Shown: positions 1 to 64,000 of the stretch, in pieces | How positions within the stretch are numbered: the first letter of the stretch is position 1 | How the letters are laid out: each line of letters begins with the position of its first letter | Source: Phoronis australis | Taxonomy: Eukaryota > Animalia > Phoronida | DNA length: 64,000 nucleotides | Direction of reading: 5' to 3' | Assembly (NCBI GenBank): GCA_002633005.1 | Contig: NMRA01000165.1 | Location: forward strand, 677,558 to 741,557 | Position numbers and translations under genes: made by a program | The notes under the pieces: generated by a model | The model's input: only the letters and a program-made list of their open reading frames with translations | Database searches by the model: none | Told to the model about the DNA's origin: nothing

Positions 1-504
1 TGTAATGTGAGTGTAATATTGTTCAATACAATGGCACTGATGGGACTATATTACTTGTTTTACAAAAAAGTCACCAAAACTGTTGTTTTTACAAATATAA
101 GTTTACTAAGCTCTTTGGTGATTATTAGGTAACTTCAAACTCAAATTTCTCAAAATTGTGCAACTTTATATGTGGGAACTTTTTAGATTTTGAAAACACT
201 CTAATAAATGAATTAAACAACACCAAAATAAAATTGCCCCCCTAAAGTACTCACAAAAAACATTTTCTAGAGGCCCTACAAAATATGGCCCACCGACTAC
301 TTCCTGTGGCAAAGTCACATGAGGTTGCCGACATCTTCAGCGCTGCACCGTTTTCGGCCAACATGCCCAAATCGAAATCCATGCCTGGCAGTTCGGGTGA
401 GACCCTCTCGGAACACGTGGCTCCCAAGGGCTGGTCGGGCTCATATGAGAGTACCAAGGACGTGTTTGGAAGCATGCCATTCCAGCCTGGCCCTGATCCG
501 TTAA

Positions 505-2503
505 GGTAGGTGTATATACACAGGTCAAATCTCCAGGTTCCTATCTAAAATCAGTATAAAGGGGTATTTAACTATTTAGAAATGACTGAAAGTGACAAAA
601 ATCGAAAGAAAAGTTTTTATTGTTGTTCGTTTTTTTTAAAAATCGTATTTTTTATTTTTCAAAAAATCCAATTTTACCTCGAATTGTTTTTCGAAATGCA
701 CAGGGATTATCATCAACTGTTTCCTTACGCAATATTCTACTTATACATACCAAATATATGTACAAAATCATTATGATCTTGAATTTGTGGCTTTTTTGCG
801 TGTGAGTTGTGGCAACCACGCCACTTTCTGTCATTTGGTCACTTTCCGTCTAATATCTAAAAATCTGGTCCATGTATCAAAAAACCCTGGCACGCGATTT
901 TGATTCAGTCCTAGAGGATTTCAAATTTGCAAATTTCGTAAAAATTGACCCTCGTGTTGCGGAAAAATAGGCCTGAGAATATTGTCACTAACGTGAAATC
1001 ACGAGCCGAGAAAAACGGCTTAGAAGTTAAGCGGGCTTCGATTGCTACTTGAGGTCAAAATTCGTTCAGAATTTGCGGTCATTCTGTTCCAATTTTTGTT
1101 GATGTACTAGAAATAAAGCTGATATTTACTTCACGCTTAGAAAATGTGACATACTTGTTTGTTTATAGCGTAATTTTAATCAGTTTTGCAAACTTGTGGA
1201 GCACGACAGACGACCAAAACAAATATGGCTGTCACGTGGGCGGAGCTTAGCGTTGATCTATTGTCTGCTATACTGGTGTGCCGACCAAACATAAAACCAT
1301 GTGTTGATTGTTTATGCGACTCATCTGAACTATTCACTCAGAGTGGTAAAAGACTCTCTAACTGTATTGCATAGACCTATTTGTTAGTATTCCAATATTA
1401 TATGTAGTTACCATCTCTTCATCAACCAATATATGTGTTATATCAAATCGCCGCGTTACTGTCTACATAACAATATTGGCGACGAGGATAAAGAACTACT
1501 TTCAATCATCATAATGGTTCAACATGTTCATGTGCCTGTACCGCCAACATTTTGACCGAATGGACTTTGGGATGAGAAAATAGCACTTTCAGCACAAATA
1601 GCGTCGCTTGGGTGAGATTCTCAAGTTACCAAAGTTTCTTATATTGCTTTCCACTAAAATCGTATAATATCATGAGTTTTAATTCAGGGATACGTTTGAA
1701 TCTATGCACGAGAACAATTTTGTTATGTTGAACACTGCATGGGTCATTTCTCTAACTCTTTGGGTTATGGCCGGCGGCAAGTTAAAAAATCCCCTGAGTT
1801 TGGCAGCCTAGCTTCTCCATGGCGCGTTCCTAGCACAGAACCACGGTTTATCTCCAAAAACTCTAATCTGAGGGTATGTAGTTGTCTCGCGCGCGGTGTG
1901 TCGTCACAGCGCGTGCATGCACTCTCATCGAATCGTGCAACACCACCCACGTCGACGCTCAGCGTCCTCTCGCAAGCCACCTCGCCTTTCCGACTTCTCT
2001 TGCACAGGCACAGTTTCTGCACTGACTCCTCAAGCTGAGTGCAGTGATGGCTTCGGTAGAACTTAGCGTACTCAACTTAATTTTTTTTGCAGATGGACAA
2101 ACAGGCTCAGGTTCGGAACAGGAGCTAGTTCACCATTTCACCGCCAACTTTCACATGGTCAAAAATAGAATTATTTTATTCTTGGCCTTGCTACAACATC
2201 AATATCAGCTGGCGGGTACAGCACTCTCGATTGCCCGGTTACGCAATGTTTGTTGACAGGGTTAGATTAGAGCTAGTGTCCTGGTATAAGCTCCGCCCCA
2301 CTTGTCAGTCACTGAGCTGGTGCCGCACTCAAGCCATATGACTTTCTGAAGTTTGGTCAAATATTATTAAAAAAACAACTTTGGATTTTCAGAATGGTTT
2401 TATTTTTCTTCAGTATACTGTGCATGAAGAATTGAATATTACGATGATATAAAAATGTAAAAAAAAACAGTCAAAATTAATTTTTTTTTGTGTATCCACT
2501 ACC
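505..2503. mobile_element. Non-autonomous Kolobok-like DNA transposon (copy A)
   Basis: TTAA at 501-504 and 2504-2507. Imperfect TIR: ggtaggtgtatatacaca versus reverse-complemented ggtagtggatacaca. No intact ORF inside. Confidence 0.55.
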
Positions 2504-2507
2504 TTAA

Positions 2508-3469
2508 AGTGTACACAACATGACTCTAGTACCTCAAAATAAATTTTATTATTATATCTTACTAGATTTCACTGCCTTTAGTGCACAGCTCATAAAGAAA
2601 CACGCAAAAATTGAAAAAATAATAATTATGTACAACGTCATGGGTTGAACCCAAGTCGTTCGCCATACTGTTCGGATCAGAGACAAAGTGTATAGAGTGA
2701 AGAGAAAACAAAATACATTTAGCGTCGAGAAGGTTCGTAGAGGGATCAAAAGACGTGTTTCCGGAGGCTGCAGCAACAGCAGCCAGGCGGAGAACGTCTC
2801 GGTGTTCCGAAGGACACCAAAGTTGCGCAGAAGTGGCATCGCTTCGTGCGCCGAACGAGAGTGTGGGACGTCATCGTGGACCAAGCGATTCGGTCCGGGG
2901 CCACTCTGTGTTCTGCCCACTTTGAGGACTCGTGTTTCGACTCCAGTCACAAGAGACGTTACGATGAAGGCCTGGTTCAATAAAGGACAATATTTATCAT
3001 TCAGAAACATCAGCTCTTAATTCAGGATCGTCTGTTGGATGACTGGGTTGACTCGGCGAGCCCGAGGCCGCTTCTCTCGCGGGAGGATGCAGTTCGTAAG
3101 GCTCAAAGTAGAAAAGTACGCTGCCGGAAGCACATTAAACTCATTCTCGCTTTCGTGCAACCCCATTTCCTCATCCTGGCCACCATTCCCGTACTTTTCT
3201 TCATAGTATTCGTTAAATTTTTGCTCATAATCGTAGTCGCTTTCAAATTCCCTGCTTTCCGCCATTGTTCAATGCTAGTCACTGATCTCTTGTGTTCAAC
3301 CCATGATGTCACATGGCGGGAAATGTGAAAATTGGCAAAATTGAACGAAAAATCAAAATTTTGAGCTAATTGCACAAAATAAGCATGGGTTTAGCTAAAT
3401 TTAACGTCATTCATTTAGTCTGTGGCCACCAGTAATTCAAAATGTGCAAAAATCCATGGTGTGTACTCT
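2508..3469 (+). mobile_element. Kolobok-like DNA transposon derivative (copy B) with frameshifted THAP-domain remnant
   Basis: TTAA at 2504-2507 and 3470-3473. 15-bp TIR agtgtacacaacatg / agagtacacaccatg (13/15). The + strand at ~2745-2990 reads GGCSNS...KWHRFVRRTR...LCSAHFEDSCF across a frameshift (THAP C2CH signature). A convergent acidic ORF lies at 3017-3265 on the - strand. Confidence 0.75.
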
Positions 3470-4583
3470 TTAAGGACCAATCCAGCTAGAGGGCCTTCGA
3501 CAGTGCAACACGATGCAGCTCCTGTCCTTCACCAACGGCAATTTTATCCGCCTGCATTCGAAGGCGTTGCCCAGCAGCCATCACAATCAGCTCCCTCCGT
3601 CTGGGATTCAGCGATGCCCAACAGAACACAGTTGTACCATCAACCAACCAAACGAACAATCAGTTTCCTCAGAAGTCTGCGTCAACTGTGCCACAGAAGC
3701 TCGAGTCACATGCCACAATTCTTCAAAATGCAGTCCTTGTGGCTCAAGCAGTGAGCAAGCCAAGCCTTCAAACTGATGTGAGTGCTATGGGACACATTCA
3801 GAAAAGGCAGGATCTCTTTGTGAGTTTTCCCTTTGGCAGTATACCCAGTGGACCCGCTGACGACGGCTTCAATCCCAGAGATGTGGAACAGGAAAATCAA
3901 CCCACGAGTCATGATTCTCTAAGACAAAGGGAGATTTATTGGAAACGTGAGTGCAACAAACCACAGCAGTACAACGATATGTCTGCCAGCGTGGGGATCA
4001 TTCAGGACGACAACGAGATTGAATTCATCTCGCAGACCGGTTCGCTGAAGAAGAAAAATCGTGGTCGCAAGACTTCACGAAGTCCGAGGAGTCCTTAAAA
4101 CGTGACTCACCACGGCAACTTGAGCTTCGAAGACCCAGATGCATTCGGAAATGACTCCGGCGAGCGTCAAATACCAATTACAGAAATTCAGATGCAACAA
4201 GCATTCAGGCCTGGACGACATAGAGCATTTGAAGGATGATGTTGCGGTTAAACGGCATACGCGAAATACTTCCTATCAGGAAGAGATAACCAGGAAGGGA
4301 CAACTGTTTTAGCGCATTTTAACGTGTTTTCAAAAGTGATTTCAAAAGTAAATGTTACAGTCGTCTGGAATCCAAGCATTGTGTTTGAAAGCTTAACTCT
4401 TTAGCTATAAAATGACACCACTTTGGTCCCTAAAGACTGCATATTAATGGCACTGGGATGCTTTGAACATGACTTCTTTTACCCTTCCAAAAGATGCCTC
4501 TTCCCAGGCATGTACTCGGGCATGATCCTCCTTTTTGAAGCAACAGATGTCACTAATATATGCAAATGAGGCTCGAATCTCCT

Positions 4584-4626
4584 ACGTCATATGACGTCAT
4601 AAGACGTCATAAGACGTCATACGACG
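4584..4626. repeat. 10-bp tandem repeat (GACGTCATAA-like) x ~4
   Basis: tacgtcatat gacgtcataa gacgtcataa gacgtcatac gacg seen directly. Confidence 0.8.
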
Positions 4627-5889
4627 CGAACTTCCAATTTGAACCCTCAGGTGTCTGTAGTGAATGACTTGAAACGCAGTTCTACCTGATTGGGCAGATC
4701 TAAGAAAATTTTAATTTTCTTAAAAGAACTCACACAAGTCAATGTTCAAAGAACATTGAGTGGTTTCACACGGAAAATACATTTAATTGTATTTGGATAC
4801 GCTTGCTTTTGTGTAAGCGTGGACTTTGTCATTTTGCTTAAATCCAGATTTAGAAGCAGGTGTTAGTCAAGAAATTAGCTGCTCCCGCCACGGTGGCCGG
4901 TGTCGTGGCGTCCGAGTCGCCGGGAAGTCTGATCCATGCATGCGCAATTCGACGAACTAATGCTAGCCGCTGGTCAGCTCCGCTATGATTCATTTGAGAC
5001 GTGCGGCTTAACTCGAGCATACCCGTGTTCTGGCTCCAAGGTCGTTTTATTTGACCCAGTTTCGGGAAAAGTTCATTTTAATATGGCCATTTCCTGAAGA
5101 TTTTTTGAAAGATATGATCCCGACTCGGAAATCCTTGGCCTATAGAGCTGTATCAAAATTCCTTGTTGAAACACGGCCACTGGTCCAGCTTCTGCCGGGC
5201 GGCTGGGGAAAATGCTATGGAACGCGTGTCCCAAAAATGCACGAACTTCAACCCCTGCAGTTCAAGTTCTTTTCCCGTCAATCACTGTGCGCGGATTCTA
5301 CGCAGGCAGCCTACTGCATGACTACACCTTATTTTTAACGTGGTGCGTTACTGAGTCACGACGTGTCCAGCCTTTGCAGTATGCACGGGAATGTCAAGCA
5401 AACGATTCTGTTTTGAAGAACCTAAATTCATTGCACAATACTACTGGGAACTACAAGCATCAAGGAAATGCAAAGAGACTTTCCAAATTTATGAGCAATG
5501 ACTTGAACTTCTTTTTCGATCCGATCTACGGTTTGTAAATTTTTGAATTTCTTTAGTCTAGTTTCTAATTCAATACATTCATGAATATCACTGTTATCGT
5601 TTAGTGTCCTTCTTTGCGATATGGTGGTCTGATGATGTATCGAATTTTTGCAAGTCAGTCTTCAGCCTTCAACTAAGTTCAGTGACGCATCGCCATTTCT
5701 TACAAGACAGCTTCTGTGCTGTGCACGAATGTTTTGTGTTTTTGATGAATTTGGAATCTCAACTTCCCCTCGTGAGTAGTTGGCAGTGTCATGTCGGAGG
5801 TGTATAGAGGGCGCAGCACTGACAAAAGTGGGGGCTTAAGCCCCCTCAGCATCCCGGCTATGGACCACTGAAAACTTGGACTGAATTAA

Positions 5890-7130
5890 AGGAGAATGCC
5901 ACCCGATTTAATTAGTCTTTTTTGCCTTATTAATCGGTCTATATCCACATCGCCTCGCACACGTTCGACCTTACCTTGCCAAGAAGTGTCGCGTTCACCT
6001 GTGAGGAAGGTGAGAAACGACGCTAGCGAAGTCAGTGGTTCATCTGCAGAGTGAACGCCGCTATGTTGCGGTGCATCGTTCCCGCTTGTGCGAACTATGC
6101 AGCTTCGAGGAAAGCGGGTATATCGTTTTTTCGACTTCTTCGAGAGTCCGAAATGTTTAGGAAGTAGATCGCGGTAGTGAAGAATGAAAAGTACGCTGTA
6201 AATAGCAAGTTGGAGGCCGTGGAACATCTCCTTGTCTGTGGCCTGCAGTCGTCGACAGCCGCGTGAGTGCCTGACGAATGCCAGCTTGCCAAATAACTAT
6301 CCCTACGTTCCGTTGTCTGAGCTTGTTCACGGCGCCTCTTTAGTATTTCTTCATCACTGTATTCCTGTTCGAACTGATAGCCTGTGAAACCTAACGATCC
6401 ACCTGCGAAGTCTTCGTCGGGTCTGATGAGCTCTCGTCTAAGTCGCGGGGGATTGCGAGTTGCCATGTTGACGTTTATTACTGAGCGTTCTGTTTCAAAA
6501 TGAATTATTCTCACCCTAACCAATACTTATATAAAACTGAAACAATGTCTGTCTCATTAGATGCAATTTGTAATGCCCTTGGAGTGTTCCTGAGTGCAAA
6601 TGATTTGAGAAGTCAGCAATGAATAAATCACTGCGTTACCGGGTTTAGGTGCAATAAAACTAATTGACGGGACACCGAGGCCGTGTGAGCTCATGCTAAT
6701 TTAGTGTTTGATGGCAGAAACTGTTGTGAAACAACTCGATTTCCATCCTACGACCAGATGTTAGGGGAATCTTTATTTATATTTACATTATTCAAATAAT
6801 GATTATCAATGTACAACTTCTGCCCTCTGACCATGTGCGCACCCATGGGGAATCGGGGGCTCGAACGAGGCAAAGTGACGAAGTGGGCAAAAAGGTCCGC
6901 CTCTGGGAAACAAAAAGTACGAGAAAATTCAAGCGATAAGCTGACACCAGTAACCCATGTTGTGAACTGTTTAACAGACTGCGTGTGAAACCAAACACGT
7001 CATTGGATAATTTCAACACCTCAGTCTGCCGTCAGGTGTCAGGTAACGCAACCGTACGTGCCGTTATGGAGTAGAACTACTCGATCTAAATTGATACAAA
7101 TTAGGTTGTTTTTTTGGGTGGCATGCTCCT
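5890..7130 (+). mobile_element. Kolobok-like DNA transposon derivative (copy C) with degenerate THAP and antisense accessory-ORF remnant
   Basis: TTAA at 5886-5889 and 7131-7134. 15-bp TIR aggagaatgccaccc / aggagcatgccaccc (14/15). The + strand from 6063 reads MLRCIVPACAN...ISFFRL...RK*IAVV...LLVCGLQ (decayed THAP). The - strand ORF 6095-6523 contains GYQFEQEYSDEE. Confidence 0.75.
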
Positions 7131-8239
7131 TTAATACGCTCCGCAAAATTTTTGCTTTACAAATTTTCTCGAATTTTCGAAATACATGCATGAATGATTA
7201 AGTGCACATTTTCAAGAGCGCTTAGATGACCTATGCTGCAAAAACGGAGACTCTAACAACAATTGTCCTGGTCAGGGCCCTCAAATGGTGAACCATACAC
7301 TGATGCCGAGTTGTCAAAGTTATCTTGAGTTTTCTCTCTGATCAGTATTCGAAGTCTTTCTTTTTTGTCTTTCCCCAGCCGCACACCTTTGTCGGTTGCC
7401 ATGGTTTAACCCTGAGGCATGCAATTTTTCGGGGTGGCACTCGCCCTCCCCCCGCTAAGCTTACTAAGGTCCTGATGCAAGGAGTCCGTCTTTGGTCCAA
7501 GGTCAATGTTGTGTTTCAACACGCACTCGTTGTATAGCTTGAGCATTAAATTAAAGGTTTAAGAAATACAGGAGCAGTTTTGCGCATTTAATTGTGCGTG
7601 TAAAAGGGTTTATGGATTCGTACTGAATTTGTTGCTGTAACTTGTCTCATGGGCCTGTACCCGGCACGTGACCACAAATGTGGACACTAATTCGGCTATT
7701 GCGCAAGTCGACTGTAGCAAGGTGGCCAGTGAAAATGTAAGGCAGCATCACGCCAGTGGGCGTGTGTGACAACTCGGATTTCTAGTCTCTTATTATGAAA
7801 ACCATTGAAGCACCTGCCAACAAGAATTTTGATGTATGGAGAATTTCAACAGGAGTTAGCTGTAGACTTAGTCGTGAAGCTGCAGACATTCCAGCCACGG
7901 TTACTGCCGGTCCTTCGAAGCAATTATAGCACCTATATACGAATTTTTAAGAATGGCAACGGTGCGTTAATGTCCATGGCGTCGAGGAATCTGAGGCATT
8001 TAATGATGAACAATTGTTATGGCTTAATTTGGAAAAACACTTAGCAAAACTAACTTCCAGGTATGCATACTGTGGCGGAATTAAGAAATACGATTATGAC
8101 AGTGCTAATTGTAGCAGAGCCACAAAGTGTGCTAAAATGGTAGAAAATAAGGCATAACATTTCTGAAGCAGATAAAAGGTTGATTGGCACAGGAGATGGC
8201 CGATGTCTTCAATGCTCAGAAAATTTTCGGCAGGCAAGA

Positions 8240-8670
8240 GACTTGCCAAGAAAATGGCACAGTTGAGTGAGGGCATTCTAAAGGAAAGAACTGCAGCCAA
8301 TTCCAGATATTCGGTGCAACTTCTCTCACCCGACGGCGTTGTTTCACGATACCGCAACCTCAAACAACGTCAAAGAAACGAAACGCGGAGGGTGAGATAT
8401 TACAGAGTATTAAGTACTAGTCCACGAGAGCACCAACCATGAGTGGCAAGGTGGGGGTCAGCCGATTTTCACCAAATTTGGCACATATGTAGTCCTATNG
8501 ACTTGCCAAGAAAATGGCACAGTTGAGTGAGGGCATTCTAAAGGAAAGAACTGCAGCCAATTCCAGATATTCGGTGCAACTTCTCTCACCCGACGGCGTT
8601 GTTTCACGATACCGCAACCTCAAACAACGTCAAAGAAACGAAACGCGGAGGGTGAGATATTACAGAGTAT
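8240..8670. repeat. ~170-bp direct duplication across the N at 8499 (probable assembly overlap or haplotype join)
   Basis: 8240-8411 is repeated essentially identically at 8500-8671, immediately after an N. Confidence 0.75.
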
Positions 8671-8701
8671 TTTAATACTCTGTAATATCTCACCCTCCGC
8701 G
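8644..8701. repeat. Perfect palindrome, 28-bp arms
   Basis: cgcggagggtgagatattacagagtatt-tt-aatactctgtaatatctcaccctccgcg. Confidence 0.85.
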
Positions 8702-11133
8702 TTATTAAAATATTTATTCTTGGATACAGGTGTCCACCTCAAAATGAATTTCCCACGGTCATTCTTTATGACGATAGCAATGTTTTCGTCAACTGAAGAA
8801 CAGGTACCATAGACATCCCGCGCGCTCCGTCTACGGTTCTGACACTTCAAACTTTTGTCAACATGATAGGTAGCCGCAGAAAGTTCGATGTTGACCTCAT
8901 TCTAATCTTCTCTGCAATCCACAGTCTGGGGACGAAAACAATTCAATCCGCTCCTCGAAAAAGGGCTTGCTTAGCTGAAATTCAGACTTGCGGTCATGAG
9001 AGTGTTTTCACCTCCTGATTGCGAAGCGATCGAGTTAGCTGTGGTATCTTCATCAGCGCGTGCTCTCAGCGGGAGGTCAACGCTTTATCCACTCAAGCGC
9101 TCGACAACAACTAAACTGACGAGAGTCTCAGAACTCCCACATGCAAATTTATATGCAAATGAGGGAGTACTTGACTACTGCGCTATCTATACATCGACGG
9201 AAAAGCTTAAATACCCGTGACTGCGTGTGGGAAGTTGCGATTGCGTGCGCTGAAGTGGTTTTTTTCCACGTACAATTACACCACTGTTTAAAGTTGCAAA
9301 GTGAGTTTTTTATATCCTTCTATAGAAAAAGCTTTAATCTCTCTGATAAAATCACCTGTTTCCTTTTAAACGAAACTTATGTCATGAAATTAGTCCGGGG
9401 AACGAGGCCAAAAACGGCGGTTTAGCTGGTTGTCCGTTCCTGGTTATCTCTTCCTGTTGCTATGGACAAGCCACTGTCATAGGCGACATGATGAGTATTC
9501 CCTCATCTGGAGCCGACTTACGAACGATAGATGAAAACAAGAAGAAGAGGCCGCCACTAGCAGTCGATAGCCAACAATATAATGTCAGAAAGCCTGTTGC
9601 CAAGTAGAGTGGGTTTTTGTGCCCTTCCTAGTACTAAAGCTGCGCTGATCAATTTTGTGAATGATTTTATAGTTGAATCAGGTTGGTCCTAAGATTTGTT
9701 GTGCTAATTTTGTGTGCATTGATTGAAATCCTTTTTGATATCTGCTGTCAATGCAAATTGGGCAAAACTTAAAGAGTTGGTTCAACCCAACATTTGATGA
9801 ACCTGTGACTTAAGGAATTGGCTGTTTCCGTGGGTGTTTAGACAATGAATGTAGATGATGAATTCGAAGGTATTTCAACTGCTTCTTATATGAGTTGGAT
9901 TCTTTTGATTGTTTTACACCTACGATCATTGTAGTCAGTACTCTGAAAGTACCATAAGGGAGAAAAGTATGGAAACAACAACCAATATAGATGGAACTCA
10001 TTGTTTTATAACACTTTGTCAGTGGAATTTGAGGGTGCTGTGGGATTTTGTGATCGTTCAATTAGACAGCAGATTTGGTTAATTCCTGGTGTTACAGTCA
10101 TGATTCTGTACAGACTAAAAGTTTCTCGAATTCTTTGTTTTTGTTTTGACAAAGGGAAGTGAGTGGCCATTGAGATGGTGGACTGTCCGTGATGCCAGAC
10201 TGTCTTTGTCTTGGTGACTTTGTCCCAAACGTGTTCAGCGAGGTTTTTGTTCCTCATTTTTTATGTACTCCAGGTTTCTACCTTATCCAAGATTGCTTCT
10301 TTGAAAATGTTGACTTGATATTTTTTGGAACTCTTTTTTGACGGTGGTGGCAGGAAAAGTTGATTGCATTTATGTGTCCTCGACTGTGAGCTCGCCCAAG
10401 AAGTGTTTCACTCTATGTGAGGCAGTCTTATCCGCGTTTATAGGCCGCCCGGTCTTACGGGTCTCAGTATAGCCTCACCGCGATGCGACATTGAGAAGCA
10501 AATGTTACCTCATCTGAATTATTGAATAGTCCAGTGGGGTTTCAGATTATGGACATTTGAGTTGCCGACTCATTCGAAAATAATTCATGATCAAGTGAGC
10601 GTAGTAATGTTTTTCAACCCTAAAACAAATGTTAGGAATTGAAAATTGATTGTTAAACTGCAACGAATTGCCCCTTGAAAATTACTTTATGAATATATCT
10701 CTAAACTGGAACTAGATGCCAAGTATTTGGGGGTATCCTGGCTGGTTTAAGTGCCGTGCCCGTCTGGACATAGTTTTGTTCTGAATAAGTTACTTAATAG
10801 GCGTACCATCTTCTGTGTCAAAATTTTGTATTTATTTATGTTGATTGTATATGATTGACGATGTAGATTGGTTGTGTAGAGAGTGTATATACATGTGATA
10901 TCACACACACTGAATAAAGTGCAATGCTCAGTTGAGAAGTTGTCCTCACTTTGTTGGGCAGCTCCTGTTTTCCAATATAGCATAGGGCGTCCAAACGCAC
11001 TAAAAGTGTACTTAATGTTTTTTGAAAAAAATGAGGAAATTTGTAAAGCGCAGCTTTTGCCGATCGTATTATTTCACGGTATTTTTATATCCATAATTAG
11101 ACAGTTTTGCGAATGCAAAACTATATTTTTCTA

Positions 11134-11497
11134 GTGCCCGGTTGCATGAAATAGTCCCTAATAGGGACTCAAATGAGTTCCCTAAATTCACAGTATATTT
11201 GTGTACTTGTGAAAAACCTATTGTCCTTTCTTATGCTGTTTTAGTTTCATTGCTAAGTCAATTTTTGGTTTTGATACAAATCAAGAATGAATTTACATTG
11301 AATTCTCAATAAGTCCCTATATATTTTCACTGAATTCAGGGCTGACTTTTAGTTGTGTTTTTAGAAAATTTCATTAGTCAAAGAGGTGCTCATAATAATA
11401 ATGAAATGATGCATCTGTGAATAAAGACACAAATCGGTGAAATATTTTGGGGACTTAGTTGAGTCCCTATTTGGGACTGTTTCATGCAACCCGACTC
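11134..11497. mobile_element. MITE with ~45-bp terminal inverted repeats
   Basis: ggttgcatgaaatagtccctaatagggactcaa ... ttgagtccctatttgggactgtttcatgcaacc. Confidence 0.75.
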
Positions 11498-14400
11498 TAA
11501 GGCCCCTCTGTGGCAAGGGATAATGGAGACAACTGGAGAAAATTGATGACCTGACAGATAGCATAAACTACTGAGCATTTCCTGTTTTTTGGAAATGAGA
11601 GATCTCCATGTTTAGAATTAATCGTCACTCTTTTCCATGCTATACTTTATTTGGCCTTAATTCTAAGGAGCCGCCTTTCAGACAAGGCCCGTCTCTGTGG
11701 GCGGTCACTGTACAAGTAAATCCAACCGTGACACTGCGAAGTATTCAGGAAGGGAAGTTGTGTTCAAATTTATCAAAAAATAACAAAACATTCGTGCAAA
11801 GCACAGCAGTTAGTATCAAGACATTCAACCAAAAAAAAACAAAGAATGTGAAAAACACAATAGTACTGACCGCCAGCGAAAGAGTGGACGTTTGACGAAC
11901 TAAGACCACTATGTATGTTTGTGAATTCAGTGCGCAAAAGGACTATTTCCGATGGTTTTATAGAATAACGTTTTTCCCATAGTATCGGCAATAGTATTTC
12001 TTTTGAAGATAGTTACGAGGAGTTGTTTGTAGGAATTCGCACATGTCGAAAAGGTTGTCGGGGTACGATTTTTGATGTCCGTGTACATATCAAAGTACTC
12101 GCAATCGACTAAGATTTCAGCATGCGATGCCACATCTCCAGTGTAGTTCTGGTTGCCAGTCAAAAATCTGCGAGCACACCTTCGGAAATTGCTAATAACG
12201 TTGCGTTTTGATACGTGTTTATTATCTACGAAAATCGGCAGATTCATAGATGATTTTTTGACAATTAGAAGCTAATCTTGTAAGAAATGATGCTTCAGTG
12301 AATTTCATTGCAGCCTGAACTAGTTGGGAAATCTCTGTAATCCGATCCTCAAATAGCAAAGTAACCTTTGACGATGTGACAGTTCGTTATTGCTCGAGAC
12401 CAGGCTCCGTATGATGGCTCGTCACAGCGTGTCATTTTATGCCGCATAACAAACAAACAAATTTTCTATCGGGTTTGAGATCGTCAGACGCCAAAATCTC
12501 GTGTTTCGCTTGTAATGCGTGGGCCCGTTCCAAGAAACTGGCTTAAATTCGTCTTTGACTTAAGTTTAAGATTTGTCTCAATTGGCCCATTGGCAATAAC
12601 TGAGGCGACTGATCTTGAATTTTCGTGGGTGTATTGTGCTATTTTCCTTGACATGGTATGATGCATGAAAACGTCACGAATATCCATCCACACGTGTATT
12701 ATTCACACAAACAGTCTAAAATTGACAGATGGGATTAATATCTCTCATATTCTACAAAATCCCGGGGGTACCGCGTTCACCAGGAGGATGGGCTCTACCT
12801 ATTGCTAGGTAAAGCTTCGATGAAATAGTTACCCTTTTGCAGGATTTTGCTCCACAAATACCACATTTTTGTAGGTTTTTAATGACATAAATCTAACCCT
12901 GTGTTTTTAACGCATCAAGTCTCAAACACACACACGTGGGTGGGAACGTATTGTCATTTTGTCCTGGCGTACTGTTTTCCGTTCCATATCTCAAAAGCCC
13001 TGGTCAGATTTTGACAATATTTAGCACAAGGGTGTAGGCCGGGTGTCCCTAGAACGGTTTATGGTACTTTTCAATCTGCCTCTAGGGGGCCGTGGATTTT
13101 CAGTATTTTTAAAGCGTTTCTGGATGATATCTAGCTAGAGAATGGATGGACGGACTGAGATATAAATGCGCCGGTACAACTGCGGGAGGATTCGACCACT
13201 GCAGCACCTTCTAGTGGCCATTTTGTCTCAAGGGGCTTGATAGCGGAGAAGAGCATTTCTTGGTGATACGGTATCTGGTAAAATTTGTAGCCCTGAGCCG
13301 GATGTCTTATTATATAAGTGAACCCTTTTGTTGGACATTAAACCGAAAAGCACTGCACCCTTTTGTGGGGAATTTTGTCCGCGGAAAAGGCACAAGGAAT
13401 AAACTGATTGTGAGAAAGTCGCCTATAACATCGGCACGTCCCGGGACTACAATGTATCCCGGTACTACAAATGTGTTTTCTGCACACATACAGCTAACAA
13501 AACATTCCAAACAAGGTTAAGCAGATGAGAACTACACTTCATACTTTTGTAAACACTGAGTATATAAATCCCCCCCCCAAAAAAAAACTGGTGTGGTCTA
13601 CCTGGCATCGCTAAAAAAGGGTCTCGCTGATATGATCAATGCTGACAATTTATGAAAGTAGAAAATTGAATAGAGTACTACAGGCCCACTATAACTGTCA
13701 CCGACGTTTTTGATTTAAAAGACGTGTACGTACTCAATACTCTTCTGTCCCTTGTCAAGGGCTCATTAAAAGCAATATTCCATGATGGTGCGTCTAAATT
13801 CCAGCTAAGATGCCCTCACTAAACTCTGGTTTAGGATCAGGAGCCACCAAAACCAGTGCCGGATTAACAGCTTAGCAGAAGTAGAATATGGACCCCGCAC
13901 TGTTTAGGGACCCACGCTTTTTGGAGTCCCGCGCTCACAGCATTTTTGGAGGCACCATGTACATGTTCCTACGCCTATGAATGCACTGGCCTCTGCTGAT
14001 GGAAAGTAGGATTAAGGGTGAAAGGTCCCACTGAGCGATGTTCAACGAACTTTAGGTGTCGTAGTGCTGCTCAAACCTTTTAAAAGCTTCCGCATGAAAA
14101 CAGTGTGCCCTAAAAGTGCAGAGACTCACCAACGCCCCAGGAATTCATTGAATTTACAATTTGATCTGGGTTGTTAAAATCCAGAGCAAAATTTGCAGTA
14201 TTCAAATTTGCGCGAAATATATCTTTTTGACAAAGGTAGCATTCTTGATAATTGACACAAGCGCGAGGGCCGTGATTAGCGGTGTGTGAATTATTATGAA
14301 ATCGTCCAATTGGATCCATAGCTAGCGTTGTCCAGAAGACACACTGTATCATCATTAAAGAGTAGCCATCAATTGCTGTGTGTCTCAAAGTGGAAATTTC

Positions 14401-15059
14401 ACGTAATGCTTTTACTCGGGGATAAACATTGTGTGACCATTTAAGTAGGGACCCTACGCTTCGAATAATGCCACAGGCCCCGCAATTGCTTAATCCGGCA
14501 CTGACCAAACCTGCTGTACAATTCCGTAGACCCGCACTCTATACGGTACGACAATGCAAACTCCAGTCCCGGGGACCATATTCCATGGCCGCGCATTTAA
14601 ATTTCAGCTGCGGCCATGCAGTCTGAACGTGGGAATGGAGTCGGGTTTTAGGGTATGGAGAAAATTCTTATGCCAAGCACACTATGAAATTTGTACCAAG
14701 AATCTGTTTACAATGTTTTAATGAAACACTATGTTTCACCACTGTTTCGATTTTCTAAAAAACCTCTTATCGGAACTAGTTTATAAATTCGTTTTGAAAC
14801 TTCAATCAAAGAAGCATGGAACAATCAAAGCGGCTATAAACCTGCCTTCCATCAGTTTTTTTGTTTAGACTACTTAACGTTATGAAATTGGCCTGATGTT
14901 GTTCCTAAGTCGAATTGGAGACGATGTGGGGCTTCGTAATTACGAACTAGCAGTTCGTTACAGTGAAGTTCTATATTTTTTCTTTCCAAGAACAATTCAT
15001 TATCAGCAAGTACCATTACAATGTAAATCACAATGAGCACATACACACACGCACCCATT

Positions 15060-15540
15060 CAATGATGGCAATAATGTGAGCAAATTTTAACCATCTATTT
15101 CTAAATCTACCAAACAGTGTAGTTTTTCGAAAAATACATTTCTCTGTGAGGTGGTACTGTTTTAAAATATCAACAAAAGCATTAATAGATGGTAAAGCGC
15201 CCCCCAATCTTTGACATATCGCTAGAATGAAAATTAAGTTTGTAGATAAATATGTGTTGTTGATTTCAAAAAGAAAATTAGCATTCATTATTCTTTCATC
15301 GCTTTCACTGAAGTATAATTCAAAATTATCTTCCCAGAAAGTTCTGGTGTATTTATAATGGACAAATAAGTGCATCAAAGTTTCTGGGGCTTTATTACAA
15401 AATGTACGAGCATAAGAATCCGAGGTGCCTATTTTATAAAGGTAAACTATGAATTTGTAAATAATATTCCATGAACCAGTCGATACTGGAATCACCTCAA
15501 TTTAACATCTAGAGAAAAAATAAAACCATTTAAGTGCACT
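15060..15540 (-). mobile_element. 5'-truncated LINE (L1/Tx1-like) ORF2 C-terminal zf-RVT fragment, decayed
   Basis: Translates, with stops and frameshifts, to DVKLR*FQYRLVHGIL...YLYKIG...TFCNKAPETLMHLF...TFWED...RFRNRW, typical of the post-RT zinc-binding region of non-LTR retrotransposons. Confidence 0.65.
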
Positions 15541-16966
15541 GTTTTGCAACACATAATTCATTACTCATCTCACTAATCCATTTATCCTGTCAGATCGGTT
15601 TCATGCAGTTCAACTAAAAGTAATGTCTGGAAACCAAATACACCAGTGTATGTCAGCAACAAACTACGTAAAATCTTGAAAATCCACGTTGCGCATTTTA
15701 ATCGCTTCTGATGCAAACAAAATATTTTGCAGATGGTCTTAGCATAAAAAATCTTAAGAGCACGTCCACGAATGGACCAGGCAAAAAGTGATAAAGGCTA
15801 TGTCACGGATTTCCTCGATTGTTTGCATGATGGTAGGGGGTGATGCCCCAACCTTCATACCAACATTAATTTTTTGCGTGCGCCACCTTGTGGTTGCTAT
15901 GGGAACGTGTTGTTTTTCTGCCAATTCCAAGCCTCGTTACAGCTACATTTTGGCACTTTTTGCGAACTTACCTTGAGAACAATAGTGCAAAATGAAACAC
16001 CTCAAGTTTATCACTGAATTGGGGTGTCTTTCAACTTGCCAGTCATAGAAAATGTCAAGGTTTCAGTTGCATCTTAACCGTTTTTGAAGGCTACCAGTTT
16101 AGCTAGTTTGTGGTGATTCCAAAATGTTGAAAATTGCCCTACTTCCTGCCTCAATATCTCAGCTGAAGCCAAATTTAAAACAACAAAACTACAACCAGTG
16201 TTTAGATTGATCTTAGCTCTACAAAATAAATTTATAAAAAGTCTAGGCAATCACCCTTCTTCATACCGCTTCGGGCTCTAGAAGTAGGGCACCTCACCAA
16301 AATTATGCAACTGGCCAATGTCTGCATAGTAACAAATGTATGCGAGGATTCAAAATACAGTTTTGAAATCTTAAAATGGGCGATCGAACATATCAAGAGA
16401 GCTTTAATTTTGTTGCTTTACAGAAAATAATGAGAAGCACAACAAGGCACGTTGGTTTCCTTTGATCCTGACGATAACGCTGCCAATAGCATGTGCAAGG
16501 CACACCGTTTCAAAATGCATTATGGTTGAGTAAAAAATCTCTTAAGTAAGTCTTCAGTTATACATAACTGGGAACTCGAATTCTGAAATTTTAATGTGTG
16601 GGTCTGATTGAAATTCAGTTTTCTAATGTTCTCGAAGTCGATTGATCGTGTCCCGAAGCAGGTTAGAAAAACTGATCTTATAAGGATAGTCGACTACCGG
16701 TGAAATTGGCGTTGTTGAATAACTCTTCTTACGCTTCTCATTCGGGAAAGTCCCCGAACAGCACACGCCCAGATGTGCATATGGATGTCTGAATATTCTC
16801 GCAATATGGATACCAATGTTTTTTAGTTTTCACCGACAACGCATAGAATGATGTGTTTGCGGAAAGTTTGTAGACATTTTCATAAAAACACAGGAAACCA
16901 AGTATTTCACACGTAAGATAGCAGAAAAATTAGTTCAGATGTTTTTTTGCATCCATCACAGTCTCA

Positions 16967-17237
16967 ATGGCGGATTCCAGGAGGGGCCAAGGGGGTCATG
17001 CCCCCCTAAAATTCTCCCAGATACCATTTGTCAGTTCGGGGTGCGAATTGCTGACTAGCATATGCGCGCACCCAGGGGGCTCCGTGGACGAACAAACCCG
17101 TTTACCGGATTTTTTTAGTAATAAGGTCCACAAACCCAAAAATTTGAGACCCCTGCATCCCTACATTTTAGGGTGGGCGCGCGGATGAGGCGAAATTCTG
17201 TGCCCTGCCCCCCAACTCAAAATCTTGGATCCGCCCG
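16967..17237. mobile_element. GGCGGAT...ATCCGCC MITE family copy with a second MITE nested inside (~17060-17188)
   Basis: Shares aaattctcccagat.ccatt.g.cagttcggg..tgcgaat and cccaactcaaaatc.tggatccgccc with 53861-53991 and 62352-62517. The internal insert has gcgcaccc...gggtgggcgc ends like the 54504 and 60580 elements. Confidence 0.65.
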
Positions 17238-20200
17238 AGTTTAGTATGGGTATGCAATGGTGTTTGGTGCTTACCATCAGTCAGACTCCAAAAATTCAGA
17301 AGTCTGGAGACTAATACATGTAGTGTCAGCTACTTCATTGAAAAATCATAAGACAATTCATGTGCAGCAAAACGAAAATAAAACACACAAAGTTAACATT
17401 CAGACTGCATATAGGTGAACTTGGGTAATCCTGCAAAGAGATTTTGGAACAAAGTTGGGCAATATTTAAAAACTGTCCTGATTTAACTTATTGTTTATTA
17501 TGTTAGACATAGAGATGCAGCAGCGCAGGTTATACTGTACTTATGTAGCAAAACGATAAGATAGCCAAATATTAAACAAAAACCAAAGTAGTTTAGAGTA
17601 TAGTAATACTATATTGAGGCTGACACAGGCAAATTACACGCCATAAATCAAGTAAATAGAAAAGAACAAATGTGGTCACATTTACAAAATGCGAGCAAAT
17701 TAGGTGTACAATGAGACACCTTTAGTCAGCATAGACGACACGTCACGAAATGGAAATAACATTTTGTCTGACTACTTTTGACATACTGTATTTCAAATGT
17801 CTCTGAGTCTTGTATACATGAAATGTGCTACTGCGGCAATTCCATTGACTCAACAATCTTTTGTCACAGTTCAAATTGACGGTCTTCCTCAGCGATTCTT
17901 TTCATTCCAAAGGCATCAAATTGTGCGAGTTTCCCAGAACGATTGAGTGCTGCTAAACGGGAAAATATTTAATCTGCTGAGGCGAGAGACATTCTTCAGA
18001 ACATCAATATGACCAGGAGCAATACATTCATGGGTAACATATAATGCTTTGCTGGCTTTTTGTTTGTAATATCGTTAGGACCTTTCGGCAAATTCATCGA
18101 CGTCAATTAGAAGCTGGGTCCTAACAGGGTTGACTCTTCCATCAGATGCAGCAGTGAGAAACTGATTCGACTTATGGATCTTTGGCAAAGGCGTGGGCAG
18201 CCAGAATGATGGTTGGTCCCCCTCGTTTCCACTTGAAAAATGTGCCTGTAAATATTACAATTATATGCAACTTAATCCGTAAACACAAGAATTATATTTT
18301 CCATAAATAGCCTTTCCCCAAAGTATTTATTTTCACCATTCAAAATAGCTTGGAAGGATTGCCACTCACATATGCATGCAACCCTCATTGTGTGCAAGCA
18401 GCACTCAAAACAAAAGGTGTCGTCAATTAATCAAAATGTAAGTTCATTACTAAAACCTGAAAAACCATCAATTTTGATATATAGCATTGCCACGGCTTCG
18501 AAATGCCATAAAGTTAAGACAAGATCCAACACTCTTCATGCCACGATCCTGATTGAGAAAATTTTATGTTTTAGTACATGATTTTCAGGCTAAAAGGAAT
18601 ACAATTGCATCTTCAATATTTTTAGCTAAATGCACCTTTCAAAATTTGCCTCAGTGGTCACTAAAACAACCCGGAGCAACTATAAAAATCCTGTTATGAC
18701 CTATTTGGAGTACCTAGTAAGCTTTCATTACAAGCAGTCTTCCCTATCAGAGGAATTTTCAAATGTTGACAGTTGTGGTGAAATAACTGGAACAGAACTA
18801 AACGGATTGTGCACTTATGAACATCTCCTCAAATAAACATACAGTACAGTGTAGTTCAAGGTCTGTTAACGCTATCCATTGACTCACAAGCTCTGGCTCA
18901 AACACGCAAAACATAACTTATGCACCTAAAAATCGCATTGCGTGGAGCCAAATCCACTTTGTCCGAGAGACATGGTTGACAAGACAGTAAATACAGAATA
19001 CATGCAAAGTGTTTTGTCTGCAAATACAAGGACATTGTTACAGTCCATCAGTAATGTTTGCTAGCAGATGAGTTAGTGAGACCGTCACCAGTTTTTGAGT
19101 CAATGCACAGTTTACCAGCCCACCAGCCCTGTTTACATTTGAGGCAATTTGCGCAAACCTTGATGTTACATACTCCTGTAACAATGAACAACTTGTGCAG
19201 TAAAACTTCAGAGATGCAAAATTTACTGAATGCAAGGCATTTTTATTTGTCTATGAGGTTTATAAGCAACCACAATACAACTGAAATAAAAATCTACAAC
19301 AACTACTGTTTTGCTATCATTAAATGTTGATGCACTTAATCCTGGAACCAAGAATCTCAGAAAAAGGCTTTGTGTAACAACACTCCAATTCATTAAGTAA
19401 CTACTTACTAGTACTCTTTCTGTAGTAAGCTCAATACAAGTGGCTAACTTCTTTGGCAAACGCTTACAATTTCTGCATAGACCTGCAATAGAATTTTATG
19501 GAAAGTAGGCATAACAGAACTCCCAATAGAATGCTGTATTTTGAATCCCCAAATGTTTTCCCCAGTCTTGTTCATGAGGTTGAATGCTTCAGGTATTAGG
19601 GACCTTAATGGTGTTAAAACTTTAGCCATGGTAATTAAAATAGACCCCATTGTAATGGGGTTCCACTGCATATTTGGAAAATTATGTATCTTTGGTTATA
19701 CAGATAGAGCAATGTGAGAAATTGGTGTCAGCTAGGAGACAAGGGCTCGATTAAATCTTTTGATAATGGACACCAAGTTTCCACTTTTTACACATGCGTA
19801 TTCCTAAAATGGAATGTATTTCGACAAACCCTGAATATTGAGATAAAGTGAATATTTTACTAATACAAGTCAGTACTGGAAGAATTTACTAAAATTACTC
19901 TAGTACTCGAGTGTGTCGCTTTACGTACTTCATATAGGGTTGTGCCCTTCATGTCGACTGCAGTCAGAATCTAGTTGAGAAGGCAAATATAATAAAGTCG
20001 TTATCAACAGGTATAGACTATTGATGACCTGCAGCTGCATAACAACTTACCTGTGTAGTGATTCTTCAAAGGTGTCTTACCTTACATCTTAGTTGTCCGT
20101 GGTCGAGCTCAATAGTTCTGCTTTGGTGTGNTCTCGATTGTCGTCGTCACCCTCATCGTCGTCTTTTCGATTAGTTCCGCCAAGTGTCGCTCCTCCGAGC

Positions 20201-20705
20201 GCTCTCGTTTGTTTAGTCTTGACGTCCTCAGCTAATGGAACGTCGCTGACAGATGAGGCGGACACGGTTGGTGGGACATCATCAACAACGTCCATCACTT
20301 GACCACTAACAGGGTCAAGCATTCCGCCAACTTCCGAGGTTTGTTTATGCAACACATGTGTAATCGCCGGTGCGGTATCAATACACTTTCCACCTGGTTC
20401 AAGCGGAAATCGCAGCAATTCCACCAACTCAGCTATGGTGCTGCCCAACGCATCAAACGGGTCCACCCCAGCGGAGACATCCACAGTGACGTCCGATGGT
20501 GGATGGTTGGTGTCCCCCCCTGTCGCGCACTCTACGGGTGCTGTACCGCCCGCGCTATTTTCAGCGAACAGATGGCGTAAGCTTTCCAGCGTGTTGTCCT
20601 CGTCCGGGGTTGAAGTCAAGGGCTGGTATACGCCACAACCGGACGAGGGTGGGGGAACGCTGCTGACTTGCGATTTATGTGGGCTTGGAATGCCATGGAC
20701 CGGGG

Positions 20706-21635
20706 TTAAGCCCGAGACTCCGGTCCACTGTCGTTTTCCGAATGTTCGTCAAACTTCACAGTCCGAGACCCTACATTATTGAGCAGGGGGCAATCCCTTT
20801 TAATATGGTCCTTGCGCCCGCACGAAAAACATGCGCCACTCGAGGGCGACCTCGAGGCAGAACGCGGAGAACGTGATTCGTTGTAGGTTCTACCTTTGTC
20901 ACCCTGATCTCGGCCAGGCCTACTCCTGTCGCGGTCGCTAACAGCTAGGCGCGACAGGACCTTCTCAATGGCCTCACTGAGTGACCTCGAGGCAGAGCGC
21001 GGAGAACGTGATTCGTTGTAGGTTCTACCTTTGTCACCCCGATCTCGGCCAGGCCTACTCCTGTCGCGGTCGCTAACAGCTAGGCGCGACAGGACCTTCT
21101 CAATGGCTTCACTGAGACAGTCCTGGCTTTCGGCTAGAGAGCGACAAGACTCTTCCACCGCCAACATGCGCTGATCCATATCCCGCTCTGGGGGACCGTG
21201 GCGGCGTGCGGCCTGCGTGGGTGTGTCTCGTGCTTGGTTCACGGAGACGGGGGGCTCGCTAAATGGAGCAGCAGACCGACCATAAATCACACTGTGTGTA
21301 TGCACAAACCACTTCAGGGCGTCCACAGCGGCCTCATATGACGCAGGCCGAATACTCGCTGCGTACATGCCCGCAGCTTTGTTGTGGCACCCGTGACACA
21401 GCTTCGTAATTGCTTGTGTCTGAGCGTGGTGAGGGGAGACGTCATAAAACGCTTGGTTAGCCAGGGACAGGCAGCGGTCAGCCCAGTCATCTAAGGACTC
21501 GGAACTGCCTTGGACTGCGCTTGAAAACTGCAGTTGCGCGGTTTCGGGTAGTTGGTTTCCCGCGAACCTGCGTTCCATCTTAACCGCTATCGTAGTCAGC
21601 GAAACGTAAGGGGCATTGTCTGTCATAACGCTTAA
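20706..21635 (-). CDS. gag: Retrotransposon Gag, 5'-truncated (capsid-like region plus CCHC zinc knuckle)
   Basis: KMERRF..QLPETAQLQF...Q..ESLDDWADR..LA..AF capsid-like motif and CFSCGRKDHIKRDC (CX2CX4HX4C). Lies between the LTRs. Confidence 0.85.
   Translation of the reverse strand, partial: LSVMTDNAPYVSLTTIAVKMERRFAGNQLPETAQLQFSSAVQGSSESLDDWADRCLSLANQAFYDVSPHHAQTQAITKLCHGCHNKAAGMYAASIRPASYEAAVDALKWFVHTHSVIYGRSAAPFSEPPVSVNQARDTPTQAARRHGPPERDMDQRMLAVEESCRSLAESQDCLSEAIEKVLSRLAVSDRDRSRPGRDRGDKGRTYNESRSPRSASRSLSEAIEKVLSRLAVSDRDRSRPGRDQGDKGRTYNESRSPRSASRSPSSGACFSCGRKDHIKRDCPLLNNVGSRTVKFDEHSENDSGPESRA
20848..21117. repeat. 135-bp in-frame tandem duplication inside gag
   Basis: The 45-aa unit LSEAIEKVLSRLAVSDRDRSRPGRD(R/Q)GDKGRTYNESRSPRSASRS occurs twice with offset 135. 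Confidence 0.9.
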
Positions 21636-22021
21636 TCGTCGTGAGAGACCGTCCCGAGTTGGTATGTGGTGCAACTCGGGACGGTCTGGGGTCTACAGAA
21701 AACCATAGTTCAACTGAGAGTCTACACCAATGTGATAAACGAGAGTAGTTCTACTTGCTGCGTCAGCTGCTGGTATGCTTATCTCTTTTATGGCACACAA
21801 TGTGCGACTGGGCAAAGCGTTTTCAAAATAATGTGGATAAATCAGTGGAGTGTGAAACCCCTGAGGTCCCTGTCAAGTCCTCACGACAATTTTACGTTAT
21901 GTATAAGCGAAAAGTATTCGCTAGCTTTGCCCTCGAGGCAAAAACACAGCTGATCAACGCACTCTGCGCCCGTCATATCATTTGCTGCTACGTAGCGCTG
22001 AAATTTTTTAAAAAACGCCAC

Positions 22022-22097
22022 ATTATTATATCTTACTTGATTTCAGTGCCTTTAGTGCACAGCTCATAAAGAAACACGCAAAAATTGAAAAAAATAA
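22022..22097 (+). repeat. Copy of the left-end region of Kolobok-like copy B
   Basis: attattatatcttact.gatttca.tgcctttagtgcacagctcataaagaaacacgcaaaaattgaaaaaa matches 2548-2620 and ends at N 22098. Confidence 0.8.
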
Positions 22098-24982
22098 NTC
22101 AAACAGACCCTGGAATGGTTATTAATGGACGTACTTTAATGAACGCGCCGAGGGCTAGCGTGCTGGAGAAAAAAAATATGCAAATCCCTAAGACACGGCA
22201 CGTCAGAATGGACGCGCACAACACAAAAACGTAACAGTTATGAGAAAATACTAAGGGACGCTATCTACTTATACCAAGACAGCGTCAAAGGCCGTGTCGC
22301 GAGACAGGTGGCAAATCTGGGCAAAACTATAGATGGCTCAATTTTGCACTAACCCACCCGATCAAGCGAAGATAGTTTTTGGCCATGATATAATGTTTAG
22401 AGAACTTAAAAGACGTGTGGTAATAGCCTCAAAGAGAAGCAAAGTGGTCGCTACGCACTAGCACCTTCCGAGAATGTGTTGCCGAAACTTGAAAAAAAAA
22501 ACAAAAAAAAACTCAAAGTTACCGAAAAACAACGGATGTTCGCTACGCATCCGCTGCAGCTAAACTGCTTTAAAGAATTAGCTGGTCGCTACTCAGCTAA
22601 AATCCTCAAAAACAAAGATAATCTACAATTTCTAAAAAATCGTGACCCAAGGCACACGCGCAACGTCCGGGTCTTGCTTTTCCGCGACTTACGGCTCCCC
22701 GCCGGCGGAACGAAAAGCTCACCGAGAACAACTGCCGGGCGTGCCCCCGAAATTCAGAAAAAATAGAGCCTAGAGTAACAAATTCTCCGGTTCCCTCCCC
22801 GGGTTCCGCCAAAAATTGCCACTCGCGACTGATCGAAAGAACTAAAATAATCTACAGGAAGGTCTGGTCCGTCTCCACCTAGTCCCACCAGGTACGGAAA
22901 CAGGGTCCCTCGCGCAATCAAACTAGTCCGCTAAAAAGCAACTACGCCAATGTAGTGATTCCTCAAAGGTGTCTTACCTTACATCTTAGTTGTCCGTGGT
23001 CGAGCTCAATAGTTCTGCTTTGGTGTGTGGTCTGGGTATCGAATGCCACTCTGCATCCAAACATGTGTATCGGCCGCAGGGCCGCTTAATTAATATTCAT
23101 GATGCGCCCTCATTGGCCATTACCGGCATATGGGCCGGACAGCCAACGTCGGCAGTCTCCAAGACGAACAGCAGTCGTCTCTCGATGCCGACAGAGGGCG
23201 CGCGCGGCAGAAGGCCAGCGCAGCAGTGAGACAGGTCCAGTGACGTCTCACTACACCTGACCCAACTGGAATCGATACATTCTGTTCTTCCAGAAATTCT
23301 TTGTTGACTGTATTTCCACTTACATTCCAAACTCAGAGCCTTTCCAATGTTGAAGGTGGGCACATATCTTACTTTTACTTGGCCTCCATCTGATTCCATG
23401 CTGAGATCGACGATTTTCACAAACTGGGGGGTGAGGAGGCAAACTGTTGTAAACAAGCCCACTCTGACACTGGCAAGAATCAGCTGCCACTTTCACTCAG
23501 CATTGTCACTGAACGGGACTGGGTCGGTGACTTTAACATATTTCAGATGGCTTGCTATGGACTTGCTGCAATCAGTTAGTGCTTCGATTGCTTGCTGCAT
23601 GGTTTCGATATTCCTTTGAAGCTCCATAAACCAGATTTGAAGGATTATGCCAACGAACACACTATATTAACTACCACCACCTCATCAGCCATTTTTCTTC
23701 AGTGATATCAGAGACACCTGAAGGGCTCTTCATCAAAATGGTAATTCACAGTAAAAAAAAAACAAAAAAAAAACAAAGATACTAATTTCATATAATTTTA
23801 TTTGCTAAGAAATAATCCCAATAATTTAACAACCATTTGAGCACTTTTAAATCTCAAAACTCAACATTTTCCATGACTAGTAGCTATTGTCACAAGTGCT
23901 CACTTTGGCTGAGGTGGCTGCAAACAATTGCTCATTACTATATGAAGACATGTGTTCGCCGTGGTTTTGATGCCAAATATCTATTCTACTAAGATAGATC
24001 AAACCCACGATTAAGTTTCAAAGAGTAAAATTTGGCTTCAGCTGAGATTGACTCATTCAAACCTGGGCAAGTTATCCATGTTTTCTGCTTGTATGACCCC
24101 ATGACCTTTCAAACCCCAAAATGTTGAATTTAAGGTGCAACTTGACACTTTTATTTTTCATTTTTAGGAAGACAATGGATGACTTTATACAAAACAGTAG
24201 CTATTTCATTTTCTAGCAGCTTCTGTAATTTCCTACAATGTCACAAAAACTGTGATTATTGGGGTAAGTTCTGATAGTGGTTTTCAGTGAAAACTGATGT
24301 ACCCGACTTTTAAGCTACCTAACGCGATAGAATTTGTTTAAAGTGCATTTTAGTAATTACCATGAGAAAGTAAACAAAAATGCAAAATATGATCCAAATC
24401 CGTCACATAGGGTTTATCACCCCTGCATGGATTTTTGCCTGGTCTGAAGTGTACTGCACTCTTAATAGCACTCAAAAGCTGTGCTTTGGTCTTATCAAGT
24501 CAACAGGACTGTGATTATTAGTATTCCAAGTTAAATTTCAACAAAACACGCTGTTATGTGAGTAACTGACAGTTATGTAATCAAGAAAATTGGCTTCTGC
24601 CCACATGAGAAGAATGTGGCCACTGTAGGGGTAGAAAAATCTAAACATGTAATTAGGCAGATGTTAGCTACGAACGATCGCTGTTCGTACTACCCAAACC
24701 ATTCTGCAACTAACTTATATTCGCTTATGAGGACACGTATCGAACATCCTGGAGTGCTGTAATTATGGGACAGTACTTGATTGCTGGTGTTCATCGCATT
24801 GCGTCTGCAATCAGAAAAAAATAATGAACCTTGCTTCAACGTATGCCCCTCTCCTTCAGTTAATTAACTTCAGAAAACTATGTTCACACATTTTGAAAAT
24901 TCAGTGGTCATCAGTAAGTCTCATATCACCTTCTCACTGCCTCATCTCGACGCAAGAAGTTCGATCCGTGCTGCACCTCTCG

Positions 24983-27900
24983 TTAATTCCTTTTTCCTGC
25001 AAAACAAAACGTGCAAAAATAAAGAAAAGCCATTTTTAGAACACTTTAACACATTAAAACTCAGTGCCAATGATGATATCTTATGTGGCAACACATTTGG
25101 AAAACAGAAATTAAAACTGTATGTAATTTGGGCTAACCCTAAAAAATCCAAAGTATTGTTTACCTTTTAGGCATATACAGAATTAAATAATCAACTTCAA
25201 AATCCAACAATTATAAGCTTGCTTTGATCCAGCACAGATCAAAATCGAAACCGAAAGTCTATTGTAACTAATACCTTAAAACTGATGAACAAGCAGTTTT
25301 AAAAGTGTACTACCCGTGCTTGTATGGATCACAATAGAGGTAATGTCTCTTCAAAAATGATACGAAAGAAACAATTCTCACCTGACTTCTTGCGTTTCCA
25401 GTCCACCTTTTTAAACTCTTCCTTTGGTAAGCTTCCCAAAGATCTGCGGTCTGGAGACTGGGAACGTGTGACACCAGCACCAGACAATCCTTCGCAGTCT
25501 TGTAGCTCTGGTGTTGCAGCTGGGTAAGGTTGTTGGACCTCGTCTTCTGGAGAATGTTTGTCTTTAGACAACCCGTATGCCACTGGACCAGACCAAGTGA
25601 ACCCAATGTAGAAATACACCTTTTTATGCCTCCAGGTATCGTATTGTGCTGGTTCGGCAGATGGTAGCTTCAGTGTTTCGTCTTTCCAATCAAATCGCAG
25701 CTCGATGATTCCTAACTTGTCAGTAACATATCCTTCAAACTGACGCAGATTTCGTCTAACTTCTTGTGTGTTCCAAAATTTTTTTTTCTCACTGTAATTG
25801 AATCCAGTGTCAGCGCACACGAATCGCTGCCACTCTCTTCCTTTTCCAAGGAAAAATACAGTTTTGTCTTTGGCCCCAGAGCACAGGGTTTCTTCTTTTC
25901 TAAGAAATGGGAATTTTTTGTCATATTCCTTCTTCCACTGGGGGATCACTGTGTTAAGAGGCGAAGGAAGATTCGGATAGTTACCGTCATGATTGGGTTT
26001 GTAGCTCGGCCAATTGAACATGACATAGAAAAGGTAGGGTTCCAGATATATTGGCGAACTGGGAAGAGTTCCTCTGTCTTCGTAAAGCTTATTGCTCCAT
26101 GTGACCATCTGAGAGAATGATACGTCTTCTTCCGGAGTCTTCCACATGGTGGAAAGAATAAGATTTGCACCAAGCATAATCATTAAGTCTTTTGAAGATC
26201 TAGCGTCAGATTTCAAATTTGGTTTTATCAAACGACTTACAGTCTGCAGCTCTCTCGAACTCTGACATTTAGTCATGCTTAAAATGGAATTACCGCACAA
26301 TCGAATAGCCCTTCGCCGTCTGTATTCACATTTTTCCATTTCGTCCAGGTCTTTTGGAACTTCATCACTCTTCTCCTCAAAATAGAATTGCAGGGCTTCT
26401 TTGTTCTTCACAATTTCGCGGTGATAATAAGACTTCTGCTTCATCTGACTGGCATCGAGATGTTCTTCCCGCACCTGGCCCTCTAGATCCTCTGCGTCGT
26501 GAAGTGTTTGCTGAAGGGTTTGAGCAAAACTTTTCAGTGCGGTCAATAGATTGCATCCATTGACGTTTTTCCAAGGTGAAAGTACACCTGGATAAAACTT
26601 AGGATCAACCAAAAACTTGTGAAGACTTTTTTTGCCATTTAGACCTTCAACACCTTTTAAGAAATCTAGAAGTTTTAGCGTTATTTCGAATTCTCCGATA
26701 AATCCCGCCATATTTATCAAACCGTTGTAACTTTCACGCTTGCAACATGTTTGTGCGTTTTTAAAAGCTCTCATTGCTTTTAAGGCTGTTTCGATGGCAC
26801 ATGTTACGTCATTTGGGCTTAAGGGTTGTTTCTTTGTTGAGCCCCTTCCCACATCTGTGAGTTCTTTTGCAAACTGTAATTTGTATACTTGTCCTTGTGT
26901 GTCGTGAAAGTAAGAACTGTCTTGTTTTTTCTTCAATCCTTCTTCAGCATACCGTAGTGCTTCTTCGTAATTGTTCTGATAGGAATACAGGTAGCGGGCA
27001 ATCTGTTGTGCAATGAAAGGGTCTTCGTTAAAGATGTGATACCCCTTTTGTAGTATTGCCGCTGCTCTCTGATTACTTTCGTTACACGAGACGTATAATA
27101 TCAGGGGTGAAAATTTTGTTTTCTTTTCCGCCTCACGCTTTATAAGGATGTCACGGACTATTGTGCGCACACATTTCATGTGAGAACTGTGTGCGTAATC
27201 GGAGAAGATCTCTTCACAGTCTAGCAACTCTGTCATGATTTGGCTCACAGCTTGTTCGTTTGAGAGAATGGCCAGGATTTCCTCAGCTAAGATTCTGTTG
27301 CATGTGGTCAAACCATTGTGGTAGCTGATATGCTCGGCAGTAGACCCAATTACCAGTAAGTTCCACTCCTCACTGGTATGCCTTTCCCATTGGGATTGGT
27401 ACAGTCTCCCCCTAGCTTCTCTTTGTCGCCTGGCAGACATGACACCAAAAGAAAATGAGGTGCTAGAGGTTCTTCCGCTTTTCATAAGAAAATCAAAGGC
27501 GGCTGTTGGAACAGCTCTGAACTGTAGGTCGAAGGCATTTAAAATAGAGAGATACTTAAGTGCCCTTTTTTCCTTCTCATTTGTCATTTGAGACAGAAGC
27601 TTGCTAACGATTAGTCGAATAGCTTCGCGATCGAAGTTCGTTTTCATAACATTAAACGAAAACAACATCTCCGGATGAACCCCACGTTTGTCTTGACATT
27701 TCTTTTCCAGTTCTTGATACTTTTGTAAGAACCACCTCAGTTCTGCTTTGCTGAGTTTATGGCGCAAGACCAGGACCTCGTCACTTTCTATGACTGTTTG
27801 GCGACTACATACGAGAACAACGACACTAAACATGTCTTGGTCCACAGATTCCATGTCTATGTCTTCGTTCCTTGATTCCCACTTAGCTCGCTTCGCTTCA

Positions 27901-30675
27901 CATTCCAATTCTAATCTGAACGATCGGATTTTCTCTGGATCTTCGTCGTCAACTAATACAAGAACAGGGCGTCTTTTAGTTTCGTCGTCCTCTCCATAAT
28001 TTCTGAAGTTGAAGACGTGCTTGCTCGTCTGCATTGGAAGGATCCCTTTTACTACAGCACACCTGTATTTTTTCCTGAGGTTCCATAACACGTGTCTGCT
28101 CGTTGTTGTAGCACCCGCTCCAGGTTGATGGTATAAATATATGACACCAACACAATCACCGTCAACATATTTGGTTCTATTGCCATCAAGCGCCCCTTTA
28201 ACGACAGTCTTCAGTTTCTCGTGAATACTTCGTTTGCACACTTGACCTTCGAAAGCAAAGTTTTTCCAGCTAACCTTTCCACCCCTGAAAAAACGTTCCT
28301 CTTCTTTCTTCTTCAGATCCTCAATATTACTTTCTTTCTTCAGGAAGTCCAATTCTTGTTCACATTCGTCAACCCCGACAACTTCTAGAGATGTTAGATC
28401 GTTCTTCTCGCTAAGTTTAATTATTTCTTCTTCACATGTAGAGGGGATGTTACAATCTACAGTGAACCTGGGCTTCACAAGAACTTTGACTTGTTCTGAA
28501 ACAAGACGCCATGGTAATCCAGCTATGCTGTTATTCAGAAGTGAATCGTCGTCCTCGTTCTTGTATGTTCTCTTCACAATTTCTGTGTTCCAAGCATCTA
28601 GCAACTTCTCGTCTTCACACAAAACACACCACTGATTAGGAAAGGCTCTGTCTATCTCTGGAAACATATCCATCATTATAGGAAAGTCTTCAGATAGCAG
28701 TAAAAATACAATGACTCCACGGCCAGTTGGTACTTCATCTTTCAGCATACTAACCACCTTTCGTAATCTGTCCGTATTTCTGTTTCGCCAAGCAAAAAGA
28801 TCCTGAATTTTGTCGACTCCTTTATGGCCATTCATTAGTATCCATGGCATCGTGCTTTGTGCAAGAATTTTGTTGTCGTCTTTAGACCCAATTTCTCCAA
28901 TCTTCCGCATAGTGATCGGTTCATCCTCTTCTTCTAAGATACTGCAAATCCTACTTTCAGAATCAAAATCAAAAACTGCTCTCCACTCTATTTCTCTCAC
29001 GAAGGAGAACCTTTTAAGAATCGCATTTTCTTCTAGGTTGCGAGGTACTGAACTTGAAATGAGTATGGGAAACAATCCGTCATTGATGACATCATTTCCA
29101 AGAGTCAGGGCATAGGCAAGTTTCTCTATTTTTTCCATGAAAAACGACAAAGTCTTTAAATCGCTAGTTTCTTCGGTATGAAGTCTGACTTGTCGAAGAA
29201 CTGTTCTGAACTTCAGGAACGTTTTCTTTTTATCATCTTCAATCTTTGCAACTTTTTTGTCTATCAGTGCAAACAGTGATAAGTCTGTAGGTTGGGGTAA
29301 TGTGACAAAAATCTCTTCAACACATGAATTTGGTTTAACCACAATTTCTACAACTTTTAAGTCGTCGTTTCCACCCTTAACGTCAATCGAGTGCGGCTCT
29401 GAGATGAGAGCACTGACTACGTCACGTTGATCGTCAACAAAATATTTAAGAATCCGTTGTATTAAGGTATCTTTCAAACTGCCAGAATTTGGAATTCCTT
29501 CGACTGCACCGCTACCATCTTCGTTGGCTCGTATTCCAAAATGGATGACCGCATCTTGGTATGAATTTATGCAACCAGCAATTGTACTAACTGCTTCTTG
29601 AATACAATATGCATCAAATGTTGTAGTTGGCTTTCTACAAGCAATGTATTTGTGTATTGGGTGTAGAAGACTTCCTTCTTCAGACGGCGGTAACTCTTGG
29701 TTAGACCTATACACAAAGCCTGTGCAAATTTCATACGTCTCATGGCCACCCCTTGGTAGCGTACAGGTGTCCAGTTTATCGGCCTCATTCAAAGGCTTCG
29801 GTTGCTTTGGATCGTGTGTGGGCACAATGCAGGTAGGCTGGGGATCAGCCCAGTTGGATCTTATAATAAGACTCACTCCAAGAGGTAAGTTGGGAAAGTG
29901 TTTTGACATCGTGGAATCGTAAGTTGTGAAATCAGTGGACATCAATTGTTCCATTGCCTTTCCGCTGAACCTTAGGTTTTCGAACTCTCGTGCCTCCATC
30001 TCACTGAGCTCACATTTGTTTATTAGCCACTCTTTTATTTGTAGTGGAGTCATAGAGATCATTTTTTCTTTTCTTGACTGTTCCATGATGTGCTCTTTTC
30101 CTAAATTAATGAGAAAAAAATCGAGTTTTACGGGAATTCAGAGGTCTAAAGTGCTTTTGGTAAAATTCATCAAGCCTTTACGTTGTTGGGAGAAAGCAAA
30201 ATTCTAAAATGTGTAATCTCTAAAATAACTGCTTCTTTATATGTGAACGTTTCTTTTCGGTTTACACCATGTAGTAATAAATTGTTCTCAACGTTTCAAA
30301 ACTCGTGCTTATTTCTTCGTCAGGAGTGATGACTAGTTGGAGTAACAGTGCCTTATATGCTTCTTTATATGATTTGTTACCTTTTTCAGGAGTAACATCT
30401 TTCAATGGAGTGTCGTCGAGTTTTTTGGCTAAATGTGGCGTTTTTTCTAACAGTGCTGTGTATAACTTTTGATAACCGTCGTCTCCTTTTTGGCGGATAA
30501 TCTTCAAGAGATGTTCGTTTTTTTCAACCGTCGTTTTTTTACATTCGATCCACTCTTTCTGCTGATCTGACAAAACGTTTTCTTGGTACAACAAGTTCGT
30601 CACTTCCCACGTGTCAATGTCTTTAACAAGGTCTTGGTGATTCCTCTGCAGTCTCCATCGGTTCTGTTCATTCAT
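24983..30675 (-). CDS. SAMD9L: CARD-containing SAMD9/SAMD9L-like protein (CARD-SAM-AlbA_2-SIR2-like-STAND NTPase-TPR-OB), ~1675 aa
   Basis: Exons 30675-30381 (CARD), 30100-25382 and a probable short last exon 24996-24983. Alternatives are 24804-24791 or unspliced read-through to the stop at 25329. Family motifs: SAM (IKEWL...FSGKAM), IAGCINS..AVIHFGI, EIEWRAVFDFD, FFRGGKVSWKNF, Walker A YLYHQPGAGATT..RHVLWNLRKKYRCAV, Walker B PVLVLVDD, TPR DPFIAQQIARYLY and DTQGQVYK, C-terminal FFLGKG and KVYFYIGFTWSGPVAY. The symbol denotes the family, not 1:1 orthology. Confidence 0.9.
25247..25258 (+). promoter_or_regulatory. ISRE/IRF-E consensus (GAAACCGAAAGT) in the putative last intron of the SAMD9-like gene
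   Basis: Exact GAAANNGAAAGT match. Function is unproven. Confidence 0.3.
30381..30675 (-). CDS. CARD (death-fold) exon of the SAMD9-like gene
   Basis: MNEQNRWRLQRNHQDLVKDID..VTNLLYQENVLS..QKEWI......EKNEHLLKIIRQKGDDGYQKLYTAL...PHLA follows the caspase/Apaf-1-type CARD pattern. The phase-1 donor AAAG|gtaac (30380) and acceptor tttag|GAAAA (30101) keep the frame into the large exon. Confidence 0.85.
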
Positions 30676-31544
30676 ATTTACCTGTGGTGTATGAAAATAT
30701 GTTAAGCAACGCCGCAACACATGTTCTGACGTTGTTTAATGCACTTTTGAAAAGGCTACGGTCCACTGACACAGTAACTGAACCAAATGGCTAATCAGAG
30801 TAAATCGTACGGACCTATAACTCACAATGTCAGTACTATTAACGTCGTCACATGACCACTTAGTTGGACGCATGCGTGAATCTATGTTGACGAGAACGAA
30901 GTAGACGAAGGAGTCTGTGAGTTTAACGTCTCCTAGACATTTTAACCAATAAGGTAAGTTTGGCCACATTCGTCCGATGCATTGAGAGTTGACTCCTCAG
31001 CTTACACGTCACTTTGTAACCACATGTTATCATTCATAATGAATTTACCTGATGATATGAACACCGTTATTTTATCAGAAAGTTAACGTCTCACCGCCTC
31101 TGTGGCAGGTCGGGCAAAAAATGTCACAAGAAAGGTTAAAACGGATATTTAATGCTATCCAGTTATTTTGAAGTTTCGAGATCTTACTGGTCTGTTGTAA
31201 TGCCAATCGGTTCATCCACACGTACAAGCAAGTGCTTTCGACTTCACTGAATTCGATGATTACCAACCGCGTACACCTCATCCATTTCGAACGTCACAAG
31301 CCGATCGCGCATCCAATTGACTTCCCAAATAGAAAAGCTAAGGGCGTTACGTAGCTTGAAAAGGCTCCGTCTGAAATTTTATGGGGCATCGTGAGCGAAG
31401 CAAGGGAAATACTCACAACATGGTCATCTCTTGATTCTCGAAAACAAAATTTCAGTAACCATTCTACGGACAAAATTTGGTACTACTTGAACTCAGAAGT
31501 TTATGAAAACAGATGTCGACAGATTCTGTAGTTGCGTCAGTGAT

Positions 31545-31893
31545 CCTCCCCGCTGGTTCCCTGCGTGCCGCAAGGTGGTAGCCAGCACGCAGGTATCACT
31601 TAATTTTCCTCGGGGTTTTTTTTACACCGGCTTTTCTGATTGGCTGGTCGAATTCTCAACAGGCAGGGCTTTATGCAAACAAACTGGCTATTAAACATTA
31701 CAGCTGAAACGAAATAGTTGCTGCTACACCACTTGCATGACAAGACTAAAAATCGTTCATAGTCCGTCATTTTTTCCCGTTGTTGTAAAGCTAGCCAATG
31801 ACTGCCGAGGTTACATCAACGAATTTGGTAAAGCGCGTGCTACTGCGTGATACCTGCGTGCTAGCTAGGCACGTAGGGAACCAGCGAGGTGAT
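31545..31893. mobile_element. MITE-like element with inverted ends
   Basis: cgctggttccctgcgtgcc...agcacgcaggtatcac is inverted as gtgatacctgcgtgct...ggcacgtagggaaccagcg. Confidence 0.6.
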
Positions 31894-33314
31894 TCTCAAG
31901 CGTTTACAGTTGCTATTGCAACTCATTAGCACAGGTTTGAACAAATGAAAAAAATTAATTTAACATAGTGACGCCTGTTAAACAAGTTTAAAAACCTTGT
32001 ACAATATTTGAAAAATAACACTCAGCCAACAGGGGCGGCGTAGCGCTCTAAAGAATACGGGCGGGGGGGCTGGGGTGGCGGATCGTCGGATTCCAGAGTG
32101 CAGTCTGAGTCGTTGGATGTTTCCGCGCTGGTAGCAAACAGAAACCTGGCCAAAGTAGAGCCGTCGAGGGCTGATTCAGAAACCAAGGAAAATGCATTTT
32201 TAGAGGTAACCCCCGCCTATTCAGCACTATATACGCGCCTCTACAATTGCGCTTTGCCCGATTGTCCACGAGACAAAATGTTGGCTCCCCTTAATATGAT
32301 ATCTTAGATCCGCCACTGCTAGCACGCGGAAAACATAAGGTGGTCAACTGATTCATAAATTTGTTTGGAGTGGTCTAGTGGATCGAGAGGAACTCTAGTT
32401 CGGCCAAATCGTCCAAAACGACTCGGTGCTTGTCGTTTCCTAAGCGCTACGGGTTCATTAAGGTATGGACTTGCTTTTTATCACTGTGGTATCATAAAGC
32501 ACGTTGGTAAGTAAGGAATAAAATTAAATGATTTGATTTCCGTCGATTTGTAAATCCATGGTTGCTTATTGCGGACAATCAGTGTTGGGCTATAGCCCCC
32601 CTCCCAATAAAAGGATGTCCCCCCACCACTGCCACAGACGAAAGCTCCAATGTAACGATATGATAGTAAATAATTTAGTGTCCTGCGCATCTACAACGCC
32701 AAATCGTGTTGAGTCGTCCGTCAGGTTTGAAACTATAGACCAGTTGACGACTGTGGTCATATATCTAACAAAAACTTAACGAACGAGACTTCAGCCGAAG
32801 ACAATTGTTGAGACCATCAGTACCCCGGTCCCATTAGAATGATGTAGAACGAGTTTTCCCCCAACGAATTCATCGAAAACGCTATTGCTCGAGGTCAAAT
32901 CCGGTCCAACTACTTAATATTGGAGTCGACGGCCTCATAACCTACATGTAATCAGGGAAGACGCATTTGAGTAACTGCGTCATCCTTTGAATTATGAGCT
33001 GTTAAATGAAAAATAGCGAGTTGGCAAATCGAAAGGTAAAATACGAATCAGAATTCTTGTGCCACAGTAAATGTTGGCTAGGGGTCACCTCCATGAGACG
33101 AAATCTCTAATGCAACCACAGCGATAGAAAATGGAGTATGCTGTACATTTACAACGCAAAATTGTTGGTTTGTTGACCGTCGAATAAGTCTAATAGTTTT
33201 GAAATCAGTCAAGTCGAAGAGACAGTTACATTATGTGCACCTAAGACAAACTTACCGAATGAGAATTTCAGTCGGCTATGCGCTGGTCGAGAACCTATCA
33301 GAATGATTTCAAAT

Positions 33315-34146
33315 GGGTTTTCCCTGCTGAATTCTTCGAAAATGATAAGACACGTCAGCAGTCCCGATTCTTCAGTTCCGGTCGGTCCTAGTATTGTTCG
33401 GTTCCGTTCAGGTAAAATGTAGCATGCATGCCTGAGTTGCCGCGAACAGCTTATGTATAACAGCCAAATGAAAATATAGTAGACCTACTTGCTTGCTTTT
33501 ATCATTTTTTCCGTTTAGAGCTCAAGACATGGAGTGCCAACACCCGCACGTGACCTATTTAATTGTACTTGCTACCACGCGATTAGGGGCGAGACTTTGC
33601 ACCGTCAGTGAATTTGCGAAGTGTCTGATCGACTCCGTGAGTTTGATTGAGTGTTGTAGTTATCAAATCAAGCCTAATTTCGTGGCTTCATTTTCATTTT
33701 CATTTTGTTATTTTTGTTCATCAGAAGAGACTCTAGGCACGGTTCCAGACAATCAGCGATTTCTCGGCAACATTAGTCAACAAACCCCGGCCTAGAATTA
33801 TTGACACTGCGGTCATTCTTTTTATGCACTGAATTGTGACTGGTTGTCAATGCCGGGAATATTCTGACCTACGACATCGTTTCAGATCCAGTCTTAAAGC
33901 CACTTTCGACAACCTATCAAACCAAATGTTATGAGTTTTGAAGACAAGATGATTTTGAGAGTTAGAATTATGTTACAGTAACCTATGTTACAGAAATGAC
34001 ATTTGGCTTCAGAGTGCGTTCTTCTATAATAAATGAAAAGCTTAGGACATTGAACATGTGTGTTTAAGTAACTTTCGAAAAAAAAACTGTGTAATTATTT
34101 GCGTTGCAATAAGTGTGTGTGTGCGAGTGCGGGTGCGTGGGTGTGG

Positions 34147-34184
<38 letters not shown>

Positions 34185-34289
34185 GCGTGTGCGTGTGCGT
34201 GTGCGTGTGCGTGCGTGTGCACCCATGCCATGCCCTCCCCTCGGGAATTTCACATGACCAACAGCGTTTTCCCGTTCAGTGACTTTCCC
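33315..34289. promoter_or_regulatory. Cluster of NF-kB-like and IRF-like motifs upstream of the SAMD9-like gene
   Basis: GGGTTTTCCC 33315, GGGAATATTC 33855, GGGAATTTCA 34243, GTGACTTTCCC 34279, and (TTTTCA)n at 33687-33706. A candidate 5'UTR exon donor cg|gtaagt lies at 33255 on the - strand. Confidence 0.3.
34113..34220. repeat. (GT)n / (GCGTGT)n microsatellite
   Basis: Directly visible. Confidence 0.95.
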
Positions 34290-35128
34290 AGGGGGTTCTG
34301 AGCTTGTAATAACATCTGTCTTCTTTGTTAACTGCCAAGCCACTCTTGAACACAGTCAAACTCAGCCGAATTCAGTGGTGTAGGCCTATTCGGAAAGAAG
34401 AGATTGTCGTAACTTCTAAACATTGATCACCATTTGACGAAGATTTCAGAAATGCTATTGGTTTATATTCAAATATGTTATAACTTAAAACTTTTGTTTA
34501 AGAGCACAGCACAATCAGGCCGATGAGATACGATCTTATAGGAGATTAGAGCAATTATCGAACAATTAAAGAGATCGAGCTGGCCCTCCAACCATAGCCA
34601 GAATATGGAGTTAACTTGCAGTCGTGTAAGATATTGGCTACCGGGGTAAACTTTCCAACTTGTTGTTGGGCTATAGAATCGAACAATTAAGTTGGGAGCA
34701 GCAACCGGGACTAACGCCGTAATGAACATTTTGCAAACACTTTATTTGGTAACTGATTTTGTTAATTGGCGTTGGATTACTTCTGGTTGATGTTGACCTG
34801 GACTGGCGCTCAGAATATATATAAGTGTAGATTAAACATATTTTTGTGTGACAACCCCTTACAAAGTCAGTGGCGGTTCTATGATATCACAAGAGGGGGG
34901 GCCAACATTTTGTCCGGCTGTAAGCCATTTGCGCACTGCACCACGATTATAGATGCGTCTAGCACCGAATGGGGGGAGGTCGGTAGGGGGGTTTGCCCCC
35001 CTCCCGCCCAGGAAATTTTCTATTTTTTCCTCTAAAAATCAAGCATTTTCCTAGATTCCTGAAGTATTATCCAAGAAAAAAGGCAAAGAAAACATAGAAC
35101 AAACGTGTCAAACAGGAAAAACCGCCGG

Positions 35129-35195
35129 CACGTACCACAGACTCGAACTCACGACCTGGCGGATAGAGCGCGCGTGCTTTACCACTAAACCACCA
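35129..35195 (-). other. tRNA-derived, Pol III promoter-like segment (SINE head remnant)
   Basis: The - strand reads tggtggtttagtggtaaagc (A box) ... gagttcgagtc (B box). No convincing cloverleaf. Lies within a GGCGG...ATCCGCC-bounded element (~34868-36550). Confidence 0.5.
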
Positions 35196-36986
35196 CGATT
35201 AACTACTAATCTTGTTCTAAGAGACCTACATGTTTATAGTCCTCAGCGTTTGCGCGCGAAACCTACTTCTTTTTGTAATGCTTATTACACGTTTTATATT
35301 TTGTGAAATCGGTTCTTAACAAAATTTGTTGTATTTAAAATAGTTTTCAAATGCCCAAAAGACCAAATCCGTTTTTCGTGTTGGCAATAATGACGGAATT
35401 GCTTTAGAAATCGTCTTAAGTTAAGGTTTGACAAAGATAGAATTATGAGTGTAACGGGAATCGGTGGAGCGACCAGCACCGATCTACTTAGTTTCTAAAA
35501 TGTCGACTGTTCGTAGCCGATAAAAATATTTGCAGCGGCGTTGTGTACTTTTTCACTCGTTCGAATCTCATACGAGAGAACCATGGTGACAACTTATAGA
35601 GAGTGAAACAAGATATAAGAAGATAAATATACTGAGTTTTATTATGCAATATATATGAAACACAAATCTACAAACTTACAACTCATCGCTAACTTCCGTC
35701 GACATCGCAGCTTTAACTTTTAGCCTAAAGACTTTATAAACAAGAAAAATTCGCTAAAAACGTCAAAGTCCAAATTTAAAAGGCCCAAACAGTTAGGTTG
35801 CTTGGTTGGGATTCCTTGCGGATAGAGTCCAGACCCGGCAAAATCCGAAGTTTTAGCGTGAGAGGGTCTTAAGATAAATGTGAAAACCAATCAGACTAGA
35901 ACTAAAAATTTCGTCATCGGAAGTTCCATATAATTGACCATCTTTCACCCCTTTAAAATATAATAACACACTCTAGTTTCTGGAACTAAACTGACGACTC
36001 GTCCTCACTCACGGCTCCATCAATAGACGGCGCTCCCGTCACAAAGAGTTTCTGAGTGATTCACCAAGGCTTCGATTAAAATTCACATCTTACCGGCAAT
36101 TTCTGTTTTTTCATCGTCACTCAGGTTCCATTTTCTTTAAAAAATAATTTTTCTTCATTGCACAATGGAGCAGACGACGGAAACGGAGTCGTAGCGCGCA
36201 GTAGTCTCCTGCACAGACCCTCGAGTCAGTGACGTCAGCTTGTGAGGCCCGGGAACCAGGTTAAGTGCGCCGCGCCATTGCCGTTCGCCTGGAATATCGC
36301 GGGAGAGCGTATTAGCCATAGTTCCGTTACGAATGCGCCGTGTTCCGAATACGAAACTTGAAATTGGATCTGAGCCTCCCCCCAAAAAACACTAAAACTG
36401 CACACATTTAAATCTTGTTTCATCCGTATGATTTTAATTACCGGGGTTAATTAATAAACTCAACATTTCCCTACGCTCTTGCTGTTTTATTTTTTTTGCG
36501 GCAGCCAAGGGGGGGGGGCTGGCCCCCTGCCCTCCCCCCCTAAATCCGCCTATTAAAGTTATGGTTCCCATTTCTTTCAGTCTCTAGTTTTCATGACTAT
36601 TCTGTACATACATCTAATCCATTTTCTAAAGTTTAGTACAACAGGCTTGTTATCTATTGTATTCTTACACATGTTTGTCGGAAAACTCTTTATTGCATGT
36701 TGCCTGTTTTGTATACGGCTGACGTACATGTAAACGGTTTGTTATCAAAGTATTTCAGAACTATTAAGGTTAGCATAAAACTCTAGTTCATATTCATCCA
36801 TTTATTAGTTTGTGCTATTGAGTCCATATGTCTGTGTTTAAGTTGTACAACAAATTTTTGAAAAGGAATTAATAATTACCGTCTTATATTTCCAATTACT
36901 TGTTTTTTTATTGTATCGTACAGATGTCCTAAGAAGCCCGGAGCTCCAGCTTACGTATGATTGTAGTTGTGTAACTTCTTTCATAA

Positions 36987-37025
36987 CCAATGCGCATGCG
37001 CAATTCCTCTGCTATCAAGATGGCG
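36987..37025 (+). promoter_or_regulatory. SDHA promoter module: CCAAT box, perfect NRF-1 palindrome, YY1 site over the start codon
   Basis: CCAAT 36987-36991, TGCGCATGCGCA 36991-37002, and CAAGATGGCG 37016-37025 overlapping the ATG at 37020. Confidence 0.7.
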
Positions 37026-40000
37026 TTTGTGTTGAGGGCATCGGCTTCCCTCGTAAGGGGTACACAGAAACAGCTGGTAAATACCTTGTGTAGTGAAGAT
37101 TTGTGACATTACATTCTGTGCAAACAAGAAAACGTGTGGATAGTTCAATATACCAGAAAAGTGTTTGTTGCTTGTTTCCAACGATGAGAATGATCACTTG
37201 TTTGTTGCATGGTGAATGACCTTGGGCTTGGAAGTGGAAGTTCAAGACAAGTTATGTTGTATTGCCTTGTTAGTACTTGTTAATGTGGGGCGAACCTTGT
37301 CGGATTTGTCATTCGTGAACGTTGTTAGTCCTACATCTCTGGAGTTCAAACTTATCTGTCAATTAATTTTGTCCTTTTTGATGTGCTTAATCTTTTACAT
37401 GTATGCAATTAAAGGCACTGGTCGGATATAGTGACTAGTGTTCCCATTGTTCCCTGATGTAGGGATCCAGGCATTCACTGATTAATTGGCCCATTATTTA
37501 ATGTATGAAACTGGTTCTCTTAATCGGTGACCTTTAAATTTGACCAGTGACATTAATTTTCAGTCTTAGTACCAGAGCAAATTACCTGAGCAGTTTTCCG
37601 TACATTTTCACTCAAACGTGATGTCTTGTTCCTGGAGATAAATCTCAGTTGGCGAGTTACCGTGGTTGAAGTTGATTACTGACTTACCACGCTTTGCACC
37701 AGCCAGTGGTGATGAAATGTAGCCCCAGTTTTTTGGAAACTGGTATTTTGCCTGTTATTTAGTGAAGGAAACGAGGACTTACGGCAAAACTTTCCACTGG
37801 TTTCATGTCTCTGCCGCAAAGTTACAATGTTTTTGTGAAACAGGTCCCCAAGTTGTCAAAATGTGGCACATTGGGCCATTTATACTAAATTGAGTGTTAG
37901 TTGTTAGTGAACCTTAGGTTGAAGTGGTGTACGTAATAATAAGAGGAAAGGAGTTAAAGTCAATAGTACCCATTTACACTTAGAACTTTGGACAGAATAT
38001 TACCCCTGGCTTATGTAATCACCATAAAGTCAAATACCACTCAATCTTGGTAGTGGATAAAATATCGATTATACATTGAGTACTGGGTCATTGAAGTCCG
38101 TTTCGCAAATAGTTTTAGTCTAGCAGTTAGCTCCTAATACGAGTGAGCTTATGCAGGCAAATGACTGTTTCTTGCTATTTCCCTGACAAAACATTCTTGT
38201 TGGTTGTTAATACAATGATAAGTGTTTTCCCAATGATCATTTTAATCAAATTCAGTGATTTTTGTGTCATTTGGTTTTTCCAGATTCCAATGTTCAGACG
38301 TAGTTCCTTGGGTGGAGTGCTTATAAAAGTTACAGATCAGCTAGTACGAAGAGGTTTATATTTAATTTAAAGTAACGCTTGTTATTAAAATATTTATGAA
38401 TGTCTGGTTGTGAAGGTTATAAGTCTGATCTTCATTTTGCAGGTTTCTTCCTTAGTTCGGCCACTTGCGGCTTCCAGACAGTTTCATTTTAAAATCCAAG
38501 GAAGGAACACAGACGCAAAGCACAGTTCGGGGCAGGTGAGCTTTTGGAGATGGTTTATTATTATTTTTTGAAGCTTGTTATGATCACGTTAGAGTATCAG
38601 TTATTGAATTGCCCTCGTTGGAGATTTGTTACTGTCCACAGCAGAAATTTTCTGCATCACTTCAGGTGGTCATGAAAATGTTATGCTAAAAACTGAAGAT
38701 GTATATAATGTTGACACATGGAGAAGAAGTGTAAAAAACTGCTGAAAGTTGACCAATTGTCACATGTACACAATCTTTCCTGCACTTTCTGTTCGTCAGT
38801 ACAATTTCTGTATTGATTGTTGTTTTTCTTTTCTTATCATGAGTGTGTTCACACATTACAGACTATCTCACGCGACTACCCAGTGATCGACCATGTTTAC
38901 GATGCTGTGGTCGTAGGAGCCGGTGGTGCTGGCCTGCGCGCCGCCTTTGGACTGGCTAATCAGGGCTTCAAGACAGCATGTGTCACAAAGCTTTTCCCCA
39001 CACGCTCACACACGGTAGCCGCTCAGGTAACTTATCCACTGGATTTTAAACGCCACTTGTCTTGTTTTGATATTGGGTCAGTTACGGGACTGTTTCTGAT
39101 ACACTGCTGACATGGTGAGCGGGAAAGGGTGCATTCATGAATCTATTCAGACCCTGATTTTTCCTTTTCAAAAACAGAAATATGTTTCGCAAGTTTTTTT
39201 TTGTACTTTAGCAAATTCCACTTTACTGATCTGGGAACTGTTGCTTGAGTATATCACAGCTCCATGAATTGCTATTGTATTCTGTAATTGCAGCAGGAGA
39301 AGAGTTTCTGTATCCTTAATACAGGATCTTGTCAGTAAACACGAATTATGTAAAAATCAATGATTTTTGTTCTGTCATAGTTTATGATGTCTGTGGGTAT
39401 CTATACCTTGAGCCAAAAAATTCTCTTTTCCTGTTTAATTGCATCGTTTTAGTTTGCACCTTCTCTATACCTACCCACATAGCTCTGCGCCTGCGGTATC
39501 TGCAATTTTTCCACATGTACTTCTATCTGGGCAAGCTTAGAGATGTTTTTCTGCTGATTAAATTTTCAACCTTTTAGCTGTTCAATCAAAGTTGTTCATT
39601 CACACACTAGGCTCATAATGCACAGATGCATATGTTAAGCTCATTGTGAACTCGTGTAGTTTCTGATAGATGACGGTCATAAGAAGCAGCTTTTGTTAAG
39701 TACACTGCTGGAAAATAGGTCTGCACAAAATCTGATGTATTTGGATGTACAATGCAATCTGAATGCGGAGGTTGTTTTTCGAAAGTAATCTCTAAAATAA
39801 GCGTCTCGGGAATTTTGCAATTAAGTCAAATCAAAGATAATAACTACTTACACAAGCGCAGTCTGAAAAATATTGAAACGGCTTTACTCGAATCCGACTG
39901 AAATGTTCACTTACATTTGGCCTGTTCGCAAAACTGTAGAAAGTCTACAAGTTAAGCTGTGACTTGATGAGTTAGGAATCAATCTTTTTCATAGGGAGGT

Positions 40001-43000
40001 ATCAATGCGGCCCTTGGCAATATGGAGGAGGATGACTGGCGGTGGCATTTTTATGATACGGTCAAGGGATCTGATTGGCTAGGTGACCAGAATGCAATTC
40101 ATTACATGACGGAGGAGGCTCCCAAAGCTGTCATCGAGGTAAGTCACCTTGTAATTCCTTGACAGTTCGCCTCGTGGAATTGTCTTATTGTATTTGTTGA
40201 TTTTTTTATTTTGTCCAAAAAGCAATTCGTAAGATTGATAAAATTCACAAAAGGAAGCATGCGCTTTTGGCCAGTTTGTGGGCAATGACCGACTTTCTGT
40301 GACTTTGAAATTAATTTTTCAAGTACTATAGTTAGGATTGACAATGGTAGAATGTTGATCTATTCGAATAAGTAGTCCATGTTTGATGGCAAAATATTAC
40401 AATAAATAGTCAAACATCAGACCAGTGGTTAAAATATCTTATCTGAGTGAAATCATTATTTGCTCTACTTGAAAAGTAAATGCTGATGAACAGGTAGACT
40501 AAGACTAGCAAAAAAGTGATCTAGGCAACAGGACATTTTCAAAGGCACAAGTGCTCAAAATATTGCTTTAGTGGTTCAGCAGCAGGCTATGACCAAGCTC
40601 CTACTCAGACTGTGCTGCCCTTAATCTGTTTCCACTGCCTTGGACTGTTCCCGGTTTCGAGCCCTTACTGATCTTCATTGGGCAAACAAGTTTGGTCCTG
40701 TCATAGAGCAGCCATAAGAATAGACAAATCAAGTTGGCTTCATTCATTGGGCATGTCTTATCATCTGAATGATGATGAATAGATACCGTACCTCAATTTG
40801 GGTTCATCCATTCAGCATATCTTAAATTAATGAGTGTGGTGAATGCATTCATAGTAGATCCTGCCTTCACTGCTAGAATGTACATTTCCATCATCAAAAC
40901 CTATGGGACTGCTTGAATTGTATGTTTCGTCACTGTTTCAGTTGGAGAACTATGGCATGCCCTTCAGTCGGCTGGAGAACGGCAAGATCTACCAGCGGGC
41001 GTTCGGTGGCCAAAGCCTGGACTATGGGCGTGGTGGACAGGCACACAGGTGTTGCGCAGTGGCCGACAGGACTGGACACTCTATGCTGCACACGCTCTAT
41101 GGCAGGGTAAGGGAGTCTATCTACCTGGAGTCATCCAGCTGCTGTGTATTTATTGTATGAAACCTCACCTGAATTCCCTTTTTTAAGAATGAGAATGAAA
41201 ATATATGGTCCTGTTCTCATGATCGTAATGAGGGCAGAAATTATGTTTATGGTAGAGCTTGAACCCAACAATGCCGTTAGATTTCAAGTTCTGTTATTTG
41301 TTGTTTGTCTCACTGTTTGAGTGTCCACCAGTCACTGCACATAACTGCCCTCACTATGTTGACTGGCACTGCTTCAACTCTAGCTTAAAATAAATAGGTG
41401 GCGCTAGTGTAACCATGGTTCATGTAATTCAATAGGGTACGTATCCCCACAGATGCCTACATGCAAATTGACATCTTTGTTGACGTTCTATTTAGATAAT
41501 AAAAAGGAATCCGTCAGCAACACCTTGTGAATATCTAGTTCCTCATTCACTCGCTTAGTCTTCATAGATTCTATGATTTAGATGTAATTGTACACTTTCA
41601 GTCGCTCTACTATGACACAGACTACTTCATAGAGTACTTTGCCCTGGACCTTCTGATGGAGGAGGGCGAGTGTCGTGGCGTGTTGGCTCTCTGCATCGAA
41701 GATGGCACATTGCATCGGTTTAAGTCCAAGAACACTGTGCTGGCCACTGGGTGAGTTAGCACCAATAGTTTTCAGATTTGGGAACCAGTTTTGCTGGTAG
41801 GGAATATATTGTTCTCGTATAGATTGACACCCATTTTCGACTAAGTGTTGACTCCAGAATTTTAAGAAATTGTACTTCTAAAAGACTGCATTAGTTTTAA
41901 CTCTCAAAAGCTTTATTATTTTTCTGCTTTTAAATTTAACCCCCTGGGGATTTACCAAGAAGGGTGCAATGCTTTAGTCATTTTTGCAGTTGGGCTTCAA
42001 AGAATGTTCAGTAATGTCATTATTTTCAGTGAAACTTGACAACAATATCTCGTGACTTATGTCGCCCATGCTATTGTATGCCACAAGTATGACAAGTAAA
42101 GTCTATCTGGAATACATTTCAGAGCTTTTCTAATACAGCAAGTTAGCGTTCCTAATTTTATACGATTTCACTGTTGAGTTCACTGATAACATATGTAGCT
42201 AGATTCAACATGTCAACTTCATTTTTTCTAGTTTGTTGTTAGCGATTTTCACTTGAACTACATGTGTGTTTGTGTGTGTTGAGTTTGTTCATAGTTGGGT
42301 CTTTAGGTTTGTTCTTCCTAACATAAACTGTTGACCATTTCCAGTGGCTATGGCCGTACCTACTTCTCGTGCACTTCAGCCCACACATGTACTGGTGATG
42401 GTACAGCTATGGTGTCCAGGGCAGGCCTGCCCAATGAAGACATGGAATTTGTACAGTTCCACCCGACAGGTCTGTGTCTTATAGTGATTGCTCTATGTCA
42501 CAGAGAATCCTGCTGGTTGTGCTGTCTCGAAAAACTGATCTTCCTAAAAATTTTCTTATTTGTGATGAAAAGTAAAGGTTTTTGAGGTGTTCATAGTTTG
42601 TATCAATATTTTTTCTTCAAATATTGTGTACTTCGGGTTATGTCAGACATTTTACCAGATTTCCCCCTCATGGTTGACGGTATGCATTGAATGTCCTTCC
42701 TTTTTTAATCTTGCAGGTATCTATGGTGCCGGTTGCCTTATCACGGAGGGATCTCGCGGTGAGGGCGGCTACTTGATCAACAGTGAGGGAGAACGGTTCA
42801 TGGAGCGCTATGCACCCACGGCTAAGGACCTGGCTTCAAGGGATGTCGTCTCCCGTTCCATGACTATTGAGATTCGTGAGGGAAGGTAGGTGTATGTATA
42901 TTGTGGTCACTATCTGATATAGCTGTTGCAGAATCATTGTATGAAATGCAACATCTAGTCAAAAATGAAAAAGTAAGGACTGTAGTTGGAGCCAGAGACC

Positions 43001-46000
43001 TTTTGCTTTTCGTGTCATTTTTAGAAATACAAGCCCTTCGGGGCATCTGCTTCCTGTCACGAATAATGGTAGGGGATAACATGCAGTTCTACTTTTGAAT
43101 TCCTGGTGCCTCTTGTCAATACCCACTAGCGAGTTTGGATCCAGCTCCTGCCACAGAAACTAGGTCTTTCAGTATCCATTACTTCACTAGCAAAGTGAAG
43201 TTAAGTGTGTGTTCTTGTATGATTATCTTCTCATTAAAAGTGTCGCTGAATAAGTTCATTGGGCTGACTCGATATAACAAGAGTGAGGCTCTTTGTGTAC
43301 TAATAAGAAGATTCAACAACAACGCTATATCTGATTGCTTGAGACTGTGCCTAGGTTGTCAGCACCAACCTGACAATAGAATAAGAAATGTCAAGGAAGC
43401 TATTTGGATAATATAAATGAAGGAGGCTATGAATCGCAGTGAAGGGTGGATGATATTTCTGGAGTCTGAAACAGCCTGACAAGCTCCACCTAACTTCCGT
43501 GTTTGAGAATGGCAACTACTGACTGACCAAAACGATTTCAGTTGTTTATAAATAACTCAACTTTCATAATAAAGCCTGTCACTTGCCTATTGCAGAGGTG
43601 TGGGTGAGGAGAAGGACCACATGTACCTACAACTGTCTCACTTGCCAGCTCAACAACTGAAGGAGAAGTTACCTGGCATCTCTGAAACAGCTATGATCTT
43701 CGCTGGCGTCGACGTGACCCGCGAACCTATCCCCGTGTTACCCACAGTGCATTACAACATGGGCGGTGTGCCTACCAACTACAAGGGTCAGGTATGCACT
43801 TGGGGGGCACAGTTGCAGTCAGTCCGAATTTGAGAGGGGCGAAATTGCAGTCAGTATGCACTTGGGAGGGGTACAGTTGCAGTCGGACAGGAACGTTTGT
43901 GTTAGATAAGGTTCTTACGATTTAGGACAGTAACTGCTGCCATCCAAAGTATTAATAATGATTGCATTTATAAAAACTATTATCATAAGAACCGACGGTG
44001 ACGTTGATGAGCTCCTTGCCACCAAGCTGGCTCAGGCTTTGACAGCTATGTTTGCCAAGAAGAAGTTATGAACTTTGGTTAAATCATTACCTGTTGCTAG
44101 CCTTATTGTATCTCTACTGATAATAAACTTCATCCTTGATACAAAGTTTACATCTATACACATTTGCAGGTTATCACTCACAAAAACGGCGAGGACCAGA
44201 TTGTGCCTGGTCTGTATGCCGCTGGCGAGGTGGCGTGCGCCTCAGTGCATGGTGCTAACCGTCTCGGTGCCAACTCCTTGCTGGACCTGGTCGTCTTCGG
44301 CCGAGCTTGCGCCAATACCATTGCCGAGGAGCATAAGCCTGGAGAGGCCATTGGGGATCTGAAGCAGGTGGGTCGTGGGTTCACATTGGGTGACGATTAT
44401 CGTGGTGGGCACAGGGTTCATTTTTGATTTACACTCCACGCTATAATTGTCTCTTTAAAATGCCTGGTAGCACAAAGTAATGTTCAAAGGTTGCAAAAGC
44501 ATTCCTAAGCTGATCTACATATGTCAGACTGTAATTGTAGTTCGTTTATGCACCCTGCTGGTGTCTTGTTCACCTCCACCATGGCCAGTCTCTACCAGAC
44601 CTAGACAGTTTCTTTCCCCTGTCATGCCATGTAATTTGTAAAGAGAAGGCCTCTTGCGACTGTTAATGTCCCGACTGAAGTAAAATGCCTGGAATCGTGC
44701 TGTTGACGTACGGTTGTCTCATAAGTCAGTGTGAATGCACCTCAACTTGAACTTTGCTGGTTTTGTATGCAGAATGCTGGTGAGGAATCTGTCGCTAACC
44801 TGGACATGCTGCGCTTCTCTGACGGCTCAACGCCTACCGCCGATTTGAGATTGAAAATGCAAAAGGTGAGGAAGATCTACCACTTGGGATTTCACTTGCC
44901 AATAAATAAACAATACATTTAAAAGCCCACAACGTGATGGAGAGGGCACAGAAACTGGTCGAATAAGAATTGCTGAAACTTCAAGTTTACTACTTAGTGT
45001 CTACTTACAGGAAGGTTAAACGTTAGGTTGGTGGCTTGTGCCTCGCTACAGAAGAGTACATCGGCCACTAAGTGCTCATACTTAAGGAAGTGTTTTATTG
45101 CATTACTGCGGACAAACTGAAAGTAATATAACCTGGCAACATTTGACGTGAAGTGTAAGCATGAATTGAAAATCTCAGGCTGTGTCCTGGCTACCTCTTA
45201 TGGTATATTTAACTTTTACTCTGTCTAGCTGTTGTCTAAGTGGAGTGTATGCGTTTTTGTTTCTCGTGCTGTAGACGATGCAGAATTACGCTGCTGTGTT
45301 CCGCGACGGGCCAACGTTGAAGGAGGGCGTGAAACAGATGAGGGAGCTGTACGGTCAACTAGAAGACATCAAGGTGACTGCCTGTCCTTGCATTTTGCTT
45401 GTGTCAGCCTAGTTTGACTACGACAATGTTAGTTTTAGCCATATCACCAGTTTAAGATGTGTAATCAGGAATGCTAAGTCATCATATACATTTAGGATCC
45501 AACTCTAAAATGTTAACCAAAACAGTTCTTATCAAAGATAGTGCTGCATGGAGCTTTAAACAGTAGATATGGACGATTTTGAAATATTTATGTCTCGATG
45601 TTAAGGCAGTGTGGAAATGAATGTATGCCTGATTGTTATTGTATATGTTTCATAATACCTTAGGTTTATGTCAAGAATAGATTTTATCTACTCAGTTGGA
45701 TTATTGAATAAGTAGCCACAGTTTTTTGTTTCTAAGCAACGACTAATGAGTCATGATTGAGCGCAAAACAGTTACTTTTTGGCAAGCCACAATTCACTCA
45801 CTAGCAGTTAGTAATGTATTTCTGTAGGTTTGCATTCAAAGTTGCATTCGTTTATTTTGTGTTAATGTGGTTGTATGATCTCCAAACATTAAATTTAAGT
45901 GACGTGATGAACATTTTGCTTTACCCCTTTCAAATAGGCTTCAAAAGGAATATCCCTAAAACAGAGTGATTTTCATGATTTGCAAGGTAAAAGAAGCTAT

Positions 46001-47459
46001 TCGCTATCTGTGTATTCCCCATTATGCATCTGGAGTGTCTCTGTCTGTGTCTGTTACCACTATGTTCAGCATGTAAGACAGAATGTGAAAACAAACTATT
46101 GTGTCGATGTGACGATGCATTTACATAAAATGTTATTAAGTTCATGTTGTGAACTTTGAATTTCGAACAGGTCAGTGACAAGGGCATGGTGTGGAACTCA
46201 GACCTGGTGGAGACACTGGAGTTACAGAATCTAATGCTGAATGCCTGCCAGACAGCCGAGTCAGCGGAGACTAGAAAGGAGAGCCGCGGAGCTCATGCCC
46301 GCGAGGACTTCCCGGTGAGTTAGCAGTCTCTGTTGTTGTTACATTATAACTTCTTTGGGAAGAAAGTTTCTTTCGAAGTTCACAAGTGCCATGAGATTGC
46401 ATTTGTTTGCATACATATTTAACAAGTCCTGGTGAATACCAGGCAAGTACTATTTCAAGCCAATCTGAGTTCATTAGTCCATATTTGTATTCCGGCTGCA
46501 AGCCAGTGTTACCAGCATACCTCTGTTTAATCTCATAGGACCGACTAGACGAGTATGACTACAGCAAACCATTAGAAGGTCAACAGAAGAAACCCTTTGA
46601 CCAACACTGGAGAAAGCATACACTGAGTTATCAAGACCACAGAACGGGCAAGGTAACATGCTTTACTTTGGCCCCGGCCCTGTAACGTGAATTATTGATG
46701 TTCCATAACAGCCCATCATTCCAATAGAAAAACGTAGAGTGGCAATTAACCAGCCTTATTTTAAAAAGACTAGCTTTTGAACCCGGGGGAGTCACTCATA
46801 TTGACAAGATGCCGGCAAGCGTGTGCAAAAAAATTGCTGAGAGACTCCCTATTGCCTGTACCAGGTCTGCTAATTCCCACCCCCTTTTGTAGGGTAGATT
46901 TTGAAAAGTTTTCTGAGCTTAGTATGTGAAAGGTGTTGATTTGTGCGTGGAGTCTAGCTTTTAGTTTTTGAAAAAAGCACTTGACCGTTATTTGTTGAGT
47001 GGAAATTTGACATGTCACTGAAGCGTAGCACTGTAAAATTTCATATTTTGTATTCAAGGTAGCCATGGCAAAAAGTGCTGTATGTACTCTGAACATTGAG
47101 CCTTTTTTACTAAATAATACTCCTGAAGTTAGCTGTACACAACCTCAATAAAAACCAACAGTTGAAACACATACTACAAAACACAAGTTTCGCTGGTTGT
47201 CGTCAAAGCTGTGTTAACTTGAAAGCTAAAGGTATTTTTTATATAAAATCACGCAGTAGATTGAAACTGTCATTTCAGCATGACCTATTTTTTAAAATTT
47301 ACTGTTTCACTAATGCATTTTCATCAATATTTGCCCAGTTATGTTTGGTGTAAGACCTTTTCTCTATTACAGGTTACCATCGACTACAGACCTGTCATCG
47401 ATGACGTACTTGACCCTAAAGTAGTTGACAGTGTACCGCCTAAACTGCGATCGTACTAA
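37020..47459 (+). CDS. SDHA: Succinate dehydrogenase [ubiquinone] flavoprotein subunit, mitochondrial (15 exons, 665 aa)
   Basis: Exons 37020-37076, 38443-38535, 38862-39026, 39995-40138, 40942-41106, 41602-41750, 42345-42469, 42717-42885, 43596-43791, 44170-44367, 44773-44865, 45275-45373, 46171-46314, 46539-46652, 47373-47459. All introns are GT-AG and the exons sum to 1998 nt in frame. Motifs: [18 protein letters not shown] (FAD His), [44 protein letters not shown]. The Arg/Ser-rich N-terminus fits a mitochondrial transit peptide. Confidence 0.98.
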
Positions 47460-48128
47460 ACCAGTAGACGCATACTCATAAGAGACTTGGCTGACAAACT
47501 CTAGTCTGTGCCAGTTCGTGAAGTGAGGTTATTTGGAACAAAAAGTACTGTGCTTGGACACTGAGAGGGTTAAAGGATGTAAGGTCTGCGTTCAAGTCAC
47601 GAAGTGTGTGCTCCATAGACGTTTGGCAAATTCCTCTTGTAGTACAATTTGTCAGGTGTCTGCATAGTTCATTGCCTCCTAATGGCTAGCAGTTAAACAC
47701 ACAAGTTTAGCATTTAAGCACTATCCACCATGTGTTTCATTGGTTAATTTTAATTCAGTCCCCTCTCCCCCACTGTGGCTACGCTAGTGGTAATAAAATA
47801 ATGATTCCAAGGTGCAATTTGCCATCCTCTCAATGTGAGCACTTTAAAAAACTGTTTTTGAATGCTGGAAGACAATATCCTGTTGGTCTGTAGATGAACA
47901 CGTCAAAGTTATCAGTTCCTGGCTGAAAACTATGTACGATGTTGCCCTGTATTGAAAAATACTAAATGTCTTAGTGAATCCTTGTTTTGCAGCAGGTATA
48001 ACATTTTGTTGTTTTTTCTGACTTCAGACTGTCGGTGTTTCAAAATTTGGTGATGCCAATTTCCAATTGAACTGTGTCTGGATTGTAGTTGAATAATCTT
48101 TTTCTATTATTGATATTTATTTTATTGT

Positions 48129-48214
48129 AATAAAGTGGTTTCTGTGATCACACAGTTGTTTATGAATGTCTCCAACAAGTGTAAATGTACAATCTGCTGT
48201 GGCATATGAATAAA
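48129..48214 (+). terminator. Candidate SDHA polyadenylation signals
   Basis: AATAAA at 48129 and 48209, followed by a GT/T-rich tract. Another AATAAA lies near 47792. Confidence 0.45.
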
Positions 48215-48469
48215 CATTAAGTTGAATATTTTGTGTTGTGTCTTGATACTGAACATGATTTTTATTTGGTTGTAATTTTATGTGGTGTCCTTGGAGAAAG
48301 AGGGGTCATAAAGTTCATGTTAAGTGCTGAATAGGCTTAAGTAACTCATTTATTCTGGTGTTGCTAAGTGTGCCAGTGTAACACAGGCATCCTTGTTTTT
48401 GCCGCTGTCCTTGACCCTCGTCCACTGCTGTATCTTTAAAACCCATGGATGGATGTTCATGCAGCTCCG

Positions 48470-49370
48470 TATACCGATGTGCCCCCCAGTGGCAATTTTA
48501 TTTTTATGTTTGCTTCATTATCTTCGAAGTTCCTTGATGTTTTTTCGTTAACTTTGTCAAATGGGAGATGACGCAACCTAGTGGCTAGTTTTACTGTTTT
48601 CAAGTCTTTTTTGGCGTCTGCCTATTAATCTGCCAAACTATTTGAAAGTGGATTATGAAAGTTGGCATATGGATCCCTGCTGGGGGGATGATGGCTGACT
48701 AATTTTTTGATGGCTCCTACTACGGTGGTGCTTCCTAGTGGTATGTTTTGCATCCATGCTATGTCTCTTGGCCTATGCTGATCTTTGTTAATGACAATGG
48801 TATTTCTATGAAAGTGGCAAGGATGACGACTTCAGGACAGATTCAACTACCGCTACGCCCCATGATGTCATTTTTTTCAGATGCGTTTGACGTAATGTAC
48901 ACCATCTAGTAGCCATTTTTAATATTTCCGAGTCTGGTTTTGGCATCTGCCTCTCTATCGCTAAATAGGGAACATCATGGCCTCTCCGACTGGCTAATCC
49001 CCAATAACGATTGTTTGAAAAATTGGTTTATATATTCCTAGTGGGAAGAGTATGGCTGGCTATGATTTTTTGGACATCTGTGGTGCCGCTAGTGGCAGTT
49101 TTTCACGTCCACTCAGTTACTGTTTCTCCTAAACCAAAGTAGGGTCTTTGTGAAATTCGACAAGTGTATGTCTACGAACCGTGACGACGCATCTGACTAC
49201 TGTTGTGCCCCGTAGTGGTAATGCTATTTTTGCGTTTTCCTCTGTATGATTGAAGATTCTAAACGTTTTTTCGGGAAATTTGGTAAAGAAGTTTCAAAAA
49301 AGATTAATGACACCTTCCCGTTTTCGATTTGACTCATGGTACGCCACCTAGTGGCCATTTTATTTTTTGG
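48470..49370. repeat. Degenerate tandem array, units carrying a CC(T/C)AGTGG core and a TGAAA.TTGG-like motif
   Basis: About 8 cores at ~48485, 48577, 48735, 48906, 49037, 49088, 49211, 49347. Confidence 0.5.
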
Positions 49371-52071
49371 GGGTTTTGGCGTCCTACTCTCTATCCATCT
49401 CTAAACATCATTATGAAAACTGAATAGATAGTTCCGTGGAGCACAAGACCAACTTTCTGACTTAGGTCTTAAGTCAATTTTCATGGAACAGAACACAGGT
49501 GGTTTAAATTTCAGGGTAGTTTGAAAACAAATGTGACGCGAGAATCCGTATGAAATTATTTTTAATTCGGTGACGTGGCTTGAGAACCGAGAGAAATTGG
49601 ATTCGAATCTCGATGAAGTGGGTGTAACATTGCAAAATAGTGACATAAAATTTGGAAAGGCGTAACTATAATTGCAGTTATTATTGCAATTTCTAATGAC
49701 TGGTTTACAATTCTATAATATGTCCAAGTCATGTGATAATTGCATTGTGTGACTCGTTCACAGCGTCACAATGTCTGGCTTTAAGACCTGTCAATTTCGC
49801 TCCTAAAAAATCTACTGAAAGGGATCAAAATATCTTCAAGTGTTACTAAAATGTTGCAAATTGACCAAAAACTGCTCCAGTAGTGTAAAGTATTGATAGG
49901 CTTATGCCTATGAAGGCTACTTTCATAATTTTTTAACGTTAAGGAGGTTTATTTAGTAGAGATGGCTCTTTAGGAAGTATGCATAGGCTTATCATACACC
50001 TGGCGGTTACCTTTATAAATCATTTAAAGACTAATGTAAGAGCCTAGGAAGTTTCCTCCACTGATAAATAAACGCGCTCTAGGGCAGGGAGACATTTTGT
50101 CGATATGGAAGTAAAAACTAATGATGACGTGGGCTACAACACTCAGCAGTGGCGTTGTTGAGATTATTGCTGCTCATTTGGGAGATAACGTTTCAATTCT
50201 CCCAATCTTCCTTGCTTGTGCTGACTGGCTCTTGGCCGTTGCCAGTTTCCCGGTGTCTTCCCGCCAACGCTATTGACGCACGGAGCATTGTGACGTTTCC
50301 GGCAACGCAACGACGCCAAAGTTGCCGACGACGGCGAAAAAGAAGACGGACGACAAAGAAGACAACCAACTGACGACAATGATGATGGGGAAGTCAAATT
50401 CATCTGATGATGACTTGTTTTAGTACACTGCAAGGGCGGCGCTGCACTGAAAAACGTGGGGATACAGCCCCCGGCCCCCCTATGGTGCGCCCCCAATGCA
50501 TTGTACCTAGTTTATAAAACTTGCCAAAATTATCTCAGCGCCGGGCAGCCATTTTTTCACGGGTTGAAAGTTTTCGACGTAAAACTTTAAACCCCGTCAC
50601 TGAAAAGGCGACCATTTTTCAACGATGCAGGAGCCTTGGTGTCATTTATCACAAGATAAAAGTTTATATCAAACCAGCTACAATATATTTGGGAATTCCT
50701 TAACTATAGCTTTTTAAATACTTGGATTTAAACCCCACCTGTTCCTGGCTAATTCCGTTGTCAGTTGTTTTACCTTATTGACCGATAACCAGATAAACTA
50801 ATTAAATATATATTAAACAATTCGTGTTTTTATATGAATGACTGCTATTAGCCGAAGTTGCTGTGGCAAGCGATATTCAATCGGTACATCAAACTCGGCT
50901 AATATTTTCTCTCATATAAAACAGGTGCAGGGATTACGTCAGATCCCGTTAGTGTTAGAGTATTTTACGCGAATACAGAGATTCGAAACCTGTGGCCTCT
51001 TTATAATTCTTTTTTGATAAGACATCGAAATGATTTTTATTTTGGTAGGGTTCTCAATCTTCTTTGCTTCAGTGTATAATGAACACGGTTTTTGTCTATA
51101 AAAGTTCTTTTTAATAAACTTTAAAAAGTTTATTTGCAAGGAAGCACCTTTTCTAAAATCTGCGAAGGGTTCGCTGGATATCATTGAACTAGTCAAATAA
51201 TGGATTTTTAACAGATATAATTTTGTGTTGTTGATCTTTTACGTGCAAATAAATTTCACATTCTGAGAGTTGAACATTTATCGCAGGAATTTGTACAAAC
51301 GACTTTTTTCACGTAAAAGACGTTGTATTGGCAGAGTGACTTAATTTTTTTTTTGTAAACTAGCTGACACGTACTAGGCCAACCATAACTGGACACCCTG
51401 AGGTCAGTTATTCAGTTTACGTTTACTTTCACGTTCACGTAAAAATTTAGCTGTTTCAAAACCCATTTTTGTCACTGTAATGTGAATCGGCACCTGCAGT
51501 TATAAGTATGTGTGGTACCGGGGTTTTCCGTAGATAAGCCCAACCGATGAAACACCCATGGGCGTTCATTTGGAGTATCATGCCGAATAAACGCCCATGG
51601 GCGTTTATTTGGTATTAAAACTTCTGGTGTCAAGTGTCCAGATAGTGGGACGTTTAATCGGAACATTTCCTCTTAAAAGCCCTCTAAACGTCAACTTTTA
51701 GTCACACATTCAGTTTTGTGGAGCATTTATCAGTTAAAGAAACGAACAAAGTGCTGGCGAACTATGCATATGTTAACATAAAATTTAAAAACACATTTTT
51801 AAGTAAAAAAAATCTCAAAGTCAGGAAACCTGTGGCACGCCCCTTTTTCCTGGCGTTTATTTTCTGTTGTTAAAACGTCTGCATTTTTTCATTTTCTGAA
51901 TACACGCCCAAGGGCTTATCTACGGAAAATCCCTGCGTTGTATCTAAAACGTTTTACTACTTATGCCCACGTGGACACGCGAATAAAACGTGATCTGATA
52001 TATCGTGAGGTCTGCTGATGAACAAGGTAATTTGGAGTCTAAGTAACAGTAACCCACGTTCTAAAATCAGT

Positions 52072-53828
52072 ATGATTGCCTTGGCAAGAATATTCAGATG
52101 TCGTCGATATGTGGTAAGTTTAGCAGGGGGATATCTCAGTATAACTGTTTTGCACTCTTCTCATAGCCTTCTTAATTGTCGCGTGAGATGTAGACCTCGT
52201 TTCCTATATGCCTACAAGCAATCATGACAACTGAGCAGTGTCCGTTCCGTCGCAACGGCCAGGTTTATGTAATTACGAAATGCTATAACTTTCCAGGGGT
52301 TTCGCATAAGGAGAGCCGTTCGTCTACCAACTGGTACCTTGACAATTGCTGCTTGCCTGGTTCTTAGTTATTACTTGTGGCCATACTTCGTGGATAGTGC
52401 CAGTAAATCACTTCGTATTCTCAAGAATTTATCAGTGCACGGTATGTTTTCTAGTCTACATGTTGTCAATACTTCCGGGACGGCCAAGCTATATACATCA
52501 GTCAACCTACGAATCTACCTAGCTGCCTACCTATGTACTACACACGCTCCTAATTAAGTATTCTTTAAACATAACGATGCTTTGTAACAACACTCCATCC
52601 TCGAAAGTTTGGAGTCGCTTAGTCGAGCCGAATCACGGAATAAATGTCTTTGAATTTTGTCGCATAGTAAACGAAACATCGCAGAAGTTGAAAACATGCC
52701 ATTAGGATCTGGTTTCAATTACCACCTGTAGGATTGTACTGTACGCGCATCCGTTTCCGGAAAAGTGAATTCTTGGCGTGTACTCTATTTCCTTATAGAT
52801 TTGCGTGAAACCCGACAGCCAAGGTGCAGAGCGGCAGAACTTTCCGGGCTTGTCGAAGAATTTCGATCTCAAAGCAACCGGTTTATCGTTGACTTTTTCT
52901 CGTTACAGAGCTTCTTAACTTCCCGCCTCTGGTACAGTTCGAAGAGACTGAAAAGAGGATTAGCGCGCAACGACAGAGACATCGAAAACTCTCCGTGGAA
53001 CATTTCTGCCAGAAACACAAAGAAAATGTAATCCTGGACATTACCACGATCCCGCAGCGAAATCTTGCTAACTTGTTGTTCAATGACAAATACAGTGCTA
53101 TCTACTGCTTTGTACCGAAGGTGGTATCTACAAACTGGAAGCGAATATTTTTGTTACTGCAAGGAATGCCGCTAAAATCAGTGTTGGTCATGGATCGAGA
53201 AAACGTTCACATGAGCTCGATACCGACGTTGGGGGACTATCATGATAACAAGACCGCCATGATTCACAGGCTTCGAAGTTATACGAAGTTCCTCTTCGTT
53301 CGAGATCCATGGGAGAGGTTATTGTCGGCCTACCGCGACAAATTTGCTAATGACAGCTATGAGTCCCCTCAGTCCAAAAGATGGCTGAGCTATGTCCTGA
53401 TTTCTCGAAAATATTCAAGGCCCGCTTATAGTCAGACATTCGAGTCTTTCATAAAATTCCTCGTAGGCGAACCAGACGCTGTAAGCCGTTTGTCGCCACT
53501 GTTTCCCGAAAACGAACACTGGGCTCTCTATAATGACCTGTGCCACCCGTGCGCTGTTCATTACGATGTCATTGGAAAATATGAAACGCTGGAAGAGGAC
53601 ATAGGCCTTGTCTTTAGGACGATCAACATAACGCATTTAGGTTTCAAGTTCCCAAAAAGGACAACACGGGAACAACTGTCGAGAAGTACCTCTTCGATAA
53701 TGAAGGCTCAGTATTCCACAATAAGTGAAAGCTTAATCCAGCGTGTTAAAAAACTGTATTCTCAAGACTTCGAGTTGTTCTCGTATTCATCACGTAATCC
53801 CGCAAACCGTGGAAAGGAAAGGAAATGA
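52072..53828 (+). CDS. Carbohydrate sulfotransferase, CHST11/chondroitin 4-O-sulfotransferase-like (Sulfotransfer_2 family), ~368 aa
   Basis: Model: exons 52072-52113, 52297-52441, 52909-53828 (1107 nt in frame; the first exon is least certain). Type II membrane anchor TLTIAACLVLSYYLW. 5'-PSB YCFVPKVVSTNWKR and 3'-PB KFLFVRDPWERLLSAYRDKF. Also NEHW, LCHPC..YDVIGKYETLEED, and LYSQDFELFSY. Confidence 0.9.
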
Positions 53829-53860
53829 GACCCCGTTTTGAGTTAACTCGCAAACCCAAC

Positions 53861-53991
53861 CAGTGGCAGATTTAGTGGGGGACAAGAGGGCCCCCAGATT
53901 CCATTGGGCAGTTCGGGTGTGCGAATGTCTGACAGGCAAAATCCTGGTTAATACTATGCCCCCCAAACTCAAAATCCTGGATCCTCCCCTG
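53861..53991. mobile_element. CAG.GGC.GAT...ATCC.CCCCTG MITE family copy
   Basis: Homologous to 62352-62517 (inverted) and to 16967-17237. Confidence 0.7.
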
Positions 53992-54503
53992 TCAACGGTA
54001 TTAGAAAAAACTGAGACGTAGTAAATTATATTGTAAATGTGCTGCCAGTCAAATCTGGACAGTAAATACGAAGTGAACATCCGATGTAGTTATCTCGATA
54101 ACGTCCTTAATTGTGCCACTGTCACATTTAAGTTGCTTATGTTGCCAAAACAATCGTGATCTTGCCACGTACGGGCTTGTTATTCGCATACAAGCGTTGG
54201 TAGAAATTACGTCATAGTTTGATTTTGTGCTGCCTGTTTGTTCAGCGTTATGCTTTGTGCAATAAATACTGAAGCACTAGTTGCCAGGTCAAATTCTAAC
54301 TATGACCAAAGTCATTGCATTGTTATTATTATTTATTTATTATAGTGACGTAAGAGTGCCAGTAAATACAGTCTCAAAGACAGAATATGTTGCGAAAGTT
54401 TCTCATCAAACAAGAAAATCATCCAAACGTCATCTTTATTGCCATTCCGAGCTTCAGACTTGATCGGATTAGTTCATCCTCATTTTCAAGAATGTTCACA
54501 CCG

Positions 54504-54756
54504 CATGCGCACACCCAGCCTTCAATATGGGGGCTCGATGTGGTACTTTTACTAACAATATAGTCAGTCGACTGAAAAAAAATCAGTACCACTACCGGAG
54601 CTGTACGTGCTGTGAATTTGAATTCTGCGTTTGCTCCTTTCTAGTAAACTTTTTATTTCGTTTTCTCAGACTTTTTGTTTATCTGAGGCGGACCTTCTTG
54701 CCCACTTCGCCAAATGAGGGGCTCGTTCGAGCCCCTCCCCCCTGCGTGAGCGCATG
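54504..54756. mobile_element. CATG-terminated MITE family copy
   Basis: Ends catgcgcacaccc...gtgagcgcatg. The internal ctgaggcggacctt.ttg.ccacttcgccaaatg is shared with 60580-60859 and, inverted, with 6832-6925. Confidence 0.7.
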
Positions 54757-56229
54757 CACCGTACGCTTTAGGGGGAGGAGGGGTATTTCTTGTCAGCGTA
54801 CGTTTTTTGACGACATTGGCGTTATCTAAAGTCAACATTTAATAATTACTTGATAACATGGTAAATCTTGAAGAAAAAATAAAGAACAGAAATGTCGCCA
54901 GGACCCAACCACCATCTGGAGGATATATGACTATCGCAAGACGTCGCACAAATTGTTTCCCGCAGTGTCACTCCGTTCGGTTGCTCGATTCTGGTTGTGA
55001 TCTCGACATGGCTCAGTTGTCTAAAGGGCCGAGAACAGTTCTCAACAATCCATCTAATGATTCACAACATTTCGTCAATGCACATTGTTATGTCATTGCA
55101 CGGGCAGAGACACCGCTCGGTTCTTGTCAAAAACGCGCAGTAAATATAGCTTTCTGAAAGTAGAAAGTCTAGAAAATTTTATTTTTTGTCTTTTTTCCAA
55201 TCTGCTATTAATTGCATCACGAGAACATTTGTTTTTATTAAAATTAAGTAAAAATGAAAGATATACTGATAGCAAAACTATGGTATTAATAACATGATCA
55301 AACTTTATTTGACGTAACTGCTCAGATTGAGATATCTAAGGCACTGTCAGAGTTTTCTAAAATATCATTTCTTTTTTGTTTTGTACAACTTGAAAGACTT
55401 AGCCATGAAAATCATAAAAGTCCTATTTTTGATAGCCCCTCATGTAAAAGTGGACCACTTGAAAAACAATGCATGGCAGTGACTTTGAGATCAGGGCATA
55501 AAGCGTAGTGTCTGGCAGTTTCACACGATTCCGATAAGGCGTTTTTGAGATATGATGTTCCGAAATCAGCTGGCAAATTTGACCATTTTATAAATATTTG
55601 AAATGAAGACTTTGAGCACCACTTTCGTTTAATTAGTTCCTCTGTGCTCAGATTAACGTGAGGGATTGGGTACACTCTAGTTCGCAATGCTACGTATAGT
55701 TGGCGCTATATCAGAGGGTAGGGATAAGTTTCAGAGAGAATGTTCGGTGACTACACTCCATTTGTAATAGAACATGCGGTTACGATGGTTCATCTTTGCA
55801 TGCATTTTAATAACAATTGCCGTTTCATGAATTTACCTGCATGGAGGTCACTTCATGTTTACTTTCAACGTTTGAGAGTTTCACATCCAAACACTGCAGG
55901 GCTCTTTTAGTTTCTGTTACTTCATGTTCAATAGTTCTCCAGTATGGATTTTGTCTCAACAAGAAGTTAATTCATCCCGCATTTCTTCGCCAAAATGTCA
56001 GCCACGCTTGCTGGCCGGTTTCAGCTTCAGAATATGAAAAGATATTTTAAACTTGTTCCAAACTTAAGAGAACCGACGAGAAATCCTGGCAAAGTAGTAT
56101 TTTGTTTGAAATATTAAAATGTTCTAGTTATAATTAATGAACAAAACAGGGTTTAGTAACTTTCGAATGTACAGTTCGACGTGCCAACCCTGCTGGGTAG
56201 AACACAAACTAGCACATGCACCGCCAAAA

Positions 56230-58230
56230 TTACTTGTCATTGTATCCGGTGGCTGAAAGGCCATCATGAAATAGTTCTTCCAGTGGGGTCCAAAATGGCT
56301 TGCCATTACCTTCCCCACCGTCACAGGGCAGAGGTCCTTCCCAATCACACGGCTCCATGATCGGCATCATTGTTTTCCACCATCGCTGCACTTCCGGATC
56401 CGCCGCCATCAATGACGCGTCCTTGTCAATATCCGTTCCTGAAGATATCCCGACAATTGTACTTCAGTAACCTAGATAGTTGAACACTGACGTAACTTCT
56501 GTCGCTCAGTTTCTTCTTGACTATTCATTGTTAGACTTTCATGTAAGAAAAGCTCTGACTATAAACTTTGCAAACGTTATATTTTAAGGGAAAATAAAAA
56601 ATTACGACAAATGTCTGTTTCAGTACTTTTTAGTTTCTCTCACAAAAGAATATCAAAACAAGGATGGCGCTATTTATCATTTATCCTATGATGTCATTCA
56701 TACATCGAGTCACGGACTGTTTTTTATGCCTCCTTTGACTTTAGATCGCCATGGCGTATAAATTTGCATTCAAGTTATACGGCCTCCAAGCGAACAATAC
56801 ACATACCTACGTATTCCATGTGTGAGAAGAGAAGGTTGTGTATCTTGTCGTAATAAATGGTGAAGTTGCGCCAATTGCATTTTCGGAGCGACTCCAAGAC
56901 CTAAAAAGTGTAAACTACAACAAAAGCAGACCACGAAATCATTCTAACCGCGGCATCAAGATTGTTATTCTGATCTCAAACAAACAACATTAAAGCTGCC
57001 ATGATAAACTTCCTCATTTTCGTCAAAGAAACCTTTCCTTTATATCTCTTCTCATTATTGAACCAGTCTCAATTGTTCTTTGCAATTTCGGCACCTTGTT
57101 CTCCCGTAAAAAGATTTTCTAAAAGCCAGTGTCAAGCCTGCAGCATGGTCTCAAGAATTAACTTTTCACGGTTCTGAGTCCAAGTCCAGAAATTACCTCT
57201 GATTGAGGGACAAGATGACCAGGCCAATTTCATAATTCCGTAAACTCCGGTGCTCAAAATGAAACGTTGAGTTATTTTACGGAAGGCGGCTTCATAGCTA
57301 CTAAAATCATGTGTTGTCATTGTTCAGTTAAAATGCACGCAGACATCAGTGGAGCGTTTTAAACAATCGGGGCAGATACGCTCGCCAATAAGTTTTGTGC
57401 AGCGAGCATGGTCTCAACTAAACTTTCAAACCCCAAAAACTACTTCTCATCTGAGCACGGGACAAAGTTCATGCCATGCCGTCTCGCTACAAGCAAGATT
57501 GTAGCCTAGGCGAGGTATCTTACCTTATCAAAGTAGCAAGTCAAGCCAATTCATAAAAACATGCAACTGAGTTACCGGCTGATTAAGCATGTAAACCTTT
57601 GTGCGCCCTCCTGCATTTCAGTGCTCCGACTGTTAAACTGGGCCCGGTCTCTAATCTTTGTACTCAAAACGAACTCGAAACTATTTTTGGCAATTTCTCT
57701 GCTCCTTTTGTGCGAACTTAAGATAATTGGTTATCAGACTGTGCTCGAATACATTATAGTTTATGCATAGGAGTTTCTAGTTCAAGTTTGCCCTTGAAGA
57801 CCCTTATATTCGTGCTACAAACTCGAGTAAAAACTCGAAACTTCGAGTTCAAACTCGAACTTATTGCTTTAATATTGGGTTTACAAACTGTGAACTAAGG
57901 GCAATAAATAATCTCCGTAAGTTATTGTGTACTCGAGCATAGAATAATAGACACTTATCTTGAGTTCGCCCAAAAGTAGCGTAAAAAATGCCAAACCTAA
58001 TTTCGAGTTCCATTTCGAGTAAAAAGATTGGAGACCGGGCCCTGGCCTAACTGGATTACAGCTACACTGCTAATGAAGTTGACCTATAGGCCATTTTGTG
58101 CAACTATCTTGCGGCTGTCACGCATACTTACACCAGGCCATACGGACTCGTGATATTTTTTATACATTTCGTAATTTTCTGGCGTCAAGCCACAAACGGA
58201 GCCATAACGTTTACCCGGAACTTGGGCCAT
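56230..58230 (-). CDS. L-rhamnose mutarotase (RhaM/DUF718) family protein, 3 exons, 133 aa
   Basis: Exons 58230-58132, 56900-56807, 56438-56230 (402 nt, GT-AG introns, in frame). Protein: MAQVPGKRYGSVCGLTPENYEMYKKYHESVWPG|VLESLRKCNWRNFTIYYDKIHNLLFSHMEYVG|TDIDKDASLMAADPEVQRWWKTMMP...WTPLEELFH. Family motifs YxxxHxxVWP, N(Y/F)xIY, LFxxxEY, QRWW and W..(L/M)EE.FH are present. Confidence 0.88.
57641..58040. mobile_element. PIF/Harbinger-type foldback MITE in intron 1 of the mutarotase gene
   Basis: Ends ggcccggtctc...gagaccgggcc, imperfect inverted arms longer than 100 bp, and a 3-bp TSD CTG at 57638-57640 and 58041-58043. Confidence 0.8.
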
Positions 58231-60579
58231 AGTTTGTCGACGGTGCAGTAATGGTAGATCGTCCTAATAGACCAGGGTAGAGATCAGTAGCTATCGCGCG
58301 GCTAGGAAATCTAGCCCAAATCACTTGATCTCATTTGAAATACATTGCAATATCTCGCGTATTCTCGCGAAGTTTTAGTTTTCTAGCGAGGTCATAGCGA
58401 AGTCCAGGCGGACCTCTATTCTGACCTTGTACAGAGATAACGCAGACCTACTCAAGAATAACTGCCCTCTGTTATCGCTTTCGTCTTTTGCCTTCGAGGT
58501 ATTCTATGATTAGGCCAACCCGCACATAGGAAAGTTTCGTGGCATTCGAAGCGAATAATCCTTCAAGACCCAATCTGCTTTTATCTCTTTAGTGAGTTAT
58601 ATGATCAAATTTATAAAACGAACTTTAACGCAAAGCAATCTTATCAGTCAATATTTATTCCCAAACGGCATTCTGTGGCCATTTTTATAATAAAATACAA
58701 TACAATTTAAGTGGTGCGAAACCCGTGCTTTCTGTGAAAAAGTGGTACGTTCTTATATTAGTGTTCCTTAGACAAAATAGATGTGATTTCTGTGCTTGGA
58801 AAGAGGTGAACTGACTTCGTAACATTTCTTCAAACCAAGCTCAAAATTTAAAATCACCTGAAGATTTCACTAATGATATTTAAGATTGATCTGAATACTG
58901 GTAGTTTTATAAGACTTTCTAGTCCAGGCATCACTCCTGAAATGAGAATTTAACGAGATAAGAACAATTCCATAACAGCAAGAGGCCAAAATCAATACTT
59001 GCTTCCTCATGACAGACTAACACGCGGGTTTACTACCGCTTTAAAATATTCATGTTTCGGCGCCGGGCAAGCCCGGTTTCTCAATTATGTTGAAGAACCT
59101 AGTAACTTAGATCGTTTACCGATAGGGAATTGGAAGTGACTTTTGTTCTTCAGAACAGACAGTTTATTATTTTCCGAGATCATCATCTTCGAACTGAATA
59201 AAATGACACCATGACAAACAGTAAAACCTTTGAGCCGTTACTGTCGTCGTCCAGTGGCCTTGTAGAGTGGTGACCGGGTCTCAAGTCTTTACGAACCGTT
59301 CAGTAATGCCAAAACCCATAAATCCCACTCATTTTGACCAAGGAACAGCTTAAAACCAATTTCATGGCGGCAAGTGAGCTAAATCAAAAGTTGCTTTTAT
59401 AACTTGTCCCGGAGTTCGAATAGAGTTGTCTTCCAGAGGAGACCTATTCCACCACCAACCCTAAGGTCATACTAGAAGGACCCCAAAAATGAAGAATTAA
59501 AATGAGGTGGATCGGGTTTGACGTCAGTTTTGGGGACTAAATGGGAAGTGATTGCCACAAATGGCCTTCAGTAGTTTCTTAAAGTTGTTTTGAGTAAACT
59601 GAGTGCAGAAATTTGACTTGCGCTCATGTCTACTGGAATACGGAAGTGCAGCCACACACTGAGACGTTTGTGTCCGCCCAAATGATCGGGGATTTGTGCA
59701 ACCATACACTATAGATAGGGACTGCCAACTCCCGTCAGAATATCTATGGTGCAACGTAACACCTTCCAGCAAATTTTTAATTTTATTAGAAACAACTTTT
59801 CAGTTATGTGCTCAACAGGTAAGAATGGTCCTTTCATCTACTAGAGAAAATTCGACTTTCAAAATTTGGCAACCACCTTCATTACTGATTTTTTTTTCTG
59901 TAACATAAAGTTTAGAGGCAATGGCGAGTAATTTCAATGAGTTCATTGATGACAAAATATGAAATGTTAATTTTGTTTACATTTGAACATCTTGCAATGA
60001 AGCAGACCCTCCGTTTCATACGTAAGTAACCAAACTACTTTTTACCTATTGAATTTTAATCTCAAGCCCTTTTCTACTGTATAAACACTCAAAGCACTGC
60101 GTTCAAAATACCAAAAGCACAACTAAAACAAAAATAATTCAAAAGACAAGCCAAGAGTTGCGACACATATAAAACATAGCTGTTCATATTCTATGAATGT
60201 TTATTTTGTAGAAATAGCAATTATCATCGCCAGAATAACTTAACAATCAATGTTAAGTTATTACATCATAAATACATTTTTACATCTTGAGACAATGAAC
60301 AATTAATACTTAAGCCTGGTTTTTATCCGTAATACAGCTACGCTTAATTTATAATACTAACCTAACTAAAAAGCTGTGCATCAAACACCGTTAAAAAGAT
60401 TACATTTAGCCATCATTAACATCGAAGATGTCTTTGAAAGGGTGTGATAAAAATAGACTACACTTCAAATTCTTAATTATGCAGCAGTTCCATGCATTCT
60501 TGAATACATAGCCATGAACCATTTACTTGAACTTTTCAACGATAACAGCAGCTAAAAAAGTTATAAATACATATATTAA

Positions 60580-60859
60580 CATGAGCGTGCGCGCACCCAA
60601 CCTAAATTATAGGGGGGCTCGAATTTTTCGGTACGTAGACTTTTACTGGAAAAATCAACGAGGACTAAAAAACGGGACCACTAGGCTTAGGCCTATATAC
60701 TAAGGATTTTGCATCCCCCGCCGAATTCCTGTGGACTTTGTGGACTTTTGTCTCGTTTTCTCGGAAATTTTGTTTCTCTGAGGCGGACCTTTTTGTCCAC
60801 TTCGCCAAATGGGGGGCTCCTTCGAGCCCCCCGAGCCCCCCCCCCTGGGTGAGCTCATG
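60580..60859. mobile_element. CATG-terminated MITE family copy
   Basis: Ends catgagc...gctcatg. Same internal motif as 54504-54756. Confidence 0.7.
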
Positions 60860-62351
60860 CATTCACTTCGGAGGGGGGGGTCTTTTTTAAATTGAATCGT
60901 TCTTGTTTCATCTTTTTTACTTTTCTTAGAACTTGGGTCTATGCATTCGAGTAGAGAGAGGAGTATCCAATGAAAACTCGCCTCCTCGGGCATCACCAAA
61001 CCTCTGCACGCTACTGCATTTTCGTGATTATCGTTATTATTATTTCGAGAATTAAAAATTTGAAACTGTCAACCACAAAATTCTAACCAAATAGTTAAAT
61101 TTCTTCTCTTCAAGTTGCAAATGGGTGAAATTTCGGAACGTTTTAGGATATTGTGTAACAATCCAGACTGAAAGAAATGAAAGAAGAAAAAAACAAACAA
61201 ACAGAACGCTAGCGGTTCTTAGGACACAGAGTTCGTGTCGCAACGACTCATGGACTACATTTTAACACTTTTGTTTCCCTACTGAGGATGGACAAGAAAA
61301 ATGTTATCCTTCAATCATAAGTTAAACGGTTGACGTACGAAGCCAAGATCAAACACTAGAAATGTCTGGACATTAATTTTGTATCTAAACGACTAGTGCT
61401 GAAGGGATTGAAAACGCAATTTTGCCGGGAGTTGATCGCAAAAGCAAGGTTCTTTAGTGCTTCGAAAATGTCCCAGTGATGTGGTAGTAAAATAATTTTA
61501 TGTCAAATATGCAAAATATGCTCTGTCCTGTCTCAATCCAATGAGCTCGTAATATTTAGTAAGAGCCCGCGTATCTGCTGGAATACACAGACGCCGGGTA
61601 CATTCAACGTGGAAGACGCACATGCATTTTACTTTTATTGCAATTTAAAAACTTAGTTCTGCGAATTAAATAGAGGAATACATCTTATAAGTTCTGCTTT
61701 ATCAGCGCTTTTGGAAATTCGTCGAGTGGACACAATTAACCACGTCTTTCGATTTAATTCATTTTCCGACTTTTCTGAGACTGTTGTATTGTGACAAAAA
61801 ATCTCCGAAAACAAGGCGACTGATGGTTTTGAAGTACAAAGGGCTGTCTTAGTGTTGCGGAACAGCACATGACGAAGTCATCCCGGCGTGTTTTAGTTAT
61901 AATACCCGAGTTGGTTAAAAGCCCCTTAATTTGCCGCAAGGTGCTCGACTCCCGAGTGAAACGTAGGTCTCTCTAACCGCCCGAAGCTTGTAGAATAACA
62001 GAACACCTCAGTTTAGAAGGAAATTTCTATACAAGCACAGTTATTACAAGCGATTATGGGTTAAAAAGTACACATGTCATTGGCTATCCACTCACTTTTT
62101 AGTGTTGACGGATAATTGTTTTCTTGTGCGGCCAGCCGAGCCACAGAAAACTTGTTGCTTGCCATGAATCTGGAGACCGAAGACAACTAGATGTGCGGGA
62201 CTCCCTGGTTTAATATGTTGAAGAGGTTTCCGGCAAATGCTGAAAAGCATTCTTTATCGGGTTACCTGATCAGTGCCAGTGCAATTTCTTGGCCCTGCGC
62301 AACGTGTATCAGACAGCCTAAAATTATTCTTTTTATATATGCTTATAACCG

Positions 62352-62517
62352 CAGGGGCGGATCCAGGATTTTGAGTTAGGGGGGCCAGGACAGAGTATTA
62401 GCTGCAGGATTTTGCCCGTCTGAGACATTCGCACCCCCGAACTGCCAAATGGAATCTGGGAGAATTTTAGGGAAAGGGGGGCATGGCCATCTTGGCCCCC
62501 CTCTAAATCCGCCAGTG
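62352..62517. mobile_element. CAGGGGCGGAT...ATCCGCCAGTG MITE family copy
   Basis: Terminal inverted repeat present. Homologous to 53861-53991 and 16967-17237. Confidence 0.7.
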
Positions 62518-63671
62518 TAACCATTGAGCAGTTTTCTAACCTTGAGTTTTTTAAACCCGTATAGTATATTGTGGACAATCAGAAGCTGAGGACGCCTGTG
62601 GTTTAAACTGCCTCAAAGGCGGTTGCCGACCCTCCCCATCGACTACGTCGAAAAGTCGCCCCCGCACACACTCTCCCCACCCCAGTGCTTATCGCCTCTA
62701 AAAATCTTGAGCCTCATCAAACGTGGCCCATCCCCCGGCACACTCTGCCTTTAAACACCCCCATGAGCACGGCGCGCCTCCCATCGCATGCTACCGCCTC
62801 TATGAGCCACCTCCGTTGCAAGCACGGCGCCAAAAAAGCCTTGAGTGTCATACGGGTGGCCAAATCCCGGCATGTGCTGATGCTAAAGCCACCACCATCA
62901 CCCCCCGCACGCTCCTCCTCAATCCGACAGGCCTTGAGTAGTGGGCTCCCAGCCGGAGCCGTGGACTGAGTATTTGCTTCACTTTTCTCAATAGGTGGCA
63001 ATAGTTGTCAAAGCGTAGTAATACCAAAAATTACACTACAACTTGTTCTTGAAATAAATTCCCTTTTAACAAGATTTCAGATTATTTTTAATAAAATACA
63101 ATGTCTTTGCGACATGATTTTTTATTTCTTGTGCGTCCTTATCGACATATACAGAATTTCCGAAATGCACCGTTTCTGAGCGAATGAATAATTACCACAT
63201 TTCGCGGTTAATCGTCGCTAAACATAAACATGGAGGATGGTACATGTATTATAACATTATGATAATGGGTACCAGTTTTTGATACAAATTGTACTGAATT
63301 TGAATCGTGATGGATGTAATTGCTCGCTCTATGTTTGGTGGAAGATCAACTGAAGGATACAGCTCGAAGGGACATCACGGTAAAGCATACACGCTGTGTT
63401 TCTGCACACACGTCGCACTCCAGACGGTGACCGTCTCTAACTCAATAGCTGGCCCTTAGGCTAGAGTTTAGACTAGTGCAGTAGGAGCTTCATACGCCGG
63501 AAGCTTTTCGGCGAATTATGCCTTACACTGCTTAAAACAGCAAAGTACCTTGTGCGCATTGAGGGTCACCTGAGGAGGCCGTTGATGTCTTTATTTCCTA
63601 CCAACTGGAACAAATAGTGAAATACTCAACTAGGGCTAGGCCTATGGCTATGAGTATGACTATGCAATCTT

Positions 63672-63737
63672 ACTTTTTCTTTGAGCTCGTCTTCGTTCAG
63701 TTGCACTTTTTCTTTGAGCTCGTCTTCGTTCAGTTGC
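63672..63737. repeat. Perfect 33-bp tandem duplication
   Basis: actttttctttgagctcgtcttcgttcagttgc x2. Confidence 0.9.
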
Positions 63738-64000
63738 CAGGTTGGATGGCACTAGTCGGATGTAGCGGTCCCACTTTAAACCACCATAACTTCTTTACTT
63801 TTTAATCTAGAATCATGATTTTAGTATCCACGACAATCCACGTGTTCACTAGGCGTATAGAAGTTCATCTGTGGCGTTAATTTTCCCATACCTTCATCCC
63901 ATGTTTAATTAATTGGCTTTGAAGTTCGAGTTCTTTTTCCGACTTTGATGGTTTAATCAGTGCGAGGCATAATTAGCTGAAATGCTTCTGGTATGTAAAG

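Follow-up and report, generated by a model that had tools for sequence, protein, structure and literature searches.

The window, a 64,000-nucleotide stretch of the Phoronis australis contig NMRA01000165.1, contains two separate minus-strand open reading frames (ORFs), one at 30735-30262 encoding a CARD and one at 30137-25329 encoding a SAMD9-type core. Joined over two predicted introns, three coding pieces give a predicted spliced product of 1,675 aa with zero internal stops. The coding part of the CARD exon (30381..30675) comprises 295 nt, or 98 codons plus 1 nt, and begins with an ATG at 30675. It is followed by predicted intron 1 (30101..30380), a 280-nt GT-AG intron of phase 1 with a T-rich tract, and by a large exon (25382..30100) whose 4,719 nt are open throughout and encode SAM, AlbA, SIR2-like, NOD, TPR and OB domains in this order. 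Predicted intron 2 (24997..25381; 385 nt, GT-AG, phase 1) leads to a predicted last exon (24150..24996; all features on the minus strand) in which 14 coding nt, closed by the stop at 24983, precede a 3′ UTR carrying AATAAA at 24155-24150. Contigs from run X1, presumed to be RNA, match 24549-24959 at 99% or more. The two ORFs and the in-frame phase-1 intron at 30380-30101, proposed in an earlier sequence-only reading, are confirmed at the sequence level. A repeat of ~100 nt lies inside intron 1 at 30250-30358 and showed up as loose-ended reads. A sulfotransferase gene neighbours the SAMD9-family gene, and a scan with four profiles found no second gene copy within the 64-kb window.

The first 98 aa form a CARD, as had been claimed, matching Pfam PF00619 with an E-value of 1.7e-15 and 57.2 bits against a curated cut-off of 23.9. 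The solved sequences closest to this exon, at low identity, are CARD8 and the Apaf-1 CARD, both of which recruit caspases. A search for longer proteins with the CARD exon as query matched 0 of 70 candidates, which is weak evidence.

The domain order that had been read from the large exon also stands, with AlbA and the core identified by fold match and the SAM domain by predicted fold alone. This divergent SAM-fold domain occupies about residues 107-189 (29829..30077, minus strand; model pLDDT about 90). Pfam and a custom SAM profile both miss it; its predicted fold matches SAM domains at Z 7-8.5, headed by the PHC3 SAM (Z 8.5, rmsd 2.6 over 70 residues), with mostly SAM domains among the matches below. 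The AlbA_2/Schlafen-like domain (29163..29738, minus strand), whose tRNase site is degenerate by residue mapping to human SAMD9, superposes in the predicted model on 7ksp with Z 22.1 and rmsd 2.2 over 188 residues (Foldseek E 1e-11).

The SIR2-like, Delta and NOD (STAND) region (27116..29075, minus strand) was placed by residue mapping to the human protein (PMC13600222) and by fold match. Its ATP site is conserved, with a SAMD9-type Walker A that has Gly for Lys and an upstream His (H756, at 28130), a Walker B Asp-Asp pair (D816-D817, D816 at 27950) and a sensor-1 Arg (R865, at 27803). A TPR helical region and a C-terminal OB fold follow (25571..27115, minus strand; OB about 25868-25571), the former with weak Pfam matches and the latter with a C-terminal tail that matches a vertebrate C-terminal profile at E 3.4e-8. 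The predicted model of the SIR2-to-OB core aligns with the human SAMD9 monomer 9zjr at TM 0.78/0.83 (E 1.9e-53), and phmmer against SAMD9 structures gives E 1e-68. Judged by sequence and predicted model, the gene is an intact STAND member of the SAMD9 family, with SIR2-like, NOD, TPR and OB regions in order.

Human SAMD9/SAMD9L (9zjr, 7ksp) share with the window protein the SAM domain, AlbA fold, SIR2-like, NOD, TPR and OB regions and the His/Gly Walker A, Walker B and sensor-1 residues, at about 22-27% identity; the window protein differs in its extra N-terminal CARD. A further difference lies in the WHD His, human H985, whose loss activates human SAMD9 (PMC13600222) and which is replaced here by Asn (N1033, at 27299). 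Several proteins of the phylogenetic group that holds the window gene (group B) also lack this His, which is not a family-wide feature.

CARD-SAMD9 proteins of other invertebrates, for which an architecture search had been suggested earlier, are named from molluscs, annelids and brachiopods. A same-strand CARD ORF lies upstream of the core ORF in 10 of 60 fetched loci, and in 8 of the 12 loci with at least 2 kb of upstream sequence. All nine such ORFs that were scanned exceed the Pfam cut-off. The best donor is phase 1 in nine of these ten loci, and the best acceptor is phase 1 in eight and tied in the other two. The ten loci represent about five lineages; seven, forming one subclade, have neither SAM nor AlbA between the CARD and the SIR2-like core. 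Among 82 database representatives scanned, 18 exceed the CARD cut-off and hold CARD and core in one chain, and named one-chain proteins come from Mytilus, Potamilus, Solemya, Littorina and Sinanodonta, as well as Babylonia and Ridgeia. A custom profile detects a divergent SAM, after or alongside the CARD, in about 21-22 of the 24 other CARD-bearing proteins; in the window protein it is seen by fold.

Because relatives carry an upstream CARD exon with conserved intron phase, the join of CARD and core is supported, and we regard splicing of the CARD exon to the large exon as very likely. With a rough splice matrix, the intron 1 donor ranks in the top 1.3% of 3,655 GT sites and the acceptor in the top 0.65% of 3,853 AG sites of the minus strand, each the best in its stretch. 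The intron 2 donor is also the best of its stretch; the acceptor is third among the candidates, and X1 contigs run straight across the two stronger ones (24805 and 24623) with no joint. The same matrix places the likely start of the CARD exon at 30681, with an acceptor at 30682, 6 nt upstream of the ATG.

The CARD might instead remain unjoined, with a CARD-only transcript read past the donor as far as the stop at 30262, and with a separate SAM-first protein whose ATG is that at 30086 or that at 30062, for example by use of a donor-like site at 30681 that skips the CARD exon. That site scores 5.5 as a donor, compared with 3.5 for the intron 1 donor, and most close tree neighbours of the window protein are recorded without a CARD. 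No joint at intron 1 or intron 2 appeared in any of four runs, of which 18-19% of the raw reads of each were read, giving a coverage of roughly one read or below near intron 1, a depth that counts neither for nor against splicing. Against an unjoined CARD stand the phase-1 donor and acceptor conserved among relatives, the continuous CARD-core proteins annotated in molluscs and an annelid, and the position of 30681 itself, where six of nine related loci examined have, preceded by a T-rich tract, an acceptor AG that lies 3-6 nt upstream of the CARD ATG. In many group-B proteins no CARD is seen, but ORF-only calls can miss that exon, and SAM-first calls demonstrably do: P0163 is the core of L044, and P0105 relates to P0252 likewise. 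We consider an unjoined CARD very unlikely; the main form may be accompanied by an isoform that has no CARD.

Within the AlbA domain, the acidic tetrad of human SAMD9 corresponds here to E239 (human E184), K249 (E196), E267 (E218) and A290 (D241). Each of the substitutions E184A, E196A, E218A and D241A abolishes cleavage by human SAMD9 (PMC10246899), and relative to that protein the charge at the E196 position is reversed. The positions of the tRNA-binding residues K198, K214 and R221 are occupied by I, Y and S, the K214 column being the least certain of the three as it adjoins an alignment gap. The loss of D241 is uncertain, since acids (E292/D293) follow 2-3 residues after its position. As an acid lies within five residues in 66 of 89 group-B proteins as well as here, D241 loss is weakened as a diagnostic marker; E196 is the robust marker of the degenerate site.

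In the tree, SAMD9 proteins fall into two groups, group A, the vertebrate/coral group, and group B (SH-aLRT 99 for the split; the tree root is not fixed). Of 33 group-A proteins, 29 have the acidic tetrad complete and exact; none of 90 group-B proteins and none of 25 CARD-bearing proteins does. An acid occupies position 196 in 33/34, 9/89 and 1/25 of these sets, respectively, and a basic residue in 41/89 group-B proteins. The scaffold positions F222, C226, N228, G233 and G238 are conserved in both groups. No group-A protein scored as CARD, and a bivalve subclade (Mya) has an acid at 196 in seven members together with weak CARD-like matches. This residue pattern represents one phylogenetic split and not many independent events. 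The idea that CARD gain always accompanies AlbA loss is ruled out by 14 group-A proteins, including Acanthaster, that have lost AlbA and have no CARD; nuclease loss therefore does not need a CARD.

From these residues, the window protein quite probably has no SAMD9-type tRNase activity, which in the human antiviral protein means cleavage of tRNA-Phe and arrest of translation, with the AlbA fold probably kept as a structural or binding module. Alternatively, the protein may have two outputs, the CARD signalling while AlbA still acts as a nuclease, either through a rearranged site or on another RNA substrate. The intact AlbA fold (7ksp Z 22.1), the retained E239 and E267 and the possible substitution of E292/D293 for D241 are consistent with this, as are the retention of E218 in 55 of 90 group-B proteins and of the AlbA domain in most of them. 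However, E196A alone eliminates human SAMD9 cleavage (PMC10246899), and here the charge is reversed at that position and the three tRNA-binding residues are replaced. Group B moreover has R, K, N, Y, E or H at position 196 without visible constraint, and the 16 alignment columns tallied show no new invariant residue in that group. A second, nucleolytic output seems unlikely.

The residue changes could also reflect relaxed selection on a decaying paralogue. The window protein has a long terminal branch (1.06) beside the A/B split, and few reads match the gene in three RNA runs, most raw reads on it being partial and less than 90% alike, so possibly derived from paralogues. The stop-free 4,719-nt exon, the conserved ATP site, the full-length fold match and the occurrence of the same residue changes throughout much of group B make decay extremely improbable.

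As had been suspected, both the architecture and the apoptosome idea are already in print. Passages of a 2017 study by Mekhedov, Makarova and Koonin (PMC5445408) describe domains of the CARD, Death, PYRIN and FIIND types in SAMD9 proteins of fish and invertebrates and predict apoptosome- or inflammasome-like particles. The Lingula anatina protein XP_013415988.1 is given there as CARD-AlbA_2-SIR2-NTPase-TPR-OB, the order of the window protein. In those passages death folds replace SAM and no SAM is noted for the Lingula protein, whereas the window protein has a divergent SAM after the CARD. The study predates the tRNase work, and the same passages are silent on a degenerate nuclease site. They also report CARD- or PYRIN-bearing members of the SAMD9 family in fish, which count against our main reading. 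Literature searches, with most subscription papers outside their reach, turned up no study that describes degeneration of the AlbA site in SAMD9 of invertebrates, and none that treats molluscan SAMD9 as a platform for caspases.

Five records annotated as 'SAMD9-like' or 'CARD domain-containing' in RefSeq/GenBank, from molluscs and an annelid, share the CARD-SAM-AlbA-core arrangement in one chain (Littorina XP_070195880.1, Mytilus VDI65140.1, Potamilus KAK3606490.1, Ridgeia KAK2174874.1 and Babylonia P0002). They are about 28-35% identical to the window protein, mostly have a longer CARD-SAM spacer and, as here, lack an acid at 196, except for Asp in the Potamilus protein; literature searches found no characterisation of these records. 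Bacterial Avs9 has the same AlbA-SIR2-STAND-TPR-OB order; in contrast, its acidic AlbA site is retained and required for killing, and it has neither CARD nor SAM (PMC12680541).

Apaf-1/CED-4 and NLRs share with the window protein the logic of CARD, STAND switch and repeat sensor, although their NTPases and repeats are NB-ARC/WD40 or NACHT/LRR and those of the window protein are SAMD9-type. About 600 residues (SAM, AlbA and SIR2-like) separate CARD and NTPase here, whereas NB-ARC directly follows CARD in Apaf-1/CED-4. Membership in the Apaf-1/CED-4 family was rejected, with no NB-ARC next to the CARD, a TPR-OB and not a WD40 sensor, and a TM of 0.16 between the core model and Apaf-1. NLR membership was likewise rejected: Pfam finds no NACHT or LRR match, and the core folds as SAMD9 (TM to NOD2 0.16).

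The earlier proposal of a CARD on a full SAMD9 stands in part. Homologues and the conserved intron phase lend good support to the fusion and to an output through the CARD; the nuclease site is degenerate, which shifts the model from a CARD added to SAMD9 to a CARD likely replacing the nuclease as output. We somewhat favour a SAMD9-family STAND gene predicted to be spliced to a CARD, its product likely an immune switch inside the cell that signals by CARD-CARD recruitment rather than tRNA cutting. The CARD is likely the main output, and the protein is likely a SAMD9 switch whose output has moved from tRNA cleavage to CARD signalling. By extension from human SAMD9, the resting state would be ATP-bound and closed, and sensing of a trigger, probably viral, would lead to opening and to oligomerisation by SIR2/SIR2 and OB/SIR2 contacts; human SAMD9 has so far been seen just as monomers and dimers (PMC13600222). 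Oligomerisation, perhaps aided by SAM, may cluster flexibly tethered CARDs, which, by analogy with Apaf-1 and NLRs, could nucleate a CARD partner such as an initiator caspase or an adaptor. We place a caspase and an NF-κB/interferon-type adaptor at about even as this partner.

The CARD could also feed a transcriptional pathway through a MAVS-like or RIPK2-like adaptor, or serve just for self-assembly, and provide no caspase platform. RIG-I/MDA5 and NOD1/2 use CARDs in transcriptional signalling, a point for such a role; the nearest solved CARDs, CARD8 and Apaf-1, are caspase recruiters and argue against it. Passages of one study report that human SAMD9 signals via MAVS-TBK1-IRF3 (PMC12015307). 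On the other side, molluscs, annelids and brachiopods keep CARD caspases and reportedly have lost APAF-1 and lack PIDD and PYCARD, leaving CRADD as the sole CARD activator (PMC11463336). A CARD without a caspase platform appears rather improbable.

SAMD9 is not mentioned in that account of CARD caspases (PMC11463336). We tentatively suggest, as a rather speculative extension, that animals have two SAMD9 branches: tRNA-nuclease killers, and a large branch, expanded in molluscs and annelids, that bears a CARD, has its nuclease inactivated or deleted, and activates CARD caspases where APAF-1 was lost and PIDD/ASC are lacking. If so, CARD-SAMD9 would be a concrete candidate for a CARD-caspase activator, named from exactly those three phyla. 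Within animals, one antiviral STAND chassis would then have swapped an enzymatic output for a death-fold one, just as effectors are swapped among bacterial Avs proteins.

The observation of a SAMD9-family gene with a predicted CARD head, and with a degenerate AlbA site, holds at sequence level. Its CARD lies within a first minus-strand ORF (30735-30262, ATG at 30675), separate from the large second ORF (30137-25329, minus strand), and a predicted 280-nt, phase 1 GT-AG intron (30380-30101) brings the CARD exon and the large exon into frame. These coordinates, re-derived here, agree with those of the sequence-only reading. A second phase 1 intron (25381-24997, minus strand) is followed by a stop at 24983; the product predicted from both splices is 1,675 residues long and free of internal stops, and a decaying gene is extremely improbable. 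Scored window-wide with a rough matrix built on textbook frequencies, the intron 1 donor ranks in the top 1.3% of all GT on the minus strand and the acceptor in the top 0.65% of AG. Within intron 1 lies a repeat of about 100 nt (30250-30358), to which many reads of another transcript align at about 88%.

A single site at 30681-30682, 6 nt ahead of the CARD ATG, scores as both acceptor and donor, and it could permit a SAM-first isoform in which the CARD is skipped. About 870 nt upstream of the ATG lies an element of about 340 nt (31548-31889), likely a MITE, to which a great many RNA reads belong. Its terminal inverted repeats are nested, one pair being 22 nt long at 91% and the other 21 nt at 95%. 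Elsewhere in the window, a Gag-like ORF (20706-21692, minus strand) contains a CCHC zinc knuckle (E 4e-5) and is partly duplicated internally. A second ORF in a different frame (20089-20748, minus strand) overlaps its end, and the two are likely an LTR-retrotransposon remnant. A carbohydrate sulfotransferase exon (52893-53828, plus strand; PF03567, E 4e-50) has a best named match of 33% identity.

The domains of the predicted protein place it in the SAMD9 family, with an architecture that has already been published. The first exon, expected to encode a CARD, matches PF00619 at E 1.7e-15 and 57 bits, with CARD8 (E 2e-7) and Apaf-1 (E 5e-4) as nearest solved relatives. The large ORF retrieved 101 homologues, the top named ones being gastropod "SAMD9-like" proteins, and matched SAMD9 structures at E 1e-68. 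A SAM domain, undetected by sequence profiles, is visible in the predicted fold of the initial 346 residues of the large exon (mean pLDDT 84), where residues 8-90 match SAM domains in nearly all rows, at a middling best Z of 8.5 (rmsd 2.6, 70 aligned); the AlbA part matches the human AlbA domain 7ksp at Z 22.1. The model of the 1,197-residue core, the SIR2-like-to-OB part (pLDDT 84, pTM 0.82), superposes on the human SAMD9 monomer 9zjr at TM 0.78/0.83, whereas Apaf-1 and NOD2 each reach only 0.16. The ATP site described in PMC13600222 is retained (His756, a Gly-type Walker A, Asp816-Asp817 and Arg865); the WHD position, His in human SAMD9, is Asn here.

Whether the CARD is joined to the core was addressed with RNA and with relatives. 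No spliced joint was listed in four runs mapped twice, at a depth of roughly one read at most around intron 1. From run X1, which is RNA by guess only, five contigs match the large exon and 3′ UTR with at least 99% identity; the CARD exon has no contig this similar. Among 60 relatives' loci drawn from metagenome contigs, a same-strand CARD ORF precedes the core ORF in 10, and in 8 of the 12 with at least 2 kb of upstream sequence. All nine of these CARD ORFs that were scanned exceeded the Pfam cut-off (the tenth, L028, is identical to L026). The best donor behind the CARD is in phase 1 in 9 of the 10 loci, which represent about five lineages, and the best acceptor in 8, with ties in the other 2. 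An acceptor-like AG lies a few bases ahead of the CARD ATG in 6 of 9 related loci, as in the window. Comparative sequence support for the predicted join is strong, and an unjoined CARD is very unlikely.

The combination sought in other invertebrates, CARD and core in one protein or locus, was found in molluscs and the annelid Ridgeia, among others. The CARD cut-off was passed by 18 of the 82 representatives scanned with Pfam (of 147 new ones, picked as top matches or by long N-termini). A local CARD profile scored 25 of 249 proteins above 40 bits, including the window protein and the profile's 20 seeds, and three more weakly. Named carriers are Mytilus, Potamilus, Solemya, Littorina, Sinanodonta, Babylonia and Ridgeia; a Physella protein fell slightly below the cut-off. 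ORF-only calls miss CARD exons: the protein P0163 is the core of L044, a locus with upstream CARDs, and P0105 falls into one cluster with the Ridgeia model, which bears a CARD. L044 also has a tandem CARD exon (L044:2612-3157). In L004, L008, L012, L026, L028, L050 and L052, the CARD exon is predicted to be spliced directly to SIR2-like-STAND-TPR-OB, a minimal form lacking SAM and AlbA. A search for SAM/AlbA remnants between CARD and SIR2-like domain in these 7 of the 10 CARD loci gave nothing better than E 0.17; the AlbA-less CARD loci all fall within one subclade. Other relatives (P0158, P0183, P0147, P0216 and P0197) show CARD-core-AIG1 GTPase, kinase-SAM-core and PYRIN-SAM arrangements and, in amphioxus and sea star, ubiquitin-like-SAM.

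A feature overlooked by the sequence-only reading is the degenerate nuclease site, as judged from aligned residues. In human SAMD9, E184, E196, E218 and D241 are each indispensable for tRNA-Phe cleavage, and K198, K214 and R221 bind it, according to PMC10246899; the window protein instead has E, K, E and A, and I, Y and S, respectively. The core tree, drawn from the top 150 matches to the window protein, a sample skewed towards group B, holds 154 of 165 rows (11 with core spans outside 400-800 residues were left out). It divides into group A (50 rows, including vertebrates, coral, hemichordate, amphioxus and sea star) and group B (104 rows, among them the window protein together with Ridgeia and the molluscs named above), a split with SH-aLRT 99 in IQ-TREE on 76 hand-picked rows. 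The long-branched window protein lies inside group B in the first tree and beside group A in the second.

The exact tetrad occurs in 29 of 33 group-A rows with full AlbA alignment, and in none of 90 group-B rows or 25 CARD-bearing proteins; no group-A row scored for CARD. The AlbA scaffold residues are kept in both groups. Position E196 is the robust marker: an acid stands there in 33 of 34 group-A rows, in 9 of 89 from group B and in 1 of the 25 that carry a CARD, and a basic residue in 41 of 89 B rows. The D241 change is soft, because 66 of 89 B rows, like the window protein, have an acid no more than five residues away. An AlbA domain that is still an active nuclease with a rearranged site is fairly unlikely; from its residues, the domain is likely no longer a tRNA cutter. 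The residue pattern reflects a single split in an unrooted tree and is therefore an association, not a cause. AlbA is absent without any CARD in 14 group-A proteins, and a bivalve subclade including Mya has an acid at 196 in seven members, with weak CARD-like and HEPN-like matches. P0174, P0204, P0239 and P0269 (bivalves where named) carry an N-terminal DZIP3-type HEPN followed by a CARD or weak CARD, some with an acid at the E196 position. Two group-A SAMD9 paralogues, P0073 (fish) and P0233, have lost E184 and D241 independently.

By inference from human SAMD9, a closed ATP-bound state would open and oligomerise on sensing a cue, probably a viral one. By analogy with Apaf-1 and NLRs, oligomerisation would cluster the N-terminal CARDs, which would recruit a CARD caspase or adaptor. 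We hold this overall reading, a SAMD9-like switch with CARD output and an AlbA domain without tRNA cleavage, with little more than even confidence. Counted against it are the CARD-less loss of AlbA, the Mya subclade, the observation of human SAMD9 solely as monomers and dimers (PMC13600222) and its reported signalling via MAVS (PMC12015307). That the CARD acts through a non-caspase adaptor is doubtful.

The sequence-only headline of a CARD-SAMD9 fusion holds for the predicted gene structure and fails on novelty, as that reading had itself suspected. In the literature searched, mostly titles and listings, nothing was found that describes the CARD-bearing branch as having a degenerate nuclease site; the accessible part of PMC12680541 has no mention of CARD, mollusc or invertebrate, and that of PMC13245274 none of CARD. 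The residue pattern may be visible in the alignment supplements of the 2017 paper (PMC5445408), which preceded identification of the catalytic residues. Because molluscs, annelids and brachiopods are stated to keep CARD caspases while being reported without APAF-1 (PMC11463336), CARD-SAMD9 is a candidate CARD-caspase platform for these phyla.

Follow-up and report, generated by a model that had tools for sequence, protein, structure and literature searches.

The window, a 64,000-nucleotide stretch of Phoronis australis DNA, carries a SAMD9-like gene on its minus strand. The main reading frame is unbroken over 1602 codons (25329-30137, 4.8 kb), and residue numbers of the window protein are those of this 1602-aa stop-to-stop ORF. 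Human SAMD9 structures matched the frame in one alignment covering residues 141-1174 (phmmer against the PDB, E 1e-68), and the protein is about 28-30% identical to members of the SAMD9 family. The main exon, placed at 25329..30100 from the frame, the phmmer match and RNA contigs, encodes SAM-like, AlbA_2, Sir2-like, NOD, TPR and OB regions, and so has the AlbA_2, Sir2-like, P-loop NOD, TPR, OB order of the SAMD9-family (STAND) core. The SAM-like domain is a divergent candidate (29862..30056, minus strand; ORF residues 28-92; local SAM HMM E 1e-6, hhalign probability 77%), and a Pfam scan of the window protein gave no match for SAM or AlbA_2.

A CARD lies upstream of the main frame, in a separate reading frame. 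The Pfam match (about 30415-30651, minus strand, E 1.7e-15) falls within a predicted first coding exon at 30381..30675 on the same strand, with an ATG at 30675 and a donor at 30380. Between the two exons, a predicted minus-strand GT..AG intron of 280 bp (30101..30380; GT at 30380, AG at 30101; phase 1 on both sides) would join them in frame into a full protein of 1688 aa. We predict that the CARD and the main frame form one polypeptide through this splice. No read or contig crossed the CARD junction in runs X1-X4; the same layout, with the CARD upstream, is also present in homologues. An earlier note on this DNA is to be corrected on two points of anatomy, namely the additional SAM-like domain before AlbA_2 and the position of the CARD in a separate upstream frame with a predicted splice.

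We looked for transcription of the gene in four sequencing runs. Run X1 gave three contigs within the main exon (26212-26497, 26653-26825 and 27050-27250), each with 0-1 differences. In the neighbouring SDHA gene, 11 GT..AG introns are spliced out of this run's contigs, and X1 therefore behaves as RNA; X1, X2 and X4, none of them recorded as RNA, were all taken as RNA-bearing because that gene is represented in them by spliced reads or contigs. Because the X1 contigs map inside the main exon, the 3′ half of the SAMD9-like gene is transcribed, albeit weakly. In runs X2-X4 depth over the main exon was below 1. Used as markers of the host phylum, a sulfotransferase ORF and one SDHA exon reached at best 38% and 88% identity, with matches scattered across a wide range of phyla.

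The NOD was compared with the residues named in a cryo-EM study of SAMD9 (PMC13600222). The SAMD9-type Walker A region is at H670-T678 (28104..28130), Walker B at D730/D731 (27945..27950) and the sensor-1 arginine at R779 (human R837; 27801..27803), all on the minus strand. Walker A is of the non-canonical kind, with an upstream His and no Lys (H670, G675, T677). Human G743 is Ala in the window, a residue common to 31 of the 93 rows on the canonical side of the family tree described below. The TPR2 and OB-fold region (25470..26600, minus strand) was modelled by AlphaFold2 with a pLDDT of 85.2, and Foldseek matched the model to human TPR2-OB (9zjr; E 7e-11, TM 0.66), with weaker matches to cold-shock OB folds. 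Pseudogene decay was considered and rejected, as the 4.8-kb frame is unbroken, the NOD motifs are intact and RNA contigs are present.

We then analysed the AlbA_2 (tRNase-fold) domain, at 29118..29765 on the minus strand. Its AlphaFold2 model (pLDDT 87.8) matches the SAMD9 tRNase structures 7ksp and 9o0d with a TM of 0.73-0.75 (Foldseek), and since the model is confident and matches these structures the fold is predicted to be intact. In human SAMD9, a single Ala change at E184, E196, E218 or D241 abolishes tRNA cleavage (PMC10246899), while K198E, K214E or R221E each abolishes nucleic-acid binding (PMC8795524); E184, E196 and D241 form a Schlafen-like triad (PMC11221667). The window departs from an active SAMD9/Schlafen-type tRNase in both sets of residues. 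In K163-Y164-I165 (29643..29651), K163 (codon 29651-29649) stands at E196 and I165 at K198; A204 (29526..29528) replaces D241; and in helix 1 (29586..29609) Y177 stands at K214 and S184 (codon 29588-29586) at R221, with E181 (codon 29597-29595) keeping E218. The loop equivalent to E184 (P151-S152-E153, 29679..29687) is one residue shorter than in human, its register is ambiguous, and P151, S152 or, with MAFFT, E153 falls at the E184 position. At best, then, two of the four essential acids are left (E218 kept, E184 ambiguous), and all three binding residues are lost. An alignment artefact was rejected, because the alignment of the flanking motifs is free of gaps at E196 and D241, and the fold agrees as well. 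The domain is thus very likely a pseudo-nuclease with its fold retained, as judged from alignment and model.

These results bear out most of what the earlier note had read at the locus. It had proposed a dead AlbA_2 active site with HEFK changed at 29651-29649, GVKD at 29528-29526 and an Arg changed to Ser; the motif and codon positions are right, the substitutions are E196>K, D241>A and R221>S, and K198>I and K214>Y are additional to its list. It had also called the glutamate of the PETG motif lost or shifted: the loop is indeed one residue short, but with three residues able to occupy the position the loss itself is ambiguous. The unbroken frame, the family-like Walker A and B motifs and the intact TPR and OB regions were all found as it described them.

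To place the window in its family we collected 201 homologues, 56 from a first search and 145 new ones among the best 150 of 474 from a second. AlbA_2 was found in 164 of 202 sequences (window included). In the 161 whose three site columns are filled, counts of retained acids follow a bimodal distribution: four in 63, three in 11, two in 28, one in 43 and none in 16. A core tree of the Sir2 and NOD regions (196 rows, after 6 short rows were dropped) is divided by a single branch (support 1.0) into a canonical side of 93 rows and the window's side of 103 (window included). The set E196, D241 and K198 is kept by 67/69 scorable rows on the canonical side and by 0/90 on the window's side (window included), referred to below as the dead side. 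Acids are found at both the E196 and D241 columns in five dead-side rows. Specific replacements also separate the sides, and the window shares each of them: K198>V/I/L/M (53/89 dead-side rows versus 0/69 canonical), E196>K/R (31/89 versus 0/69) and K214 to an aromatic residue (34/89 versus 5/69). In 30 records with names, the dead side includes gastropods (Nucella, Littorina, Physella, Plakobranchus), bivalves (Potamilus, Sinanodonta, Solemya, Mya, Mercenaria) and the annelid Ridgeia, and the canonical side includes oysters, amphioxus, a hemichordate and vertebrates; bivalves hold both classes, in different species in the sample. The dead state is thus common to about 90 homologues, so a recent loss specific to this gene was rejected.

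The same note had suggested asking whether CARD presence goes with catalytic loss across paralogues; in the family members sampled here the two go together. A CARD was found in 29/103 dead-side rows and in 0/93 canonical rows; among rows with long N-termini the counts are 28/28 and 0/16, respectively. Pfam detected 19 CARDs among 165 proteins scanned (36 vertebrate records from the first search were left out), every one of them on the dead side, and the remaining CARDs were called with a local HMM seeded from these. Within the sampled family, CARD and intact site are mutually exclusive.

Constraint on the AlbA_2 domain was compared with that on the core, using pairwise protein identity as a proxy for per-domain constraint. 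Pairs with 40-50% core identity are 35% identical in AlbA on the dead side and 44% on the canonical side; for pairs with 50-70% core identity the values are 42% and 61%. The AlbA_2 columns still conserved on the dead side are almost all shared structural ones. By this measure, constraint on AlbA_2 is relaxed, not gone, on the dead side. AlbA_2 is absent from 23/93 canonical-side rows, some of them fragments, and its deletion is therefore not specific to CARD proteins.

As many as 74 of the 103 dead-side records show no CARD, and many of these are gene calls on single exons. Two of them turned out to be calls of the second exon of a CARD gene: P0057, which groups with a complete CARD-bearing model from Ridgeia, and P0113, at whose locus (L040) a CARD frame lies 1.7 kb upstream. 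A pattern from the dead-side alignment retrieved 51 related animal-type loci, 45 of which were placed on the tree, all on the dead side. A CARD frame lies upstream on the same strand at 10 of the 51, and most of the others have too little upstream DNA to judge. Three of these ten loci have a dead AlbA_2 and seven no AlbA_2 match (some of the seven being near-duplicates); Pfam confirmed 6/6 locus CARDs tested. The 40 upstream ORFs of seven other loci gave no death-fold domain with Pfam. At L006 (frameshifted) no CARD was found within 3.6 kb upstream, and at L041 none within 2.3 kb, compared with gaps of 1.4-1.9 kb between CARD and SAM at other loci; these two loci argue against a strict coupling of CARD and dead site. 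In a subgroup of 8 proteins a HEPN domain precedes the CARD, and the R-x4-6-H motif, present in 8/8, suggests that the subgroup may have RNase activity.

Taken together, we consider it probable that the gene is one of an old branch of invertebrate SAMD9-family STAND proteins, where a nuclease-dead AlbA_2 serves as a spacer and the CARD is the likely carrier of the signal. AlbA_2 would likely survive in this branch as a folded, dispensable spacer, and we infer a signalling output for the CARD by analogy with human SAMD9 and with the logic of Apaf-1 and the NLRs. Human SAMD9 is a STAND protein whose closed form has ATP bound; it opens, and assembles via Sir2/Sir2 and OB/Sir2 contacts (PMC13600222), and its binding of dsDNA does not need AlbA (PMC12015307). 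The window protein may likewise be closed and ATP-bound until a trigger opens it, and could then assemble through Sir2, OB and NOD contacts. The clustered CARDs would recruit a CARD-bearing caspase or adaptor, and the output would be cell death or an inflammatory signal rather than a shut-off of translation.

A broader version of this scheme, which we regard as doubtful, would have two ancient animal SAMD9 classes: a self-contained tRNA cutter, and an unrecognised, much-expanded, caspase-recruiting CARD 'SAMD9-osome' whose dead fold is a decoy for viral SAMD9 inhibitors and of which one bivalve sub-branch was re-armed with a HEPN RNase.

An alternative is an integrated decoy. On this reading, viral inhibitors of canonical SAMD9, or some other ligand, would bind the dead AlbA_2 as a bait and so set off CARD signalling. 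In favour of it, the domain keeps its fold although its surface and catalytic positions are variable; in human SAMD9 the N-terminal 385 aa are bound by M62, an inhibitor from a poxvirus (PMC13245274); and bivalves do hold both classes, though the species in the sample differ. However, the seven CARD loci entirely without AlbA_2 speak against a bait, and relaxed constraint explains the same data. We find a decoy role unlikely and keep to the spacer reading.

It is also conceivable that the CARD came first and that the window lineage lost catalysis separately from the mollusc and annelid group. The window is the earliest-branching dead-site row and sits on a long branch. A midpoint-rooted FastTree had placed it next to the canonical set. 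Midpoint rooting was distrusted here and gave way to outgroup trees and AU tests, with distant ORFs from the fetched loci, presumed bacterial, as outgroup. These tests do not reject a root with the window next to the canonical rows (AU p 0.42, 0.62 and 0.17), and in the test with p 0.62 the constrained tree outscored the quick free tree. In addition, the window keeps DD in Walker B versus DN in 87/103 rows on its side. Against separate losses, the window and the group have specific replacements in common at E196, K198 and K214; the best trees unite it with the dead set on one side of a branch at 98-99 (99; 98 with the mixture model; 99/99 in the full search); and none of the 93 canonical rows is a protein with a CARD and an intact site. 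Convergent retirement is accordingly rather improbable.

Because of the shared replacements we favour one origin, and catalysis was most likely lost a single time, on the branch's stem. CARD gain and catalytic loss map to this same stem branch, and the association of CARD and dead site amounts to essentially one evolutionary event. The claim that the nuclease was retired after the CARD was gained is thus not supported, with no CARD-plus-intact intermediate found among the 93 canonical-side rows. The intact site itself is probably the ancestral state, because it is also present in bacterial Avs9 and in Schlafens (PMC12680541; PMC11221667).

Continued activity of AlbA_2 as a nuclease or as a binder of nucleic acids, through a rebuilt site (E153/E154, E181, E206/D207) or on another substrate, is very improbable. 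In its favour are the confident model of the fold, the retained E218, the possible substitution of E153 for E184 and the presence of acids close to both motifs. Against it, a single Ala at E196 or D241 is enough to abolish cleavage in human SAMD9 (PMC10246899), the binding residues are gone, the dead group has no new conserved polar constellation, and E206/D207 are unlikely substitutes because an acid 2-4 residues past D241 coexists with it in 46 of the 67 canonical proteins still keeping D241.

The spacer-and-CARD reading has several implications. SAMD9 and SAMD9L are human antiviral and disease genes, and their known effector is the AlbA_2 tRNase. If the branch keeps sensing and the NOD but gives its output via the CARD, the SAMD9 chassis would be a modular immune receptor in animals, as Avs is in bacteria. 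For many mollusc and annelid genes annotated as 'SAMD9-like', a shut-down of translation would then be no safe assumption. The dead-site proteins would also provide natural nuclease-dead, non-self-repressing material for the fully activated state, which the cryo-EM work on the human protein has not captured.

Invertebrate SAMD9-family proteins that carry a CARD, including the Lingula CARD-AlbA_2 protein XP_013415988.1, were described by Mekhedov et al. 2017 (PMC5445408), and they combine CARD, AlbA_2, Sir2, NTPase, TPR and OB, as the window is predicted to do. That study, which predates the discovery of the nuclease, took AlbA_2 for a DNA-binding domain and predicted a role resembling that of an apoptosome; its prediction of an apoptosome-like SAMD9 particle now becomes directly testable. 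The parts of the paper drawn on here do not mention catalytic loss or the exclusion between CARD and intact site, although its alignment figure (supplement 2) and slide file may show the substitutions uncommented. The CARD-AlbA architecture was thus already known in 2017, and the weightier result here is that the dead site marks a whole subfamily, not one gene. We found no report of a nuclease-dead SAMD9 branch in the literature searched, which took in few subscription papers; the words 'CARD', 'invertebrate' and 'mollus' do not occur in the main text of Legrand et al. 2025 (PMC12680541), nor 'CARD' in the text available of a 2025 review (PMC13245274).

Bacterial Avs5, Avs6 and Avs9 (PMC12680541) resemble the window in their STAND core, and their N-terminal effectors are exchangeable (AlbA_2, PNP, Sir2). 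The AlbA_2 site of Avs9 is, however, intact and needed for killing (PMC12680541), whereas the window keeps a probably dead copy behind an animal death-fold domain, joined to it by the predicted splice. Human SAMD9 and SAMD9L (tRNase SA; 7ksp, 9zjr; PMC10246899, PMC13600222) share with the window the AlbA_2, Sir2-like, NOD, TPR, OB order, preceded by SAM (in the window a candidate SAM-like domain), the non-canonical Walker A, the DD of Walker B and the sensor-1 Arg, and the predicted folds match. The window differs from them in its upstream CARD exon (splice predicted) and in the loss of E196, D241, K198, K214 and R221. Apaf-1 and the CARD-NLRs carry an N-terminal CARD on a STAND NOD followed by C-terminal repeats. 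The window has the same general plan, its N-terminal CARD again depending on the predicted splice, but its NOD is of the SAMD9 type, it has Sir2-like and OB domains, and its repeats are TPR rather than WD40 or LRR.

An N-terminal addition marks one sub-branch of the dead-site group, that is, of the side of the Sir2+NOD core tree that holds the window protein and on which no scorable row combines the equivalents of human E196, D241 and K198. Here a HEPN (DZIP3-like) domain precedes the CARD (homologous proteins P0106, P0139, P0155, P0160, P0161, P0169, P0189 and P0197), and it contains the R-x4-6-H motif. All three named HEPN-CARD homologues come from bivalves. Judged from sequence, it is possible that the HEPN domain ahead of the CARD serves this sub-branch as a replacement RNase effector. 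Other fusions were also seen: P0117, a CARD-bearing dead-site member, has an AIG1 GTPase at its C-terminal end, and the canonical-side members P0180, P0101 and P0151 are fused to kinase, PYRIN or ubiquitin-like domains.

At related loci L004, L005, L013, L021, L025, L047 and L050 we found no AlbA_2 match, and the same holds for L015, L019, L036, L038, L039 and L048. These loci are laid out either with a CARD frame 5′ of an exon that begins with the Sir2-like domain, or with SAM joined directly to Sir2. In the distant SAMD9-like loci L054, L060, L064 and L065, several of which appear frameshifted or split, AlbA_2 retains the equivalents of human E196, D241 and K198.

Around the SAMD9-like gene, there is a multi-exon succinate dehydrogenase flavoprotein (SDHA) gene on the plus strand (38817-48000), with 11 read-confirmed introns between 40138 and 47373. 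A carbohydrate sulfotransferase-like ORF (52893-53828, plus strand; Pfam Sulfotransfer_2, E 4e-50) is covered by reads of sequencing run X2, the corresponding bins of X1 and X4 being without coverage. The Gag-like ORF at 20089-21692 (minus strand), which lies in a GC-rich patch and combines a CCHC zinc knuckle with an internal tandem duplication, is probably an LTR retrotransposon remnant. Dispersed repeats 5′ of the CARD exon (31550-31890 and 34300-34500) show heavy read coverage, which comes from diverged reads on both strands.

The second acid of Walker B, D800 in human SAMD9, is Asp in the window protein. It is replaced by Asn in 87 of the 103 dead-side rows, and Asn also occupies the human D800 position in 23 of the 93 rows on the canonical side.
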